Below, piece by piece: positions 1 to 64,000 of a stretch of DNA of 64,000 nt (its first letter is position 1; each line of letters begins with the position of its first letter). Location: NCBI GenBank assembly GCA_002104905.1, contig MCFE01000357.1, positions 23,900-87,899 of the forward strand, read 5' to 3'. The notes beneath the pieces were generated by a model. It did no database searches, was not told the origin of the DNA, and saw nothing but the letters and a program-made list of their open reading frames with translations. Made by a program: the position numbers and the translations under genes. The DNA comes from Basidiobolus meristosporus CBS 931.73 (lineage: Eukaryota > Fungi > Basidiobolomycota).

Positions 1-289
1 ATAAGGAACTTATCAATGTACAGTGATAATAGTCAAGCTGTTGTTTATTCATAAAGAGGATCAGTGTTTATATCTTTGTAGAAGTAATATAGCTGTAACA
101 CTATGTAAAGAGGGTTTCTCAATATTCAGGAGCATTCCGTAACAGTTTCAGGGTTAGTACATAAGGTTTGGTAAAAAGTGTCAATTTGATCTTTACTATA
201 GGGGAATAATCATAGGATCATAGATGTGAAGGAACTGGCAAAGTTGGGACTGCAAAGAAGTCCTACAGTGACCTAGACTAGTCTAGAAT
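1..289 (+). pseudogene. Possible decayed RNase H remnant of a retroelement
   Basis: Broken frames give MYSDNSQAV and DVKELAKLG, resembling the YxDS and ADxLAKxG motifs of retroelement RNase H; many stops and frameshifts. Confidence 0.25.
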
Positions 290-3200
290 TGTTCAGTAAA
301 TTTTTAGCTGATGAATGATACCAAATAGTCCAATATTTCTACAAATCCTTGCAGGATTCACTTTGACCATTTTCACCAAAGTAACAGGTACCCAGAACAT
401 AGAGAATACTGACCAAATTCCTTGTTAGGACTTACTTAGAATATTCTCACCAAAGTACCAGGTACCCAGAACATGGAAATTCTCAAAGTTATTCAAACAG
501 CCACAAACTTTGCACACATGTTCTTGGTGCTTTTCTAAGCCTATTCCACATGTTTGTTATTCCAAGACTGTGTGAAAGTATATATATCACTTTTACATTT
601 GATAAATCAATAAGTGAAAACCACTTAATCTACTTGTCCTCCCAATCACTTCCAGTATCCCCAAGACTCTTACAACAGGTCATGAGCCCCAAGCTGTCAC
701 TCTCTGCAATGTCTACTACTGCTATTACTGAAATTTTTCCCTCTGCTGAAAAGTTGGATGGGTCTTACTCTCAAGTGTGGAAGGTGAAGATGAAGAAACT
801 GCCACAAGTAAGATGCCTCTGGGATATTGCTGTGGGAGAAGAATGCCCTCCTAAAAGTGCAAGGATTCTCAGATGTGGTATATGGACTCTGGATCATCTC
901 AACACTTTACGTACCAAAAAAAACTTTTTACCCAATATCAAGATATTCCAATGAAGAAGGCTTTCATGGGTGACAATAGAACACTTGATGCATCGGGAGA
1001 AGGAGCTATCCAAGCTAACCTGAGAAGCAGTGAAGGAAGCCATAGACCAACCTTTAAAGAAGTACCTTATGTACTAGAAACAGCCAAGAAGCTACTATCT
1101 GTAAGCAAGACCACTGCAGAAGGACTCAGTTTCAGCTTTGACAAATCTGGATTCAAGATCAATGATCAAAATGATGCCCATATTGCTTTGAGTATCAGTG
1201 ATTGGAATCTATACAAGTTGACTTATATGTCATCCTATCTGGAAGCCAGTATAAGTAACTTGAATGAAGAAACATGAATGCTTTGGCACAGGAGATTTGA
1301 GCACATCAATTTTGAATATTTGCACAGAATGATCAAAGATCAGCTAATTTCTGGTGTAAAAATTGATCCCCCAGATAGCCTGGAGCATTGTGAAGCCTGC
1401 ATTTATGGGAAAAAAGTCAGACAACCATTCAGGAGCCCTGGGATAATCAAAACTAAGAAAAAACTAGATCTAGCTCACTCAGATCTGTGTGGACCTTTGC
1501 AAAATTTGTCCTTAGGCAGGATGAGGTATTTAACCACTGTTATTGATGATTATATAAGATACACATAGGTCAACTTTTGAGAGAGAAAGGAAAAAGCTCT
1601 GTCTAAGCTCAGGGACTTCAAAGCCATGGTGGAGAGAGAAACTGGTGGGAAAATCAAGAAAATACGCTCTGACAATGGTAGAAAATATTCCTCAAAACTT
1701 TTCATCCACTTCTGCAAATTCATGGGATAAAGCAAGAGACTACTGTACCATACTCCCCACAGCAAAATGGAGTAGCTGAATGTGCTAATAGATCACTAGT
1801 TGATGTGGTAAGATCTATGATCCATGATAAAAAATTATCCTATGATTTTGGAGCGGAATGAGTTGCCACTGCTGTATACCTTAAAAATAGGAGTTATAAC
1901 AGAATACTTCATGTGTTATGATCTGCCGCTTGAATGTCTAAGTTAGATCAATTCTTAGTCAAATCAATCAGTTATATGTTTAGGTTATCAGTATATCAGT
2001 ATTATCTATCAAATCAGTAGCATTAGTCAGCATATGAACCAGCAGATCCTTATCAGACAGAAATAGATATATTAGGTAGGATCCTATTGGGTGATGATGA
2101 TGCAATCAAAAGAGTCATCAGCCACAACTTACATTAGGAAATACAATTAGTCAGCAATTGATCTGGCAAAATGTATATAAGGAGCTGCTGGAATCTCAAT
2201 CAAGATCAGTTCAGGTTTTAGTAAATACAACACTAGCTAAACTCTCTGCTCCTCTACAACTCTTACACCAAGACTTGTAACACATGATTTACTCCATTTG
2301 AAGCATGGCATAGGTACACTCTAAGTGCAGAACATCTATGACTACTTAGGTGTACAACATATGCCAAGACACTGCCCAGGAATCAGTCAAAATTTGAACT
2401 AAAAAGTGTAAATGCATATTTTTGTGCTACTGCATGGAGAGTAAGGCATACGGACTCTACAATACCAAAGCAAAGAAGCTGATCAAGTCCAGGGATGTGT
2501 TTTTTTGATGAAAATTCAAAATTTTCACAAAAAATGACATCAGATGATGACAAAAATCTGATCTCAAGTCCACTAATTGTTAGGATAGAATGCAAGCAAA
2601 ACAATGAGGATTTTTTACTCCAGCAGACTCCACAACTGTGGTTCAGCCAGAAATAGTGCCCAGAAATATCCCAAAAGTGATCATTCCAGTATCAGATGCC
2701 TGGAGATCCAATTGGACAAGAAATAGCCCAAATTACTATATCAATGAGGGCACAAACTTAGTCTATACCTATTCAGTTCATATTGATGAACCCCAGACTG
2801 TAAAAGAGGCCCTAAATAGTCCTCAGGCAAAGTTTTGGAAATCTGCATGACTGAGGAATATCAGGCCCTAATGGAAAATAAACTTGGGACTTGGTCAAAT
2901 TACCAATCAACCAAGAATCAATTGGATGCAGATTGGTCTTCAAGACAAAATACAAGGCTGGTGGTACAGTTGAAGAATACAAAGCAAGACTTGTGGTCAA
3001 AGGATACTCTCAAACAAAAGGACTTGACTATATTGAGACCTTTGCACTGGTATCCAAGTTTAATTCCATCAGATTAATATTGGCTATTGCAGCCAAATAC
3101 AAGTTTTTCAGACATTAAATGGATGTGAAAACTGCATATTTGAATGGTGAACTTGCTGAGGACATGTATATGGCCCAGCCTGATGGGTTTGATGACCAAG

Positions 3201-3364
3201 ATAACCCCCATTTGGTCTGCAAGCTCTAAAAGTCACTATATGGTCTCAAGCAATTACTCAGAGCTTGGAATTGCAAGATATATTCTTATTTGGAATCTTT
3301 GAGTTTCAAAAGGAGTAATGCCAACTATAGTATACACTATTAGCCAGATAGAGCAAATCCAGCT
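290..3364 (+). mobile_element. Ty1/copia LTR retrotransposon, internally deleted and 3'-truncated
   Basis: LTR ends ...TTACAACA at 677, then PBS GGTCATGAGCCC and gag start MSTTAITEIFP. A deletion near 858 jumps to protease (WYMDSGSSQH), then GAG-pre-integrase (LWHRRFEH), integrase (HSDLCGP) and RT (YKARLVVKGY), ending ~3364. LTR start is approximate and contains a ~70-bp internal tandem duplication (~341-473). Confidence 0.9.
1914..2282 (+). mobile_element. Solo LTR of a second, unrelated LTR family inserted in the copia integrase
   Basis: 369 bp bounded by TGTTA...TAACA and flanked by a CATG duplication (1910-1913, 2283-2286). Removing it restores the copia sequence seen at ~11920-11950. 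Strand inferred from a TATATAA at ~2174. Confidence 0.8.
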
Positions 3365-3532
3365 CTATGCATCAAGTTGGCATTGGTGATCTGCTTCTGG
3401 ATAAATATTCCTACAATGTCCATATATGACCCCAAATGATTCCAATGTACTCCTGGTAGAAATGGCTTCAGAAGGCCACTTTAATAAGTACATATCCAGC
3501 TCATTCAGTCTTTGCATTGGTATTGTTGCATA
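3365..3532 (-). pseudogene. Fragment of CMC/EnSpm transposase
   Basis: ELDMYLLKWPSEAISTRSTLESFGVIYGHCRN...DHQCQLD matches the transposase region at ~8440-8590. Confidence 0.8.
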
Positions 3533-5216
3533 TGTTGTAAAAATTTGTATTTCCACCTAAATATTCACCTAACTTAGTCATTTAGATCATTACCTTCATA
3601 TTCTAGAGAATACTGACCAAATTCCTTGTTGGGATTTACTTAGAATATTTTCACCAATATACCAGATACCCAGAACATGAAAATTCTCAAATTTGTCCAA
3701 ACAGCCCCAAATTTGCACACATGTTCTTGGGACCTTCCTTGACCTATTCTAAGTGTTTGTTATGCCAAGACCATGCAAAAGTATAAATATTAGTTTTGCA
3801 TTCAATAAATCATTAAGTGAAAACCACATAATCTACTTGTACTCCCAATCACTTCTAATATTTCCAAGACTCTTACAACAGGTTATGAGCCCCAAGCTGT
3901 CACTCCCTGCAATGTATACTACTGCTATTACCAGAATGTTTCCCTCTGCTGAGAAGTTGGATCAATCTAACTACCAAGTGTGGAAGGTGAAGATGAAGAT
4001 GCTGCTACAAGAAAGAGGCCTATGGGATATTGTCATGGGAGAAGAATGCCCTCCTAAAATGTGGGAGAGGAAGCCTTAAAGTACCAGAAAAAAGAACAAA
4101 GTGCCTTTAACTGCATTTGACTTAATCTTAAAGACAAATAGTTAATTCAATGCTCAAAAGTAAAAACAGCAAAGCCCTGACTTTCCTTATCAATATATGG
4201 CTGGAAATCTGATGTATATCATGCTTGGAACATGTCCAGATATCATATATTCAGTGGGAGTTGTCAGCCAACATAATCTGAGCTATGGATCTGATCATAT
4301 TGCACCAGTTAAGCGGATTTTTAAATACCTAAAAGTAATTGCTGATATCTGCTTAAGATACACTTATAGGGACTAAGAATAGAACCTTGTGGGATACTCT
4401 GATGCTGATTGGGGACAAAATTTGGAACACAGAAGATCCACCACAGGATACACCTTTGTTTACTGTAAAGCAGCAATTTCATGGAATTCAAGAAAGCAAC
4501 CAGCAGCAGCACTTTCTACCACAGAGGCAGAGTATATGGCAGCCTGTCAAGCTGCAAAAGAAGCTATGTGGTTAAGAAAGCTTTTTAAAGATTTAGGCCT
4601 ATGTCAAAAAACACCTTTTACATTATTTCAAGATAATTAAGGATGTACACAATTAGGTAGAGATTCAACTTCTCATGCTAGAACTAAGCACATGGATATT
4701 AGACATCATTTCATATGTGAAGCTATAGAGAATAACTTAGTTAGTTTGGTTTACTGCCCTTCTGATGAAACAATTGCAAACATATTTACCAAACCATTAG
4801 CTAGAGACAAGTTGAATATCTTAGGTCAAAATCAGGACTAGTCAGTATGAACATTTAGCTGAGTGGGAGTGTTGTAAATATTTGTAATTCCACCAAAATA
4901 TTCACTGAACTTAGTCACTTAGATCATTACCTTCAAATTCTAGCAAATACTGACCAAATTCCTTGTTGGGATTTACTTTGAATATTTTCACTAAAATACC
5001 AGGTACCAGGAACATGAAAATTCTCAAAGTTGTCCAAACAACCCTAGAACTTGCACACATGTTCTTTGGACCTTCCTTAACCTATACTACATGTTTGTTA
5101 TGCCAGGATCATGTAAAAGTATAAATACAACTTTTACATTCAATAAGCCATGAAGTGAAAACTACATAATCTCTTGTCCTCCTGATACTTCCAGTATCTC
5201 CAAGACTCTTATAACA
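3533..5216 (+). mobile_element. Internally deleted (non-autonomous) copia with both LTRs, PBS and PPT
   Basis: LTR 3533-3880, PBS GGTTATGAGCCC, gag start, junction at ~4171 into late RT/RNase H (GYSDADW), PPT TGAGTGGGAG, LTR 4870-5216. No matching TSD found. Confidence 0.85.
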
Positions 5217-5880
5217 GAATCAAGCCATTGCAAATTAGTGATCATTAAATTTTTGTTATAGGTAACATCAAGGTTGTCAAAATTAATGACAGAGCTCCTA
5301 TAATAAATTCCATGCATATGTATACATCATCTGTTACACCGGTGCAGCTATTTGATCTGATTTGCACCTACTCAATTTGTTGCATGCTTGCTATGACACC
5401 TTATCAAATCACTAAGGTCAGGGATCTACTTGCTCAATGGGCAAAATGGGATATTTGATGGCAAGTCAGGTAGCTTGTGTATTGGTCAATGAGCCAAGTG
5501 GGAGCTAATAGCTTCAGGATACTCTTAGACCTATCAAATATTGACATATCAACCAATTCAAATAACAATAACAACTATGGTAAGTATCAGTGTAGCTTAT
5601 AGTGTGATACACATTTATTTCCATTTACATTAAAGAAGCCTATCCAAATACTGGATTTTACCTCCCACAATAATGGTATCCATTTGCGCATGTGATGCAA
5701 ACATTACAAGTTGGTGCAATCATCCATGTCAACCTCATTGTGTCAGATTGTGCCATAGTGTGCAAGATAGCTCCACACAATGCAAAATGGCCTAAGAGTA
5801 ATCCTGCCTACTGGTAACTACAAAATTGAGCCCAAATGTATTTTGCAATCATGGATTGTGCCTTGCACCCTGGCCCCAAA

Positions 5881-6189
5881 CAGTGGAAGAAGTCTATTAT
5901 GTGGTTTGCATGTAATGATTTGAATGTAAAAATAGCATTTGTACTTTTCCATGGTATTGGCATAGCAAGCACATAGAATAGACTTAAGAAGGTCCCAAGA
6001 ACCTGTTTGCAAAGTTTGGGGCTGTTTTGACACTTTGAGAATTTTCACAAACTGGCTTCCGGATATTTAGTGAAAATTTTCAAAGTAAACCCAACAAGGA
6101 ATACTGCTAGTATTCTCTAAGATTAGTATGTGATAATCTAAGTAACTAAGTTAGATGAATATACAGGTAGAATTTCAAACTTTTACACA
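5881..6189 (-). mobile_element. Degenerate partial copia LTR, reverse orientation
   Basis: Reverse complement aligns with the 9690-10039 LTR (e.g. aaggtcccaagaa...aaagtttggggctg); ends eroded. Confidence 0.75.
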
Positions 6190-6199
6190 AAAATAGGAA

Positions 6200-7106
6200 C
6201 TAAAACAGAATATTTTGGGACACTACTTCCTTTAGGGAATGTTATGGATATAAACCAGGTTCATATCACCTAAGAGTATTTAGATGCTTGGCACATGCCA
6301 AAAAAAAGTCGGGAATATTCAGAACTTCAGCTAAAATGTGCTATATAATATAAACTCAAAGGATCACAAAATGATTACAGATGATGACCAATATTCAAAT
6401 GCAAGCCCATCAGCTGTTATCATTTAATTAGAATAAGACCATTGGCTTCTTTCACTCCAGAGGACTCTGCAGCCATGGTTTATCCTGGACTGGTGCCTAG
6501 GAATATCCCAGAAGCTGGTTTGCAGCATCATAAGGCAGAAGATGAAATCAAACTCAGAAGTAGCCCTAGTGACTATATCAGTGAGCGTATCAACTTGGTC
6601 AATACTTATTTAGTCCATATTGATGAGCCACACATAGTACAGAGGCCTAAATAGCCCTCAGGCAAAGCTTTTGAGATCTGTAAAGACTGAGGACCAGCAC
6701 ACCCTGATGGAAAATCAAACATGAGATTTGGTCAAGTTCCTGATCAATCTAAATCAATTGGATGCAAGTAGGTCCTCACCACAAAATACAAGGTTGATGG
6801 TACAGTTGCTAGACACAAAGCAAGACTTGTGGCCAAGGGATACTCATAAACAATGGTACTGAGCTACACTGACACCTTTCCACTGGTAGCCAAGTTTAAT
6901 ATTCTAACACTAATATTGGCTATTACAGCCAAATAGAGGTTATTTATTTATCAAATGCAGGCAAAAACCAAACTTTTGAATGGTCAGCATGATGAGGATG
7001 CATACATTGACTAGACTGGTGGGTTTGCTGACTGAAATACTCCCCATTTTAACTGAAAGCTTAATAATCTCTACAGTCTGAGTCATTGCCAATATGCTGG
7101 AATTGC
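6200..7106 (+). mobile_element. Old copia internal region, left part (integrase C-terminus to RT), interrupted by the CMC transposon
   Basis: Degenerate similarity to ~11900-12925 of the intact element; stops at ...CTGGAATTGC (7106). Confidence 0.75.
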
Positions 7107-10039
7107 CCCTATGAAAAATAATTTGGTCCCACAGGTGGATCCAATTTGGATCAGTTGTCAATATCCTGTCAGGAGACTGCTATAATACCAGCAGCTTCAA
7201 ATTAATGACCATTTACACAATCTTGTGATAAGATCACAACAGTATTTGCTAATTTTACAGCCAAATAAAGTTGATAAAATATGACATTGTTCATAAAGTG
7301 TATTGCCAAGGGTGGTACGGCATTGTTGTGGTCTTGGTGCACTTTACAATGATTTGAGTGAACCTAACTGGCCAGTACATCCAATTGCCTTATATGGCAA
7401 GGAACTTGACAGTGTTTGATGGCCTCTTTGCAAGCCTCTGATGGCATTATCATGGCAGTATGGTGGCCTACAGCTAGCAACATAAAATGCTACCATACCA
7501 TTTTACCAAGTGGTATTTCCTTTTTCTACCTCCCCTTGCACAACTCATATATTCCACTGTAGAATCATCCCTCTTGATTTGCTTACCCACTACATCCTTG
7601 GGTATTCCACATATATCTTAAATCAAAAAATACTATGGCCCCCAGCATACCAACCTCTACCAACACACACACCTGCTGCAATTGACACACTTCTATCACC
7701 TCAACTTTACGGCTTTTTGGTGTGATGCTTGCAAAGTAGCCATATATCTTACATTGCTGGTAACATATACATCTTGCAAACAGATGCTTGGCTGCTGCCA
7801 CTTCTGCCATGAATACCTCTTGAATATCAGCAAAGAACTTCTTGGTATTTAACCAATATATTCCTTCTCCCTGCTGGATTCTAGTCCCCTTTATAAGTGC
7901 ATTCTGGCTCTTTTTTGTGTGAATTTCATATTGAATGGTGTAGAAATTGGCTTGTGACCAAGTGAGATCCAGCATACCTTGGTAGAGTTTTCCTAATAAA
8001 AATTAGTTACTTGTTGCATCCAACCCAACCTTGCATTACTTAACTGATTACCCACACATTGGGGCTGCTTAGCTTCTTAATGACATAGGCATAGATGTCT
8101 CCATGTGCACATCTGTCCTCAGTATTTTCCAACTTTTCCTGGCTGTCCTCCATGCACCAATTCATCACATCCATGACAGATTTGAAGGTAATATTCTTGA
8201 TGAAAATGGGATATGGTAGTACCTGCGACTTGACTTGTCTTCCTATCTCCCCACACATCTGCTCCATAGGAAACTCCCAAAAGGTGAAGCAAGGTCCAAT
8301 ATTCTCAATACACCAAGTAAGATGGAATAGCAAATGGATACAGCAGTGGCAGAGATCTATGCATTCAGCTTTATGTTTATAGTATAGCCACTCAAATCCT
8401 GTCACAAACATTTTGCACAATAGCTGTAGATGTGTCAAGCTGGCATTGGTGATCTGCATCTTGATGATTATTCCTGCAAAGTCCACATATGACTCCCAAT
8501 GCTTCCAATGTACTCTTGGTAGCAATAGCTTCAGAAGGCCACTTGAATAAATACATATCCAGTTCATCCAGTCCTTGCACTAGTATTGTCACATGGGCAT
8601 ATGAATGTTGGTTGGAGCCTGTGAGAGGTAGCTATGGTAGCAGATACTTTGTAATATCTTGCCAATTATTTCAAATTTCTTTAGTATTTCAAAGAGCTAT
8701 TTAGCTTGAGATCCCCCACGTACAACTGGGTCATCAGTATAGGGATATTTTTGAAAAACTATTACATTGCTCCCGGTGGAAAGTTTTTGCTGCAACAGAT
8801 ACCCTCTATCCTAAACATCTCTGGTTTACAATTAATTCCATATTATTGCCAATGGCTTATAGCTTGCCAACTTTGCTGCAATTGCATTCTGCCATTTGTA
8901 TGTTCTCTCTGTGGAAAGATTATGCTCTTAGTGTTGGTGGTTGGGTAATAATAGTGTGTGTGAGTTATGAAGTAAGTCCCCTGGATCTCACACATTTGAC
9001 AGCAATGCATGCCATTGTGCCCAGAAAAGCTGGCTATCTTGCTGATGCCTGGTGTATATCCAATGCAGATAATAATATGAGCTTTTACATGATGGCCATT
9101 TACTGTTATCCTACTGGAAAGCATGCAAAATTCATCTAGCAATGGATACAGGTAGCTATCCAGGTTGGATTGTGATTTAGGCCCAGATACCAGTGAGACC
9201 ACCATAAGATTTTGGCACTGATACCGTAAGATAGGCAGCAAAATCAGGTTGATGAGATTCAGTTGCCAGCAGGATCTGCTGGTGGAGTACTTGTTTGATG
9301 AGTATCCATCAAGTGCCAAGGCAAAGGCAAGGTCATACATACCTTCAAAGTGGCCCTTGCTTCTTAGCTGTTTGTAGTGTTTGCCATCAAGCATATCTGA
9401 TACGTTTGTGTTTGATTGATACTGAGTGGGGTACTTTATAGATTCACAATATTTGTCAGACTGCATGAGCTTGTTTATATGTGGTATTACTGTAATATAT
9501 CTGGAGTGTGAGCAATGTTTTCCCCCAATGGTGGTGGATTCCCGCCAAGTTGGACACCTTGCAGTGGTGGCATTTCCAGATGTGAATGCCATGTAATTGT
9601 TAACACATGCTGGCATCAGGACAGTCTCTGGATCATATGTTGCCAGCCATATGGCAGTTTTCCACTTATACTATATACATGGTAAGTTGTGTTGTAAAGA
9701 ATTTGTATTTCCACCTAAATATTCACCTAACTTAGTCACTTAGATCATTACCTTCCTATCCTAGAGAACACTGACCAAATTCCTTGTTGAGATTTACTTG
9801 GAATATTTTCACCAAAATACCAGGTACTCAGAAAATGAAAATCCTCAAAGTTGTCCAAACAGCCCCAAACTTTGCACACATGCTCTTGGGACCTTCCTTA
9901 ATCTATTCTAAGTGTTTGTGAATCCAAGGCCATATAAAAGTATAAATACTACTCTTACATTCAATAAATCATTAAGTGAAAACCACATAATCTACTTGTC
10001 CTCCCAGTCACTTCCAATACCTCCAAGACTCTTACAACA

Positions 10040-10051
10040 GGTTATGAGCCC
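10040..10051 (+). other. Primer-binding site GGTTATGAGCCC (copia-type, initiator tRNA-Met half-molecule priming)
   Basis: Directly follows the 5' LTR; the same motif follows the LTRs ending at 677, 3880 and 56473; resembles the Drosophila copia PBS GGTTATGGGCCC. Confidence 0.75.
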
Positions 10052-10070
10052 CAAGCTGGCACTCTCTGCA

Positions 10071-13000
10071 ATGTCCACTAATGCTATTACTGGAATTTTT
10101 CCCTCTGCTGAAAAGTTGGATGAATCTAACTATCAAGTGTGGAAGGTGAAGATGAAGATGCTGCTGCAAGAAAGAGGACTTTGGGATATTGTCTTGGGAG
10201 ATGAATGCCCTCCTAAATACACGGGAGAGGAAGCCTTGAAGTACCAGAAAAAAGAACAAAGTGTCTTTAACTGCATTTGCCTTAATGTTAAAGACAAATT
10301 GCTAATTCAATGCTCAAGAGCAAAAACAGCAAAGAATGCCTGGAAGGCATTAGAAGACACCTACCAGTCATGTTAAGCTGCTAAGCAAATGTATCTGAGA
10401 CAAAATTCTTTACTACAAAGATGCTGTCAGGAGAAGAAATGAAAAATCTAATTAACAGAATTATCCTGCTGGTAGATGAGATGGAATCTGTGGGTGTACC
10501 AACCACTGATGTGGATGTGATAGTTACCATCCTAAATAGCCTGACAGACAGGTTTTGGGGCCTTTTATCATCTCTAGAGTCCAGAACTGAAGATTTGACC
10601 TTAAATTACATATATGGAAGGCTCCTGGAAGAAGAATTAAGAAAATCAAGTGCAATTAAAAAGGAAGAAGAAAATGCTTTAGTAAGCAATGATAACCAGC
10701 AAAGGAGGTACCCAAAGCCCTACAAAGACAACAGCAACCTGGTTTATAACTACTGCAAAAGGAAAGGACACACATCAGACCGGTGTCTCAAAAAGAAAAA
10801 TAATCAGCAAAAGAAGCCTGAATATGGAAATACTGCACCAACTGAAGATCGACTATTCATATCTGTACTAAATATGACCACAAACAAGGATTCTCAGATG
10901 TGGTATATTGACTCTGGAGCATCTCAACACTTTATGCACCAAAAAGAACTTTTTACCCAATGTCAAGAAATTCCAATTATGAAGGTTTTCATGGGTGACA
11001 AAAGAACATTTGATGCAGTGGGAGAAGGAACTATCCAAGTAAACCTAAGAAGCAGTGAAGGAAGCCATACACTGACCTTGAAAGAAGTACTCTATGCACC
11101 AGAAATTGCCAAGAACCTACTATCTTTAAGCAAGGCCACTGCAGAAGGACTCAGTTTCAGCTTTCACAACTCTGGATGCAAGATCAATGATCAAGATGGT
11201 GCCCATATTGCTTTGGGTGTCAGAGATCAGAATCCATACAAGTTGACTTATATTCCACCATGTTTGGAAGTCAATATAAGTAACTTAAATGAAGACACAC
11301 CAATGCTTTGGCACAGGAGATTTAGGAACATCAATTTTGATTATTTGTGCAAAATGATCAAAAATCAGCTAATTTCTGGAGTAAAAATTGATCTCCCAGC
11401 TAGTTTGGAGCACTGTAAAGCCTGCATATATGGGAAACAAGCCAGACAAATGTTCAAGAGCTCTGGGTTGATCAAAATTAAGAAAATTTTAATCTAATTC
11501 ACTCAGATCTGTGTGGACCTATTCAAAATTTATCCTTAGGTGGATGAAGTATTTAATCACGTTTAGTGATGATTATACAAGATACACATGGGTCTACTTC
11601 ATTAAGAGAAAGGAAGAAGCTCTTTCTAAGTTGAGGGCGTTTACAGCCATGGTGGAGAGAGAAACTGGTGAAAAAAACAAGAAAATATGCTCTGACAATG
11701 GTGGAGAATATACCTCAAAACTCTTCATCCACTTCTGCAAAATTCATGGGATAAAGCAAGAGACTACTGTACCATACTCTCCACAGCAAAATGAAGAAGC
11801 AGAACATGCTAACAGATCAATAATTGATATGGCAAGATCTATGATCCATGATCAAAAATTATATTATGATTTTTGGGTGGAATTGTTGCCACTGCTGTAT
11901 ATCTTAAGAATAGGAGTTATAACAGAATACTGTGTGATTCTACTCCATTTGAAGCATGGTATTAATACAGACCAAGTGCAGAACATCCAAGAATATTTGG
12001 GTGTACAGCATATGCCAAGAAACTGCCCAGAAATCAGTCAAAATTTGCGCCAAAAAGTGTAAAATGCATATTTTTGGGCTACTGCAATGAGAGTAAAGCA
12101 TACAGACTCTACAATACTGAAGCAAAGAAGCTGATCAAGTCCAGGGATGTGTTGTTTGAGGAAGATTCAAAATTCTCACAAAAAACGACATCAGATGATG
12201 ACAAATATCTGATCTCAAATCCACCAATTGTCAGGATTGAATAGTGCAAAACAATGAAAATTTTTTCACTCCAGAGGACTTTACAACCGTGGTTCAGCCA
12301 GAATCAGTGCCCAGGAATATCCCAGAAGTGATCACTCCAGTATCAAATGCCTGGAGATCCAATTGGATAAGAAATAGCCCAAATTACTATATCAATGATG
12401 ATACAAACTTAGCCTATGCCTATTCAGTCCATATTGATGAACCCCAGACTGTAAAAGAGGCCCTAAATAGCCCTCAGACAAAGTATTGGAGATCTGCAAT
12501 GACTGAGGAATATCAGGCTCTGGTGGAAAATCAAACTTGGGACTTCGTCAAATTACCAATCAACCAAGAATCAATTTGATGCAGATTGGTCTTCAAGACA
12601 AAATACAAGGCTGATGGTACAATTGAAAGATACAAAGCAACACTTGTAGCCAAAGGATACTCTCAAACAAAAGGACTTGACTATACTGAGACCTTTGCAC
12701 TGGTATCCAAGTTTAATTCCATCAGATTAATATTGGCTATTGCAGCCAAATATAAGTTTTTTATTCATCAAATAGATGCAAAAACTGCATTATTGAATGG
12801 AGAACTTGATGAGGACGTGTATATGGACCAGCCTGATGGGTTTATTGACCAAGATAACCCCCATTTGGTCTGCAAGCTTAAAAAGTCACTATATGCTCTC
12901 AAATAATCACTCAGAGTCTGGAATTGCAAGATAGATTTTTATTTGGAATCTTTGAGTTTCAAAAGGAGTAATGCTGACTATTGTATATACTATAAGCCAG

Positions 13001-14010
13001 ACAGAGCAAATCCAGTTCTATTAGCTCTATATATTGATGATCTTATTATAGCCGCTAATAACCTAGCAACATTGGAAGAGACTAAATCCAGCCTGTCTAA
13101 GAAGTTCAAGATGTCCAATCTAGGAGAACTTAGTTACTACTTAGGGATTAAGTTCTCCATAGACCAAAGAGCCCAGACTATCACCCTAAGCCAATCCAAG
13201 TATATTCAAGATATACTAAAGCAGTACCAAATGGAAGACCGTAAACTGGCAGCTACCCCAATGGAGACAAACCTTAACTTGGTCAAAACTCAACCAAATC
13301 AAGAGAGCTTGGTGCCATCTGAAAGCCCTGACTTTCCATATCAATCTATAGTTGACAGTCTGATATATATTATACTTGGAACACATGCAGATATCTCATA
13401 TTCAGTGGGAGCTGTCAGCCAACGTAATCAGAACTATGGAACTGATCATATTGCAGCAGTTAAGTGGATTTTCAGATACCTAAAAGGAACTGCTGATATC
13501 TGCTTAAGATTCACTTATAATGATTCAGAACAGGATCTAGTGGGATACTCTGATGCTGATTGGGGATGAAATTTGGAAGATAGAAGATCTACCACAAGAT
13601 ACACCTTTCTTTACTGCAAAGAAGCAATTTCATGGAACTCAAGAAAGCAACCAACTGTAGCTCTTTCAACCACAGAGGCAGAGCATATGGCAGTCTGTGA
13701 AGCTACAAAAGAAGCAATGTGGCTAAGAAAACTTTTTACAGACTTAGGCCTATGTCAAAAAACGCCTATTACTTTATTTCAAGATAATCAAGGATGTTTA
13801 CAATTAAGTAGATATCCAACTTTTCATGCTAGAACCAAGCACATAGATATTAGACATCATTTCATACATGATGCTATAGAGAATAACTTAGTTAGCTTAG
13901 TTTACTGTCCTTCAGATGAAATGATTGCAGACATATTTACCAAACCATTTGCTAGAGACAAGTTTGAATATCTTAGGTCAAAATTAGGACTAGTCAGTAT
14001 GAACATTTAG
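10071..14010 (+). pseudogene. copia gag-pol polyprotein with stops and frameshifts
   Basis: Zinc knuckle CNYCKRKGHTSDRC-like, WYIDSGASQH, LWHRRFRN, SDNGGEY, YKATLVAKGY, LYIDDL, GYSDADW, HARTKHIDIRHH; broken at ~10376, ~10410, ~11497, ~12062, ~12579, ~12906, ~13569. Confidence 0.93.
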
Positions 14011-14021
14011 TTGAGTGGGAG
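14011..14021 (+). other. Polypurine tract
   Basis: TTGAGTGGGAG immediately before the 3' LTR; the same motif precedes the LTRs at 4870 and (reverse strand) 56889. Confidence 0.8.
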
Positions 14022-15180
14022 TGTTGTAAAAGTTTGTAATTCCACCTAAATATTCACCTAACTTAGTCACTTAGATCATTACCTTCCTATCCTAGAGAAT
14101 ACTGCCCAAATTCCTTGTTGGGATTTACTTAGAATATTTTCACCAAAATACCAGGTACTCAGAAAATGAAAATCCTCAAAGTTGTCCAAACAGCCCCAAA
14201 CTTTGCACACATGCTCTTGGGACCTTCCTTACCTATTCTAAGTGTTTGTTATGCCAAGACTATGTAAAAGTATAAATACTACTTTTACATTCAATAAATC
14301 ATTAAGTGAAAACCGCATAATCTACTTGTCCTCCCAATCACTTCCAATATCTCCAAGACTTTACAACAAGTTGCAACTTGGGATGATTTTGGCAAGAAGT
14401 AGTAGTAAATCCTCAATGCCCCCATTACTGCTATTAGTGGATGCAAACCACTTCACTAGCCACAACATCACATCATTCACCAGTAGATGGATTACTGGGC
14501 TCACTTGATTCCAAAGAGTTTCCTTGGCATTTTTTTTCTACAAGTATAGTCTCATTGCATAATGGGATCTTGCTGGGCTCCTGCAGGGTACTGCTGTTAG
14601 GGAAGACAGGCTCACAATCCTTCAGTGAGCCTGCTTCTTCACAGCTATCACTCTACATGCCATATTCACAAGGCTGGGGTGTGCCTAAAGGTGTCACAAA
14701 CTCTCCTGACTCAGTTTGCGCAAGGTGAAAAGTATGGCCAGATGCTGTTATAGAAGTATCAAGTGGCCAGCAAGATTTTGTTGGTACAGGGATACCTAGT
14801 GAATGTTCAAATATTACTTGTGTGGCCAACCACTGGCCTTGATACTTTTAATACTTCCTATGCTGTCTGTGTTCTTTGTGGGTGGGAGGCTTGCTACAAG
14901 AGCCACATGGTCTTTTTTCTCTTCTCTTATGGTGTTGAATCAAAGTAGTCTTGTCAATGGGGCAAACAGCTACAAACTCAACAATGTAACACTATTATAT
15001 CACTTTTGTGTCAATATGCATGTGAATTTAAGACAGTCTTGTATTTGAGGCATTGCACCTAAATGAATGTAAGACCCAATGATGACCTGCCATAGTAAGC
15101 ATAATAAATAAAGCTGTGGCACCACATACATATGTATATGTAACACCACTTCCCCATTGGTTTGACTCACTTTCTTATAT

Positions 15181-17124
15181 ATGCTGCCAAAAAATAAAGC
15201 AACATTGTCTGGTTCCCAACTAAACCCCACTGCTGACAGCAGCAGAAGAATGGCTGGACAAAAGCTTGCATTGAAATTTAGTGCAACAAGCAGGGCTGCA
15301 ACCAAAAAAGGCCCTGTGGACAGTGTGCCCACTGAAGGGAATAATGCAGACTCCTCAGGCTCTCAGTAAAGTATGCAATTGGGAATCTTGGAAGAGCTGC
15401 AAGCTCTCCTTGTTGCTGAGGTAGATGAGAATGTAGCAAATACAGTACCTTCAGTTGAAGACCAACAAGTGGCCATCATAACATTATCATCACCTTTATT
15501 AGCAAGTATGTTTTCAGCTCATACCAACTCATTAATGAGGCAATTAGGTGCAGTGGCTGATAGGATAGATGCAATGGCCCAGAGAAATCAGGAAATAGTC
15601 CAGAAACAAGATGAGCAGATAATGTGTAGAACATTCAATATCCCAGGTAGAGAAAGCAGTATCTCTGCTGCAAGGAAAAAACTCAAGTAGCTCTATATCA
15701 GAGCCAGGAATTGAGCAATTTCCCAATATAGCAGCAGAGGAACACTGTACAGTCTTTGAGGCACAACAACAGTGCCTAAAGATAAAGCCCACAGAAAAAT
15801 CTATCACAGCATGAGAGGAAGAAAATGTAGTGTTTATACCAAGGCATAAAAATCAAAAGACATTGAAGATCCATGAAGCCATTGAGTGCAATGATGAAGA
15901 GTTGACTAATATTCAAGAGGCTATTAGAAGTCTTGCACATCTACACCTCAAGGCTGGCACACCATGGGACCATCAGGAGCTCAAGGCCAAGCAGAATGTG
16001 CTTGACTTGCTCCATGAGCAATATCCTGGATGGAAACAAGCAAATGGATTTTGGGCCAGCATTGGTAAGCTAAGAGAGTATCTCAAGAATAGCAGAAACC
16101 TTCAAAGGCAGCAGAACAAGGGTGCTATGGCTAAAAACCAGCAGCTTCCTCAAGAGCCTGTTGCAAGCAGGGCCAAAAGCTCCAAACAAGTGTCAAAGAG
16201 GCATCAGGTAGCTGGAAGAGTGCCAATAAGGGAAAAGCAGGCAGATACAGATGCACCAGCACAATATTTACTAAGGAAAAAGCGTACTTCTACTCAAGAA
16301 GCACTCAGTCACAGTAGCAGTAAAGGACCTGGCAATGATAAAAACAAGTGGCTACTGCAGGAGCCCATCTCAGCATGGGTGGAGAGCTCAAAACAAGCGG
16401 GAAAGAAGCATCATGTTGCCCGCACAGTGCCAGCAAGGAATAAGCAGGCCAAAACAGATGCATCAGAGCAGCATTTATCAAGAAGAAAATGTAGTTCAAT
16501 ACAAGAAGCCCTCAGCAAAGTAGCGGTGAAAGACCTGGCAGTGACAAACAAAAAGGCAAAGGGGAAAAAGTCTACTCAAGCCAGAGACAGGGAAGTATAA
16601 GAAAAAATCTGCAGTTCTTGCCAATTAACACCATATGCCTGGAGCAGACTGAATCCCATCATAGCCAAGAAGAATTACCAGCAAAAAAACAGCTGTTTTC
16701 ACAGGAGTTGGAACCACAGCCAGTTGAGCTACACTCCAGTGAGGTAGATAAGCTTGTAGGGAAAGGCAATTTGTCTACCACAGCCTCCATGTCCTCCATT
16801 GTTAACAGAGTGGAGGTCCCACTGACACACTAAGTAAAACTGTCAAGAACTCAAAAGGTTATCACAATGCCTTCAGTGGAATTCTGGAACATTAATAGGC
16901 ACACCAAGAGGTTACAGCACCTCTTCCAGAGCAGTGCTCAAGAAAACACACTTGAATATTGCATAGACTTATTGCAAAGACTGGCGTATGAGAAGCTAGA
17001 CCTTGCAGTGCTGGCTGCAGACCAGGATGTAGGGGAACCAGTGAATGAACAATGGCATAAAGCCATAGGGTTCCCGCCAAAATTGTGGAAACAGAGCATT
17101 ACAGCAGAAATTTGTATTGAGTAG
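15181..17124 (+). CDS. Accessory gene of the CMC transposon, divergent from the transposase (unknown function, probably spliced or degenerate)
   Basis: ORFs 15181-15369, 15373-15690, 15830-16600, 16618-16833 and 16867-17124 lie co-oriented inside the TIRs; the 256-aa ORF has a 69-aa tandem repeat. Confidence 0.5.
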
Positions 17125-17577
17125 TTGATTTTAATGGAGTTACTTGTTGAGTGTGGGGTTGGGCTTAATGTTGGTGTAGGGTATAGGGACTTGCATAGGT
17201 CAATACAATTGGCAATTGAGGTACAACTGAAGTTTCAACTGAAATAAATAAATTTGTATGCATGAAAAATAAGCAAAATGGTTGAGTCAGGTAGTAAGGA
17301 GTGTGAAAAAGAGGCAATAGCAAACCAATATTCACAAATGTAGGAGGTGATACTGTGTCTGGGATTGGAAAGTGAGAAAATTGACAGAGAACCAATCAAA
17401 AGCCACTTTTGTATTGTTGTCATGAAAAATTTTGACCAAGTTGTTATGATATATGGGGTGCAATTATTTTTTGATGGTCTTTGCACAGTGTCCTGATGTA
17501 ATCAATACCTCTTAGTCATGGGACTTAAAATCTGTGATGGCCTTTTGACAGGATCTTCTCAATAAATTCTCATAGGG

Positions 17578-18016
17578 TGCTAGATAGATCTGTATTTGGA
17601 ATCTCTGAGTTTCCAAAGAGGTACCACTGACTATAGTAGCTGCTATAACTTAGATAGAGAAAGCCCTATTTTATTAGCTCTATATGTGGACAATCTCAAT
17701 AAAGCCATCAATAACCAAAAGTCATAGAAGAGACTTTATCCACTCTATCAAAGGAGTTCAAATGTCCAATCTGGGAGAGCACAGTTACCACTTAGGGATA
17801 CAGTTCACCATAGACAGAAGTACCCATACTAACACCCCAAGCCAGTCCAAGTATTCTCAAGATACACTGAAGAAGTCCCATGTGGAAGACTGCAAAGTAG
17901 CAGCTACCCCAGTTGTGACAAACCTTTATGTAGTCAAAGCTCAACCAAATCAAGAAACCTTGGTACTATATGAAAGCTCAAACTTGCAATACTATACTGT
18001 GGTTGGTAGTTTGATA
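17578..18016 (+). mobile_element. Old copia internal region, right part (RT)
   Basis: Resumes TGC-TAGATAGATCTGTATTTGGAATC, matching ~12925-13360 of the intact element. Confidence 0.75.
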
Positions 18017-18367
18017 TGCTGCAAGAGTCTTGGAGATATTGGAAGTGATTGGGAGAGCAAGTAAATGTTGTGGTTTTTGCATAAAGATTTACTGAATGTA
18101 AAAATAATAATAGTATTTTTACAAGGGCTTGGCATAGAAAACACATAGAATATATCTAGTAAGGTCCCAAGAGCATGTGTGCAAAGTCTGGGGCTGCTGG
18201 GACTACTTTGAGAAATTGCATGATCTGGTCAACTGGTAATTTGGTAAAAGAAAACTCTGACTAAATCCCAAGAAGAGGCTTAGTCAGTATTCTCTAAGAC
18301 CTGTAGGTAGTGATTATAGTGACTAAGCTAGGTGAGTATTTAGGTGGAATCAAGTACTTTTACAACA
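18017..18367 (-). mobile_element. Solo copia LTR, reverse orientation
   Basis: TGCTGCAAGAGTCTTGGAG...TTTTACAACA is the reverse complement of the family LTR; no clear TSD. Confidence 0.8.
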
Positions 18368-18849
18368 GATGTGCTGACTGATATTCATCAACATCTCAGA
18401 TGCACATACAAGTTGCAAAATAGCAATATATTGGTATTGTAGTGCAGTGGGGTCATAGTGCCATCTACGGACAGATGTACTCATTCCCATGTTTCTTCCC
18501 CCTGCATTACATTACCTTAATACTAGGACTATGCACTCCTCTTGCTTGATCTATATTGTTCTGTTTACCAACTTGCTACCACTCCTGCTCATTCTATTGC
18601 AAAGCTATCTCTCACTCTATGTATGATGCTGGAATATAATGCCTCTTAAGTTGCAACAACATTAGTGCAGGCTGCAGGAGCTTCAAGCAACTTTGCAACC
18701 TTCAGTCTGATGTAGCTGACTAATTAGCTATAATATAATGAGCAAAATCCTTCATGATTTGTCAGCTATATTTGAAGTGTCTAAGCTAGTGGAGTATTAA
18801 GGTATATTGAAATTTGCAGACTACTTAGAGGTGTATTTAATATTTAAGA

Positions 18850-19843
18850 CACCTTGATGTGATAGCCAGAAGTTTTGCACATAGAAGTTACCAGGGTGCT
18901 AGCATGAAAAGTTTTATAAAAGTTCTTAGAAGGTTTGTTAAGTCTTCTCCAGATATATGGCAAATTTATGAAGCTATTCTGAGTAAAGAGCCTGTGTGGG
19001 AAGTAGAAAAATCCAGAATCCATGATACAAGTAGCCAAATGGATGTTAGTGTTCAGTTATATGTGCAAGTTTTATGCAAAAGTGACAACTACTACTACAT
19101 AACTATTTAGACTATGCAGAAGCTGTGAATAACTTGAGAAAATGCAGCCAACACAGTAATGCCACTTTCTACACTGCACCCAATTGTATTAGCTCCATTG
19201 AGCCAGTACTTGTAGAATATTAATTACTCTGAGACTACTTCTATCTGTAAGTATACTGCTTGAAGACATTGATGCCATCCATCACACTGGTATAGATTAG
19301 GAATGAAATCATATTTGAGTTAGGAAACTACTATGTGAAGAATTGTATGCATAGCTCAGTGCTCTGAGACATGGAAACATTCATGGGCTTCTTTCTAGAA
19401 GTTGTGATCTGGATGAAGAATCACTGTACATTGCTGAAGTGGGCATTTACTGAGATCCAGAGCTAGAAACCTGGCATAAGTATCTGCATAGCCAATTGGA
19501 GTACTGGAGAGCATTCACCAAACATTTTGCTGACACACAAATGGAACAAAGTCTAGGAGTTATGAGAAGCTTTGAACTTGTCCATATAGCCACATATTAT
19601 GCAGACAGTGTGTAACAAACAAGTGATTATCATGAACCTCATCTGCAAAAACCACTTTGAACTGTACATACCAATTTTGGGAGTAGGTTTGAAAGCAAGC
19701 TTCAATATAAATGACAACACTAATGGGGCGGGATACCACCTGAAGATCACATAATAATTGATTGGGATGATCCTTCCTGGGAACATTTTGGGGGGACGCC
19801 AATCAAACCATGGAACATTATACGGTGGCTCGAAATGACTTGA
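18850..19843 (+). pseudogene. Decayed gene of unknown family straddling the CpG boundary
   Basis: ORF 18859-19110 plus a 154-codon frame at 19382-19843 (AEVGIY*DPELETWHKYLHSQLEYWRAF...IDWDDPSWEHFGGTPIKPW) with five in-frame stops. Confidence 0.4.
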
Positions 19844-22800
19844 TGGTGAGCGGGGATATAGCGGGGATTTGATGAACTAAGCCATCGATGCTCTTCCGTC
19901 AAAGGCCCTTACCACACGTTGGAAGCTAGTGTTAGCGAAAGAGATCCAGGTTGGGTTGGAGTGTTAACACTGTGGGTTTGTCTACAGCTCAGAAACCAGT
20001 ATTCGGCAAGAAAACCGCCGACCGAGCAAGATCTCTCCATGTCACCTGTCCTCTAGAAACGAAATCCACTGGTGATCCTTCTCGAGGGTTTGCAGTTCAA
20101 TTCGAGTGCAGGATGACTAATCCTATCGTATATAGTCAAATGCCAGCCTTACCACATGCGATGACGAGGTGTAGATAAATAAAGGAAGCACTCCTCCCGC
20201 TGGCAAGAATCTCCGATTAATCACCAACACCGAGATCTAGAAATGGATTTGGAATGATTTGAGCAACTCACCCACATGCCACCAGGATTGAGCTAGATAA
20301 TCACGAGTCAAGTCAACAGAAACCACATTATCCAAGGTATCAATCCTTGTGTAAGCAACAAATCTGGTGGAGGAACAACCAAGACATCACGCTTCGAGAA
20401 TGCAGGATATGCTGCTCGAGCCGAGCCTATCTAACGAGCGCAGAAGCTGCGGACGAACACTGCTGCTGTAAAGTACGGTCGGGACTTGGTGGCAAGCACC
20501 AGCACTGCTCTTTCATTTGGCGGCTAGCAAGTTGACTGATTACTACAGCCCATGTGAAGATTCGAGAGATTTGTTCATGAAATTACAACGTGAGTGGTTT
20601 CTGAGGGTTAGATGCGATTCGAGAGGAGTGAAATCCATGCCTCCATTAACCATACATCGCCATCGTGGCCAATCACTCGCCACGCTCACTGAGATAAGCG
20701 GAATTGAGGTGAACGCTGTCTCAGGTAGCACCAAGGCCATGGAGGAACCGACTCCACTTTTTTCCTTTCCATCAGACACGCTACCTCACCTCCCTATCCA
20801 ATTATAGGCTAACCTGCCTAATGCAGTATTTCAGCTCTCCAAGTGCATTTGGGGCTGCATCTGATCATTGGTTGGGCGGACGACAATGACTAACTCATGA
20901 ACACCTCTACCACCTGCTACCAATAATATAGGTTACTGATTCAGAGCGTATCACACCAAAGTCGAGCAATTAGCTTTGGTCATCAGGTAATATGATTGCT
21001 AATTGTGTGAACAGAAGCCAGCAAGCCTATCCCGCGCTGATAGATTGGTTTTAGGGGGTTTTGCAGGCAAGGCCTCCTTTGTTCTAGAATTCGCCCATTG
21101 AGACATCAAGGAAATGCTGGCTGGTATTCAACTAGCAAGGTAATACTGAGCGACGCAAGAGGTTCTATGTACAAGTAGATCCGTATCGAGCCAATAACCA
21201 GACGCCCCTCACTTTCCGTATAATAGAGCCGCATCTGGCCAACCCTAAACCACGGAACAAATAAACCTACTCCGAATCTCCCATAGTTCTCCAAAACATT
21301 CCTTCCACGGTGTCGACAGCCGCCCTTCGTGATTGGCCGGTTCGGTGAGAATAATAAATAATAACAATCGGATCAGCCAACCACTGGGATCGTTGGAATT
21401 GTTATTTGAGATGTGATGAATGGGGAAGGTGGCCGATACCGCTTGAAACTTCTCTGCGCGAGGTTCAGCATATCGGAATGACTGGATCTGCTATTGTATC
21501 TCTTGCTGCACCATAGCATCGACATCGAAGAGCCGACGTTGTACAGCATGGAAACAATCCCCAGCCATCGAAAGGGATGCAAAGTTACGTAAACCTAGTC
21601 ATCACCCAGTTTATTAAGCAGAATGACGAGCTTATTAATCCTTTGAGTATGGCGGTAACACCATCTGACTCGCTCTTGCTGCAATTAAATGGCTGGGTCT
21701 AATGCAAAACTACTTGGAGGATTGAGCCCAAGGTCACTGCGATGACACACCTGGGTTCTAGCGCAAATGACAGGGAATTCCGCTGGTTTCATATGTCACT
21801 TTTCCTAGTGATGACACTAGCCATCAGTCACCCCTTTGTTTGGGATGGTTGATTTTTGTTGTACATTGATCCTACTCACTCTCATGATGTCTCAAGATGC
21901 ATATTTGCTGCTTCTCTTTCCCTTCCACCTTGCCTTGAGACCGATGCAGTATCGATCAGCTAGATGGGAGATCTTAGATTTCTAGTCTGGCGATAGACGA
22001 TGCTCATACAACCCAAAGATGGCCTTCTCTTGGAGTGGCCCAATGCATTGGACCATGCTTGGCCCAGCGATCATGTGACCTGAGGGCTGCATGCTTGCTG
22101 GATGAGTATTTTTCCACACATACACCACCAGCGATCCCGACCATTCCCATCGGTAGGTTTAACACGGGAAAAAGATATGTGTTGAATCAATAGAGATCGC
22201 TTACAAATTAATTGGGGTTGGGACCAAATTTCCAGTTAGCCTAAAGCGGGAGTCAGATCGAACTAGCTTGGCCTAATCTACATCAACCGCTCTACCATCC
22301 CCTAATCTATATTAAATCGGCAATTGAGAGGGCTCGCTCATCCTTGCTTTTTTAAGGAAAGAGCTCAGTGCAGATCAAACATGAAGTTATCGCCAGTTAC
22401 ATAAGCTAAGCCTATACCCATCCACCTTGCGTAATCAGAACAATGTTACATAGTCGCCACAGAGGACAGAGGATTCTGGTTTGAGCTGCTGATATAATCC
22501 TCCCAGTGATTACACAGGCATAAGCAGCGCCATATTCACAATTATAGACTACTATCAGACTGCGCCAAAGAGGGCTCACAGTTGGCCATTCTCCGGGTAG
22601 AACAAATTGGACAGCCGGCATGTTCGTTTAGGGGGGCCATATTTATTTAATACATATCTGATACTTCGTTGCTGGTAGTTGTACAGTATGGATGTAGGGG
22701 TGTTTAAATGACTTTTCTCGATAAGGAGAAATTGCTGAGGAATGTCGATATTGATTAATGCAGAACACGACCGGGAAACTCTAAATATCTCACTCGACTT

Positions 22801-24023
22801 CGAGATCGTTTTCGCATCGGATTTATCCAAATGCAGGGAAGCGTTTCCCTGTATCCAGCCCGAAAATATGGGGATTTCCGAAATCCCCAAGCCCCTTATC
22901 TGCGACAGGGATGACATGCGTGACACAACACTGATAGAGTCAAGTCCTAGCGTCGCGCCGATGAAAGTGGTTTCTGGGAAATTCCAATGGCTGCTGGTTG
23001 GCGTTGATTATCAATCCGATGGTTGGATATCCGCGGCGATATGCTCATACCGCCCTCAACCGCACCTCCATTAAACATCCACATCTTCCGGAATTCCCAT
23101 GGTGATTCACTCCATGAGACCGGCACTAATCGCTCATCAGCCTGGCATCGCATACAAATCCGCCGTACAAATCAACCGTTACAATATATGCCTCGCCAAC
23201 ATCAATGCTGCACTGGCATGAAAATTACAGCGAGCTGCATCGAAGTGCAGCAGATCGGATTTTCCTGAATCCCAGACTAGAACCGATATCAGCACACATA
23301 CAGTGTCGCAAGTGAACGATATTCCTACCTTTTCGGGTAATCGGTGGTGAACGCCATATTCAGATGAGTGGTAGAGCCGCGAGTGAATTTCAGTAGCTGA
23401 ACTCGATGTGACGCAACTCCAGGCTTCTCTGGTTTGGGATGAACCATGCGTTGCTAGGTTAGATTGGGTGGACATTAGAACATTCAGCACCATAGTTTCA
23501 CCAGAATCCACGCTAAAAGTCATTGGAATCGGCGCCTTTGGATGGGAAAAGCCATCGAAAACCACCAGCCTGTGATACAAAAGGTATGTTTATTTTCCTT
23601 TCGAGACTTTGTTAATCTAATACGTAAGAAGGTGAGCCGGATTGTGTACCAGTTGCCTAGGTAACAGGTCAACTCGCAGTCTGGTGACAAAATAGACAGC
23701 AATAACAACATATACTCCAGATGGCTACAATTAATCCTAAAGTTGGCCCTAATGGCTCTGATCTTTTAATAAACTGATGAATGGTGATTGACTGTTCTCC
23801 TAAGCATTCGGCCACCCAAACCAGCATGTCTTACGTTGTGCTACTGACAATGGTAAGAGAATAGAATATTGATCTGAGGCAGCAAATAATGAGCCGTATT
23901 TAACTTTGTTATTGGTATATTGGAATCGATCTCATCGGTCGTCTGGAATGCTTATAAAAGGGGCGGCGCCCTGTGCCATCTAGACATCAAGCATTGTTTC
24001 TCCTACTTCTCCAACTCATTAAG

Positions 24024-24932
24024 ATGTCTTGTCCATTCGAAAGCAACTTGGATTTTGCGAATTTTTGCTCTGATTTTGAGCCACTGCTGTTCTCGAGCGT
24101 GAACGTATCCGACTGCAGAGACGCCTATGATGGCTTCTCTCACTTACCATCTCCTCAAACGCCCACCAAGTACATCTCGGATGATCTGTCATTCGTCGAG
24201 CCAATCGGTCGGGACTTTGCTCATTTTTGGAAGGAATCGCCTCTCTCCTCGCCACCAGAGAGCAACTACAGCCAGGAGAGCGATCCCTTCATATTTGCCA
24301 ATTATGACAATAAAGTATTTCCATTTTCAATGGAAGATCCTCTGGTTCTGGATAATATGTCCCCTATGGCATATCTCCCAGTACCATCCAGTGGGGGTCT
24401 TTGTTTACAGCCCGACTCGTGTGTCTCTCCAAACGACTTGGAGAGCCTACCGGCGACGCCATGTGTGAAGAGCACCATATCCGAGGCTAGCACAGACTGC
24501 CCCTCCCAGAGCCATCAGACCGTTCCAGAAGGCACCAAGCGGTCCAGGGGCCGCAAGGCGTCGACCAAACAGGAGAGCCAAGGGTGCAGCAAAACATTCG
24601 CCTGCGAGTACAGAGACTGTGGCAAGGTGTTCAAAAGGGCGGAGCATCTCAAGCGCCATGTTCGCTCCATCCACACCCTGGAAAAACGTAAGTTGGCTAG
24701 CGTTCGTCAAGAGTGTCTGACCATGTATCTAATGATTCTCTGTACCTCAGCCTTCCCATGCCCGCATCCAACTTGCACCAAGCGCTTCTCACGATCCGAC
24801 AACCTGAACCAGCACATCAGAGTCCATCGCAACTCTAGAGACAGGGTGGCCAACCCCAATTTCAGCCACTTCACACCCTACGTTCCATCGTCAGGAAATC
24901 CAGAGGCATACCAATCAGTGTTTCTGAATTGA
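24024..24932 (+). CDS. C2H2 zinc-finger transcription factor, Msn2/Msn4-Seb1/MsnA-like
   Basis: ATG 24024; 63-bp in-frame intron 24688-24750; fingers [63 protein letters not shown] at ~23953. Confidence 0.85.
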   Translation: [302 protein letters not shown]

Positions 24933-25940
24933 TCGATTTCGCACCAGCAAACTGTCAATTATTGTCATACCTCTTCGGCACTCTCGTATCGAACAGCCTT
25001 AATGGCATTCTCTACATTTTGCTCACTGTAATCAATGGATATGCTTCGGCTCATATCAAAGATACGTACTGTACATAGGTCATCTGCCTTTCCTCTCTGT
25101 ATTCGATATTTTTCCCTCCCTCCCATCATGCATCACTTCGACTCAATAAATTAATCAAATATGCGGATTGCGCTTGGATCAAACCCTGCTGCATGTCCTA
25201 TTGGACAGCCGGTGTTTCGTACGGGTATCTTGGCATCGTTGATTGCAGTTGCATTGCTGACAATTTGGTAGGTGACCACCGGCAAAACCGGTGTCGCTCC
25301 ACGAATGAAGGCGATGGAGAACAGGAAGTTGCATAAGCGAGTATTAGGTAATTTCTGTGTACATGGGCTTAGGTATTCCGCCGAAACTTGCATTTAATTT
25401 AGATGCAACATGGGTTGACTCATTTGTCAGGTCTAATACTATGTCTTGGTCTTGTGTCCCTCACCTAAGCTAAGCACTTACTAAATCCGCTGTTGTGTGG
25501 ATCAAGATGAGGATGCTCCATCTTCATCCTTCCTGGGCTGTGTGAGAACTGCCTTGATGACAAATGGGATTTCTGCTTAGCTGATTACCCAAGTTTGGTT
25601 GGCAGAGCTGACTCAATATTTGCCTCTCCTATTCGATTTCTAGTTCCATTCTTGATTGTTGTTACCGTCCGAAGCTACCTCAAAATGTTACCGTACCTCA
25701 ATATCTGTGCCTTGTCCGGCAGCTGACTCGCCAGAGATGCTAATTGGATACAGACGTGGTGCTCTTGTTCTCAGGTCCTCACCACAGCCGCTCATACATG
25801 GCTGAGGGAAATCCCTGGATATATGCTAGTCAATGATCACATTGATTAGTGGAGTGATTTCCACAAAATCTATCCCAAATTAATTCAATGTTATCGCCAC
25901 AAATAAACAATCATAGTTACTTCCAGACGAGCTTGGAGAG

Positions 25941-28900
25941 ATGAATCCCTCATCGGCTGCGAACGGTAAAATGGAAGCATACGTCGAGCCACCCATAAAG
26001 AAACAAAAGCTATATGCTGAATACGAGCGTTCCGCGCAGAAAAACGCCGAGCTTGTACTGAAAGAAGCCGACAAATTCTACGCCCACCGCAAGGACGCGT
26101 TCCTGCTCTCACCCAGGCAGACGAATCACGAGCAATTCGAGTTGAAAGTGCTGGCGTCCTCTACCAAACAGATCCCTGGAAATTGGATATCTTCTTCACA
26201 AATCACTCTAAGTAGTAAACCCAACTCCAAGAAGCTCGTTATCAAACCACTTAAAGGTGAGTGGGTTTTGATGATTATCTGTTTTGACCTCGTTCTGAAA
26301 CTTACGCGCCCTGTTGCTATTCAGCTCCGCCCAAAGTCTCCGACGAATATATCCTAACACAGTGGGGTAGGTTAAAGCGCGCAATCAATGAAATTCAGCA
26401 GAATCAACCCCTCTCGGAGAAACTTGAGGAACTCTATCAGGTTTTACCTATTCTTTCCGTATCGTCTTGCCTGGTTTTGGCTCAACAGTTTTGACCCTTG
26501 TTGTTAAGGTGTGCCAAAATCTTTGTCACCAAAAGAAAGCAGCCTTTCTGTATGAGAAACTGGAGGTGGAGTGCCGGAACCACGTCGTCTTAGAGAAAGA
26601 GAAACTTGAGCGGTAAGTAAGCAGAATTTATATGTTGTCAAAGGCGCCTATGTTAAATTCTGTATGCTGTATTTTATAGGGACGCTTTCTTCGATGAACC
26701 GTTCTTGATAACTTTGAATGACTGTTGGACTCGATATTGTTCTCAGATGGTAAATAGCTTCTTACAATAGCATCTATAATTATGCCACTTCTAACCAGAG
26801 TCTGCGCTAGCATCTGATTCGCAGCATCTTCCTCTACCTCGATAGAACCTTTGCATTGCATACATCAGGAATGATGACTTCTTGGTAATGGCATATATGT
26901 AGTTGATGAAGAAATGGGAGATGCTAACTGGACTATTCCAGGGATATGGGATTGAGTATCTTTAATAAGTTCTTGATGACTTCCACCGAGATCCGGAAGA
27001 AGGCATTATCAGGAATCCTTAATGCTATCGAAAAAGAAAGGTTTCTATCAAGTCTAACGCACATGCTAGCCATAATGTTGAGACTAACCGTCTAAGCATG
27101 GATCAATAGCATGCCACAAGTATTGAAATCACTTCTTCGTATGTATTCCGATCTCGGAATATATCTCAATGGTTTCGAAAGACCGTTTCTAGAAGCAACA
27201 ACGCTGATCTACCGAGGGGCGGCTTCAGAGCGGATTGCTAATATGGAAATACAAGACTACCTATTGTATGTCGAGGAAAGACTGTTGAAAGAGAAAGAGC
27301 GTTGCCTACTTTATTTAGACGAGAAAACTAGGCGACCTCTAATTGAGTTGGTGGAACATGAGCTAGTCAAAAAGCACGCCAAAGCTCTACTAGAAAAAGG
27401 TAATGGTTATTCCAGCAGTCCATGTTGCAAGATCCCACCTAACATGCCACCATAGGGTTTGAAAGCCTCGTTAATACGAACGCTAGAGCAGATCTCTCCA
27501 GATTATACATACTGTTAGAGCGGGTCGGTGAATTAGAGCTGCTTCGAGCCTTCTTCGGATTTTATACCAAAGTAAGTCAAGTATACTGTCTTTGTTCGTC
27601 GAACTATAATTCACGCCGTTCCTCGATCTTTCCTATTAGCGTGTTGGCTTGCAGATTGTTACTAATCAAAACAAAGATTGTACTATGGTGCAAGACCTCC
27701 TGAATTTCAAAGAAAAATTAGACTTGATCCTCGATACATCTTTTCAAAAGAATGAGGGATTCTCCAATACTTTGAAGGATAGCTTTGAATCATTCCTCAA
27801 TATCAGGCAGCACAAACCAGCCGAGATGATCGGTATGCTCCATTATACAATATCCTACATCCAGTAACTAATTTTCTTTCGTTAGCCAAGTACATAGACT
27901 CAAAGCTTCGCTCAACCAGCAAGGTTAGTTTTCCCACCCGGTTTTATTGTTGTAAGCGGATAATAATCCCCACATAATCAAGATATCGGAGTCAGAGGTC
28001 GATGCTTTTCTCGACCAATCCTTGGTGCTCTTCCGATTTGTTCAGGGCAAAGACGTATTCGAGGCATTTTATAAACGTGATTTGGCCAAACGGCTGTTAC
28101 TGAATAAGAGCGTCTCGCTGAACGTCGAGAAATCGTTCATCTCCAAACTTAAAGCGGGTATGCTGACCATTAATAGGCCTGATTTCCGCATGGCTCTGAT
28201 GTTGTCTCCACCTTTTTTAGAATGCGGGCCTGGGTTCACGAGTAAACTTGAGGGGATGTTCAAGGATATGAATATATCCAGAGAACTTATGGATGCTTTT
28301 CACCAGGTTCATCTTCAATATACCGTCGATAATTCTACGGCTACTGACTACAGATTCCAACAAAGTCCAAAAAATACAAGGATACTTGTAAAGATACGGA
28401 GCTACATGTATCGGTACTAACTCAAGGCTTCTGGCCTGCTTATCGACCAAGCGACGCCAGATTACCGCCACAGGTAATGAAAGCATGATTCTGTATATGT
28501 AAATGATCTTGCTTATTTACTTAGTTTTGTCCCTAACCCATAGATGATGGAATACCAAGACCTGTTCAAGGATTTCTACCATAAGCGGTATCGCGGCAGA
28601 CACTTGATATGGCAATCCTCTCTTGGGTACTGCGTATTAAAGGGATATTTCCCAAAGGTACTGGTCGAGTGGTTTTCGCAATGTAAGGGAGGTGAGGCTA
28701 AAGTGGTTTGATTTTCAGGGGAACAAGGAGTTGGTGGTATCTTTGTACCAAGCCATAATTCTATTTCTGTTCAACGACGCTCAAACCCATCCCTTACGCC
28801 TGAGCTACCTTGATATATTCAAAGCCACCAACATCGGTAAGATTTGTGACCGAGAATCCAGTTTGGACGTTGGGCGTTGAGCGTATCTCATTTGTTGGTT

Positions 28901-29525
28901 TCTAGAAAAGCCTGAACTCGACAGGGCGCTTGCTTCGTTGACCCATGGCAAAACGCAGATTCTATTGAAGTACCCCAACGTACGGTTACATCCTGAACAC
29001 TCACCGTCACCTCTACACCACTAACCCTATCTAAAGAATCCTCAGATCAACAGCACAGACCTATTCGCAGTCAACGAAGAATTCACCGCCCCGTTGCTTC
29101 GTATCAAGACCAACGCGGTACAACTGGAGGAGTCTGTGGAAGATAACGCCATCACCACCGAAAAAGTCTTCCAGGATCGACAATACCAGGTAGGATCAAC
29201 GAGAATCGATTGAACCACCCCATACTGAAACCGGTCACCCCACTTAGGTCGATGCGGCCATCGTACGAATCATGAAATTCCGGAAAACCCTGGGTCATAC
29301 GGAGTTGATTAATGAACTCTTGGAACAGCTGAAATTCCCAATGAAGGTAAGGAACCCGAGCATGTCTAGCTTTAGCCCTGCGCCCCCACCCACACTCGCA
29401 CAGGCGATTAACCACTCCGAAACCTCTAGGCCACTGACCTGAAGAAGCGTATCGAATCATTGATTGATCGAGATTACCTCGAACGGGATAAATCCGACGG
29501 GAACATGTACAATTATCTTGCTTAA
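25941..29525 (+). CDS. CUL4: Cullin-4 (multi-exon)
   Basis: KKLVIKPLK; [23 protein letters not shown]; [17 protein letters not shown]; LTQGFWP; [15 protein letters not shown]; C-terminal [18 protein letters not shown]...YNYLA*. Confidence 0.93.
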
Positions 29526-29560
29526 ATGAATGTATATCAGGTTGCGAGGGTGGAATAAAA

Positions 29561-29600
29561 TGAATGAATGAATGAATGAACGAACGAACGAACGAATGAA
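29561..29600. repeat. Compound microsatellite (TGAA)5(CGAA)4(TGAA)1
   Basis: Read directly, in the CUL4 3' region. Confidence 0.95.
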
Positions 29601-29734
29601 TTAGATCACATGTGTCGGTTGGCAAATGATTTCACTTTGCTCATTCCCGTGGGAATCCATGTCACCTGAGATCTCTCCTTTGGTGAGGTTGATGAACCAA
29701 CTGGTGTGGAAGCGGCGAGCCACGCTTTTCGACC

Positions 29735-31249
29735 ATGAGACTCACAGTTTCCCCTTGGGTTAACGCACTTTCCAGAACACAATTCAGGGCCGCTGCCGTG
29801 TTACCCCGACAGGCCCAAGTAAGGCAATACTACGGTGGTGCAGGTGGTAAAGCGCTTGGAGATAGCAGCCAGGAGTGCTGGGACCTAAGAAGCGACACCG
29901 GTAGGTCCCCTTCCCCCTTCCTCTTCCCTGTCTTCACCGAGAGGCTTCCTCTCGGGTGGCCTTCGTGGACTCGGAGAACGGTTTACTGATTCCAATTGTT
30001 CCCCCCCTTCCTGCTTTGCAGTGACCGAGCCCACCGCGGCCATGTTTGAGACGATGAGACAAGCTTCCAAAGGGGACGACGTGTTCGGGGTAAGTTTTTC
30101 CAAGGGTGTCCGCGCGCTCTGACAACCCGTCCCGTGGAGGGAGCGCCTGGAAACGGTCACCCCGCTCCTTGGCCGCCCCTCGCCACCCCTCCCTTCCCAC
30201 CGCTCACCTTGATTTTTTAGGAGGATCGGTGCGTTACCGGGTTCGAAAGCAGAGTGGCCCGACTGGCCGGTCACGAGGCGGCCCTGTTTTGTACCTCCGG
30301 TACACTTACCAACCAACTTGGCCTTCGGACCCACCTGAGGGATCCCCCGCAGTCCGTGCTGTGCGATAGCAGAGCGCACGTGTACGTCTACGAGGCAGGC
30401 GGGATCTCCTTTCACTCCCAGGCCAGCGTGACCCCGGTCGTGGCCAGTAACGGGGTGCACCTGACATCGGAGGAGGTCCTGGAGAATTTGATCGGGGAGG
30501 ATGTACACAACGCACCTACGAAGGTGGTTTCCCTGGAGAACACCTGCAACGGAATGATCTTTCCCCTCGACGAGATCAAGTAAGTGCGGCTTGGGTGTAC
30601 GGCCCTGCGACGGGGAAAGGACCTGGCGGTATCGGTGGGCTAACGTTTGTGATTTAGGAAGATCCGAGCCCTGACCAAGGAGAGAGGGATCAAACTCCAT
30701 CTAGACGGGGCGCGTCTGTGGAATGCCTCGGTGGCCGAGAACATCCCCATCTCGGAGTATGGCGCGCAGTTCGACTCGATGTCGTTGTGTTTCTCGAAAG
30801 GCCTGGGCGCACCCATCGGCTCGGTCCTGGTGGGGGACACCATGTTCATCCGGAAGGCGCGTCACTTTCGCAAACTGTTCGGCGGCGGCTGGAGACAGGC
30901 GGGTATGCTGGCCGCGGCCGGGGAGTATTGCCTCGACGAGCATCTGCCGAGACTCGGCCTTGACCACCGGAGGGCGCGTGGGCTGGCGGAGAGGCTGGCC
31001 CGGTTAGGCTTCCAGCTGGTCTACCCAGTTCACACAAATATGGTCTTCTTCAGCAGCGAGTCGGTTGGTGTCCCGATGGGGGACATCATCGAGGCGCTGG
31101 AGCAGAACCATGTCCGTATCATGGACTACGGTAAGAACCGGGCCAGGGTGGTGTTCCATCATCAGGTCCCAGATGAGGCGGTGACGAGGATCGCAGATGT
31201 TCTGGAGCGGATGGTAAGGAGCGGCAAGAACAAACCTGCCACCGACTAA
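29735..31249 (+). CDS. GLY1: Low-specificity L-threonine aldolase with a probable mitochondrial presequence (multi-exon)
   Basis: DLRSDT|VTEPT, GDDVFG|ED, ALFCTSGTLTNQL, LENTCNG, HLDGARLWNA, PLP-lysine motif SLCFSKGLGAPIGS. Confidence 0.93.
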
Positions 31250-31497
31250 TGTGGTGCGTATCGTCCACTTCTGCCAACAAAAAACGGAATAAATCGCGGC
31301 GACCCCACGTTCGGGAGGGGAAGCGTGCCCACTGCTACGTAGAAATCAAGGGATCACTTGTGGTGGATACCGGTGGTTTTATTCGTTTGGCGAGGGGAGA
31401 ATGGACATGTATGCATCGAGTAAGCTTGGTACATAAAGAAAGATTATATTACATAAAGGGACGGTTCTCTCATGCTGGGTTGGCCAGTTTCCTGTTG

Positions 31498-32064
31498 CTA
31501 CGAGTCACCGCCTGAAGTCCTCTGGACTTTGGCCTCTCCGGGCACGTTGATTGTGTCATTCTCCACCGCGCGCACCGCCTCGTCCACCAGCCCCGACTCC
31601 TCGTCGTCGAGCCAGTCCTGTTTGGGCGGAGAGGGGTGTTTCTTGGAGGCGCCTAGGGATTGCGCCTGAACCCCTTGCACGTTCGAGTCGGATGGGGCGC
31701 TGAAGGTCTCCTGCTTCGCCACACGGATGGCCTCTTTGGCGTACTCACTGTCCTCGTCGGAGCTCATCCAATCCTTCTGGATGTTCTCGGGAGAGAGGGA
31801 GGAAGGGGCGTCGGTCGTCTCCTCGACCACCGTTTCCCTATCCCCCATGGACTCGACCACCGTCTCACCGGGGATGTTGATGGTCTCCTCGGATATGGAG
31901 CGAATCGCCTCTTGGGCGTAGCCGCCATCCTCGGCGTCCATCCAATCCTTTTGGTCCGCGGGACGGGTGGGTTTCCCGGAGTAGAGGCGAGGCACAAGTA
32001 GCGGTCGGGCGGGGACCCTTGCGAGGTGGGGGTAGATGCGGAGGGGATTTCTTACGGGGAACAT
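31498..32064 (-). CDS. Uncharacterised acidic protein with a mitochondrial-type N-terminus and three internal repeats
   Basis: Intronless 188 aa from ATG 32064; Arg-rich leader MFPVRNPLRIYPHLARVPARPLLVPRLYS; three copies of QKDW(M/L)xx(D/E)ExxY(A)xEA(I/V)R. Confidence 0.7.
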   Translation of the reverse strand: MFPVRNPLRIYPHLARVPARPLLVPRLYSGKPTRPADQKDWMDAEDGGYAQEAIRSISEETINIPGETVVESMGDRETVVEETTDAPSSLSPENIQKDWMSSDEDSEYAKEAIRVAKQETFSAPSDSNVQGVQAQSLGASKKHPSPPKQDWLDDEESGLVDEAVRAVENDTINVPGEAKVQRTSGGDS

Positions 32065-32673
32065 GGTGTCGAAGTGAATGTGGGGGATTCCTTTGGGCAC
32101 TGGAGCTGGTTTATATCATCCCCTGAGCATCACCCACCCAAGGGAAGATGGGACGCGCCGAGAGATTGCGCAATCCAATCCGAGCCCGACCCATTACTTT
32201 GTGATGACGCATCTCAAGGGTGAGGTGTTGGTTCCCGGACGACCCACTCCTATTTGTCACTGTTGGTGTCATGCTGAACTATAGTTCAGGGCTCACCTCG
32301 ACACGACCAGTCATTCGTCCCCTCACCCTCACCCATGCCATCACTCTCACTCTCACTCCCACTCCCACCCTCTCCCTCTTCCTCGTCATATTTGGGTGGC
32401 AGCAGCCGCGAGCCCGGTTCACCTCAACCGAGGACCACCATCGCAACAACCACTGCCCACCCCACTCGTCAGCGCAGAAAAACAACAAATAAATCCACAT
32501 ACAAAATCATCAGCAATATATATTTTTGGCAATTTTCTTGGGTTGGTTCCAGTTCAACGATACTAACGGGATAGGATCTACGTGAAGCGGAAATGGATTA
32601 TGGTTCATTTTGCGTAGAGGGGAAGGTAAAGGTGGAGGTGGAGGTGGAGGTGGTGGAGGGTGGGTGTGGTCGT

Positions 32674-34393
32674 CTAGGCATTGGCATTGGTGGCTGCGTT
32701 GGTGGTGATGCTGACGGTGGCGTTCCCATTGGCATTCACACTGGACTGAGCGATCACCTTGGCGTTGGAGACCACCTTCAAGATATCCGACAACGATTGC
32801 TTCCAGCCCTTCATCTTGGCACCGAGCTCTTCCCAGTCCTTTGTGGTGAAGACACGACGAGTGGAACGGCTGTGGATGGGATGGGGGTTAGTGAAACACG
32901 GTCTTCATGCTGGCTGGCCGGTGGCGGCAACGTACCTGATGGTGACGGTCTCGTTGAGTTGGTTGAGCTTGGCTTCGATCAATCCGGCGCGTACAACTGG
33001 TTTGGTCGGTAAGTATCAGGTGGGAATGGATAGATTCAGTGGTGCTTACCATCGATGACCCAGAACTCAACCTCGTCGGCGTCGATCTTGAGTGCGTCAC
33101 AGACTGCACTGTAGGAGAGTTCGTTTCCGAGATGCTCCGAGCCCAGGGAGGCAAGGGTCAACATACGGATCTTGTTGATGTTGTCTTCCTCATTGAAACC
33201 TAGCGAGATTCCGGGAGATCAGTGGGGTGACCGGAGAGAAGCGGGTGACATCCCCCTCGACTTACCGAACTCTTGAACAGCCTGGCCGTTCTCCGCCACG
33301 AATTGGTTGTACTCTGTGAGGCTGCCGTTCAGGAAGATGTTCATCAGCTTGAAGATGGTCTCGCCCTGGAGGAGTTGGACGGAGGGCATCTTGGACAGAT
33401 CCTCGAATTGGAACACTCCGGGCATTTTGATGGCGTCGACGATGGCCTTCTTGGCGAATGGCTTAGCCTCCTCGGCATCCGAGTCGAATGAGGCGAGGTA
33501 CTTGAGGGCGTATTCGTAGGATTGCTTACTAGAAAAGAGGACGCCCGGTAAGTAGAGATTCCAAGGTGGATATGCACTGCAGGTCGATCCTACTAGTATT
33601 GAGCTGTGTTCAATTTCTCACTCAAAAGGAGATACAATTCACGGATCTGGCTCTTGGAAGCACCCCACTGCTGAAGCCACGAGTCCACAGACTTGAGCTG
33701 GGAAGCAACGGCCTCCATACGGTTGTTTTGGGAGGCGACGTTGACGACGGCAACAAAGAGGGTGTAGCGAAGTGGGAAGGTGGCAGGCAAAACGTTGAAG
33801 TAGTTCGAGAGGCTAACAGGGAGAGGAAACCAGTTTAGTTGACTTGGCTAGGCTACGTAAGCACAACGGACGCAGTCTTACATTTGCATTCTGACACTGG
33901 CTTTCCCTTCGGCCTTGACCAAAGCCTCGATCAACTTTTGAAGGAGGGCTTCGGATGAGGCGGCTTTGCTACCAACGATCACGGCCAACAAATGGTTGAA
34001 GGCGAGCTCGGTTTCTGGGTACAAGTGGCTGGGGTTAGTAAGGGTGCGGCAAGCAGAAGAGAACTGTACTTCAGGTACCTTGGTCATCAAGGGTGAGAAG
34101 AAGGTCGCTCTCGTCGACGAACTTTTGGTAAACTTCGTCGAACTTCTCGGAATCGACGAGGGCCTTGATTTCCAAGTAGTATGGAGAGTTCTCGTTTTCT
34201 TCTCCCTTGATATCGCTGACGTAGGAGGCGAAATCCAAAGCCTGCATAGACACATACATGGGGTTAAAACGGAGCCAGGCGAAGAAGGTTGAAGCGGGCC
34301 CCCCAAAAGTGCTTGGGCCCGCCTCGTCATAGCTTAGGCAGGTACCTGAACGTCCGGGCTTCCCTCAACAAAGATGGTGTTTACGTTCTCCAT
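32674..34393 (-). CDS. EIF3M: Translation initiation factor eIF3 subunit M (PCI domain, multi-exon)
   Basis: MENVNTIFVEGSPDVQ|ALDFASY; IKMPGVFQFEDL; NINKIRMLTLASL; EVEFWVID...AGLIEAKLNQLNETV. Confidence 0.85.
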
Positions 34394-34659
34394 TTCGAAA
34401 ATAGAACCTGATAGCTTTCTACTTAGCTTACGCAAAATAAAGCTAATCGCAAAGCTCGCGTACTCAGCGAGGTTCCTTTTTTCAGGCAAGAAAAAAATCT
34501 CCCCTCCCAACGAAAAAAAAGAATCAAATGGTGGTGATATTCCCAGCAAAACTGGATCAAAAAAATTCTCGATTTGTTCAGCGGTTCAGGATTGCGATCA
34601 AATTTGCTCGGATCAAGCGATCTCCCTTTATTTATATTACAGATGGGCTCACGAGGGTG

Positions 34660-34715
34660 GGATAGTATGGCTAGGATAGTATCGCTAGGATAGTATCGCT
34701 AGGATAATATTGCTA
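34660..34715. repeat. Minisatellite, 4 x 14 bp (GGATAGTATCGCTA)
   Basis: Units start at 34660, 34674, 34688 and 34702. Confidence 0.9.
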
Positions 34716-34750
34716 GAAGTATATTTGTCTAGTAATTCATTACAGAAGCG

Positions 34751-35067
34751 TCATGCTTCGCTGGTCTGTTTGAGGAAGGGTTGAGTTTGACATTGGTTCG
34801 TTGGTGAGCTTCTCAATGCGAAAGGTACCTGTAGCTTCTTTCCTTCGCGGCGAAGTTCCTTGATGACCGCCGCTAAAGCATCCGGGTTTACCCCGTTCTC
34901 AAGTAAAGTCATGCACAGGCTGAGCGTCTCACGGTCCAAGCCTGTCCCTAGAAGCTTGGAAATATCATTTACAACTGGAAGTTGGATCAGTACACTGTCA
35001 TATTCTTATTGTTTTATTGCCTACTTTCAAAGGTCTCTCGCATATCGCGGCTGCGTTGATCCTCCAT
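34751..35067 (-). CDS. MZT1: Mitotic-spindle organizing protein 1 (MOZART1)
   Basis: MEDQRSRDMRETFE|xVNDISKLLGTGLDRETLSLCMTLLENGVNPDALAAVIKELRRE; intron 35024-34975. Confidence 0.9.
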
Positions 35068-35302
35068 CTTGTGCAAGTTTAAGTGTTCTCTCGGCTTCAC
35101 CAATGGTTTGGCTGAAGTGTGGTTTATTTACTGGATTATTTAGAAGGATGGTGTTGTCGGTAGGGACCAACCCCATTTCTGGCCCATCCTGAATAATCAT
35201 CACCGAGAATTTTTTCAAACTGTTTAACTTAGCCACCGCGGAAATAAAGCAAAAGCGGTCCTTCAAGAGTTTGGGTTGTTTAGGCGGACCGAGGCGGAAA
35301 CC

Positions 35303-36716
35303 ATGGCAAGCAAACTAGTTATTCCCAAGTTGAGAGACACTTTTCTGTATGATCGGAAGATCAACTGGTTTCCCGGCCACATGGCAAAGGGCTTGAGAAT
35401 CATACAGGAGAAATTAAACTCCATTGACATTATCGTGGAAGCTAGAGACGCAAGGATATCCTTTTGTTTGACTGGTTGTGAATCATTGGCATTTATGTGG
35501 CGCATCCTTGACTTGAATTTTCTTACATTCCAGTCTCCTCCATTAACCCACGGTTTGAGGAGGTTGTCGGGAAGAAAGAGCGCCTCGTGGTATATAACAA
35601 AGCGGACTTGGCCGACCCCAAGACGCAAAAAGTATGTTCCTCCGTGCCCGGGTGACTAGTGTTTACTTGCTAATCCTCCCCACTAGCCCATCACCGAAGC
35701 CATAAAAAAATACCACGGACACAAGGTTCTGTTCACGAACGCGAACCAAGACATGAACGTGAAGAAAATCATCAAAATGGCTGCAGGTTCGTCCCCCCCC
35801 ATCGCCATATATTCAGCATGTCTATTGACGGTAGCGTCGCAGAGAAATCCAAGAAAAATCCCCTCGAATTTCCCTTCGTTAATGTCATGATTGTGGGGAT
35901 GCCAAATGTAGGCAAATCCTCGCTGATTAATTCCATGCGCCGAGTAGGCTTAAACAAAGGTTCATTAGACTTCTGAGCAATGCCCAGGATCGACTCATAA
36001 ACACTTAACACGACTGAATTCTCTAGGCAAAGCGGCCAGAACAGGACCGATGCCCGGCGTTACACGCAAAGTAATTGGCACAGTTAAAGTGTGGGATGAC
36101 CCACCAGTCTATCTGTTCGACACTCCAGGCGTAATGATTCCCCATATCCCTGACCCCCTGACCTCGCTGAAGGTCGCATTGACAGGTATATAAAGCAGGA
36201 CTCTTTGGGTGGATGTCAGTGTGACTAATAGGCTTCGTAAGGTGGCATCCGCGACCATATCGCTGATGAAGAGATTATGGCGGATTATTTGCTTTATCAA
36301 CTAAATAGGTTTGGGAATTTAAGGTAAGGGCCATGTTCGAAATCAGGCGAACCTTCTACTAATGGCGCGGTGGTTTTAGCTATGTTGATATGTTCAAGAT
36401 GTCTGAGCCTACCGACGATATTTCGGTGGTTTTACCGGCCGTGGCAAAACGCATCGGGGCATTACACAAAGGGGCAGAACCGGACCTAACTGCCGGTGCG
36501 CGCTATTTCATAAAGCAATATCGTGACGGAAAGTTTGGTAGATACACGCTGGATGACTGTAGCCCCTCGGCGCTAGACAGATTTTTCACCGAACCATCCA
36601 TTTTCAAGGTGGAGAAAAGTAGACATCAGCTGAAGAAGGAGGCCTTTGCTGAGAAAATGGCAAAGATCATGAATAGAAGAGAAATCCGTCGAAAGAAGAT
36701 GGCTGGTGAATCTTAG
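35303..36716 (+). CDS. MTG1: Mitochondrial ribosome-associated GTPase 1 (RbgA/YlqF family, multi-exon)
   Basis: [64 protein letters not shown]. Confidence 0.92.
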
Positions 36717-36779
36717 ATAGTTGCATTGTATTTCCTTTTTGTAAAAGCCCCGATAAATACTCGTCCCAGTCGGAATTGG

Positions 36780-37716
36780 CTATTCGAGAATAGGCAAAAA
36801 CTAGATTGCAAGGAGGCGTCAATATGATGTTGTTGGGGATTCCCATTATTTTGCTTACATTTCCAACAATAGCAAGAGGGATATCGAATATATCTCTCTT
36901 GAAAGTGAAGCAGAATGCGCAGGGAACAACCCTCCCAGCAGGCGTAACCAGATTGCATTTTATCTGGACAGATTGCTCAGAGTTGTCAAAAGCGTGCACC
37001 GCGAAATGGTCCCAGTAACTTATCGCGGACTTACTGTCCATCAGCTACCATTCAAAGTTCATATCATGGGGAGAAGGTGAGGCTACGAAAACTGAACATA
37101 CCTCATAAATGTACGTCGGCTTTCGGAGAAGGTCGTCTCTAGACCACTGCGTCAAGAAGGAGAATTCTTTCCCAACCAGCGCAAGTTGGCCGGTTCGCCG
37201 CCAGACAGCAGTTGGGGTCCCTGAGAAACTAATCATCTTCTCATACTCCTAATCAAAGCAGGGTAAATCAGTCACATTTGGCCGGACGATTACATCCAAC
37301 TGACGCATACGAACTAGTATAACTCTCTGGAACCCTTTTTCCATGTATATCATGTCTTCCTCGGTCAAGTTCTTAACGAGAGCAATGAATGATGGTCGAA
37401 ACACTGCAAAAGCTTTGCAAATATGAATGACCTCCTCCTTTGTCATCCTAGAAACTCCATGAATATCAATTGATGCGTGCATATCTGGCTTTGAATCCGA
37501 CCTTGCTTTGATATAGCGAAAGAGATGGTGATATCCCTCTGTATAATTGTATGGGGCCGTGGGATTGTGATAAATAGCACTAACGGCTGGTACAACGTTG
37601 GTTGGACTCCGATTTCCCTGCTTGATACGCAACAAATTATTGTCAGGAACACTCTCAGAAACGCTCCCCCAACCAGTATTAGCCATATTCTCAGCTGGGT
37701 TGACCAACATGTACAA
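36780..37716 (-). CDS. PAS-domain protein of the AcuK/AcuM (Ert1/Rds2/Gsm1) family; N-terminus unresolved
   Basis: [81 protein letters not shown]|FLPILE*. Confidence 0.85.
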
Positions 37717-38134
37717 TATCGAACTGAGCTGCTAGGTAAAGGGTGTGACCGCTGACAACAATGTTAGACCCAACAAGAGTACGCTTTATAGGTGCAAATT
37801 GTAAGCTTATGCTTGGGCCAGGAAGGGAGACATTTCGACTTACTCTTGCGAGGTTTGATGTTGTTCGTTTGTAAGAGCTGCTACTGGTTAGGGGTCGACG
37901 CTTTTCACGGTTTGAAGCTCTCCGCCATAATAAACGTCCTTCAAACTTGTTATCAAGGAGAGTGCTCGGAAAGAGCCGGAATGGGCTACCTTGAGATAAG
38001 GGCCAAGGTGTCGAAACCAGGAATTTAGAAACTCATCATGTGATCTAGCTACCTCATTCACATCATCCATCCATCCATGAACCATTTTCGTACATAATTG
38101 TTACGAATATCTACTGGAACCTGGAGCTCTCGAT

Positions 38135-38176
38135 GTGTACCGGATTGTGTACTAAATCGTGTACCAAATCGTGTAC
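38135..38176. repeat. Four GTGTAC motifs at exact 12-bp spacing in a divergent intergenic region
   Basis: GTGTAC at 38135, 38147, 38159 and 38171. Confidence 0.85.
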
Positions 38177-38493
38177 TGAATACATAAAGCCCCTATCATG
38201 GACAGTGTTGCACGATCATTCGCTCACCAACAAGGTGTTTTGAAAGGCCTCTTCTACGCCATATTCCTTTAGAGGGAAAAGATCTATTATCATGGATTGA
38301 AAGAGAATACTGTATTACATCATTCATGACGAGATGGGCCAGTTTTCCTTGAAGGGTTGAACCAATACAAATGTTCCATCTGATTTCATTTGTTTCGTAC
38401 ACAAACGGATACTGAAGGGATTTTAGAATTTATATTAAATCCGTTTTCTGGCGAGCAGGAGGGTTTTGTTTTTTTCAGTCGGCTGTATTGACC

Positions 38494-38928
38494 ATGAGCG
38501 ACTTGAGCAACAGTCCGGTTTTCGCGAACGGTGGTGCCTCTTCAAAAAGACTGACCGTGGAGTTTTCCACTCACTTGCCTGAGAAGCCCATCAATATTCC
38601 TTCGACCACTGCCGCGAATAGTGGACTTGGAAAATCTTTGCAAGGCATTCGTCATATCAACATGGAGCCGTTACCACCCGCCAATCGTCCGGTTCCTAAG
38701 AAACCAGGGATGACCTTGAAATTCAGTGAGGATGTAAACACCGAAGCACACGAGTACCATCCGCCCAAGACCCCTTATCCTTACCAATCATACTTCCCAA
38801 TTGAAGAAGAGGGGGATGACAGTGATCTAGACAACGAAAAGGACAGTGAAGAGGAGGAGGAGGAGGAGGAGGAAGATGACAAACGCCGGACTTCAGAGGA
38901 AGACGATCTGTTTCCGGTAGACAACTAG
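38494..38928 (+). CDS. Small acidic, probably disordered protein (possible PP1 inhibitor-2-like)
   Basis: ATG in ACCATG context at 38494; LKFSEDVNTEAHEYHPPKTPY followed by a poly-Glu/Asp tail. Confidence 0.65.
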   Translation: MSDLSNSPVFANGGASSKRLTVEFSTHLPEKPINIPSTTAANSGLGKSLQGIRHINMEPLPPANRPVPKKPGMTLKFSEDVNTEAHEYHPPKTPYPYQSYFPIEEEGDDSDLDNEKDSEEEEEEEEEDDKRRTSEEDDLFPVDN

Positions 38929-39472
38929 TGTACTCTCTTCGTGAAACTTCCCAACCTTGTATATAGACTCCTCAGTTCATGGGGATTTTAGAATTTTCTT
39001 GGGCAGTTTCTTTGCTTTCTTTGGTTAAATATTGAGTTTTCATGCCTCCGCACTATATTTTTTTTCATATAAAGATCGATGAATTTTGTCAAGTCATCTT
39101 TGAAATGAACAGTATTAGATGAATTTTGTCAAGTGTTTTTGAAATCAATACCAATTTCGAGCGTATCAGCTGTTCCATGGAATCATGGGTAACTTCTGTT
39201 CAAAACCGAATCATCTTGGTGACATCAGTACGTAACCCTATGGAGAGCGTCTATCACATTGAAATTGGTTAAGACCCACTGGACTTTATCCGAAGCAACA
39301 TTGCGCCATAATGTGTCAACTACTCGGCCCAATATTAGTGACGGTGTAACAGTAACACTCATTCTGATTCGTCTGCTCTCTGGCACGCTCTATGACTTCT
39401 ATTATGGGCATGGAGGATATATATAAGAAGGCTGGTTGGAGCAGAAGCAGTATTATACCACTTACTTAGAGT

Positions 39473-40072
39473 ATGGCAGAATTAGCCCCAGCCAGTGATA
39501 ATATTTCTTTAGAAGAAACATCCCCTAAGCCTCTTGAAGAGGGAATCTCAGAACCAGAGAAAACGCCCGCTTCGAATTCGCCCGAACCGCAAGAAACCAA
39601 AAGAACCTCAAACGTAGACACCAGTTGGTACAAGTCGATTGTAGTCGTTCCAAACAACGGCAGCACAGCCCGAGACCACTTAGGTATGGTTACTAATGAT
39701 ATTTGCTGACCTTTACCTTCTGAATAACCATTTCCGTCTCTAATAGCAAACGAGCGTACGTACCTTGCGGAGTTCCGGTTTTGCTTGTTGGTGATAGTTT
39801 TAGGAATGTCGATTATTGGGGACTTTAGGTTTGGAAGCAGCCATCAGGAGGAGAATAAAGTCAGTCTTCATGCAGACTGGTCGGGCATCGCTTGGGTCTC
39901 CATAGGGATTCTGTTGTCACTCTTTTGTGTGATCAACTACTTTGTCATGCAAATGAGATACGTCAAATCAAGAGCACCACTACAGAACTTCAAGGTTGTT
40001 ATACCAGTGATTGCTTTGATGGCAATAACTATATGCACCTTTACCATTAGCGCACTGGTTCGCAGAGACTAG
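39473..40072 (+). CDS. DUF202 (YidH/Vtc1-like) membrane protein
   Basis: NNGSTARDHL|ANERTYLAEFR across intron ~39684-39745, followed by three hydrophobic segments. Confidence 0.85.
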
Positions 40073-41044
40073 CAGCATCAACAATTGGCATACACTGTAA
40101 AATTCATATTGCACATTGTACTATAAAATAAATGCGTTCATGCGCTCCCTTCCCTCACCAATATTTAGCCATGGGTTTCCTTTTTGTGCAAATGGCGAGA
40201 ACCATTCTCGGATGGCCTGCCTAAATATAGAAATCAACAAGGTTTCAGGGAGAATATATTGCCCTCCCAGCCAAAATTGTCAAGCGTATGTGCGACGGGA
40301 GGGAATCACGACTTTAGTAGCCACCGGTAGGAGCATTTATCCTTGATATGGCGGGGACATTGGAAGAGTATGGCAACGGAATCCATTGTTTCAATCTTAC
40401 GTGTCTCGCGTGTTGGCCCCTTAATCAGATAATTAAAAAGAACAATGGGATTTGTGATGGATTCCTCAACAATAGACCATTTGTTTCTCCCGGCAGTATT
40501 GCGTTGATTTATAACTGTTTCCCAGCGTATGTCGTACGGAAATTACCACTCGACCATGCTGCATGAGGTAAAACCAAGTAGCAGGTACAAAGTCTAAATC
40601 TGATTCATGCGGGCATTGTGAGATGAGCGAGAATAGCATGACATTTGTTTCTCAACGTTGGGCTTAGAGCCGTTGTCAAGATCTGCAGTATTAACGATCA
40701 GAAATATCGTTGAATTGCTTTTTCTCCGGTTTCACGGGTGGTCTTTGTGCTGTTAATTCGCACTAGGCTAGGCTGCATAATGCTCATTGACCCCTGAATA
40801 TATAAGGCAGCATCGATGGATAATGGATTGGTGTAAATTTCTGTTTGAACGCGTCTCCACTGATTCTCAAGCTTACAACAACTCCTCCCACCCATTGCTA
40901 TGTCAAGTGTTTCTTGGCTAAAGATATCCTTTCCCGACAAGGCGTCTGGTGAGCGATTGGGCTTTCATGCTCAATTCCTGAGCGCATCCAAAGGTTGGTT
41001 CTTCTCAATAGCAAACCTCTACCACCTATTAACCATCAAGCTTA

Positions 41045-42380
41045 GTGATATGTGTGCGATGTCGACAAAATATGGTCGTTGGTCCCCAGCCTTTCAAGAA
41101 TCTACGCTGCACTGGCTGTGGGATGGCATTTATCACTCCACTCCACACATCCTACACTTGTACCACAATTGATCCGACCATTACAGACGACTTCAAGTTT
41201 GACAAACCAGTGGATATTGGGGCTTTCCTATACAACCATGGCCCGAGTTTGGCCTCGTCGTCTGCCCGCTTTGGCTTTGTCTATTATAGGGAAAAGCTTG
41301 GCCCTTCATCCATTTTGAAGAGACCATCCAAGAGAATCCGCAACGATCTCCGATTCTTGGGCAGCGCTTGGGAAAAGGCACTAGCTGTATTATCTGGCTC
41401 TTGGATTCGGTTCTATGATATCCAAGGCGATTCTAATCTAGAAGCCCAGCATAAGGTACGCTATTGAAGAACTGTCATCCGCATCCCCAAGATACACTAA
41501 CGCAGCGTGCAGCTCATAGGAGAGATTGTGTTGAGAGACATCCAGCTGGAATACATGGCGGAATACAAGGGACGGCGGTGTATTCTCGCCCTCTCCAGAG
41601 GTGGATCAAGTGTCTACATCCAAGTGGGTTCGCCCATCTTACAGAACTGGTAACCTTGTCTGGCTTCACCTCTGTCTTTACTCAGACTGACCGCCGCACT
41701 GTAGGTGGGGCGAATGTCTCGAATACTTCGTACAAAAGCTGCGCTCTCCCAAACACTACAACTCTTGCGATGTTCTCAACGTCCGAGCAAATCGACACAA
41801 TGGCATCTCCTCCCCGCTTTCCCACTCACCCCACACTAGAACCTTTTTAGAGCTCGATGGAGGTAGGCTGCAGTGGTCACATGTCAAGCACATGAACTAG
41901 TCGCTAACATATTGCTACATGTGTATAGTGAAGCACCTCAAGAAGCGCTTAAGCTCGCTGCATATTGGCAGTCATGGCCTAACATCCGGCTTCGAAAGCA
42001 TGCGTGCATTTAACGTATTTCGGGATCGGGACACTAACCATCTCCTAGCCCCCTACTCAGCCATCATCTTTTCTCCAGGTAGGTCTTTCCATCATAAAGG
42101 CTCGCTGGATTTGGCTGACCATTGATCAGACTTTTTAGAAGAGACGCCGGACATTGAAGACTCCCTTTCAAGTAGTGCTGGTTCGTCCGTCTCTGAGAGC
42201 CCAATCCATTCCGATATCGACGAAGAATCCTCCAGTGGGTACACCAGCAGACGCGACTCGGCTTCCTCCAATCACTCCAACGAAATATCGCTGAAAGGTC
42301 CTGATCTACTAGCAAGCCTCCAGGAGACTGGTGACAATTGGGATTACCTTCTAGATGCGTTTCCTCTCCCACCTGTGTAA
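41045..42380 (+). CDS. Putative multi-exon PH-domain protein, possibly degenerate; 5' end unresolved
   Basis: Spliced WEKALAVLSGSWIRFYD...HK|LIGEIVLRDIQLEYMAEYKGRRCILALSRGGSSVYIQ resembles a PH fold; CxxC-x15-CxxC upstream; Ser-rich terminal exon ending LLDAFPLPPV* at 42380. Confidence 0.45.
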
Positions 42381-42555
42381 TTAACCAAAACCAATTAATT
42401 TATTCTTGCATTGTGTATATCTGAGATTTCGGTTTTCTGTTTGGACTTCAAATATATTTTATTCATCACATCGCTTGGTTGTTGTTTGGATAACCCCATG
42501 TGCATGGTCTAGATCGGTTATATCTTCCAAACACCAGGTCGATTGAATTTTCCTT

Positions 42556-43698
<1,143 letters not shown>

Positions 43699-43861
43699 GG
43701 TACTTATAAAAAAAGAATAAACAATCAGATCACTGGGAAAACGTTGCGATCGTCCATAATATAATCAATTTTTTAGCAGCTATGTATCTGTCTGTTTAAA
43801 GAATGGCTTATTCGACTCATTTTTATTTGAATTAGAAAAATATGGATCAAACAGTGCGAGC

Positions 43862-44629
43862 TTATTTGTCGGCAATCTTCTTGGTACCACGGAGCAAACC
43901 GGTACGACGAGCAGCAATGAGACCAACCTTTTGACCAGCGGAAGAGTCGCGGGCAACGGTGGAAGCGTGACCAATGTGTTGATGATTACCACCACCGTGA
44001 GGATGGTCAACGGGGTTCATAGCAACACCACGAGTCTTAGGCCAGCAGTTACGCTTGACTCTGTATTTGTGGTAGGCACGACCAGCCTTAAGCAAGGGCT
44101 TGTCAATACGACCACCACCAGCGACAATACCAATGGTAGCACGGCAAGTAGATTGGATAACCTTCTTGGAGCCGGAGGGGAGCTTGACTCTGGTCTTGCC
44201 ATCATCGTGGTTGTGGGAGATGATAGTAGCGTAGTTACCGGAAGCACGGGCAATAGCACCACGATCACCAACAGACTCTTCGATGTTGCAGATGATGGTA
44301 CCCTCAGGCATGGCGGAAAGAGGGAGGACGTTGCCAATGGTCAAGGCAGCCTTCTTACCGCAGTAAACGAATTGACCAGTGTACATACCTTCGGTAGCAA
44401 TGAAGGTTTGAGTGGTAGTCTTGTATCTGTAAGGATCACGGAATTGGACCTTAGCAAGAGGGGCACCACGTCCAGGATCGTGGATGATCTCCTTGACGAT
44501 ACCACGGATGTAACCGTTACGTTCAGCGAAGTCCAAAGGACGGAGTTGGGCGGCACCCTTTCTAAGTCTGGTGTGGGACTTGAAGATTCCTCCGGGACCC
44601 TTTCTCTGAGCACGAATAACACGACCCAT
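43862..44629 (-). CDS. RPL2: 60S ribosomal protein uL2 (L2/L8)
   Basis: [11 protein letters not shown]...[10 protein letters not shown]...[18 protein letters not shown]...RRTGLLRG; uninterrupted ORF. Confidence 0.99.
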
Positions 44630-44656
44630 TTCTTCTACTACCTAGTTTCCTATTAA

Positions 44657-44772
44657 CTGGGAGTATAAGTAATGGTACTCAGACATCATCCCCATCCCAG
44701 CCCATCCATAGCCGTCACTGCCACGATGGATGGAATGGTACGGCGGCGATTGATAGTTTCTAGCGGACTTAC
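44657..44772 (-). other. Putative 5'-UTR intron of RPL2 containing a stem-loop
   Basis: GTAAGT donor at 44772, pyrimidine-rich CAG acceptor at 44657; CCATCCAT/ATGGATGG stem at 44702-44733. Confidence 0.55.
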
Positions 44773-45331
44773 CGATAAAAAAATAGCCAACTTAGGCTTT
44801 GATGAACGGAAGAAGAGAGAGTCCAAGTCGAACACTGGTGGCCATTTTGTGCTTGGAACAGACCGTGACTTCTGATTGGATAGATTCCCAGTGCCTATGC
44901 TCAAAACTTTTTTGTCGTGGAAAATTTGATTTGATCATTGGCTGAAGATTCGATTAACACATAGGGATCGATTAATCTAAAGCTTATCCGCTCGCGAGTA
45001 CAAAGCATTGTAGCTCAGTTGATTATTTTCAAACCAACTAGCCATTCACCCATATTTCAGTGTTGGAAAATAATTGGTTAGATGAGCATTCATTGATTTT
45101 TTTTCCTCTTGTCAAATTTTTTGGTGCATTTGAATTGATAGCATAGAGTATTGGAGTGCTGGCTTTGATACCGCAGCTCGCTTGGTTTGTAATATATAGG
45201 CCGGGTTGAGGCATACACATATAAAGCGCGATTTTTGGTATTCTATTTGATTGTACAAGTCCGGCCCGATATCTTTGTTTTTGGTGTATAATTCTAGCTA
45301 CATACGTGTTAAAATACAACCTGTCCGTCAA

Positions 45332-48085
45332 ATGGCAAATTTAGACGATATAGATCTGAGTAACATAGACCCATCGGGGAACCTTATGGAGTTATTTTCT
45401 GATCTCAACGACAACTCAACCTTATCAGCTTCCACTGAAGAAATTCAAAAAATAGTCAGTTCTTTGCACAGTGATATTGATACAGATGCCTCCTTTAATA
45501 TTGATCTCGACGAACTATTATCTGGCGCCGATTCCGAGGATTTTGCGAGCACCGAGGCTGTAGACCTGACAGTAGATGAGATCGATTCGATTACTGCCAA
45601 GGTTCTCGGAACTTCCAACCCGTTAAGCCCTAATTCGGCCTCGTCGGAAAATAACCAAACAACACCTACTATTTCTCGATCCTCTTCTTTTCCAATTCTG
45701 ACTTCCAAGCCAATCGCAAAACCAACCGACGGTAATGGGAGAATTGCTCCGAGCTCTCCTCTCGTTGCTTCACCAGTCTCTACAACGCTATCGCCCTCAT
45801 CAGCGCCTGTCTCTCGTACATCCAGCCCAAAAATAACCAACGTGAAATTACCCACCAAGCTCGAGGCGGCCCGAGCGGTTGGCGAATCACACAAACCTCT
45901 GCTTCAAAGGTCAATCTCAGATATTAGCAAAGTTGGTACTGGATCGAGCGCAGCCTCAAGGCCATTTCAATCCTCAGACTCGCTCGCGCACAAAGTCAAT
46001 ATTGGAAAATCAACCACGCCTCTATTGAGTAAACCATCAAATCCTTCCTCGATCGCAACTTCTCTGAACAATGCAAGAGAGCAACTACTCTCTAGAGCTG
46101 CCTTATCAGGCCACCCAAATGCAATCGGGTTAGCCACTCCAAATGCTCGAAGCCCCTTGTTAGCATCTCGTCCTGTCATTCCCAATGGTCGACTTGCTCA
46201 TTTACCTGGTACCCCGACCCCTATTAGAGCAGCAGGCAACGCTGAAAATCGAGCTTCCACTCCAAATCAACCTGGATCAGCCTCGTCAAGACGAGGTACG
46301 TATTTGCATCTATTGCTTTCGGGCAGTTGTAAGAAGCTTTCCGTCTCAAGTATATCTTACTCAAAGTTGCATTTACGTGTAGCTTCCGGGAATACCTTGC
46401 TCGACACCATTCTCAGCCAACTACAGCCTGATAAGCAAGAAAAACTGAAAGAGATCTTTAAAAACTTGCAGGTTGAACCCTTAATTACCACACACTTCAC
46501 TTCTCTAGTGGCAATCGCTGATTCTACTATCATGTTGAAATAGGAAAATTTGCTCAGTCCGGAGCTTTTTCTTGCTAAAGCTCGTGAGTTACTCGGGGCT
46601 CAGCACTCGCCACTCCTTGCTAACCTTAGGGCACGCTCCAGCACAGCACCGGCATCGCAGCGCCCACCACAGACGCTCCAGCCTGGGAATATCAGATCAA
46701 GCCCAAATACACCTGCTTTGTCGGCCTACACTTTACTAAGGAAAAGGCTCGCTGAACAAACAAATGCAACTGCAGGTTCCACTCCTAGTCTTCCCAGCAA
46801 AAAATTCAAGGTTGCTCACACTCCTGGTGCCTCGTCTCCGCTACCTTCTACTTCAACACAGGTTGGGGTGGCTAATTACCGCCCGACAGGTTCAGCACCA
46901 GTTGCGGCACTTAGCCAACCTCAAATTCAGAGTCCATCCACGGCAAGTCCTACGCTACCGACCGTGTCAGTTAGACCCGCAGCGGTTGCCGCAATTAGCA
47001 GACCTTCCACGCCGGTCCAAGCCTCGCCTATGAAAGACAATAAGGTGGACTTTGATACACTCACAGATGTTATGGGGTATGTGGGTGTAGATCTTAAGGA
47101 GGAGTCCGACAATATCATGAGGCAAAGCGAAATCATGGACAAGAACAGGGCGGTGGACATTGTTGATCAGTCGAAAACTCAGGACTTCCTCAGCTTGAGG
47201 GTGTTGAAGTCGATGGTCGACAAAATCGCCAAGCCATACCATATTCCCAATATCGATCCAGATTTTCTGGTTTATTTGGCACTTGCCACACAAGATCGAT
47301 TGAAATCTTTGGTAGAACAAATGATAGTGGCGAGCAAGCATAGAGTTAGGTCACATCATTTGGCACCTCCGCCCATTCAAGAAGATACGAATATTCCGTT
47401 GTATAAGATAGTTGTATCCGATGATGTCAAGAAGCAGCTGCTTTCACTGGAGCGAGTTAGCCGAGAAGATGAGTGTAAGCGCAAGAGGATATTGGCCGAG
47501 CGCGAGAGGCGGTTGGCTGAAGAGAATGCGAAAGCAGAAAATAAGGAGGAGTCCGGAGATATGCAAAAGTCCAAGAAGGTTCGGCGTAAGGATGGTTTGG
47601 ATCTTCCGGGGGCTGCCCGAAACATGAACGATGCGAATACAACGGCCCTACTCATTGCTGGTGGTGTACGAAGAAGTTGGATGCTCGCAGAGCCAACCGG
47701 TTCTGGTTCAGCTAAATCTGCGACAAGTACGCCGAAATCCAGCAAACCTATTGGCAATCCACCAGCCTCTGGATCAGGCACCTCCTCGGCACTCCCAAAT
47801 AACCCGAGCAGTTCTCGTTTCGCTCCTGTACAGAAACCGCTACCACACTCATCGAAGGCTGCAGTAAAATCAGGAGGAGCCTCACATGGCTCTACCCCTA
47901 AGCCAGGTTCGAAGTCTCGCCTTGTTCTACCGCCTTCGACGGTAAATCACCCATCCATCACAAGTGCACAAACCACATCCCGGAAGGTGACAGTACGTGA
48001 TGCCTTATTCAGTTTAGAAAAAGACACCAATCTTGGAAACGGTGAGCGAGTGTTACTAAAAGGGTATGTCAAGTGGCTTAAATGA
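45332..48085 (+). CDS. TAF4: TFIID subunit TAF4 (two introns)
   Basis: Long Ser/Pro-rich N-terminus; RST-like segment LQPDKQEKLKEIFKNLQ|ENLLSPELFLAKARELLG; histone fold DTLTDVMGYVGVDLKEE...LALATQDRL; ANTTALL; RKVTVRDALFSLEKD. Confidence 0.9.
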
Positions 48086-48564
48086 TTTGGTTAGCTTTCG
48101 ATAGATGATTTTCATGGCACATAATATTCGTAACTACCTCCACACATTCCTTCGATACATGGAATGTGCTTCCACCACATCCGCCCCCTACAACCATCAC
48201 CTTGTAATAATAGACCATTTCAAATGTAAAACCGACGGAAATAAAAGCGGCAGCATATCTAGCACTTTGTTTTATACAGCTGGCTAGGCTCATGACCCTG
48301 TGAAACAATAGTGCCTGCATATACTTTATATTATACGACCAATGCCCTAGTGTGGTCCAGACTCTTCCACATCCCGAAGGGAAGCGAAACATGAGATGTG
48401 GCACGATCACCATTCCAATTTATCACTCGAATGTTGCTCCCGATTGGTGCGAGCCTTGGCAGAGTGCAATTGGTCGTGGAGCAGGTTACGGTTGGGTCCG
48501 GTTACACAAGCCAAGGAATATTAATACTGAGGATAGACTGCTTATTACGAGCAATAATTGCAAG

Positions 48565-49795
48565 ATGTCGAACAAGACCGTATGCGTCACCGGAGGTACT
48601 GGCTATCTGGCTAGGTAAAGGAGATTTGGCATGTCTGATCGTATTTTCGGGATTTCTCACCTGGTTAATCATAGTAAACTCATTGAGATTTTGCTATCGA
48701 GGGGATACAGGGTTCGATCTACAGTGCGTTCGTTGAATAACCAGATCAAGATCGCCCCCTTGAAGAGGTTGACTTCCAAAGGCGACCTCTCTCTCTTCGA
48801 AGCTGATTTGTTGTCGGAAGGGAGCTTTAAAGAAGCCATGGACGGTATGTGTTGTCGCCCACCCTTGCACTGAAGTAAGCCACTGATAGTTGCTAGGCTG
48901 CGAGTGCGTTTTCCACGTCGCCTCACCCATGCATACCTCATACTCGGTAGACGACCCGCACAGCCAACTAGTTGTTCCGGCGGTTCAGGGGACTCGCAAC
49001 GTTATAGAGGAGGCGCTCCGGAGCAAAACCGTAACTACGGTTGTTATGACCAGCTCTGTGGCCGCCATCAAAAGTCAACTCAAGCCGGAGGACTACATTT
49101 TCTCCGAGAAAGTAAGTGTCCCGTAGGAGTCTAACACGCTCGGGCCGAGTGATTCAACCTCGAAAAATAAACCATAGGATTGGAATGAAGACGCCTCCAT
49201 GGAGGTCAGCCCATACTCGTTTGGGAAAACACTCGCGGAGAAGGAGGCCTGGAGATTGGTGGCCGAAAGTAGGATTCGCTTGGTTTCGATCAACCCGTCG
49301 TGCATCATTGGTAAGTGGAGAAAGTGGAGTGTCGGTGGGGCACATTGTTTAGCTAAACCGCGGGTATTTCTAGGTCCTTCGGTTGGAGTCCATCCAGAAA
49401 CAGAGAGCATCGTCCACTTCATTGACCTTCTTGAGGGCCGCTACCACGAGAGCGGAGTTCCTTCCATCGAACTTTGCACCGTCGATATCAAGGATGTGGT
49501 GGAGGCACATATTCGTGCCTTCGAGAATCCCAACGCTTCAGGAAGATACATAGTGTCAAGCGAGCACTCCACTACGCTTCTGGACTGGGCGCAAATCTTA
49601 GGCAGCGACCCACGATTCGCCACTTATCCGCTCCCTACGAAACTCACCGGGGAGAGGCAGAAGAAGTTCCATTATGAAAACCGAAGAGTGCAGGAGGAGC
49701 TAGGGATAAGCTTGGCTCCGTTGGAGGAGTCTTTGAAAGAGGTGGCAGAATTCCTGATCAAATCCCGGGTGATCCATAGTCAAAAGCGCTTATGA
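48565..49795 (+). CDS. Extended SDR NAD(P)-dependent reductase/epimerase (Gre2/cinnamoyl-CoA reductase-like, multi-exon)
   Basis: VCVTGGTGYLA, GYRVRSTVRS, VFHVASP, VVMTSSVAA, catalytic YSFGKTLAEKEAW. Confidence 0.9.
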
Positions 49796-49987
49796 TAGCC
49801 CGGTTTACTTTTATCAAACGTGGTCTTTCTATGCTGCTACGCTGCTGGTGTATATATGTATATGTATGTCTATCTGGATTGCCCAAAGTGCTGATGTGCT
49901 ATCGCTTGTATAGTTAAATACAAATATTTATTTGGTCTCTTTTACATTCTCGTATATAATTTGATATCCAGAGTATTCGCATAGCAG

Positions 49988-50548
49988 TTACAGGGCACAC
50001 GCCTTTACGGCGGAATCCCCCAGGAGTTTCAAATCCAAGTCAACGGCCTTAGTGCACGGTGATGTATTAGACTCGGCAGCAGGCGGTGGAGTAGGCGAGA
50101 TATCAGAGTCGGCCGATGCCGAGGCTTGAGTGGGAGGGCTGACTGTCGCATCGTCTAAGGGTTCATCATCGGCTGGTTTGAGGAGGTTATCTTCAGCCAC
50201 CTCCTTTATTGAGTTGGGTTTGTGATCATGAGATTCGTCATATTCTACAGATAAAGAATAGCTGCGGGAGTCCGGGTACGAATATTCCTCACCAGATCTC
50301 CCAGTTTTGCCGTGGTACCTTGAATCATGGTCATTTCCGTGGTAATCTGCATCAACATCGTCGTTATAACGTGATCCATATTCATGGCGCCGGTCGGGAG
50401 AGTAGTCACTGGTGTCGTAGCCTGAATTATGATGGTCTTGGGAGCGTGCTAATAAACGGTGGTCAATCGCTTGGGAATCAAACGCCACGAACATTGCCGA
50501 GCTGGTGGAGATCAGGAGAGAAAGCGCAGCTGCATTGATTAACACCAT
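49988..50548 (-). CDS. Small secreted protein of unknown function
   Basis: Signal-peptide-like MVLINAAALSLLISTSSA; His/Asp/Tyr/Ser-rich middle; Pro/Thr/Ser linker; C-terminal CTKAVDLDLKLLGDSAVKAC. Confidence 0.7.
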   Translation of the reverse strand: MVLINAAALSLLISTSSAMFVAFDSQAIDHRLLARSQDHHNSGYDTSDYSPDRRHEYGSRYNDDVDADYHGNDHDSRYHGKTGRSGEEYSYPDSRSYSLSVEYDESHDHKPNSIKEVAEDNLLKPADDEPLDDATVSPPTQASASADSDISPTPPPAAESNTSPCTKAVDLDLKLLGDSAVKACAL

Positions 50549-50974
50549 TTGTGTTGATTGTTCTTGCCGGGGAATGCTGACATTGTTCAGCTCTTATATG
50601 GTCATCGAAACGTTCCTTGAAACTTCATGTTTATCGCCGTTGTCTCCACAGAAGATTGTATGCAGAGAATGTTGATGGTCAATCGTAGATCAGCCTAAAT
50701 AGAGTAAATTTCACATACTGTGTATTTGGTTGTGTATTGTATTCAGGCAATCTCAATCTCCATAATGCTCCTTGAGTAACATATAATTCCGATAACAAGT
50801 GGGTGAGGTTGTGAATTAATTTCTTGTTTTGTCCCACCCAAGGCGCAATATTTGTATGGGAACTTGCCAAATTATCTGGTTCACATTCGCTCTGCCCTCT
50901 TACTCCTCACTTGACGGTTGAAAGCAAAGCTGTCTCAAACTACCTGCAACTCTCATTCAGTGCTCTGCTCCATA

Positions 50975-53688
50975 GCAGAAGCACTGAAAAAACTTTTCCC
51001 AACTCTGGGACGGGAGCTGTCAAAGGCACACGGCAATTCCCAAGCTCAAGCTAACAGCACGCCGGCCCTTGAGGTCCAGCTATTAATTACCGCCTGCTTT
51101 GGGGTACCCCTTTTCTTGCTTTTTTGCCTGCTACGTAGAACGTGGCACTCCATGTACACGCCCAGATCGAGATTGCGAAGGTAGGTCCCTACAAATTCAT
51201 GGTTGCTTGGCGCACACCTTAAATCCTCCCTCCCAGAAATGCTCCACCGCCACTGCCCGTCTCCTTCTTTGGTTGGATCTTACCCGTACTACGCTATCCT
51301 CAACATGATATGGTTGAACGGGTTGGTTTGGATGCCGTCATGGTAAGAAACTGCCTTCATATCATGAGCCCGACTGTTGGCATTGATGGTTAACCTCTGC
51401 CTTGCTTTAGTTGCTCAAATTCCTTGAGATGGCCTTTTTGTTGTTCAGTTCTTGTAGCGTCTTTGGAATGATAATTCTGTTGCCCATCAACTATCTCAAC
51501 GCCACCAGCCCGGAAGACGGGGAGCTCTCTCTTTCAGAAGCACTGACCAAGCTTTCCATTCCCAAGGGTTCCAAAGTGTTTGCGGCCCACTCTGTGTTCA
51601 CCTGGGTGTTTTCGCTGCTGGCCTTATATTTTCTTCATCGAACCTACGAGCAATATGTCTCCCTACGATGGACGTATCTGATTGGGGTGTCGAGATCGGT
51701 CAGTGGTAGATCGGTCATGGTCACGGCGATCCCGGAAAAACTAAGATCAAATGCGGCGCTTCGTGATTTCTTCGACAAGCTGAATGCAGGGCCGGTAGAG
51801 GCAGTCCACATCTGTCCACAACTACAAGAACTGCCTCGGATCCTCAAGAAACGCGCAGACTATCTACGGAAGTTAGAGAAGACGTGTACCGTGTATTGCG
51901 GAAACGGGGCCAAGGAATGGGAAAGGCCTTCTATAAGATTAGGGATATTGGGGCTAATTGGGCAAAGAGTGGACGTAATCGAACATTACCACAAGCTGAT
52001 ACAAAGTTACGATCACTTGGTAAGCAAGGCGAGGTCGTTGAGCTATCCACCTACCACAGTGGGGTTTGTCACTTTTGCTGACCAAAAGAGCGCAGTAAGT
52101 GCCAGGATACGACTGATACGACACCAAGCTTTACTAACCCTGTCCTCAAGAGCGTGATTGCGCAGACATTGACGCACACTCAAGCCTATACCTGTGTCAC
52201 TCAGATTGCGCCTGACCCTCGAGACATACTATGGGACAACCTGTACCGTACTCGCCGTGAAGTGCTGGTCCGCAAAGCGGCCACGGAATTGGTGATCTTC
52301 ATACTGCTGTGTTTCTGGACTTATCCAGTGGCCACATTGGCCAGCTGGCTTGGCGTCGATGGGCTACAAAAGGTTTTCCCGTACATCCAGGAATGGATTG
52401 ACCGCAATGCAATCACCCGAGGAATGATATTCAAGCTTCTGCCGTCGTTGTTCGTACTGGTGTTCATGGCGATTGTACCAATCATTCTGGAACGTGAGTG
52501 GCATGTGATATGGTCATGGCCTGGGTCTTGGTTGACTAACTCTCTTCTATATCGGCAGCCCTGATCAGATTCCAGAGAAAGCCCTCGCGCAGTCTGGTTG
52601 AGCTGGCGGTTTTGAAAAAGTATTTTCTGTTCCAACTGATCAACGTCCTCTTGATCTTCACCGTGGCCAGCACCTTTTTCTCCTCCTTCTACGCGATCGT
52701 CGAGAAGCCCACTGACATCACCACCATCCTTGGTCGGCAGCTACCATTGGTACGAGTTTCCTTCTGTCAGCATGCGAGATCTATGCTCCTAACCCGAGTC
52801 TAGTTTGCCCCATTCTTCATCAATTATGTGACCATCCTGGGGCTCGGCTACCTTCCGCTGAAGCTGGTGCAACTGGGCCCAATGATCTTGCTTAGCATTC
52901 GAAGGCTGTATTGCTCTTCTCCCAGGGATTACGCCGAGCTGCTCACGCCAGTCAACATTGATTATGGTTGGGCGTATCCCATCCCCATGCTGGTGTTTGT
53001 GATTGTGCTCACTTACTCGGTGATGGCACCGTTGATCCTTGTGTTTGGAGCGGCGTACTTCTCCATTGCGTATCTATTCCAGAAATACAACTTTCTCTAT
53101 GGTTAGTGGCTTGCGAGTATGAGCTCCCGGGGAGCAAGAATTGACAGTCCTCTTCCACCTTTAGTTTACTTCCGCCGGTTCGAGACAGGCGGCATATTCT
53201 GGCCGGTTGTTGCCAGGAGATTGGTCTTTGGGGTCTTCATCTTTCAGTTGACCATGCTGGGCGTGCTCATTTTGAACAACGCATATGTGTCTGGTTTGTT
53301 GATCGCCCCACTGTTTGTTATCACTGTGGTGGCTTATCGCAGGATTTTTCGCGCCCTGGAAGAGCGTAGCCGGTTTCTCCCATTAGAGCTCAGCGAGTTG
53401 ATAGTCCCGAAGTCGCCAGACGAGTGCACCAATCCAGAACCCATCCCAACCACCGATCTTGATCTACTCGACGACCAATACGAAGCAGCACCTACCAGCA
53501 AAACTGACTACCGAGAAAGCCCGATGAGTCGATGCCCGGGAATCCTCGATGCCAGTGAGCGTACCTATAGCCACCCCGCAATGGTTGGCGTGTTGCCGAA
53601 GCTGTGGTTACCACGAACTATCGTCGGGGTCAAGAATGACTCATCAATTTATGCTACAACAGATGAGAAACATGAGGTCCAATTGTAG
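50975..53688 (+). CDS. OSCA/TMEM63/CSC1-family mechanosensitive cation channel (multi-exon; start codon unresolved)
   Basis: LFCLLRRTWHSMYTPR; VGLDAVMLLKFL; APDPRDILWDNL; KYFLFQLINVLLIF; APFFINYV; IDYGWAYP; YSVMAPLILVFG; FETGGIFWP. Confidence 0.92.
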
Positions 53689-53778
53689 GTTGGGCTGGAG
53701 CCAGCACCAAACACCAATCAATTAATAGTCTTAATTCAACCTGTATATATACAACACACGTAATAATAAGAATCATGG

Positions 53779-53943
53779 TATGTACAAGAATATACGAAGA
53801 GGAAGCTGGTCTGTATGTACAAGTATATAGAATCTGCAACCAATAGGCTTAGCACCCAACAGCCAAACGATATGCAACCCGCGTACAATTAAGGACCAAG
53901 GTATCTTTATTACACGAAGAGAAGGCTAGTTTGTATGTACAAG
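53779..53943 (-). promoter_or_regulatory. Three candidate Puf3-type elements (CUUGUACAUA) in the APSES gene 3' UTR
   Basis: Reverse complement TATGTACAAG at 53779, 53814 and 53934, partly from a 120-bp-period duplication. Confidence 0.5.
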
Positions 53944-53968
53944 AATATGGAATTTACACTCAATGGGC

Positions 53969-54850
53969 TTAGCACCTCACCGCCAATCGATACTGCTGGT
54001 TGACGTACTGAAATTCTTGCTTACCGATGATGAATGAAACAGGTGGCTTGTAGATGACTTTATCGGTGGGTCGAGATCCATCATCCACCGAGAGTTGTTG
54101 GAGACACAGACTGGCGTAAATCGCTTCGCTCAGTTGTTGTGGGCTTTCAACAAAGTCATGGTTGAAATCTTCGGTCTTCAGCCGTTTGCTGTGGTGGGTG
54201 GATGAATACAATGGCTCTTTCTCCGCCCAAGCGGGGAAGTTTGGTTTGATGAGGTGGCTCAGTTTGTGTGCAGAGGGGTTAAGATCCCGCTTCCGTTTTG
54301 TGTTCTTCGCAGGGGTCTGACCCGAGAGAGTGGGAGAGGTGGGAGGGCTAACCATGCCGCCTTTGGAGTTTTTGATTCGTCGACGGGCTTCTAGGAGCTT
54401 GTTTTGGCGCTCCTCTAGTGGGACGGGAACTCGTGATAATGAGCCTGGATGGGTGGGGTCGAGCACTTGTTGTAGAAAGCTGGGGCCGAAGATTGGCTCC
54501 AGATCCTCTCGGATGTACCAGCAGGTTTTCGTGGCTAGGTCAAAGGCGCTTTCAAATGGCAGCCAAGTGCCCTGAATCTTCAGGAAGCCGCCGCGGATCT
54601 TTTTCACTTCGGTCGACAGCTTCGTGTTTGTCTCGAGAAGTTTGGTAATCTCGCTTTTCTCTCTCCCCATGGACTTCCAGATGCCAGTCCAGTAGACGTA
54701 CCCAGTCTCACGATCCCACAGTATTGGCTGGTTGAACGCAACATATTCATATACCGGTATGTAGCCCCTCGGGTCCAGGGAAGTGGAATACTTGGCGCAG
54801 TGAACCTGGTGCTTAGCGCAGTTGAAAGGGGTGTGAGCTACCTCAGACAT
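53969..54850 (-). CDS. APSES/KilA-N transcription factor (Xbp1/RgdA-like)
   Basis: KYSTSLDPRGYIPVYEY, LWDRETGYVYWTGIWK, KKIRGGFLKIQGTWLPF, PIFGPSF; intronless. Confidence 0.88.
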   Translation of the reverse strand: MSEVAHTPFNCAKHQVHCAKYSTSLDPRGYIPVYEYVAFNQPILWDRETGYVYWTGIWKSMGREKSEITKLLETNTKLSTEVKKIRGGFLKIQGTWLPFESAFDLATKTCWYIREDLEPIFGPSFLQQVLDPTHPGSLSRVPVPLEERQNKLLEARRRIKNSKGGMVSPPTSPTLSGQTPAKNTKRKRDLNPSAHKLSHLIKPNFPAWAEKEPLYSSTHHSKRLKTEDFNHDFVESPQQLSEAIYASLCLQQLSVDDGSRPTDKVIYKPPVSFIIGKQEFQYVNQQYRLAVRC

Positions 54851-54879
54851 GATCACAGGATATTAATCGGAAACCAATG

Positions 54880-54937
54880 AATCAAATAAGCAGTAACAGG
54901 AGGATAGGAATCAAACAAGCAGTAACAGGAGGATGGG
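54880..54937. repeat. Tandem duplication 2 x 29 bp upstream of the APSES gene
   Basis: AATCAAATAAGCAGTAACAGGAGGATAGG / AATCAAACAAGCAGTAACAGGAGGATGGG. Confidence 0.9.
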
Positions 54938-56125
54938 ATGGTTGGGGAAAATGTACAATGTAGAAGATATATCGTGCCCGGAAGGGTGGCCGGGGTATTT
55001 ATATGGCGGCCACAGGTGGAGGTTGGATAGTGTTGGGTGCTTAGCCGATGACGTTAGTGATTGCGGGGTTGCGGAAACAGGTATCAACCCACTCATTGTT
55101 CCGAGGAGGGGAGAGGGGAGAGGAGAGTGGTGTTGGTTCGCGGACCAATGACACCCGAGGATCATGTAGCCCATTGTTTCAGGAACGTGCGAAATGCCTT
55201 CAACCTTCTCGATTGATGGCTCCTTTGGCCCGGATAAGGGGGAGGTCATTCGGTCGAGCTGAGGTCGGTGATTGGAGCAGACCGAGAGCGATTAATAATG
55301 TACCCACCCCTAATCTCGCTCAGGTGACTGGTAATCGAGAAACGCTTGGTTGTTCATAATTCGCGGCCATCATTTGCCATTTGGACAAAAGTGGATTCAG
55401 CCTTGCTTTGAGCTTGAAAGCATGTGCTTGTTGGCTGTTTTCTAGGCATTTTAGAGATATACTTTGCATATGGGCCATGAATCTAACCGTACTAGAGCCA
55501 AAGCATAAGTTATTGATCTCTGTGGTTACGTTGGATGAGACATGAAATATCCTTAATGACTTCAAATAGCATTCGTCCATTATTTATTACTTGGTGACTT
55601 GTGTTGGTTGACCTACAAGTATCTCTAATAGGTGAAGAAGATACCGGCCGCAATCTTGATCTTGTTTGATATGAGTAGCCTGGAACCAGCAATGTGGCTA
55701 TGAACTCTGACAACCGCTTTTACTCAATCAGCCTTTCCTAACCCACCAGCGTTGTTGTAGCGTAATTGTGAATACTAGAAGTAACTTGGTGAACTGAAAG
55801 CGTGCTTCATGCTAATTTTAAGAACAATCAATAACTATGATACTTTTGGTTAATTGTCTGACTTGTATTGGTAAAGGTTTATCAAAGCACCAAGGGTTAG
55901 GGGAAACGGTTGCCAACATGTGGAATCTTTATTTTAGGTAAATCACAGAAGCCTGTGCTACTTTTGCTGCTTTTTACAATAGCATGGATTTGTGTGGGGT
56001 TAGTATGTAGATAAGAAAGAGCAAGTGAAAGGTACCTAAGCCACTACTCAAAAGAAAAAGTGAAAGAGGGAGTGATAAGAATGTGGACCATCAATACTGA
56101 TTGGCATAATACTATTGCAGGATTC

Positions 56126-56561
56126 TGTTGTAGAAATTTGTAATTCTACCTGAATATTCACCTACATAGTCACTTAGATCATTACCTACAAATCTTAGAG
56201 AATACTGACCAAATTGCTTATTGGGATTTACTTAGAATATTTTCACCAAAACATCAGGTATCCAGAATATGAAAATTCAGTAAGTTGTCCAACCAGCCTC
56301 AAACTTTGCACACATGCTCTTAGGTCCTTGCTAAGCATATCCTATGTGCTTGTTATGCCAAGACTATGTGAAAGTATAAACACTACTTGTACACTCAATA
56401 AATCATTAAGTAAGAACCACAAAATCTTCTTGTACTCCAAGTCACTTCCAATATCTCCAAGACTTTCACAACAGGTTATGAGCCCCAAGCTGTCACTCTC
56501 TGCAATGTCTACCACTGCTATTACTGAAAATTTTCCCTCACTTGTAGAGTTGGATGAATCT
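56126..56561 (+). mobile_element. copia 5' LTR + PBS + first ~19 codons of gag, truncated
   Basis: TGTTGTAG...CACAACA (56126-56473), GGTTATGAGCCC, ATGTCTACCACTGCT, then an abrupt join to an inverted LTR. Confidence 0.88.
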
Positions 56562-57946
56562 GTTGGAAGTGATTGGGAGAACAAGTAGATAATGTGGTTT
56601 TCACTTAATGATTTATTCAATGTAAAAGTAGTATTTATACCTTTACATGGTCTTGGCATGACAAGCACCCAGAATAAGTTAAGGAAGGTCCCAAGAACAT
56701 GTGTGCAAAGTTTGGGGCTGTTTGGACAACTTTGAGAATTTTCATGTTCTGAGTACCTTGTATTTTGGTGAAAATATTCTATGTATATCCCAACAAGGGA
56801 TTTGGTCAGTATTTCCAAGGCCTTGAAGATAATGATCTAAGTGACTAAGTTAGGTAAATATTTGGGTGGAATTACAAATTTTTAAAATACTCCCACTGAG
56901 CTAAATGCTCATACTGACTAGTCCTAATATTGACCTAAGATATTCAAATGTGTCTCTAGCTAATAGTTTGGTGAATATGTCTGCAATCATTCATTTGAAG
57001 GATAGTAAACTAAGCTAACTAAGTTATTCACTCTAGCTTCACATATGAAATGATGTCTAATATCTATGTGCTTAGTTCTAGCATGAGAGGTTGGATTTCT
57101 ACCTGATTGTATACATCCTTGATTATCTTGAAATAAAGTAATAAGCATTTCTTGACATAGGCCTAAATCTGTAAAAAGCTTTCTTCACCATATTGCTTCT
57201 TTTGTAGCTTCACAGGCTGCCATATACTCTGCCTCTGTGGTGGAAAGTTCTACAGTTGGTTGCTTTCTTGAATTCCATGAAATTGCTCCTTGACAGTAAA
57301 GAAAGGTGCATCCTGTGGTGGATCTTCTGTTGTCCAAGTTTTGTTCCCAATCAGCATCAAAGTATCCCACAAGATCCTGTCCTGAATCCTTATAAGTGTA
57401 TCTTAAGCAGATATCAGTAGTTCCTTTCAGATATCCAAAAGTCCGCTTAACTGCTGCAATATGACCAGATCCATAGTTCTGATTATGCTGGCTGACAGCT
57501 CCCACTAAATATGAGATATCTGGATATGTTCCAAGCATGATATACATCAGACTGCTGACCATAGATTGATAAGGAAAGTCAGGGCTTTCAGATGGCACTA
57601 AGCTCTCCTGATTTGGTTGAGTTTTCACCAAGTTAAGGTTTGTCTCCATTGGGGTAGCTGCTGGTTTACAGTCTTCCATGTTGTACTTCTTTAGAATATC
57701 TTGAATATACTTGGATTGGCATAGGGTGATAGGCTAGATACTTCTGTCTATGGAGAACTTTATCCCTAAGTGGTAACTGAGCTCCACTAGATCAGACATC
57801 TTGAACTCTTTAGATAGGCTGGATTTAGTCTTTTGAATGTTGCTAGGTTATTGACAGCTATAATAAGAGCATCCACATATAGAGCTAATAGAGCTGGATT
57901 TGCTCTATCTGGCTTATAGCATATACTATAATCAGCTTTACTCCTT
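56562..57946 (-). mobile_element. 3' half of a copia (RT end, RNase H, PPT, 3' LTR), reverse strand
   Basis: MEDCKPAATPMETN...GYFDADW...WNSRKQ; PPT at 56890-56900; LTR 56889-56562 lacking its last ~20 bp. Confidence 0.9.
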
Positions 57947-59906
57947 AGGGGGAGACAGTTACCAACAGGTAAAATCTATATTTCAGTTGAAACAAAGAAG
58001 CCAGCACTACAGTTGTAGCCTTGATGCAAGAGTTTGTAGATGAGGGGAGTTTTAGGTAAGTTTACAAGAAGTGAAGATAGTTCTTCAGTGCTCAAGACAC
58101 TGTTCAGTGGGAAGGGGGGTGGCAAGAGGGGTAAGAATGATTTGTGAACAACATTAATGAGGGGAATATGATAAGGATTGATATTCATCATGAAGGGAGT
58201 GTGCTGCTTCAGATATTGCTGCCAAAGATCTGTCAAGTACTTCAGGTAGGCCAGCTTGGGATTTTCTGACTGCAGAATATAGTGAGCAAACTTCTTGACT
58301 TCAGGATCTCCAAGTATAGTTCTCCAGCAGGAGCCAGGTGTAGTGTGGTGTGTTCTCTTCCAGGCCTTGATCAGTGGGTTGTTGCAGTGGTGAAGTCTGA
58401 GATACAATCTGGTTCTAAGGTAGAGTAGTCTGATCTTGTAGGGCATAAACCCAAAAGCACCAAGAATAGCATGTCTGTAGGGGCATTCAGGCAGATGAGG
58501 CACCAGGGATGTAATGGACCAGACTGCAAACTTGTCAAGTTTAGTGCAGTCTCTGGCAGTAAGAGAGAGAAGTGGTAAGCCAAATTCCAGGACAGGGAAG
58601 ACAAACTGCTTGAGTAGAAGGAGGCAGCTGGGAGCTGAAGTTGTAGGAGGAGTTACAGCCAGTAGATTGTGGAATGCTTGTCTTGCCAGGATAATTCTCT
58701 TCTACAGGTGTGCTCCAGAGTCTAGTCCAGTAGGGAGGAAAGGAAAGCCAAGATATGTAGCAGAAACTTGAGCCACTAGAGTGCAGTTGTCTAAGCTGAT
58801 AGGACAACCCAAAGGTACTGTCTTTGCAGTGGAAAGCTGGAGATTATTCTTTTGCAGATACTGTTGGATTGACTGGGAATCTTGTTGCACATTGGAGGAG
58901 GATATTCTGATGTCATCAGCAAAGAGAGTAACCAGGCAGTCCGCTGAGAGTCTTGGGAAGTCATTTAGGAAGATGGCAAACAGTATAGGACCAAGCACAG
59001 AGCCATGAACCACTCCATTAGGAACTGAGAACACAGCTGATAGCTCACTTGGGTGCAGAATTCTTGCTTGTGGATCCAGAAACAGAGACCTGACAAGGAG
59101 GGTGAGGGAGGTACTGGAGAAGCATTGCAACTTGGACCAAAGCAGATTTCTGTCAACTGAATCAAAGGCCTTAGTAATATCAAACAGAACGGAGGGATAC
59201 TTGCACTGGAGAGAGTGATCTTGGCTAAGTGTAACTGCATATTCCAAGGAGAGGCCAGGAACAAAGCCAAACTGTGCAGGGTGAAGCTTGAGGGAGTCAG
59301 AGTAGAGCTCCTGAGCAAGCAGAAGCTCAAACACCTTTCTGCAGGTGGGCAGCAGAGATATTGGCCTGTAGGAGCTAGGATCCAGGTGCTTTCCTTTACC
59401 CTGATACAGTGACAGAAACATTGGCAAAGGACCATTCCTCAGGAGTAGAAAGCTGGGCTGAGCATTGCTGAAACAGTGGAAGCAGAAGAGTAGACATGGC
59501 CTTGGTACTAGTCTTCAGAAGCTCATAGGAGATTGTGTCCACACCTGGAGCAGTAGAGTTGGGAAGCTTCTTGAGCACATTCTGGGCTCTCTCTTGATCA
59601 AGTGCAAGTGGGATTGGCAGAGTCTTGAAGTCAGGATGAAAGCCAGGAGTAGAGTACTGCTTTGTAGAGAAGAAGATGTTAGCCAGCTGTTCTGTTGAGG
59701 GTAACTTCCTGGAAGAGGGCCTCATTGCCCTGTAGAGTCTTGATACTGTTCTTGTTATAGAGTTGGAAGATTGCAGAGGCAAAGAACTCAGAATATGGTC
59801 CCAGAGCTGAGTATGCAGAGAGTGGTGAGTTGCCTTGGAGTGGTGTATGGCTGTCAGGAGGAGTTTCTCTGTTTTTGGGTTAGGGAAACTCAGGTAGCTT
59901 TGCTGC
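57945..59906 (-). mobile_element. Non-LTR retrotransposon copy 2, 5'-truncated, 3' end ...CTGTCTCCCCCTAA
   Basis: RT motifs YRPISLL, FDITKAFDSV, GSVLGPILF, LFADD; roughly 85-90% similar to copy 1 by eye; no poly(A). Confidence 0.92.
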
Positions 59907-60091
59907 TTATTGGTGATTGTTTGAGTCCATATGGAGATTTTATAAGCCTGCAGATCAAATGGGGGTAATATTGGTCAACAAACCCATCAGGCTGGTTGAT
60001 ATACATGTTCTCATCAAGTTCACCATTCAAAAATGTAGTTTTTATATCCATTTGATGAATAAAAAGCTGATATTTGGCTGCAATAGCCAAT
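59907..60091 (-). mobile_element. 185-bp copia RT fragment between the two LINE copies
   Basis: [37 protein letters not shown]...[12 protein letters not shown]; corresponds to ~12732-12916 of the intact copia. Confidence 0.9.
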
Positions 60092-60161
60092 TTAGGGTTA
60101 GGGGGGGAGACAGTCACCAACAGGTGAAATCTTTATTTCAGTTGAAACAAAGAAGCCAGCT

Positions 60162-62930
60162 CTACTGTTGTAGCTTTGATACAAGAGTGTGTAGCTGAGG
60201 GGAATTTGTAGGTAAGTTAATAAGGAGTGATGATAGTTCTTCAGTGCTCAAGACACTGTTCAGTGGGAAGGGGGGTAGCAAGAGAGATAAGAATGCCTTG
60301 TGAACAACATTAATGAGGGGAATGTGATAAGGATTGATATTCATCATAAAGGGAGTATGCTGCTGCAGATATTGCTGCCAAAGGTCTGTCAAGTACTTCA
60401 GGTAGGCCAGCTTGGGTTTTTCTGACTGCAGAATATAGTGAGCAAACTTCTTGACTTCAGGATCTCCAAGTATAGTTCTCCAGCAGGAGCCAGGTGTTGT
60501 GTGGTGTGTTCTCTTCCAGGCCTTGATCAGTGGGTTGTTGCAGTTGTGAAGACTGAGGTATAATCTGGTTCTAAGGTAGAGAAGTCTGATCTTATAGGGC
60601 ATAAACCCAAAAGCACCAAGAATAGCATGTCTGTAGGGGCATTCAGGCAGATGAGGCACCAGGGAGGTAATGCACCATACTGCAAACTTGTCAAGCTTAG
60701 TGCAGTCTCTAGAAGTAAGAGAGAGAAGTGGTAAGCCAAATTCCAGGACAGGAAAAAAAAAACTGCTTGAGTAGATGGAGGCAGCTGGGAGCTGAAGTTG
60801 CAGGAGGGGTAACAGCCAGTAGCTTGTGGAGTGCCTGTCTTGCCAGGATAATTCTCTTCTACAGGTGTGCTCCAGAGTCTAGTCCAGTAGGAAGGAAAGG
60901 AAAGCCAAGATATGTAGCAGAAACCTGAGCAGGTAGAGTGGAGCTCTCCAAGTTGATTGGAGAGCCCAAAGGTACAGTCTTTGCAATGGAAAGCTGGAGA
61001 TTATTCTTCTGCAGATACGGTGGATGGTCTGGGAGTCTTGCTGCATATTGGAGGAGGATATTCTGATGTCATCAGCAAAGAGAGTAACCAGGCAGTCAGC
61101 TGAGAGTCTTGGGAAATCATTCAGGAAGATGGCAAACAGTATAGGACCAAGCACAGAGCCTTGAACCACTCCATTAGGAACTGAGAACACAGCTGATTGC
61201 TCACTTGGGTGCAGAATTCTTGCTTGTGGATCCAGAAACAGAGACCTGACAAGGAGGGTGAGAGAGGTACTGGAGAAGCATTGCAACTTGGACCAAAGCA
61301 GATTTCTGTCAACTGAATCAAAGGCCTTAGTAATATCAAACAGAACGGAGGGATACTTGCACTGGAGAGAGTGATCTTGGCTAAGTATGACTGCATATTC
61401 CAAGGAGAGGCCAGGAACAAAGCCAAACTGTGCAGGATGAAACTTGAGGGAGTCAGAGTAGAGCTCCTGAGCAAGCAGAAGCTCAAACACCTTTCTGCAG
61501 GTGGGCAGCAGAGATATTGGCCTGTAGGAGCTAGGATCCAGGTGCTTTCCTTTATCCTTGTACAGTGGCAGAACATTTGCAAAGGACCATTCCTCAGGAG
61601 TAGAAAGCTGGGCTGAGCATTGCTGAAACAGTGGAAGCAGAAGTGCAGACATGGCCTTGGTACTAGTCTTCAGAAGCTCATAGGAGATTGTGTCCACACC
61701 TGGAGCAGTAGAGTTGGGAAGCCTCTTGAGCACATTATGGATTCTCTCTTGATCAAGTGCAAGTGGGATGGGCAGAGTCTTGAAGTCAGGATGAAAGCCA
61801 GGAGTAGAGTACTGCTTTGTAGAGAAGAAGATGTTAGCCAGCTGTTCTGTTGAAGGTAACTTCCTGGAAGAGGGCCTCATTGCCCTGTAGAGTCTTGATA
61901 CTGTTCTTGTCATAGAGTTGGAAGATTGCAGAGGCAAAGAACTCATAATATGATCCCAGAGCTGAGTATGCAGAGAGTGGTGAGTTGCCTTGGAGTGGTG
62001 TATTGCTGTCAGGAGGAGTTTCTCTGTTTTTGGGTTAGGGAAACTCAGGTAGCTTTGTTGCAGGGCTGAAACAATGGATTCCCATTTTCTTGAGGTAACA
62101 GCAGTAGTCTTGCATGACAGTGAGAGGGAGGCAGACACCAGAATCAGATGCTTCACAAAGAGCCAGGCATAGTTGAGATCATCTGGCAGAGAAAGTAGCA
62201 AACTGGCAAGCTTCAAGTAGTTCCCAAAGTCTTTCTTCTGATTCTTGGTAGCTTTGTGGGTGAGCACAGTAAGTTTTGGCAGCTTCTTCTTCACAACTGG
62301 TTGCATAGAAAGGGACCAGGCTGGGTGGTCAGAGGCTCTCAAGGATCCTAGCTCAGCTCCAGAGAATTGCTTGACTTCATTCACAAAGTAGAGGGCAGCA
62401 GCAGAAGGGCAGATCCAGTCAACACATCTTTTCTCAGATTGAGCACCTAGTGCTAGCAGGTGGCTTTCTCTCAGGCAGTTCAGTAGGAATGTAGACCTTG
62501 GCTTCATTCTTGCAGTCAGAGTAGTCTTGTTCTCAGGATGGGGAATGTTGAGATCTCCAAGCAATATAACAGATGTTGATATAGATTGTTGGTATTGCTG
62601 AACCTTCTGGCATATAACTTGCACTTCCTGAAGGGGGAGACTTGGAGGCAGATAGCAGAGCACCAGACTGATAGTTGGCAACTGGAGAGCAGCACAGTAA
62701 GGGGAGTAAAGAGGAACACAGAGCTGAGGAGTATTGATGGTAGAAGAGATGAAGCAGATAGAGGAGGTATTCTTTGTTCTAGGAGTAGAAAAGCAATATA
62801 GATTAGTCAAAAGTATAGAGGGTAGCTGGACATCAATCAAACACAGGAGGGAAAATCTTGAAAGAAGTCTCTCTAGAGTTGGTCTTGATGGCTGTATGCT
62901 GTTGCAGTTAGGCAACAGAACTTCAGGTAG
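60162..62930 (-). pseudogene. LINE ORF2: APE endonuclease + reverse transcriptase, no C-terminal CCHC or RNase H seen
   Basis: NCNSI, CYLPP, LLGDLN, VDW, SDH (APE); APGVD, YRPISLL, DITKAFD, VQGSVLGP, LFADD, YLG (RT); 1-nt deletion ~61020, TAG at 60859-60861, homopolymer shift ~60755. Confidence 0.9.
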
Positions 62931-63783
62931 TCAGGCAGAGGTTGTAGCTTCTTCAGAGGCAGCATTGACAATGTGACCTGCAGAGTCCCAGAGCTCTTCA
63001 AATGGTGCATCACTTAAGTCAGCAAGGAGGGAAATGGCATGGTTCTTGAGGAAGTATGCCACATCATAGGAGGGGGCTTGTCTCTTGATGGCAGCAAAGA
63101 AAGACAGAATGGCAACATGGGCTGGAGGCTTGTTGAACAGTAGAGAGTCAGAGGATTCAGATTCTTCAGGCACTATCTTGAAGTCAGTTTTCAGCCAGTT
63201 AAGGTTCTTCTCCACAAAGGCAACAAATGGGTCAGCAATGTTTTGGTCTAGGATAACCTCCAGAATCTTCCCTTTTCTCCAGGCCAGATTGACAATTCTT
63301 GAGAGCTGAATATTGCATGCCTTGAGTGCTTTCCTGATGTTGGAAATGGGAGTCCAGGGAACTTGCTTCAAGTACACCACAGTCCAGGTAGAAGCTGGTG
63401 GTAGGTTTGCTGGGGGCTTGTAAGTCCTTCTGTGTGGCAATGGAGCTGCAGTAGTCAGATTGGAGTCCACATTCTCAGTAGAGGGTTTGCTTGATGTGTC
63501 TTGCTGAATGGTACTGGAGCTGGATGTGCTGATTATTCTTGCTAGAACCTTGCCTGCATAAGTCTGAGGTATAGCTGAGGTGACTGTAGTGGTGGTGGCA
63601 GCTGGTGCAGGTGGAGAGGCAGAAACTGAAGCAGGAACTGAGGTCACCTGGGAGAAGGCAGTAGAAGCAGGTTTTCTGGGAGGAACAGAGTTCACTATCC
63701 AGTTGTTCTGTAAAACACTGGAGTAGCTTTTCTGTGGAACAGGATCTTGCTCTTGAACAGGAACAGAAACAGGAGGCTGGGGC
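62931..63783 (-). CDS. LINE ORF1 (Pro/Ser/Thr-rich N-terminus plus RRM-like core), 5'-truncated by the telomere
   Basis: WTVVYLKQVPWTPISNIRKALKACNIQLSRIVNLAWRKGKILEVIL; the frame is open from the telomeric repeats to TGA 62933-62931 with no ATG start. Confidence 0.75.
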
Positions 63784-64000
63784 TTAGGGTTAGGGTTAGG
63801 GTTAGGGTTAGGGTTAGGGTTAGGGTTAGGGTTAGGGTTAGGGTTAGGGTTAGGGTTAGGGTTAGGGTTAGGGTTAGGGTTAGGGTTAGGGTTAGGGTTA
63901 GGGTTAGGGTTAGGGTTAGGGTTAGGGTTAGGGTTAGGGTTAGGGTTAGGGTTAGGGTTAGGGTTAGGGTTAGGGTTAGGGTTAGGGTTAGGGTTAGGTT
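63784..64000 (+). repeat. Telomeric repeat (TTAGGG)~36, right-arm orientation
   Basis: Perfect TTAGGG array to the end of the window. Confidence 0.99.

Follow-up and report, generated by a model that had tools for sequence, protein, structure and literature searches.

Telomere-associated retrotransposons are central to ideas on the relationship between telomerase and mobile elements, and three kinds are known, i.e., LINEs that insert site-specifically and have poly(A) (TRAS and SART), elements replacing telomerase such as HeT-A and TART, and Penelope-like elements (PLEs) without an endonuclease. In TRAS and SART, telomeric sequence within the template RNA pairs with the target and helps to start reverse transcription, and elements of the R1 clade carry CCHC motifs in ORF1 and at the C-terminus of ORF2. 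The Drosophila elements HeT-A, TART and TAHRE form one-way head-to-tail terminal arrays with the 3' ends toward the centromere, are frequently 5'-truncated and comprise an autonomous element with non-autonomous partners; Drosophila has no telomerase repeats and the junctions carry poly(A). TRAS and SART of silkworm and other insects combine an APE endonuclease with a reverse transcriptase (RT), occur with telomerase-type telomeres and keep a fixed orientation (overview in PMC5537684). They insert with poly(A) at a defined nucleotide between long telomeric tracts. Athena and Coprina are confined to chromosome ends, and short reverse-complement telomere repeats at their 3' end help them to attach to G-rich overhangs (PMC8557442). 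In fungi, the telomeric elements MoTeR, FoTeR and Cnl1 form arrays that are split by short telomere tracts (PMC12857005). Furthermore, endonuclease-independent insertion of L1 occurs at dysfunctional telomeres and at breaks (cited in PMC5537684).

The window analysed here is a stretch of 64,000 nucleotides from Basidiobolus meristosporus CBS 931.73 (contig MCFE01000357.1, positions 23,900 to 87,899), whose last 8 kb, as read directly from the sequence, hold LINE copies stacked at the chromosome end. In window coordinates the features are:

55894-56122, minus strand: older element, degenerate, of which the 3' end with its telomere-type tail is left (matches the copy 1 3' end at 72%)
56563-57946, minus strand: copia fragment A (matches reference copia 14347-12963)
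57945-57947, minus strand: tail of LINE copy 2, three nt (TAA; plus strand TTA, then G5)
57948-59906, minus strand: LINE copy 2, inserted inside copia (comparison with copy 1 and copia)
59907-59912, no strand assigned: six nt, either filler or diverged copia, at the junction on the 5' side of copy 2 (sequence comparison)
59913-60091, minus strand: copia fragment B (matches reference copia 12910-12732), ending at the tail of copy 1
60092-60155, minus strand: 3' module of copy 1, i.e., stem-loop 1, stem-loop 2 (CACC/GGTG), spacer, C7 and tail TAACCCTAA
60101-63784, minus strand: LINE copy 1, defective and 5'-truncated inside ORF1 (sequence, Pfam, genomic copies)
60996-61547, minus strand: RT core of ORF2 in copy 1 (Pfam RVT_1, E 2.3e-23)
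62271-62915, minus strand: divergent APE (EEP-fold) endonuclease domain of ORF2 in copy 1 (alignments, model)
62931-63695, minus strand: ORF1 remnant of copy 1, 254 aa, without the N-terminus
63785-64000, plus strand: terminal telomere array of about 36 TTAGGG units (sequence read directly)

Within the stack, copy 1 lies farthest out, between the broken copia and the telomere. Its 5' truncation point inside ORF1 (63784) is the exact start of the telomere, the T at this position being common to the LINE and the (TTAGGG)n array, and the contig of another LINE copy extends 828 nt past the equivalent position. At the other end the plus strand reads TTAGGGTTA at 60092-60100, which corresponds to the tail TAACCCTAA, followed by G7 at 60101-60107. 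Copy 1 is about 97-98% identical to most genomic copies, is one base longer or shorter than other copies at about 61018 and again at about 60753, and its ORF2 departs from the family alignment after about residue 672. Copy 2 is 96% identical to copy 1 over about 1.96 kb and about 92-94% identical to other copies; it is the older of the two, and its 5' truncation falls between the regions for APE and RT, at the counterpart of position 62061 in copy 1. The base of the stack is formed by the third, degenerate telomere-tailed element, which a copia LTR interrupts at 56123 and which was absent from the first-pass annotation of this DNA.

It is scarcely credible that an assembly artefact or a local segmental duplication made both copies and their junctions, as the copies differ by 4% and have different tails and flanks, and the same architecture is present on contigs from unrelated samples. 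Such an origin would be favored by the high repetition of the element, its location at a contig end and the derivation of supporting contigs from the same sample. However, short-read unitigs that probably come from the sample used for the assembly exactly cover 59877-60008, i.e., the 5' junction of copy 2, and 60037-60118, i.e., the tail junction of copy 1, the latter extending only 27 nt past the 60091/60092 join, which is below the 31-nt bridging rule. Among the unitigs listed, none checks the 3' junction of copy 2 or the LINE-telomere junction.

The first-pass annotation had described two minus-strand APE+RT copies with their 5' ends toward the telomere, telomere units instead of poly(A) at their 3' ends, and a copia whose intact form has no TTAGGG at either breakpoint. 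These observations are borne out: the two copies face (TTAGGG)36, no poly(A) was found at either of them, TAA(CCCTAA) can be read directly after the C-run, and the comparison with the reference copia confirms the lack of TTAGGG at both breakpoints. Fragments A and B of the copia, however, are parts of one element in one orientation with about 50 bp missing between them. Thus copy 2 is an internal insertion with loss of about 50 bp of target, an older, conventional intrachromosomal event that represents neither capping nor healing. The two T's at 57945-57946 of the plus strand are also present in copia, so that the TT of the apparent TTAGGG of copy 2 constitutes a 2-nt microhomology at the junction. 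No target-site duplication was seen at copy 2, the sole insertion with a known empty site, which fits an APE nick with target deletion and break repair alike. This copy is mechanistically useful, as it is an internal insertion whose empty site is open to reconstruction.

Copy 2 also bears on pure end healing, which was emphasized in the first-pass annotation. In this reading free chromosome 3' ends, at eroded telomeres or breaks, would be the sole primers and the APE would be vestigial, following the model of Athena/Coprina or of endonuclease-deficient L1. The location of copy 2 inside one continuous copia, the existence of interstitial stacks and the retention of the APE catalytic residues in every family compared argue against it and make it distinctly improbable, although it would account for the single orientation, the terminal position and the direct joining of each truncated 5' end to the next tail, and endonuclease-minus PLEs use reverse-complement telomere repeats likewise (PMC8557442).

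With ORF1 upstream of ORF2, frequent 5' truncation and no LTRs, the element displays the features of a LINE, and the relatives L031-L037 have intact ORF1s (437-500 aa) in which a zinc ribbon is combined with a coiled coil. The copy 1 ORF at 60879-62915 (minus strand) matches Pfam RVT_1 (E 2e-23) and weakly Exo_endo_phos_2, its RT core matches the RT of human L1 ORF2p (E 3e-13), and the RTs of the family match RVT_1 with E 2e-23 to 4e-27. In all of the nearest Atlas clusters RVT_1 occurs together with Exo_endo_phos, and the nearest proteins outside the group are at most 35% identical Exo_endo_phos_2-type ORF2s of about 900 aa, many of them from arthropods or rotifers. Pfam matches to the APE domain are weak to borderline (protein P0005 scores 27.5 bits against Exo_endo_phos_2 at a cut-off of 27.4), and hhalign gives a probability of 91.8%. 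The model of the domain, built on an alignment dominated by distant homologues, reaches a pLDDT of 85 and a Foldseek probability of 1.0 to ExoIII, APE1, L1 EN and TRAS1 EN; a profile from the LINE family of the window alone gave no PDB match. The motifs retained are N-x-N, IDV (Asp in place of Glu), YxPP, GDxN, H, T, D(W) and SDH. Their conservation among families sharing only 46-66% identity speaks against a mechanism of the Athena/Coprina kind that works entirely without an endonuclease. No REL motif (PD-(D/E)XK with CCHC and RHD/N) was detected in P0001-P0005, for which Pfam reports only APE and RVT_1, and no CCHC pattern was found in ORF1 or at the C-terminus of ORF2. Taken together, sequence comparison and modelling support the assignment of the window element to the APE-type non-LTR retrotransposons (LINEs), with a divergent APE.

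As for the tail, about 35 3' ends of the window's LINE family at 30 loci all consist of C(4-10) followed by TAA(CCCTAA)n in front of diverse flanks, and none of them carries poly(A). The C-run with its telomere-unit tail is thereby confirmed as a trait of the family. The first-pass annotation had suggested to tabulate the 3' junctions and their distances to chromosome ends, and the outcome agrees with its proposal: the 61 junctions obtained, from six or more families, lack poly(A) and the copies are overwhelmingly terminal. Tails in these junctions measure 2-20 nt with peaks at 9 nt (n = 15) and 3 nt (n = 9), TAACCCTAA with about 1.5 C-strand telomere units being the commonest, and end in the TAA phase in 24 of 58 cases; the overlap of the junctions with TT, TTA or TTAGGG amounts to 1-5 nt. 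It follows that the tail moves together with the element and does not represent a residual telomere tract. On the sense strand the element closes with two small hairpins, a pyrimidine spacer, a run of 5-10 C and this tail. Stem-loop 1, stem-loop 2, the C-run and the tail are kept across families, with one inner stem pair varying between GC, AU, CG and UA and with variable loop sequences. An AATAAA is located 34-40 nt upstream of the end of the tail and might act as a polyadenylation signal; if so, the poly(A) would have to be bypassed at initiation. Rfam detected no ribozyme, the hammerhead type included, in 8.5 kb of the window or in L032, L037 and L017.

These junctions also speak to a TRAS/SART-like parasite without any healing function, in which the APE would cut duplex telomeric repeats (e.g., TT^AGGG) followed by ordinary target-primed reverse transcription inside the arrays, the short proximal tracts being survivors or shrunken interstitial tracts. 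The conserved APE motifs, the fold matches to L1 EN and TRAS1 EN, the long TTAGGG arrays flanking elements distally, the bias of the junction phase toward TTA and copy 2, which shows that the element is able to integrate in duplex DNA, are all in line with it. However, random insertion predicts many long proximal tracts, whereas 61 out of 61 are at most 20 nt long and the terminal arrays exceed 200 nt, and tails of 3-9 nt abut copia, unique DNA and truncated LINEs, indicating that the repeat travels with the element. In addition, poly(A) is lacking, as are CCHC motifs in ORF1 and the ORF2 C-terminus, so that we consider this explanation unlikely. Short proximal tracts could also reflect survivorship, since an element inserted beyond a long tract may disappear again, and they need not point to priming on bare ends. 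The Basidiobolus LINE has the combination of APE and RT, the telomerase-type telomeres and the fixed orientation in common with TRAS and SART. It differs from them in having no poly(A), no CCHC motifs, a tail that is part of the element, proximal tracts of at most 20 nt and flanks that are often non-telomeric.

In a partial census of the genome, the 21-nt motif of the 3' end occurs 713 times, 661 times in reverse and 52 times in forward orientation, a bias matching that of the telomere arrays, for which the telomeric 36-mer was counted 6728 times forward and 68 times reverse. With contig extents mostly inferred from name order and checked against four exact ones, copies are found within about 20 kb of the contig end in every judged contig but two, and on C1, C2, C22 and the window's contig they lie 0.4-18 kb from a telomere array. 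On contigs longer than 30 kb, minus-sense matches follow the inferred right ends, and 9 of 11 plus-sense matches are within 5 kb of the left end. Two stacks, L029 (C613, about 98 kb) and L025 (C781, about 59 kb), are internal or oppositely oriented. According to these data, the great majority of copies is terminal and directs the 5' end to the telomere. The 5'-truncated LINE ends adjoin either the short tail of the next element or a long telomere array (L004, L019), and the unitigs contain many joints from internal LINE positions to a tail with 1-21 telomeric letters between. Truncation points and junction sites are manifold, and non-coding passenger elements with the same 3' module occur within the stacks. 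Tail and stacking are alike in relatives with intact ORF1 and ORF2 on contigs of other samples.

Many LINEs, e.g., L2-type elements, possess short repeat tails and 3' hairpins, and in stringent-type LINE/SINE pairs such as eel UnaL2/UnaSINE1 a 3' stem-loop and a short repeat tail are common to both partners. An ordinary dispersed LINE with a microsatellite-like tail might therefore be enriched at ends by the tolerance of gene-poor subtelomeres and by subtelomere duplication, and identical LINE-passenger junctions recurring in L005, L017, L025 and L028 suggest that some copies did spread by duplication. Nevertheless, this is a very improbable account of the family, because the 661:52 strand bias matching the telomere bias is unexpected from passive retention, the tail matches the C-strand unit exactly and in phase, and junction sites and truncation points differ widely. 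The 3' hairpin module and tandem-repeat tail common to the LINE and its non-coding passengers resemble UnaL2/UnaSINE1, in which, however, copies are scattered and the repeat has no relation to the telomere.

Weighing these observations, we lean towards the view that this chromosome tip harbors a LINE family with a specialisation for chromosome ends. Its RNA would pair through the single-stranded C-rich tail over 2-9 nt with a DNA 3' end in ...TT, ...TTA or ...TTAGGG that points toward the chromosome end, ORF2p would extend this primed end by target-primed reverse transcription, usually stopping early, and the truncated end so formed would then receive TTAGGG from telomerase. Few or no telomere units would be present on the priming ends, which may be eroded or broken termini or else nicks introduced by the element's APE into the telomere base or into subtelomeric DNA. 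With recurrence of the process, one-way head-to-tail stacks would arise, including the non-coding passengers that share the 3' module. The RNA ending in CCCUAA, the priming by base pairing, the role of the APE and the order of events are what we infer, and free chromosome ends and APE nicks at the telomere base are not separable by sequence alone. The capping or break healing proposed in the first-pass annotation stands in part: the terminal one-way copies and the overlap of the tail with TT-TTAGGG fit it, whereas the insertion of copy 2 inside one copia does not. The suggested action alongside telomerase is compatible with the long perfect TTAGGG arrays that coexist with the elements. It is a tentative possibility that the LINE and its passengers constitute a second end-maintenance system alongside telomerase. 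In that case, whenever a telomere has been lost or fully eroded, the RNA with its telomerase-template-like end would be copied directly onto the bare 3' end, which telomerase would cap anew.

The element shares with HeT-A, TART and TAHRE the one-way terminal arrangement, the frequent 5' truncation and the non-autonomous partners, and with Athena and Coprina the reverse-complement telomere repeats at the 3' end. It differs from the former by TTAGGG caps and telomere-unit joints, and from the latter, which have a PLE-type RT, no endonuclease and hammerhead ribozymes by the repeats, in being an APE LINE with an ORF1. Endonuclease-independent L1 insertion starts from a free 3' end as primer, as may happen here, and leaves no target-site duplication, none having been seen at copy 2 either; in L1, however, this is an occasional side reaction with poly(A), whereas here a telomere-matched tail and a terminal location are the rule. 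MoTeR, FoTeR and Cnl1, the fungal telomere-associated non-LTR elements named in the literature consulted, resemble the LINE in their fungal host, their telomeric location and the short telomere tracts within arrays. They belong to the CRE clade with a C-terminal REL endonuclease, in contrast to the N-terminal APE found here without a REL motif. The first-pass annotation knew of no such combination in a fungal APE-LINE, and no published description of this telomere-tailed APE LINE system was found.

As a summary, the Basidiobolus family mixes features of all three known kinds of telomere-associated retrotransposons by joining an APE LINE, a telomere-repeat tail, one-way terminal stacks, passengers and coexisting telomerase-type arrays. 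Its abundance, with more than 700 3' ends in 89 Mb, therefore makes it a natural system for questions of end specificity, i.e., whether pairing of the tail with the overhang alone gives this specificity, what the endonuclease is for and whether the element helps in healing ends. If it does act as a second end-maintenance system, an APE LINE would have arrived convergently at the solution used by PLEs without an endonuclease, and this early-diverging fungus would represent an intermediate between telomerase-only telomeres and the retrotransposon-only telomeres of Drosophila.

The plus strand at the right end of the window carries approximately 36 terminal TTAGGG units, identifying it as a chromosome end, and inward of this array LINE 3' ends on the minus strand are stacked:

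63784/5-64000, plus strand: TTAGGG array of ~36 units, read from the sequence
60101-63784, minus strand: LINE copy 1, directly inside the telomere array
57948-59906, minus strand: LINE copy 2, 96% identical to copy 1 across ~1.96 kb
55894-56122, minus strand: third, degenerate LINE 3' end with a telomere-type tail (plus strand GGGTTA, G4, ...), at the base of the stack

Re-reading of the window sequence showed that the coordinates and sequence strings reported for both LINE copies by the first-pass annotation are correct. On the sense strand copy 1 ends in ...CTGTCT, C7 and TAACCCTAA, the plus strand reading TTAGGGTTA at 60092-60100, and copy 2 ends in ...CTGTCT, C5 and TAA. As had been proposed, poly(A) is present at neither 3' end, both being composed of a C-run and a telomere-type tail. 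The 678-aa ORF of copy 1 matches RVT_1 (E 2e-23) and weakly Exo_endo_phos_2 in Pfam. Copy 1 shows one-base length differences to other copies at ~61018 and ~60753, its ORF2 departs from the family alignment past approximately residue 672, and it is defective. A copia LTR that begins at 56123 cuts the third 3' end, which is much older than copies 1 and 2. Identity to the family majority sequence rises from inside to outside, from ~72% for the third 3' end via ~93% for copy 2 to ~98% for copy 1. The last pieces of host genes stop near 55.6 kb, inward of the third 3' end. In the left part of the window, an ORF with a Transposase_21 (tnp2-type) domain (8843-9616, minus strand) represents a DNA transposon fragment adjoining copia copies.

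The copia sequences flanking the two LINEs allow the insertion of copy 2 to be reconstructed. The stretch left of copy 2 (56563-57946) corresponds to positions 14347-12963 of the window's reference copia, and the 179 bp separating the LINEs (59913-60091) correspond to positions 12910-12732 in the same orientation. As both pieces are collinear and lie ~50 bp apart, they derive from a single copia split by copy 2. The joints between each LINE and copia that had been described at first are real, but the two differently broken copias are pieces of one element. At the 3' junction of copy 2 the TT is supplied by copia itself, forming a 2-nt overlap with the tail, and at the 5' junction, where the truncation falls between the APE and the RT regions, six letters are unassignable. 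Comparison of the flanks with the reference copia revealed no target-site duplication, and the ~50 bp of copia are missing. Judged from its flanks, copy 2 is an intrachromosomal insertion and not an addition onto a broken end, and the initial interpretation of this copy as break healing is not sustained. Template switching to copia RNA and break-induced replication were considered as origins of the 179-bp fragment and rejected, because copia resumes just beyond the missing stretch in the same orientation.

Copy 1 is placed between the copia breakpoint and the telomere, and the earlier statement that the intact copia has no TTAGGG was confirmed for the breakpoint beside this copy. Copy 1 and a 1176-nt contig from a different copy agree as far as 63784, beyond which the contig extends by 828 nt, showing that copy 1 is 5'-truncated and that the telomere begins at the truncation point inside ORF1. 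One T is shared by copy 1 and the telomere array at their join.

Next, the genome-wide search with the 3' end that the first-pass annotation had suggested was performed. A 200-nt 3'-end probe yielded 337 candidates in the 89.5-Mb genome, and 30 loci of these 337 were inspected. Every 3' end in the 30 loci listed consists of C4-10, TAA and 0-3 more CCCTAA units, followed by unrelated DNA. Junctions of any element with the same hairpin module, taken from loci L002-L037 and the window, were compiled into a table of 61, counting the tail from its first T. Tail lengths peak at 9 nt (n=15) and 3 nt (n=9), with a maximum of 20 nt, and of 58 tails 24 stop in the ...TAA phase. In this table the base following ...TAA tails is A (n=12) or G (n=11) and never T, perhaps because of a preferred nick site or of a few templated A's. 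The short and narrow tail lengths beside copia, unique DNA and truncated LINEs, compared to terminal arrays of >200 nt, show that the repeat is carried by the element. The same narrow length range and the presence beside copia and unique DNA led us to reject the tails as remnants of earlier telomere tracts.

The tail belongs to a 3' module shared by all families. It starts with a stem of 6-12 bp (TCTTTRTT... with ...AAYAAAGA) enclosing a loop of 4-34 nt, followed by a 2-3 nt linker, a CACC/GGTG hairpin with variable loop, a pyrimidine spacer, the C-run and the tail. RNAalifold finds both stems, most pairs being invariant and one inner pair varying between GC, AU, CG and UA; the tail is predicted to be unpaired. 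The AATAAA resembling a polyadenylation signal is part of stem 1. The module is also found on a passenger element:

L017:964-1490, minus strand: non-coding passenger of ~525 nt, also present at loci L013, L021, L022 and L028

This passenger combines a B-box-like GGTTCAAATCC close to its 5' end with the 3' module and tail of the LINE; it mostly occurs at full length, stacked with LINEs, and is likely a SINE partner. ARAGORN and Rfam called no tRNA in its head, and in the LINEs Rfam detected neither a ribozyme nor any other known RNA. At loci L023 and L024 another element is joined via GTTAGGGTG..., its 3' end starting ...GGTGTAGGTG on the G-rich strand and lacking the two-hairpin module; it may represent a further, unrelated family with a telomere-type tail.

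A genome search located 661 minus-strand and 52 plus-strand occurrences of the 21-nt 3' motif, and a telomere 36-mer 6728 times in forward and 68 times in reverse orientation. The two biases agree, so the sense sequence of the LINE nearly always lies on the telomeric C strand, and the 36-mer counts place the array at the right end of nearly all telomere-bearing contigs. Telomere-bearing ends appear to number a few hundred among 1366 contigs, a figure that points to an atypical count of chromosome ends, to haplotypes left unmerged or to a convention of the assembler. On the contigs for which motif and array were both listed (C1, C2, C22 and the window's contig), LINE 3' ends lie 0.4-18 kb from the array. 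Right ends of contigs were inferred from the contig numbers, which follow the alphabetical order of size-ranked scaffold names, a rule reproducing four known lengths; among the matches listed, those in minus sense on large contigs follow these inferred right ends. Nine of 11 plus-sense matches lie within 5 kb of the left end, the exceptions being C613 at ~98 kb and C781 at ~59 kb. There the stacks (L029, G000:C613, ~97.8 kb; L025, G000:C781, ~59 kb) are reversed and far from the expected contig end; old chromosome ends persisting as interstitial relics, fusions or misjoins may explain them.

Three kinds of sequence follow truncated LINE 5' ends: the short tail of a further copy or of a different family, a long array of telomere repeats (L019, and L004 after only 420 nt of LINE), or the start of an LTR element inserted into the LINE. 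In short-read unitigs, many joints between internal LINE sequence and a tail have just 1-21 telomeric letters in between. Copia and a second family of LTR elements, beginning TGTTGTATCCAAGAG, occur repeatedly inside terminal LINE stacks (L008, L009, L025, L026, L029 and window position 56123), and the basal flanks of the stacks are often copia fragments.

Five relatives, 47-84% identical, were found on metagenome or Logan contigs of other samples. They encode intact ORF1 (437-500 aa) and ORF2 (821-923 aa) and keep the 3' module, the tail and the head-to-tail joints. ORF1 is composed of an N-terminal zinc ribbon, a coiled coil and a C-terminal domain, contains no CCHC knuckles, and has its nearest Atlas clusters in Zoopagomycota and Mucoromycota. 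In ORF2, neither RNase H nor a C-terminal CCHC was found. Its first ~215 residues align with APE domains of distant LINEs and keep N-x-N, YxPP, GDxN, H, T, D and SDH, while the metal-binding Glu is replaced by Asp in all three members covering the position and a loop of ~11 residues ahead of the D motif is absent. The compared protein P0005 gave a borderline APE match in Pfam (27.5 bits, cut-off 27.4), profile-profile comparison of the N-terminal region with APE gave 91.8% probability, and an AlphaFold model on a mixed alignment (pLDDT 85) matched ExoIII, APE1, L1 EN and TRAS1 EN with probability 1.0; the single-sequence model was unusable (pLDDT 38). A family-only profile of the APE region had no PDB match up to E 10; the domain is thus genuine, if divergent. 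That the catalytic set is conserved between families sharing just 46-66% identity argues for active use of the nuclease. Atlas and homologue searches place the element no finer than 'APE+RT LINE'.

The CpG observed/expected ratio is 0.01-0.02 in the window's LINE copies (60104-63784; 57951-59912), compared to 0.80-0.85 in host ORFs and 0.09 in copia. The relatives L031-L033, with intact ORFs, contain 0-4 CpG per ~5 kb and L037 contains 18 (o/e 0.08). As the genomic LINE copies are 97-98% alike, CpG depletion is a property of the lineage and not of per-copy decay. GC skew is ~+0.25 on the plus strand of 57951-63784: C is in excess on the sense strand of the LINE, as on the telomeric C strand, and G on the cDNA strand, matching the telomere's polarity. 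No four-run G-quadruplex motif of the canonical type was detected in the LINEs.

Telomere-associated non-LTR elements include MoTeR, FoTeR and Cnl1 of the CRE clade, which carry a REL endonuclease (PMC12857005), whereas the Basidiobolus ORF2 has an N-terminal APE and no REL motif. Others are TRAS/SART, Tx1-1_ACar, Zepp, GilM/GilT and the Drosophila trio (PMC10088271; PMC5537684). Athena and Coprina, endonuclease-less PLEs, have reverse-complement telomere repeats at their 3' end beside hammerhead ribozymes (PMC8557442), in contrast to the ribozyme-free Rfam result for the Basidiobolus LINEs. No published account of Basidiobolus telomeric elements or LINEs and no published APE LINE with a telomere-repeat tail was found; most subscription journals and Repbase lay outside the search, so an earlier description is possible.

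In the most likely mechanism, the LINE or passenger transcript would end in ...C(n)UAACCCUAA, optionally followed by a few A. Its single-stranded C-rich tail would pair with a 3' end of G-strand polarity reading ...TT, ...TTA or ...TTAGGG, from which reverse transcription would start. Such priming would account for the orientation and 5' truncation of the copies as well as for their short joints and microhomologies. Arrays of the telomerase type would afterwards cap the truncated 5' ends, the LINE-telomere junctions reading ...CTT/AGGG, ...CCT/AGGG and ...GGGGCT/TAGGG (break at the slash). The primer could be a free, eroded or broken end that is thereby healed, or an APE nick at the telomere base or in subtelomeric DNA. 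Proximal tracts are short throughout, which favours ends or nicks almost without telomere. A strictly TRAS-like model, i.e., insertion into existing telomeric arrays, is rather unlikely, even though insertions distal to long tracts could have been removed by survivorship. Copy 2 and the conserved APE show that the element does integrate into duplex DNA, and a strictly endonuclease-free healing model is less probable still. We therefore lean, with some reservation, towards a mixed model of end priming and APE nicks. To this the window contributes an internal insertion whose empty site can be rebuilt and a telomere junction at the truncation point.
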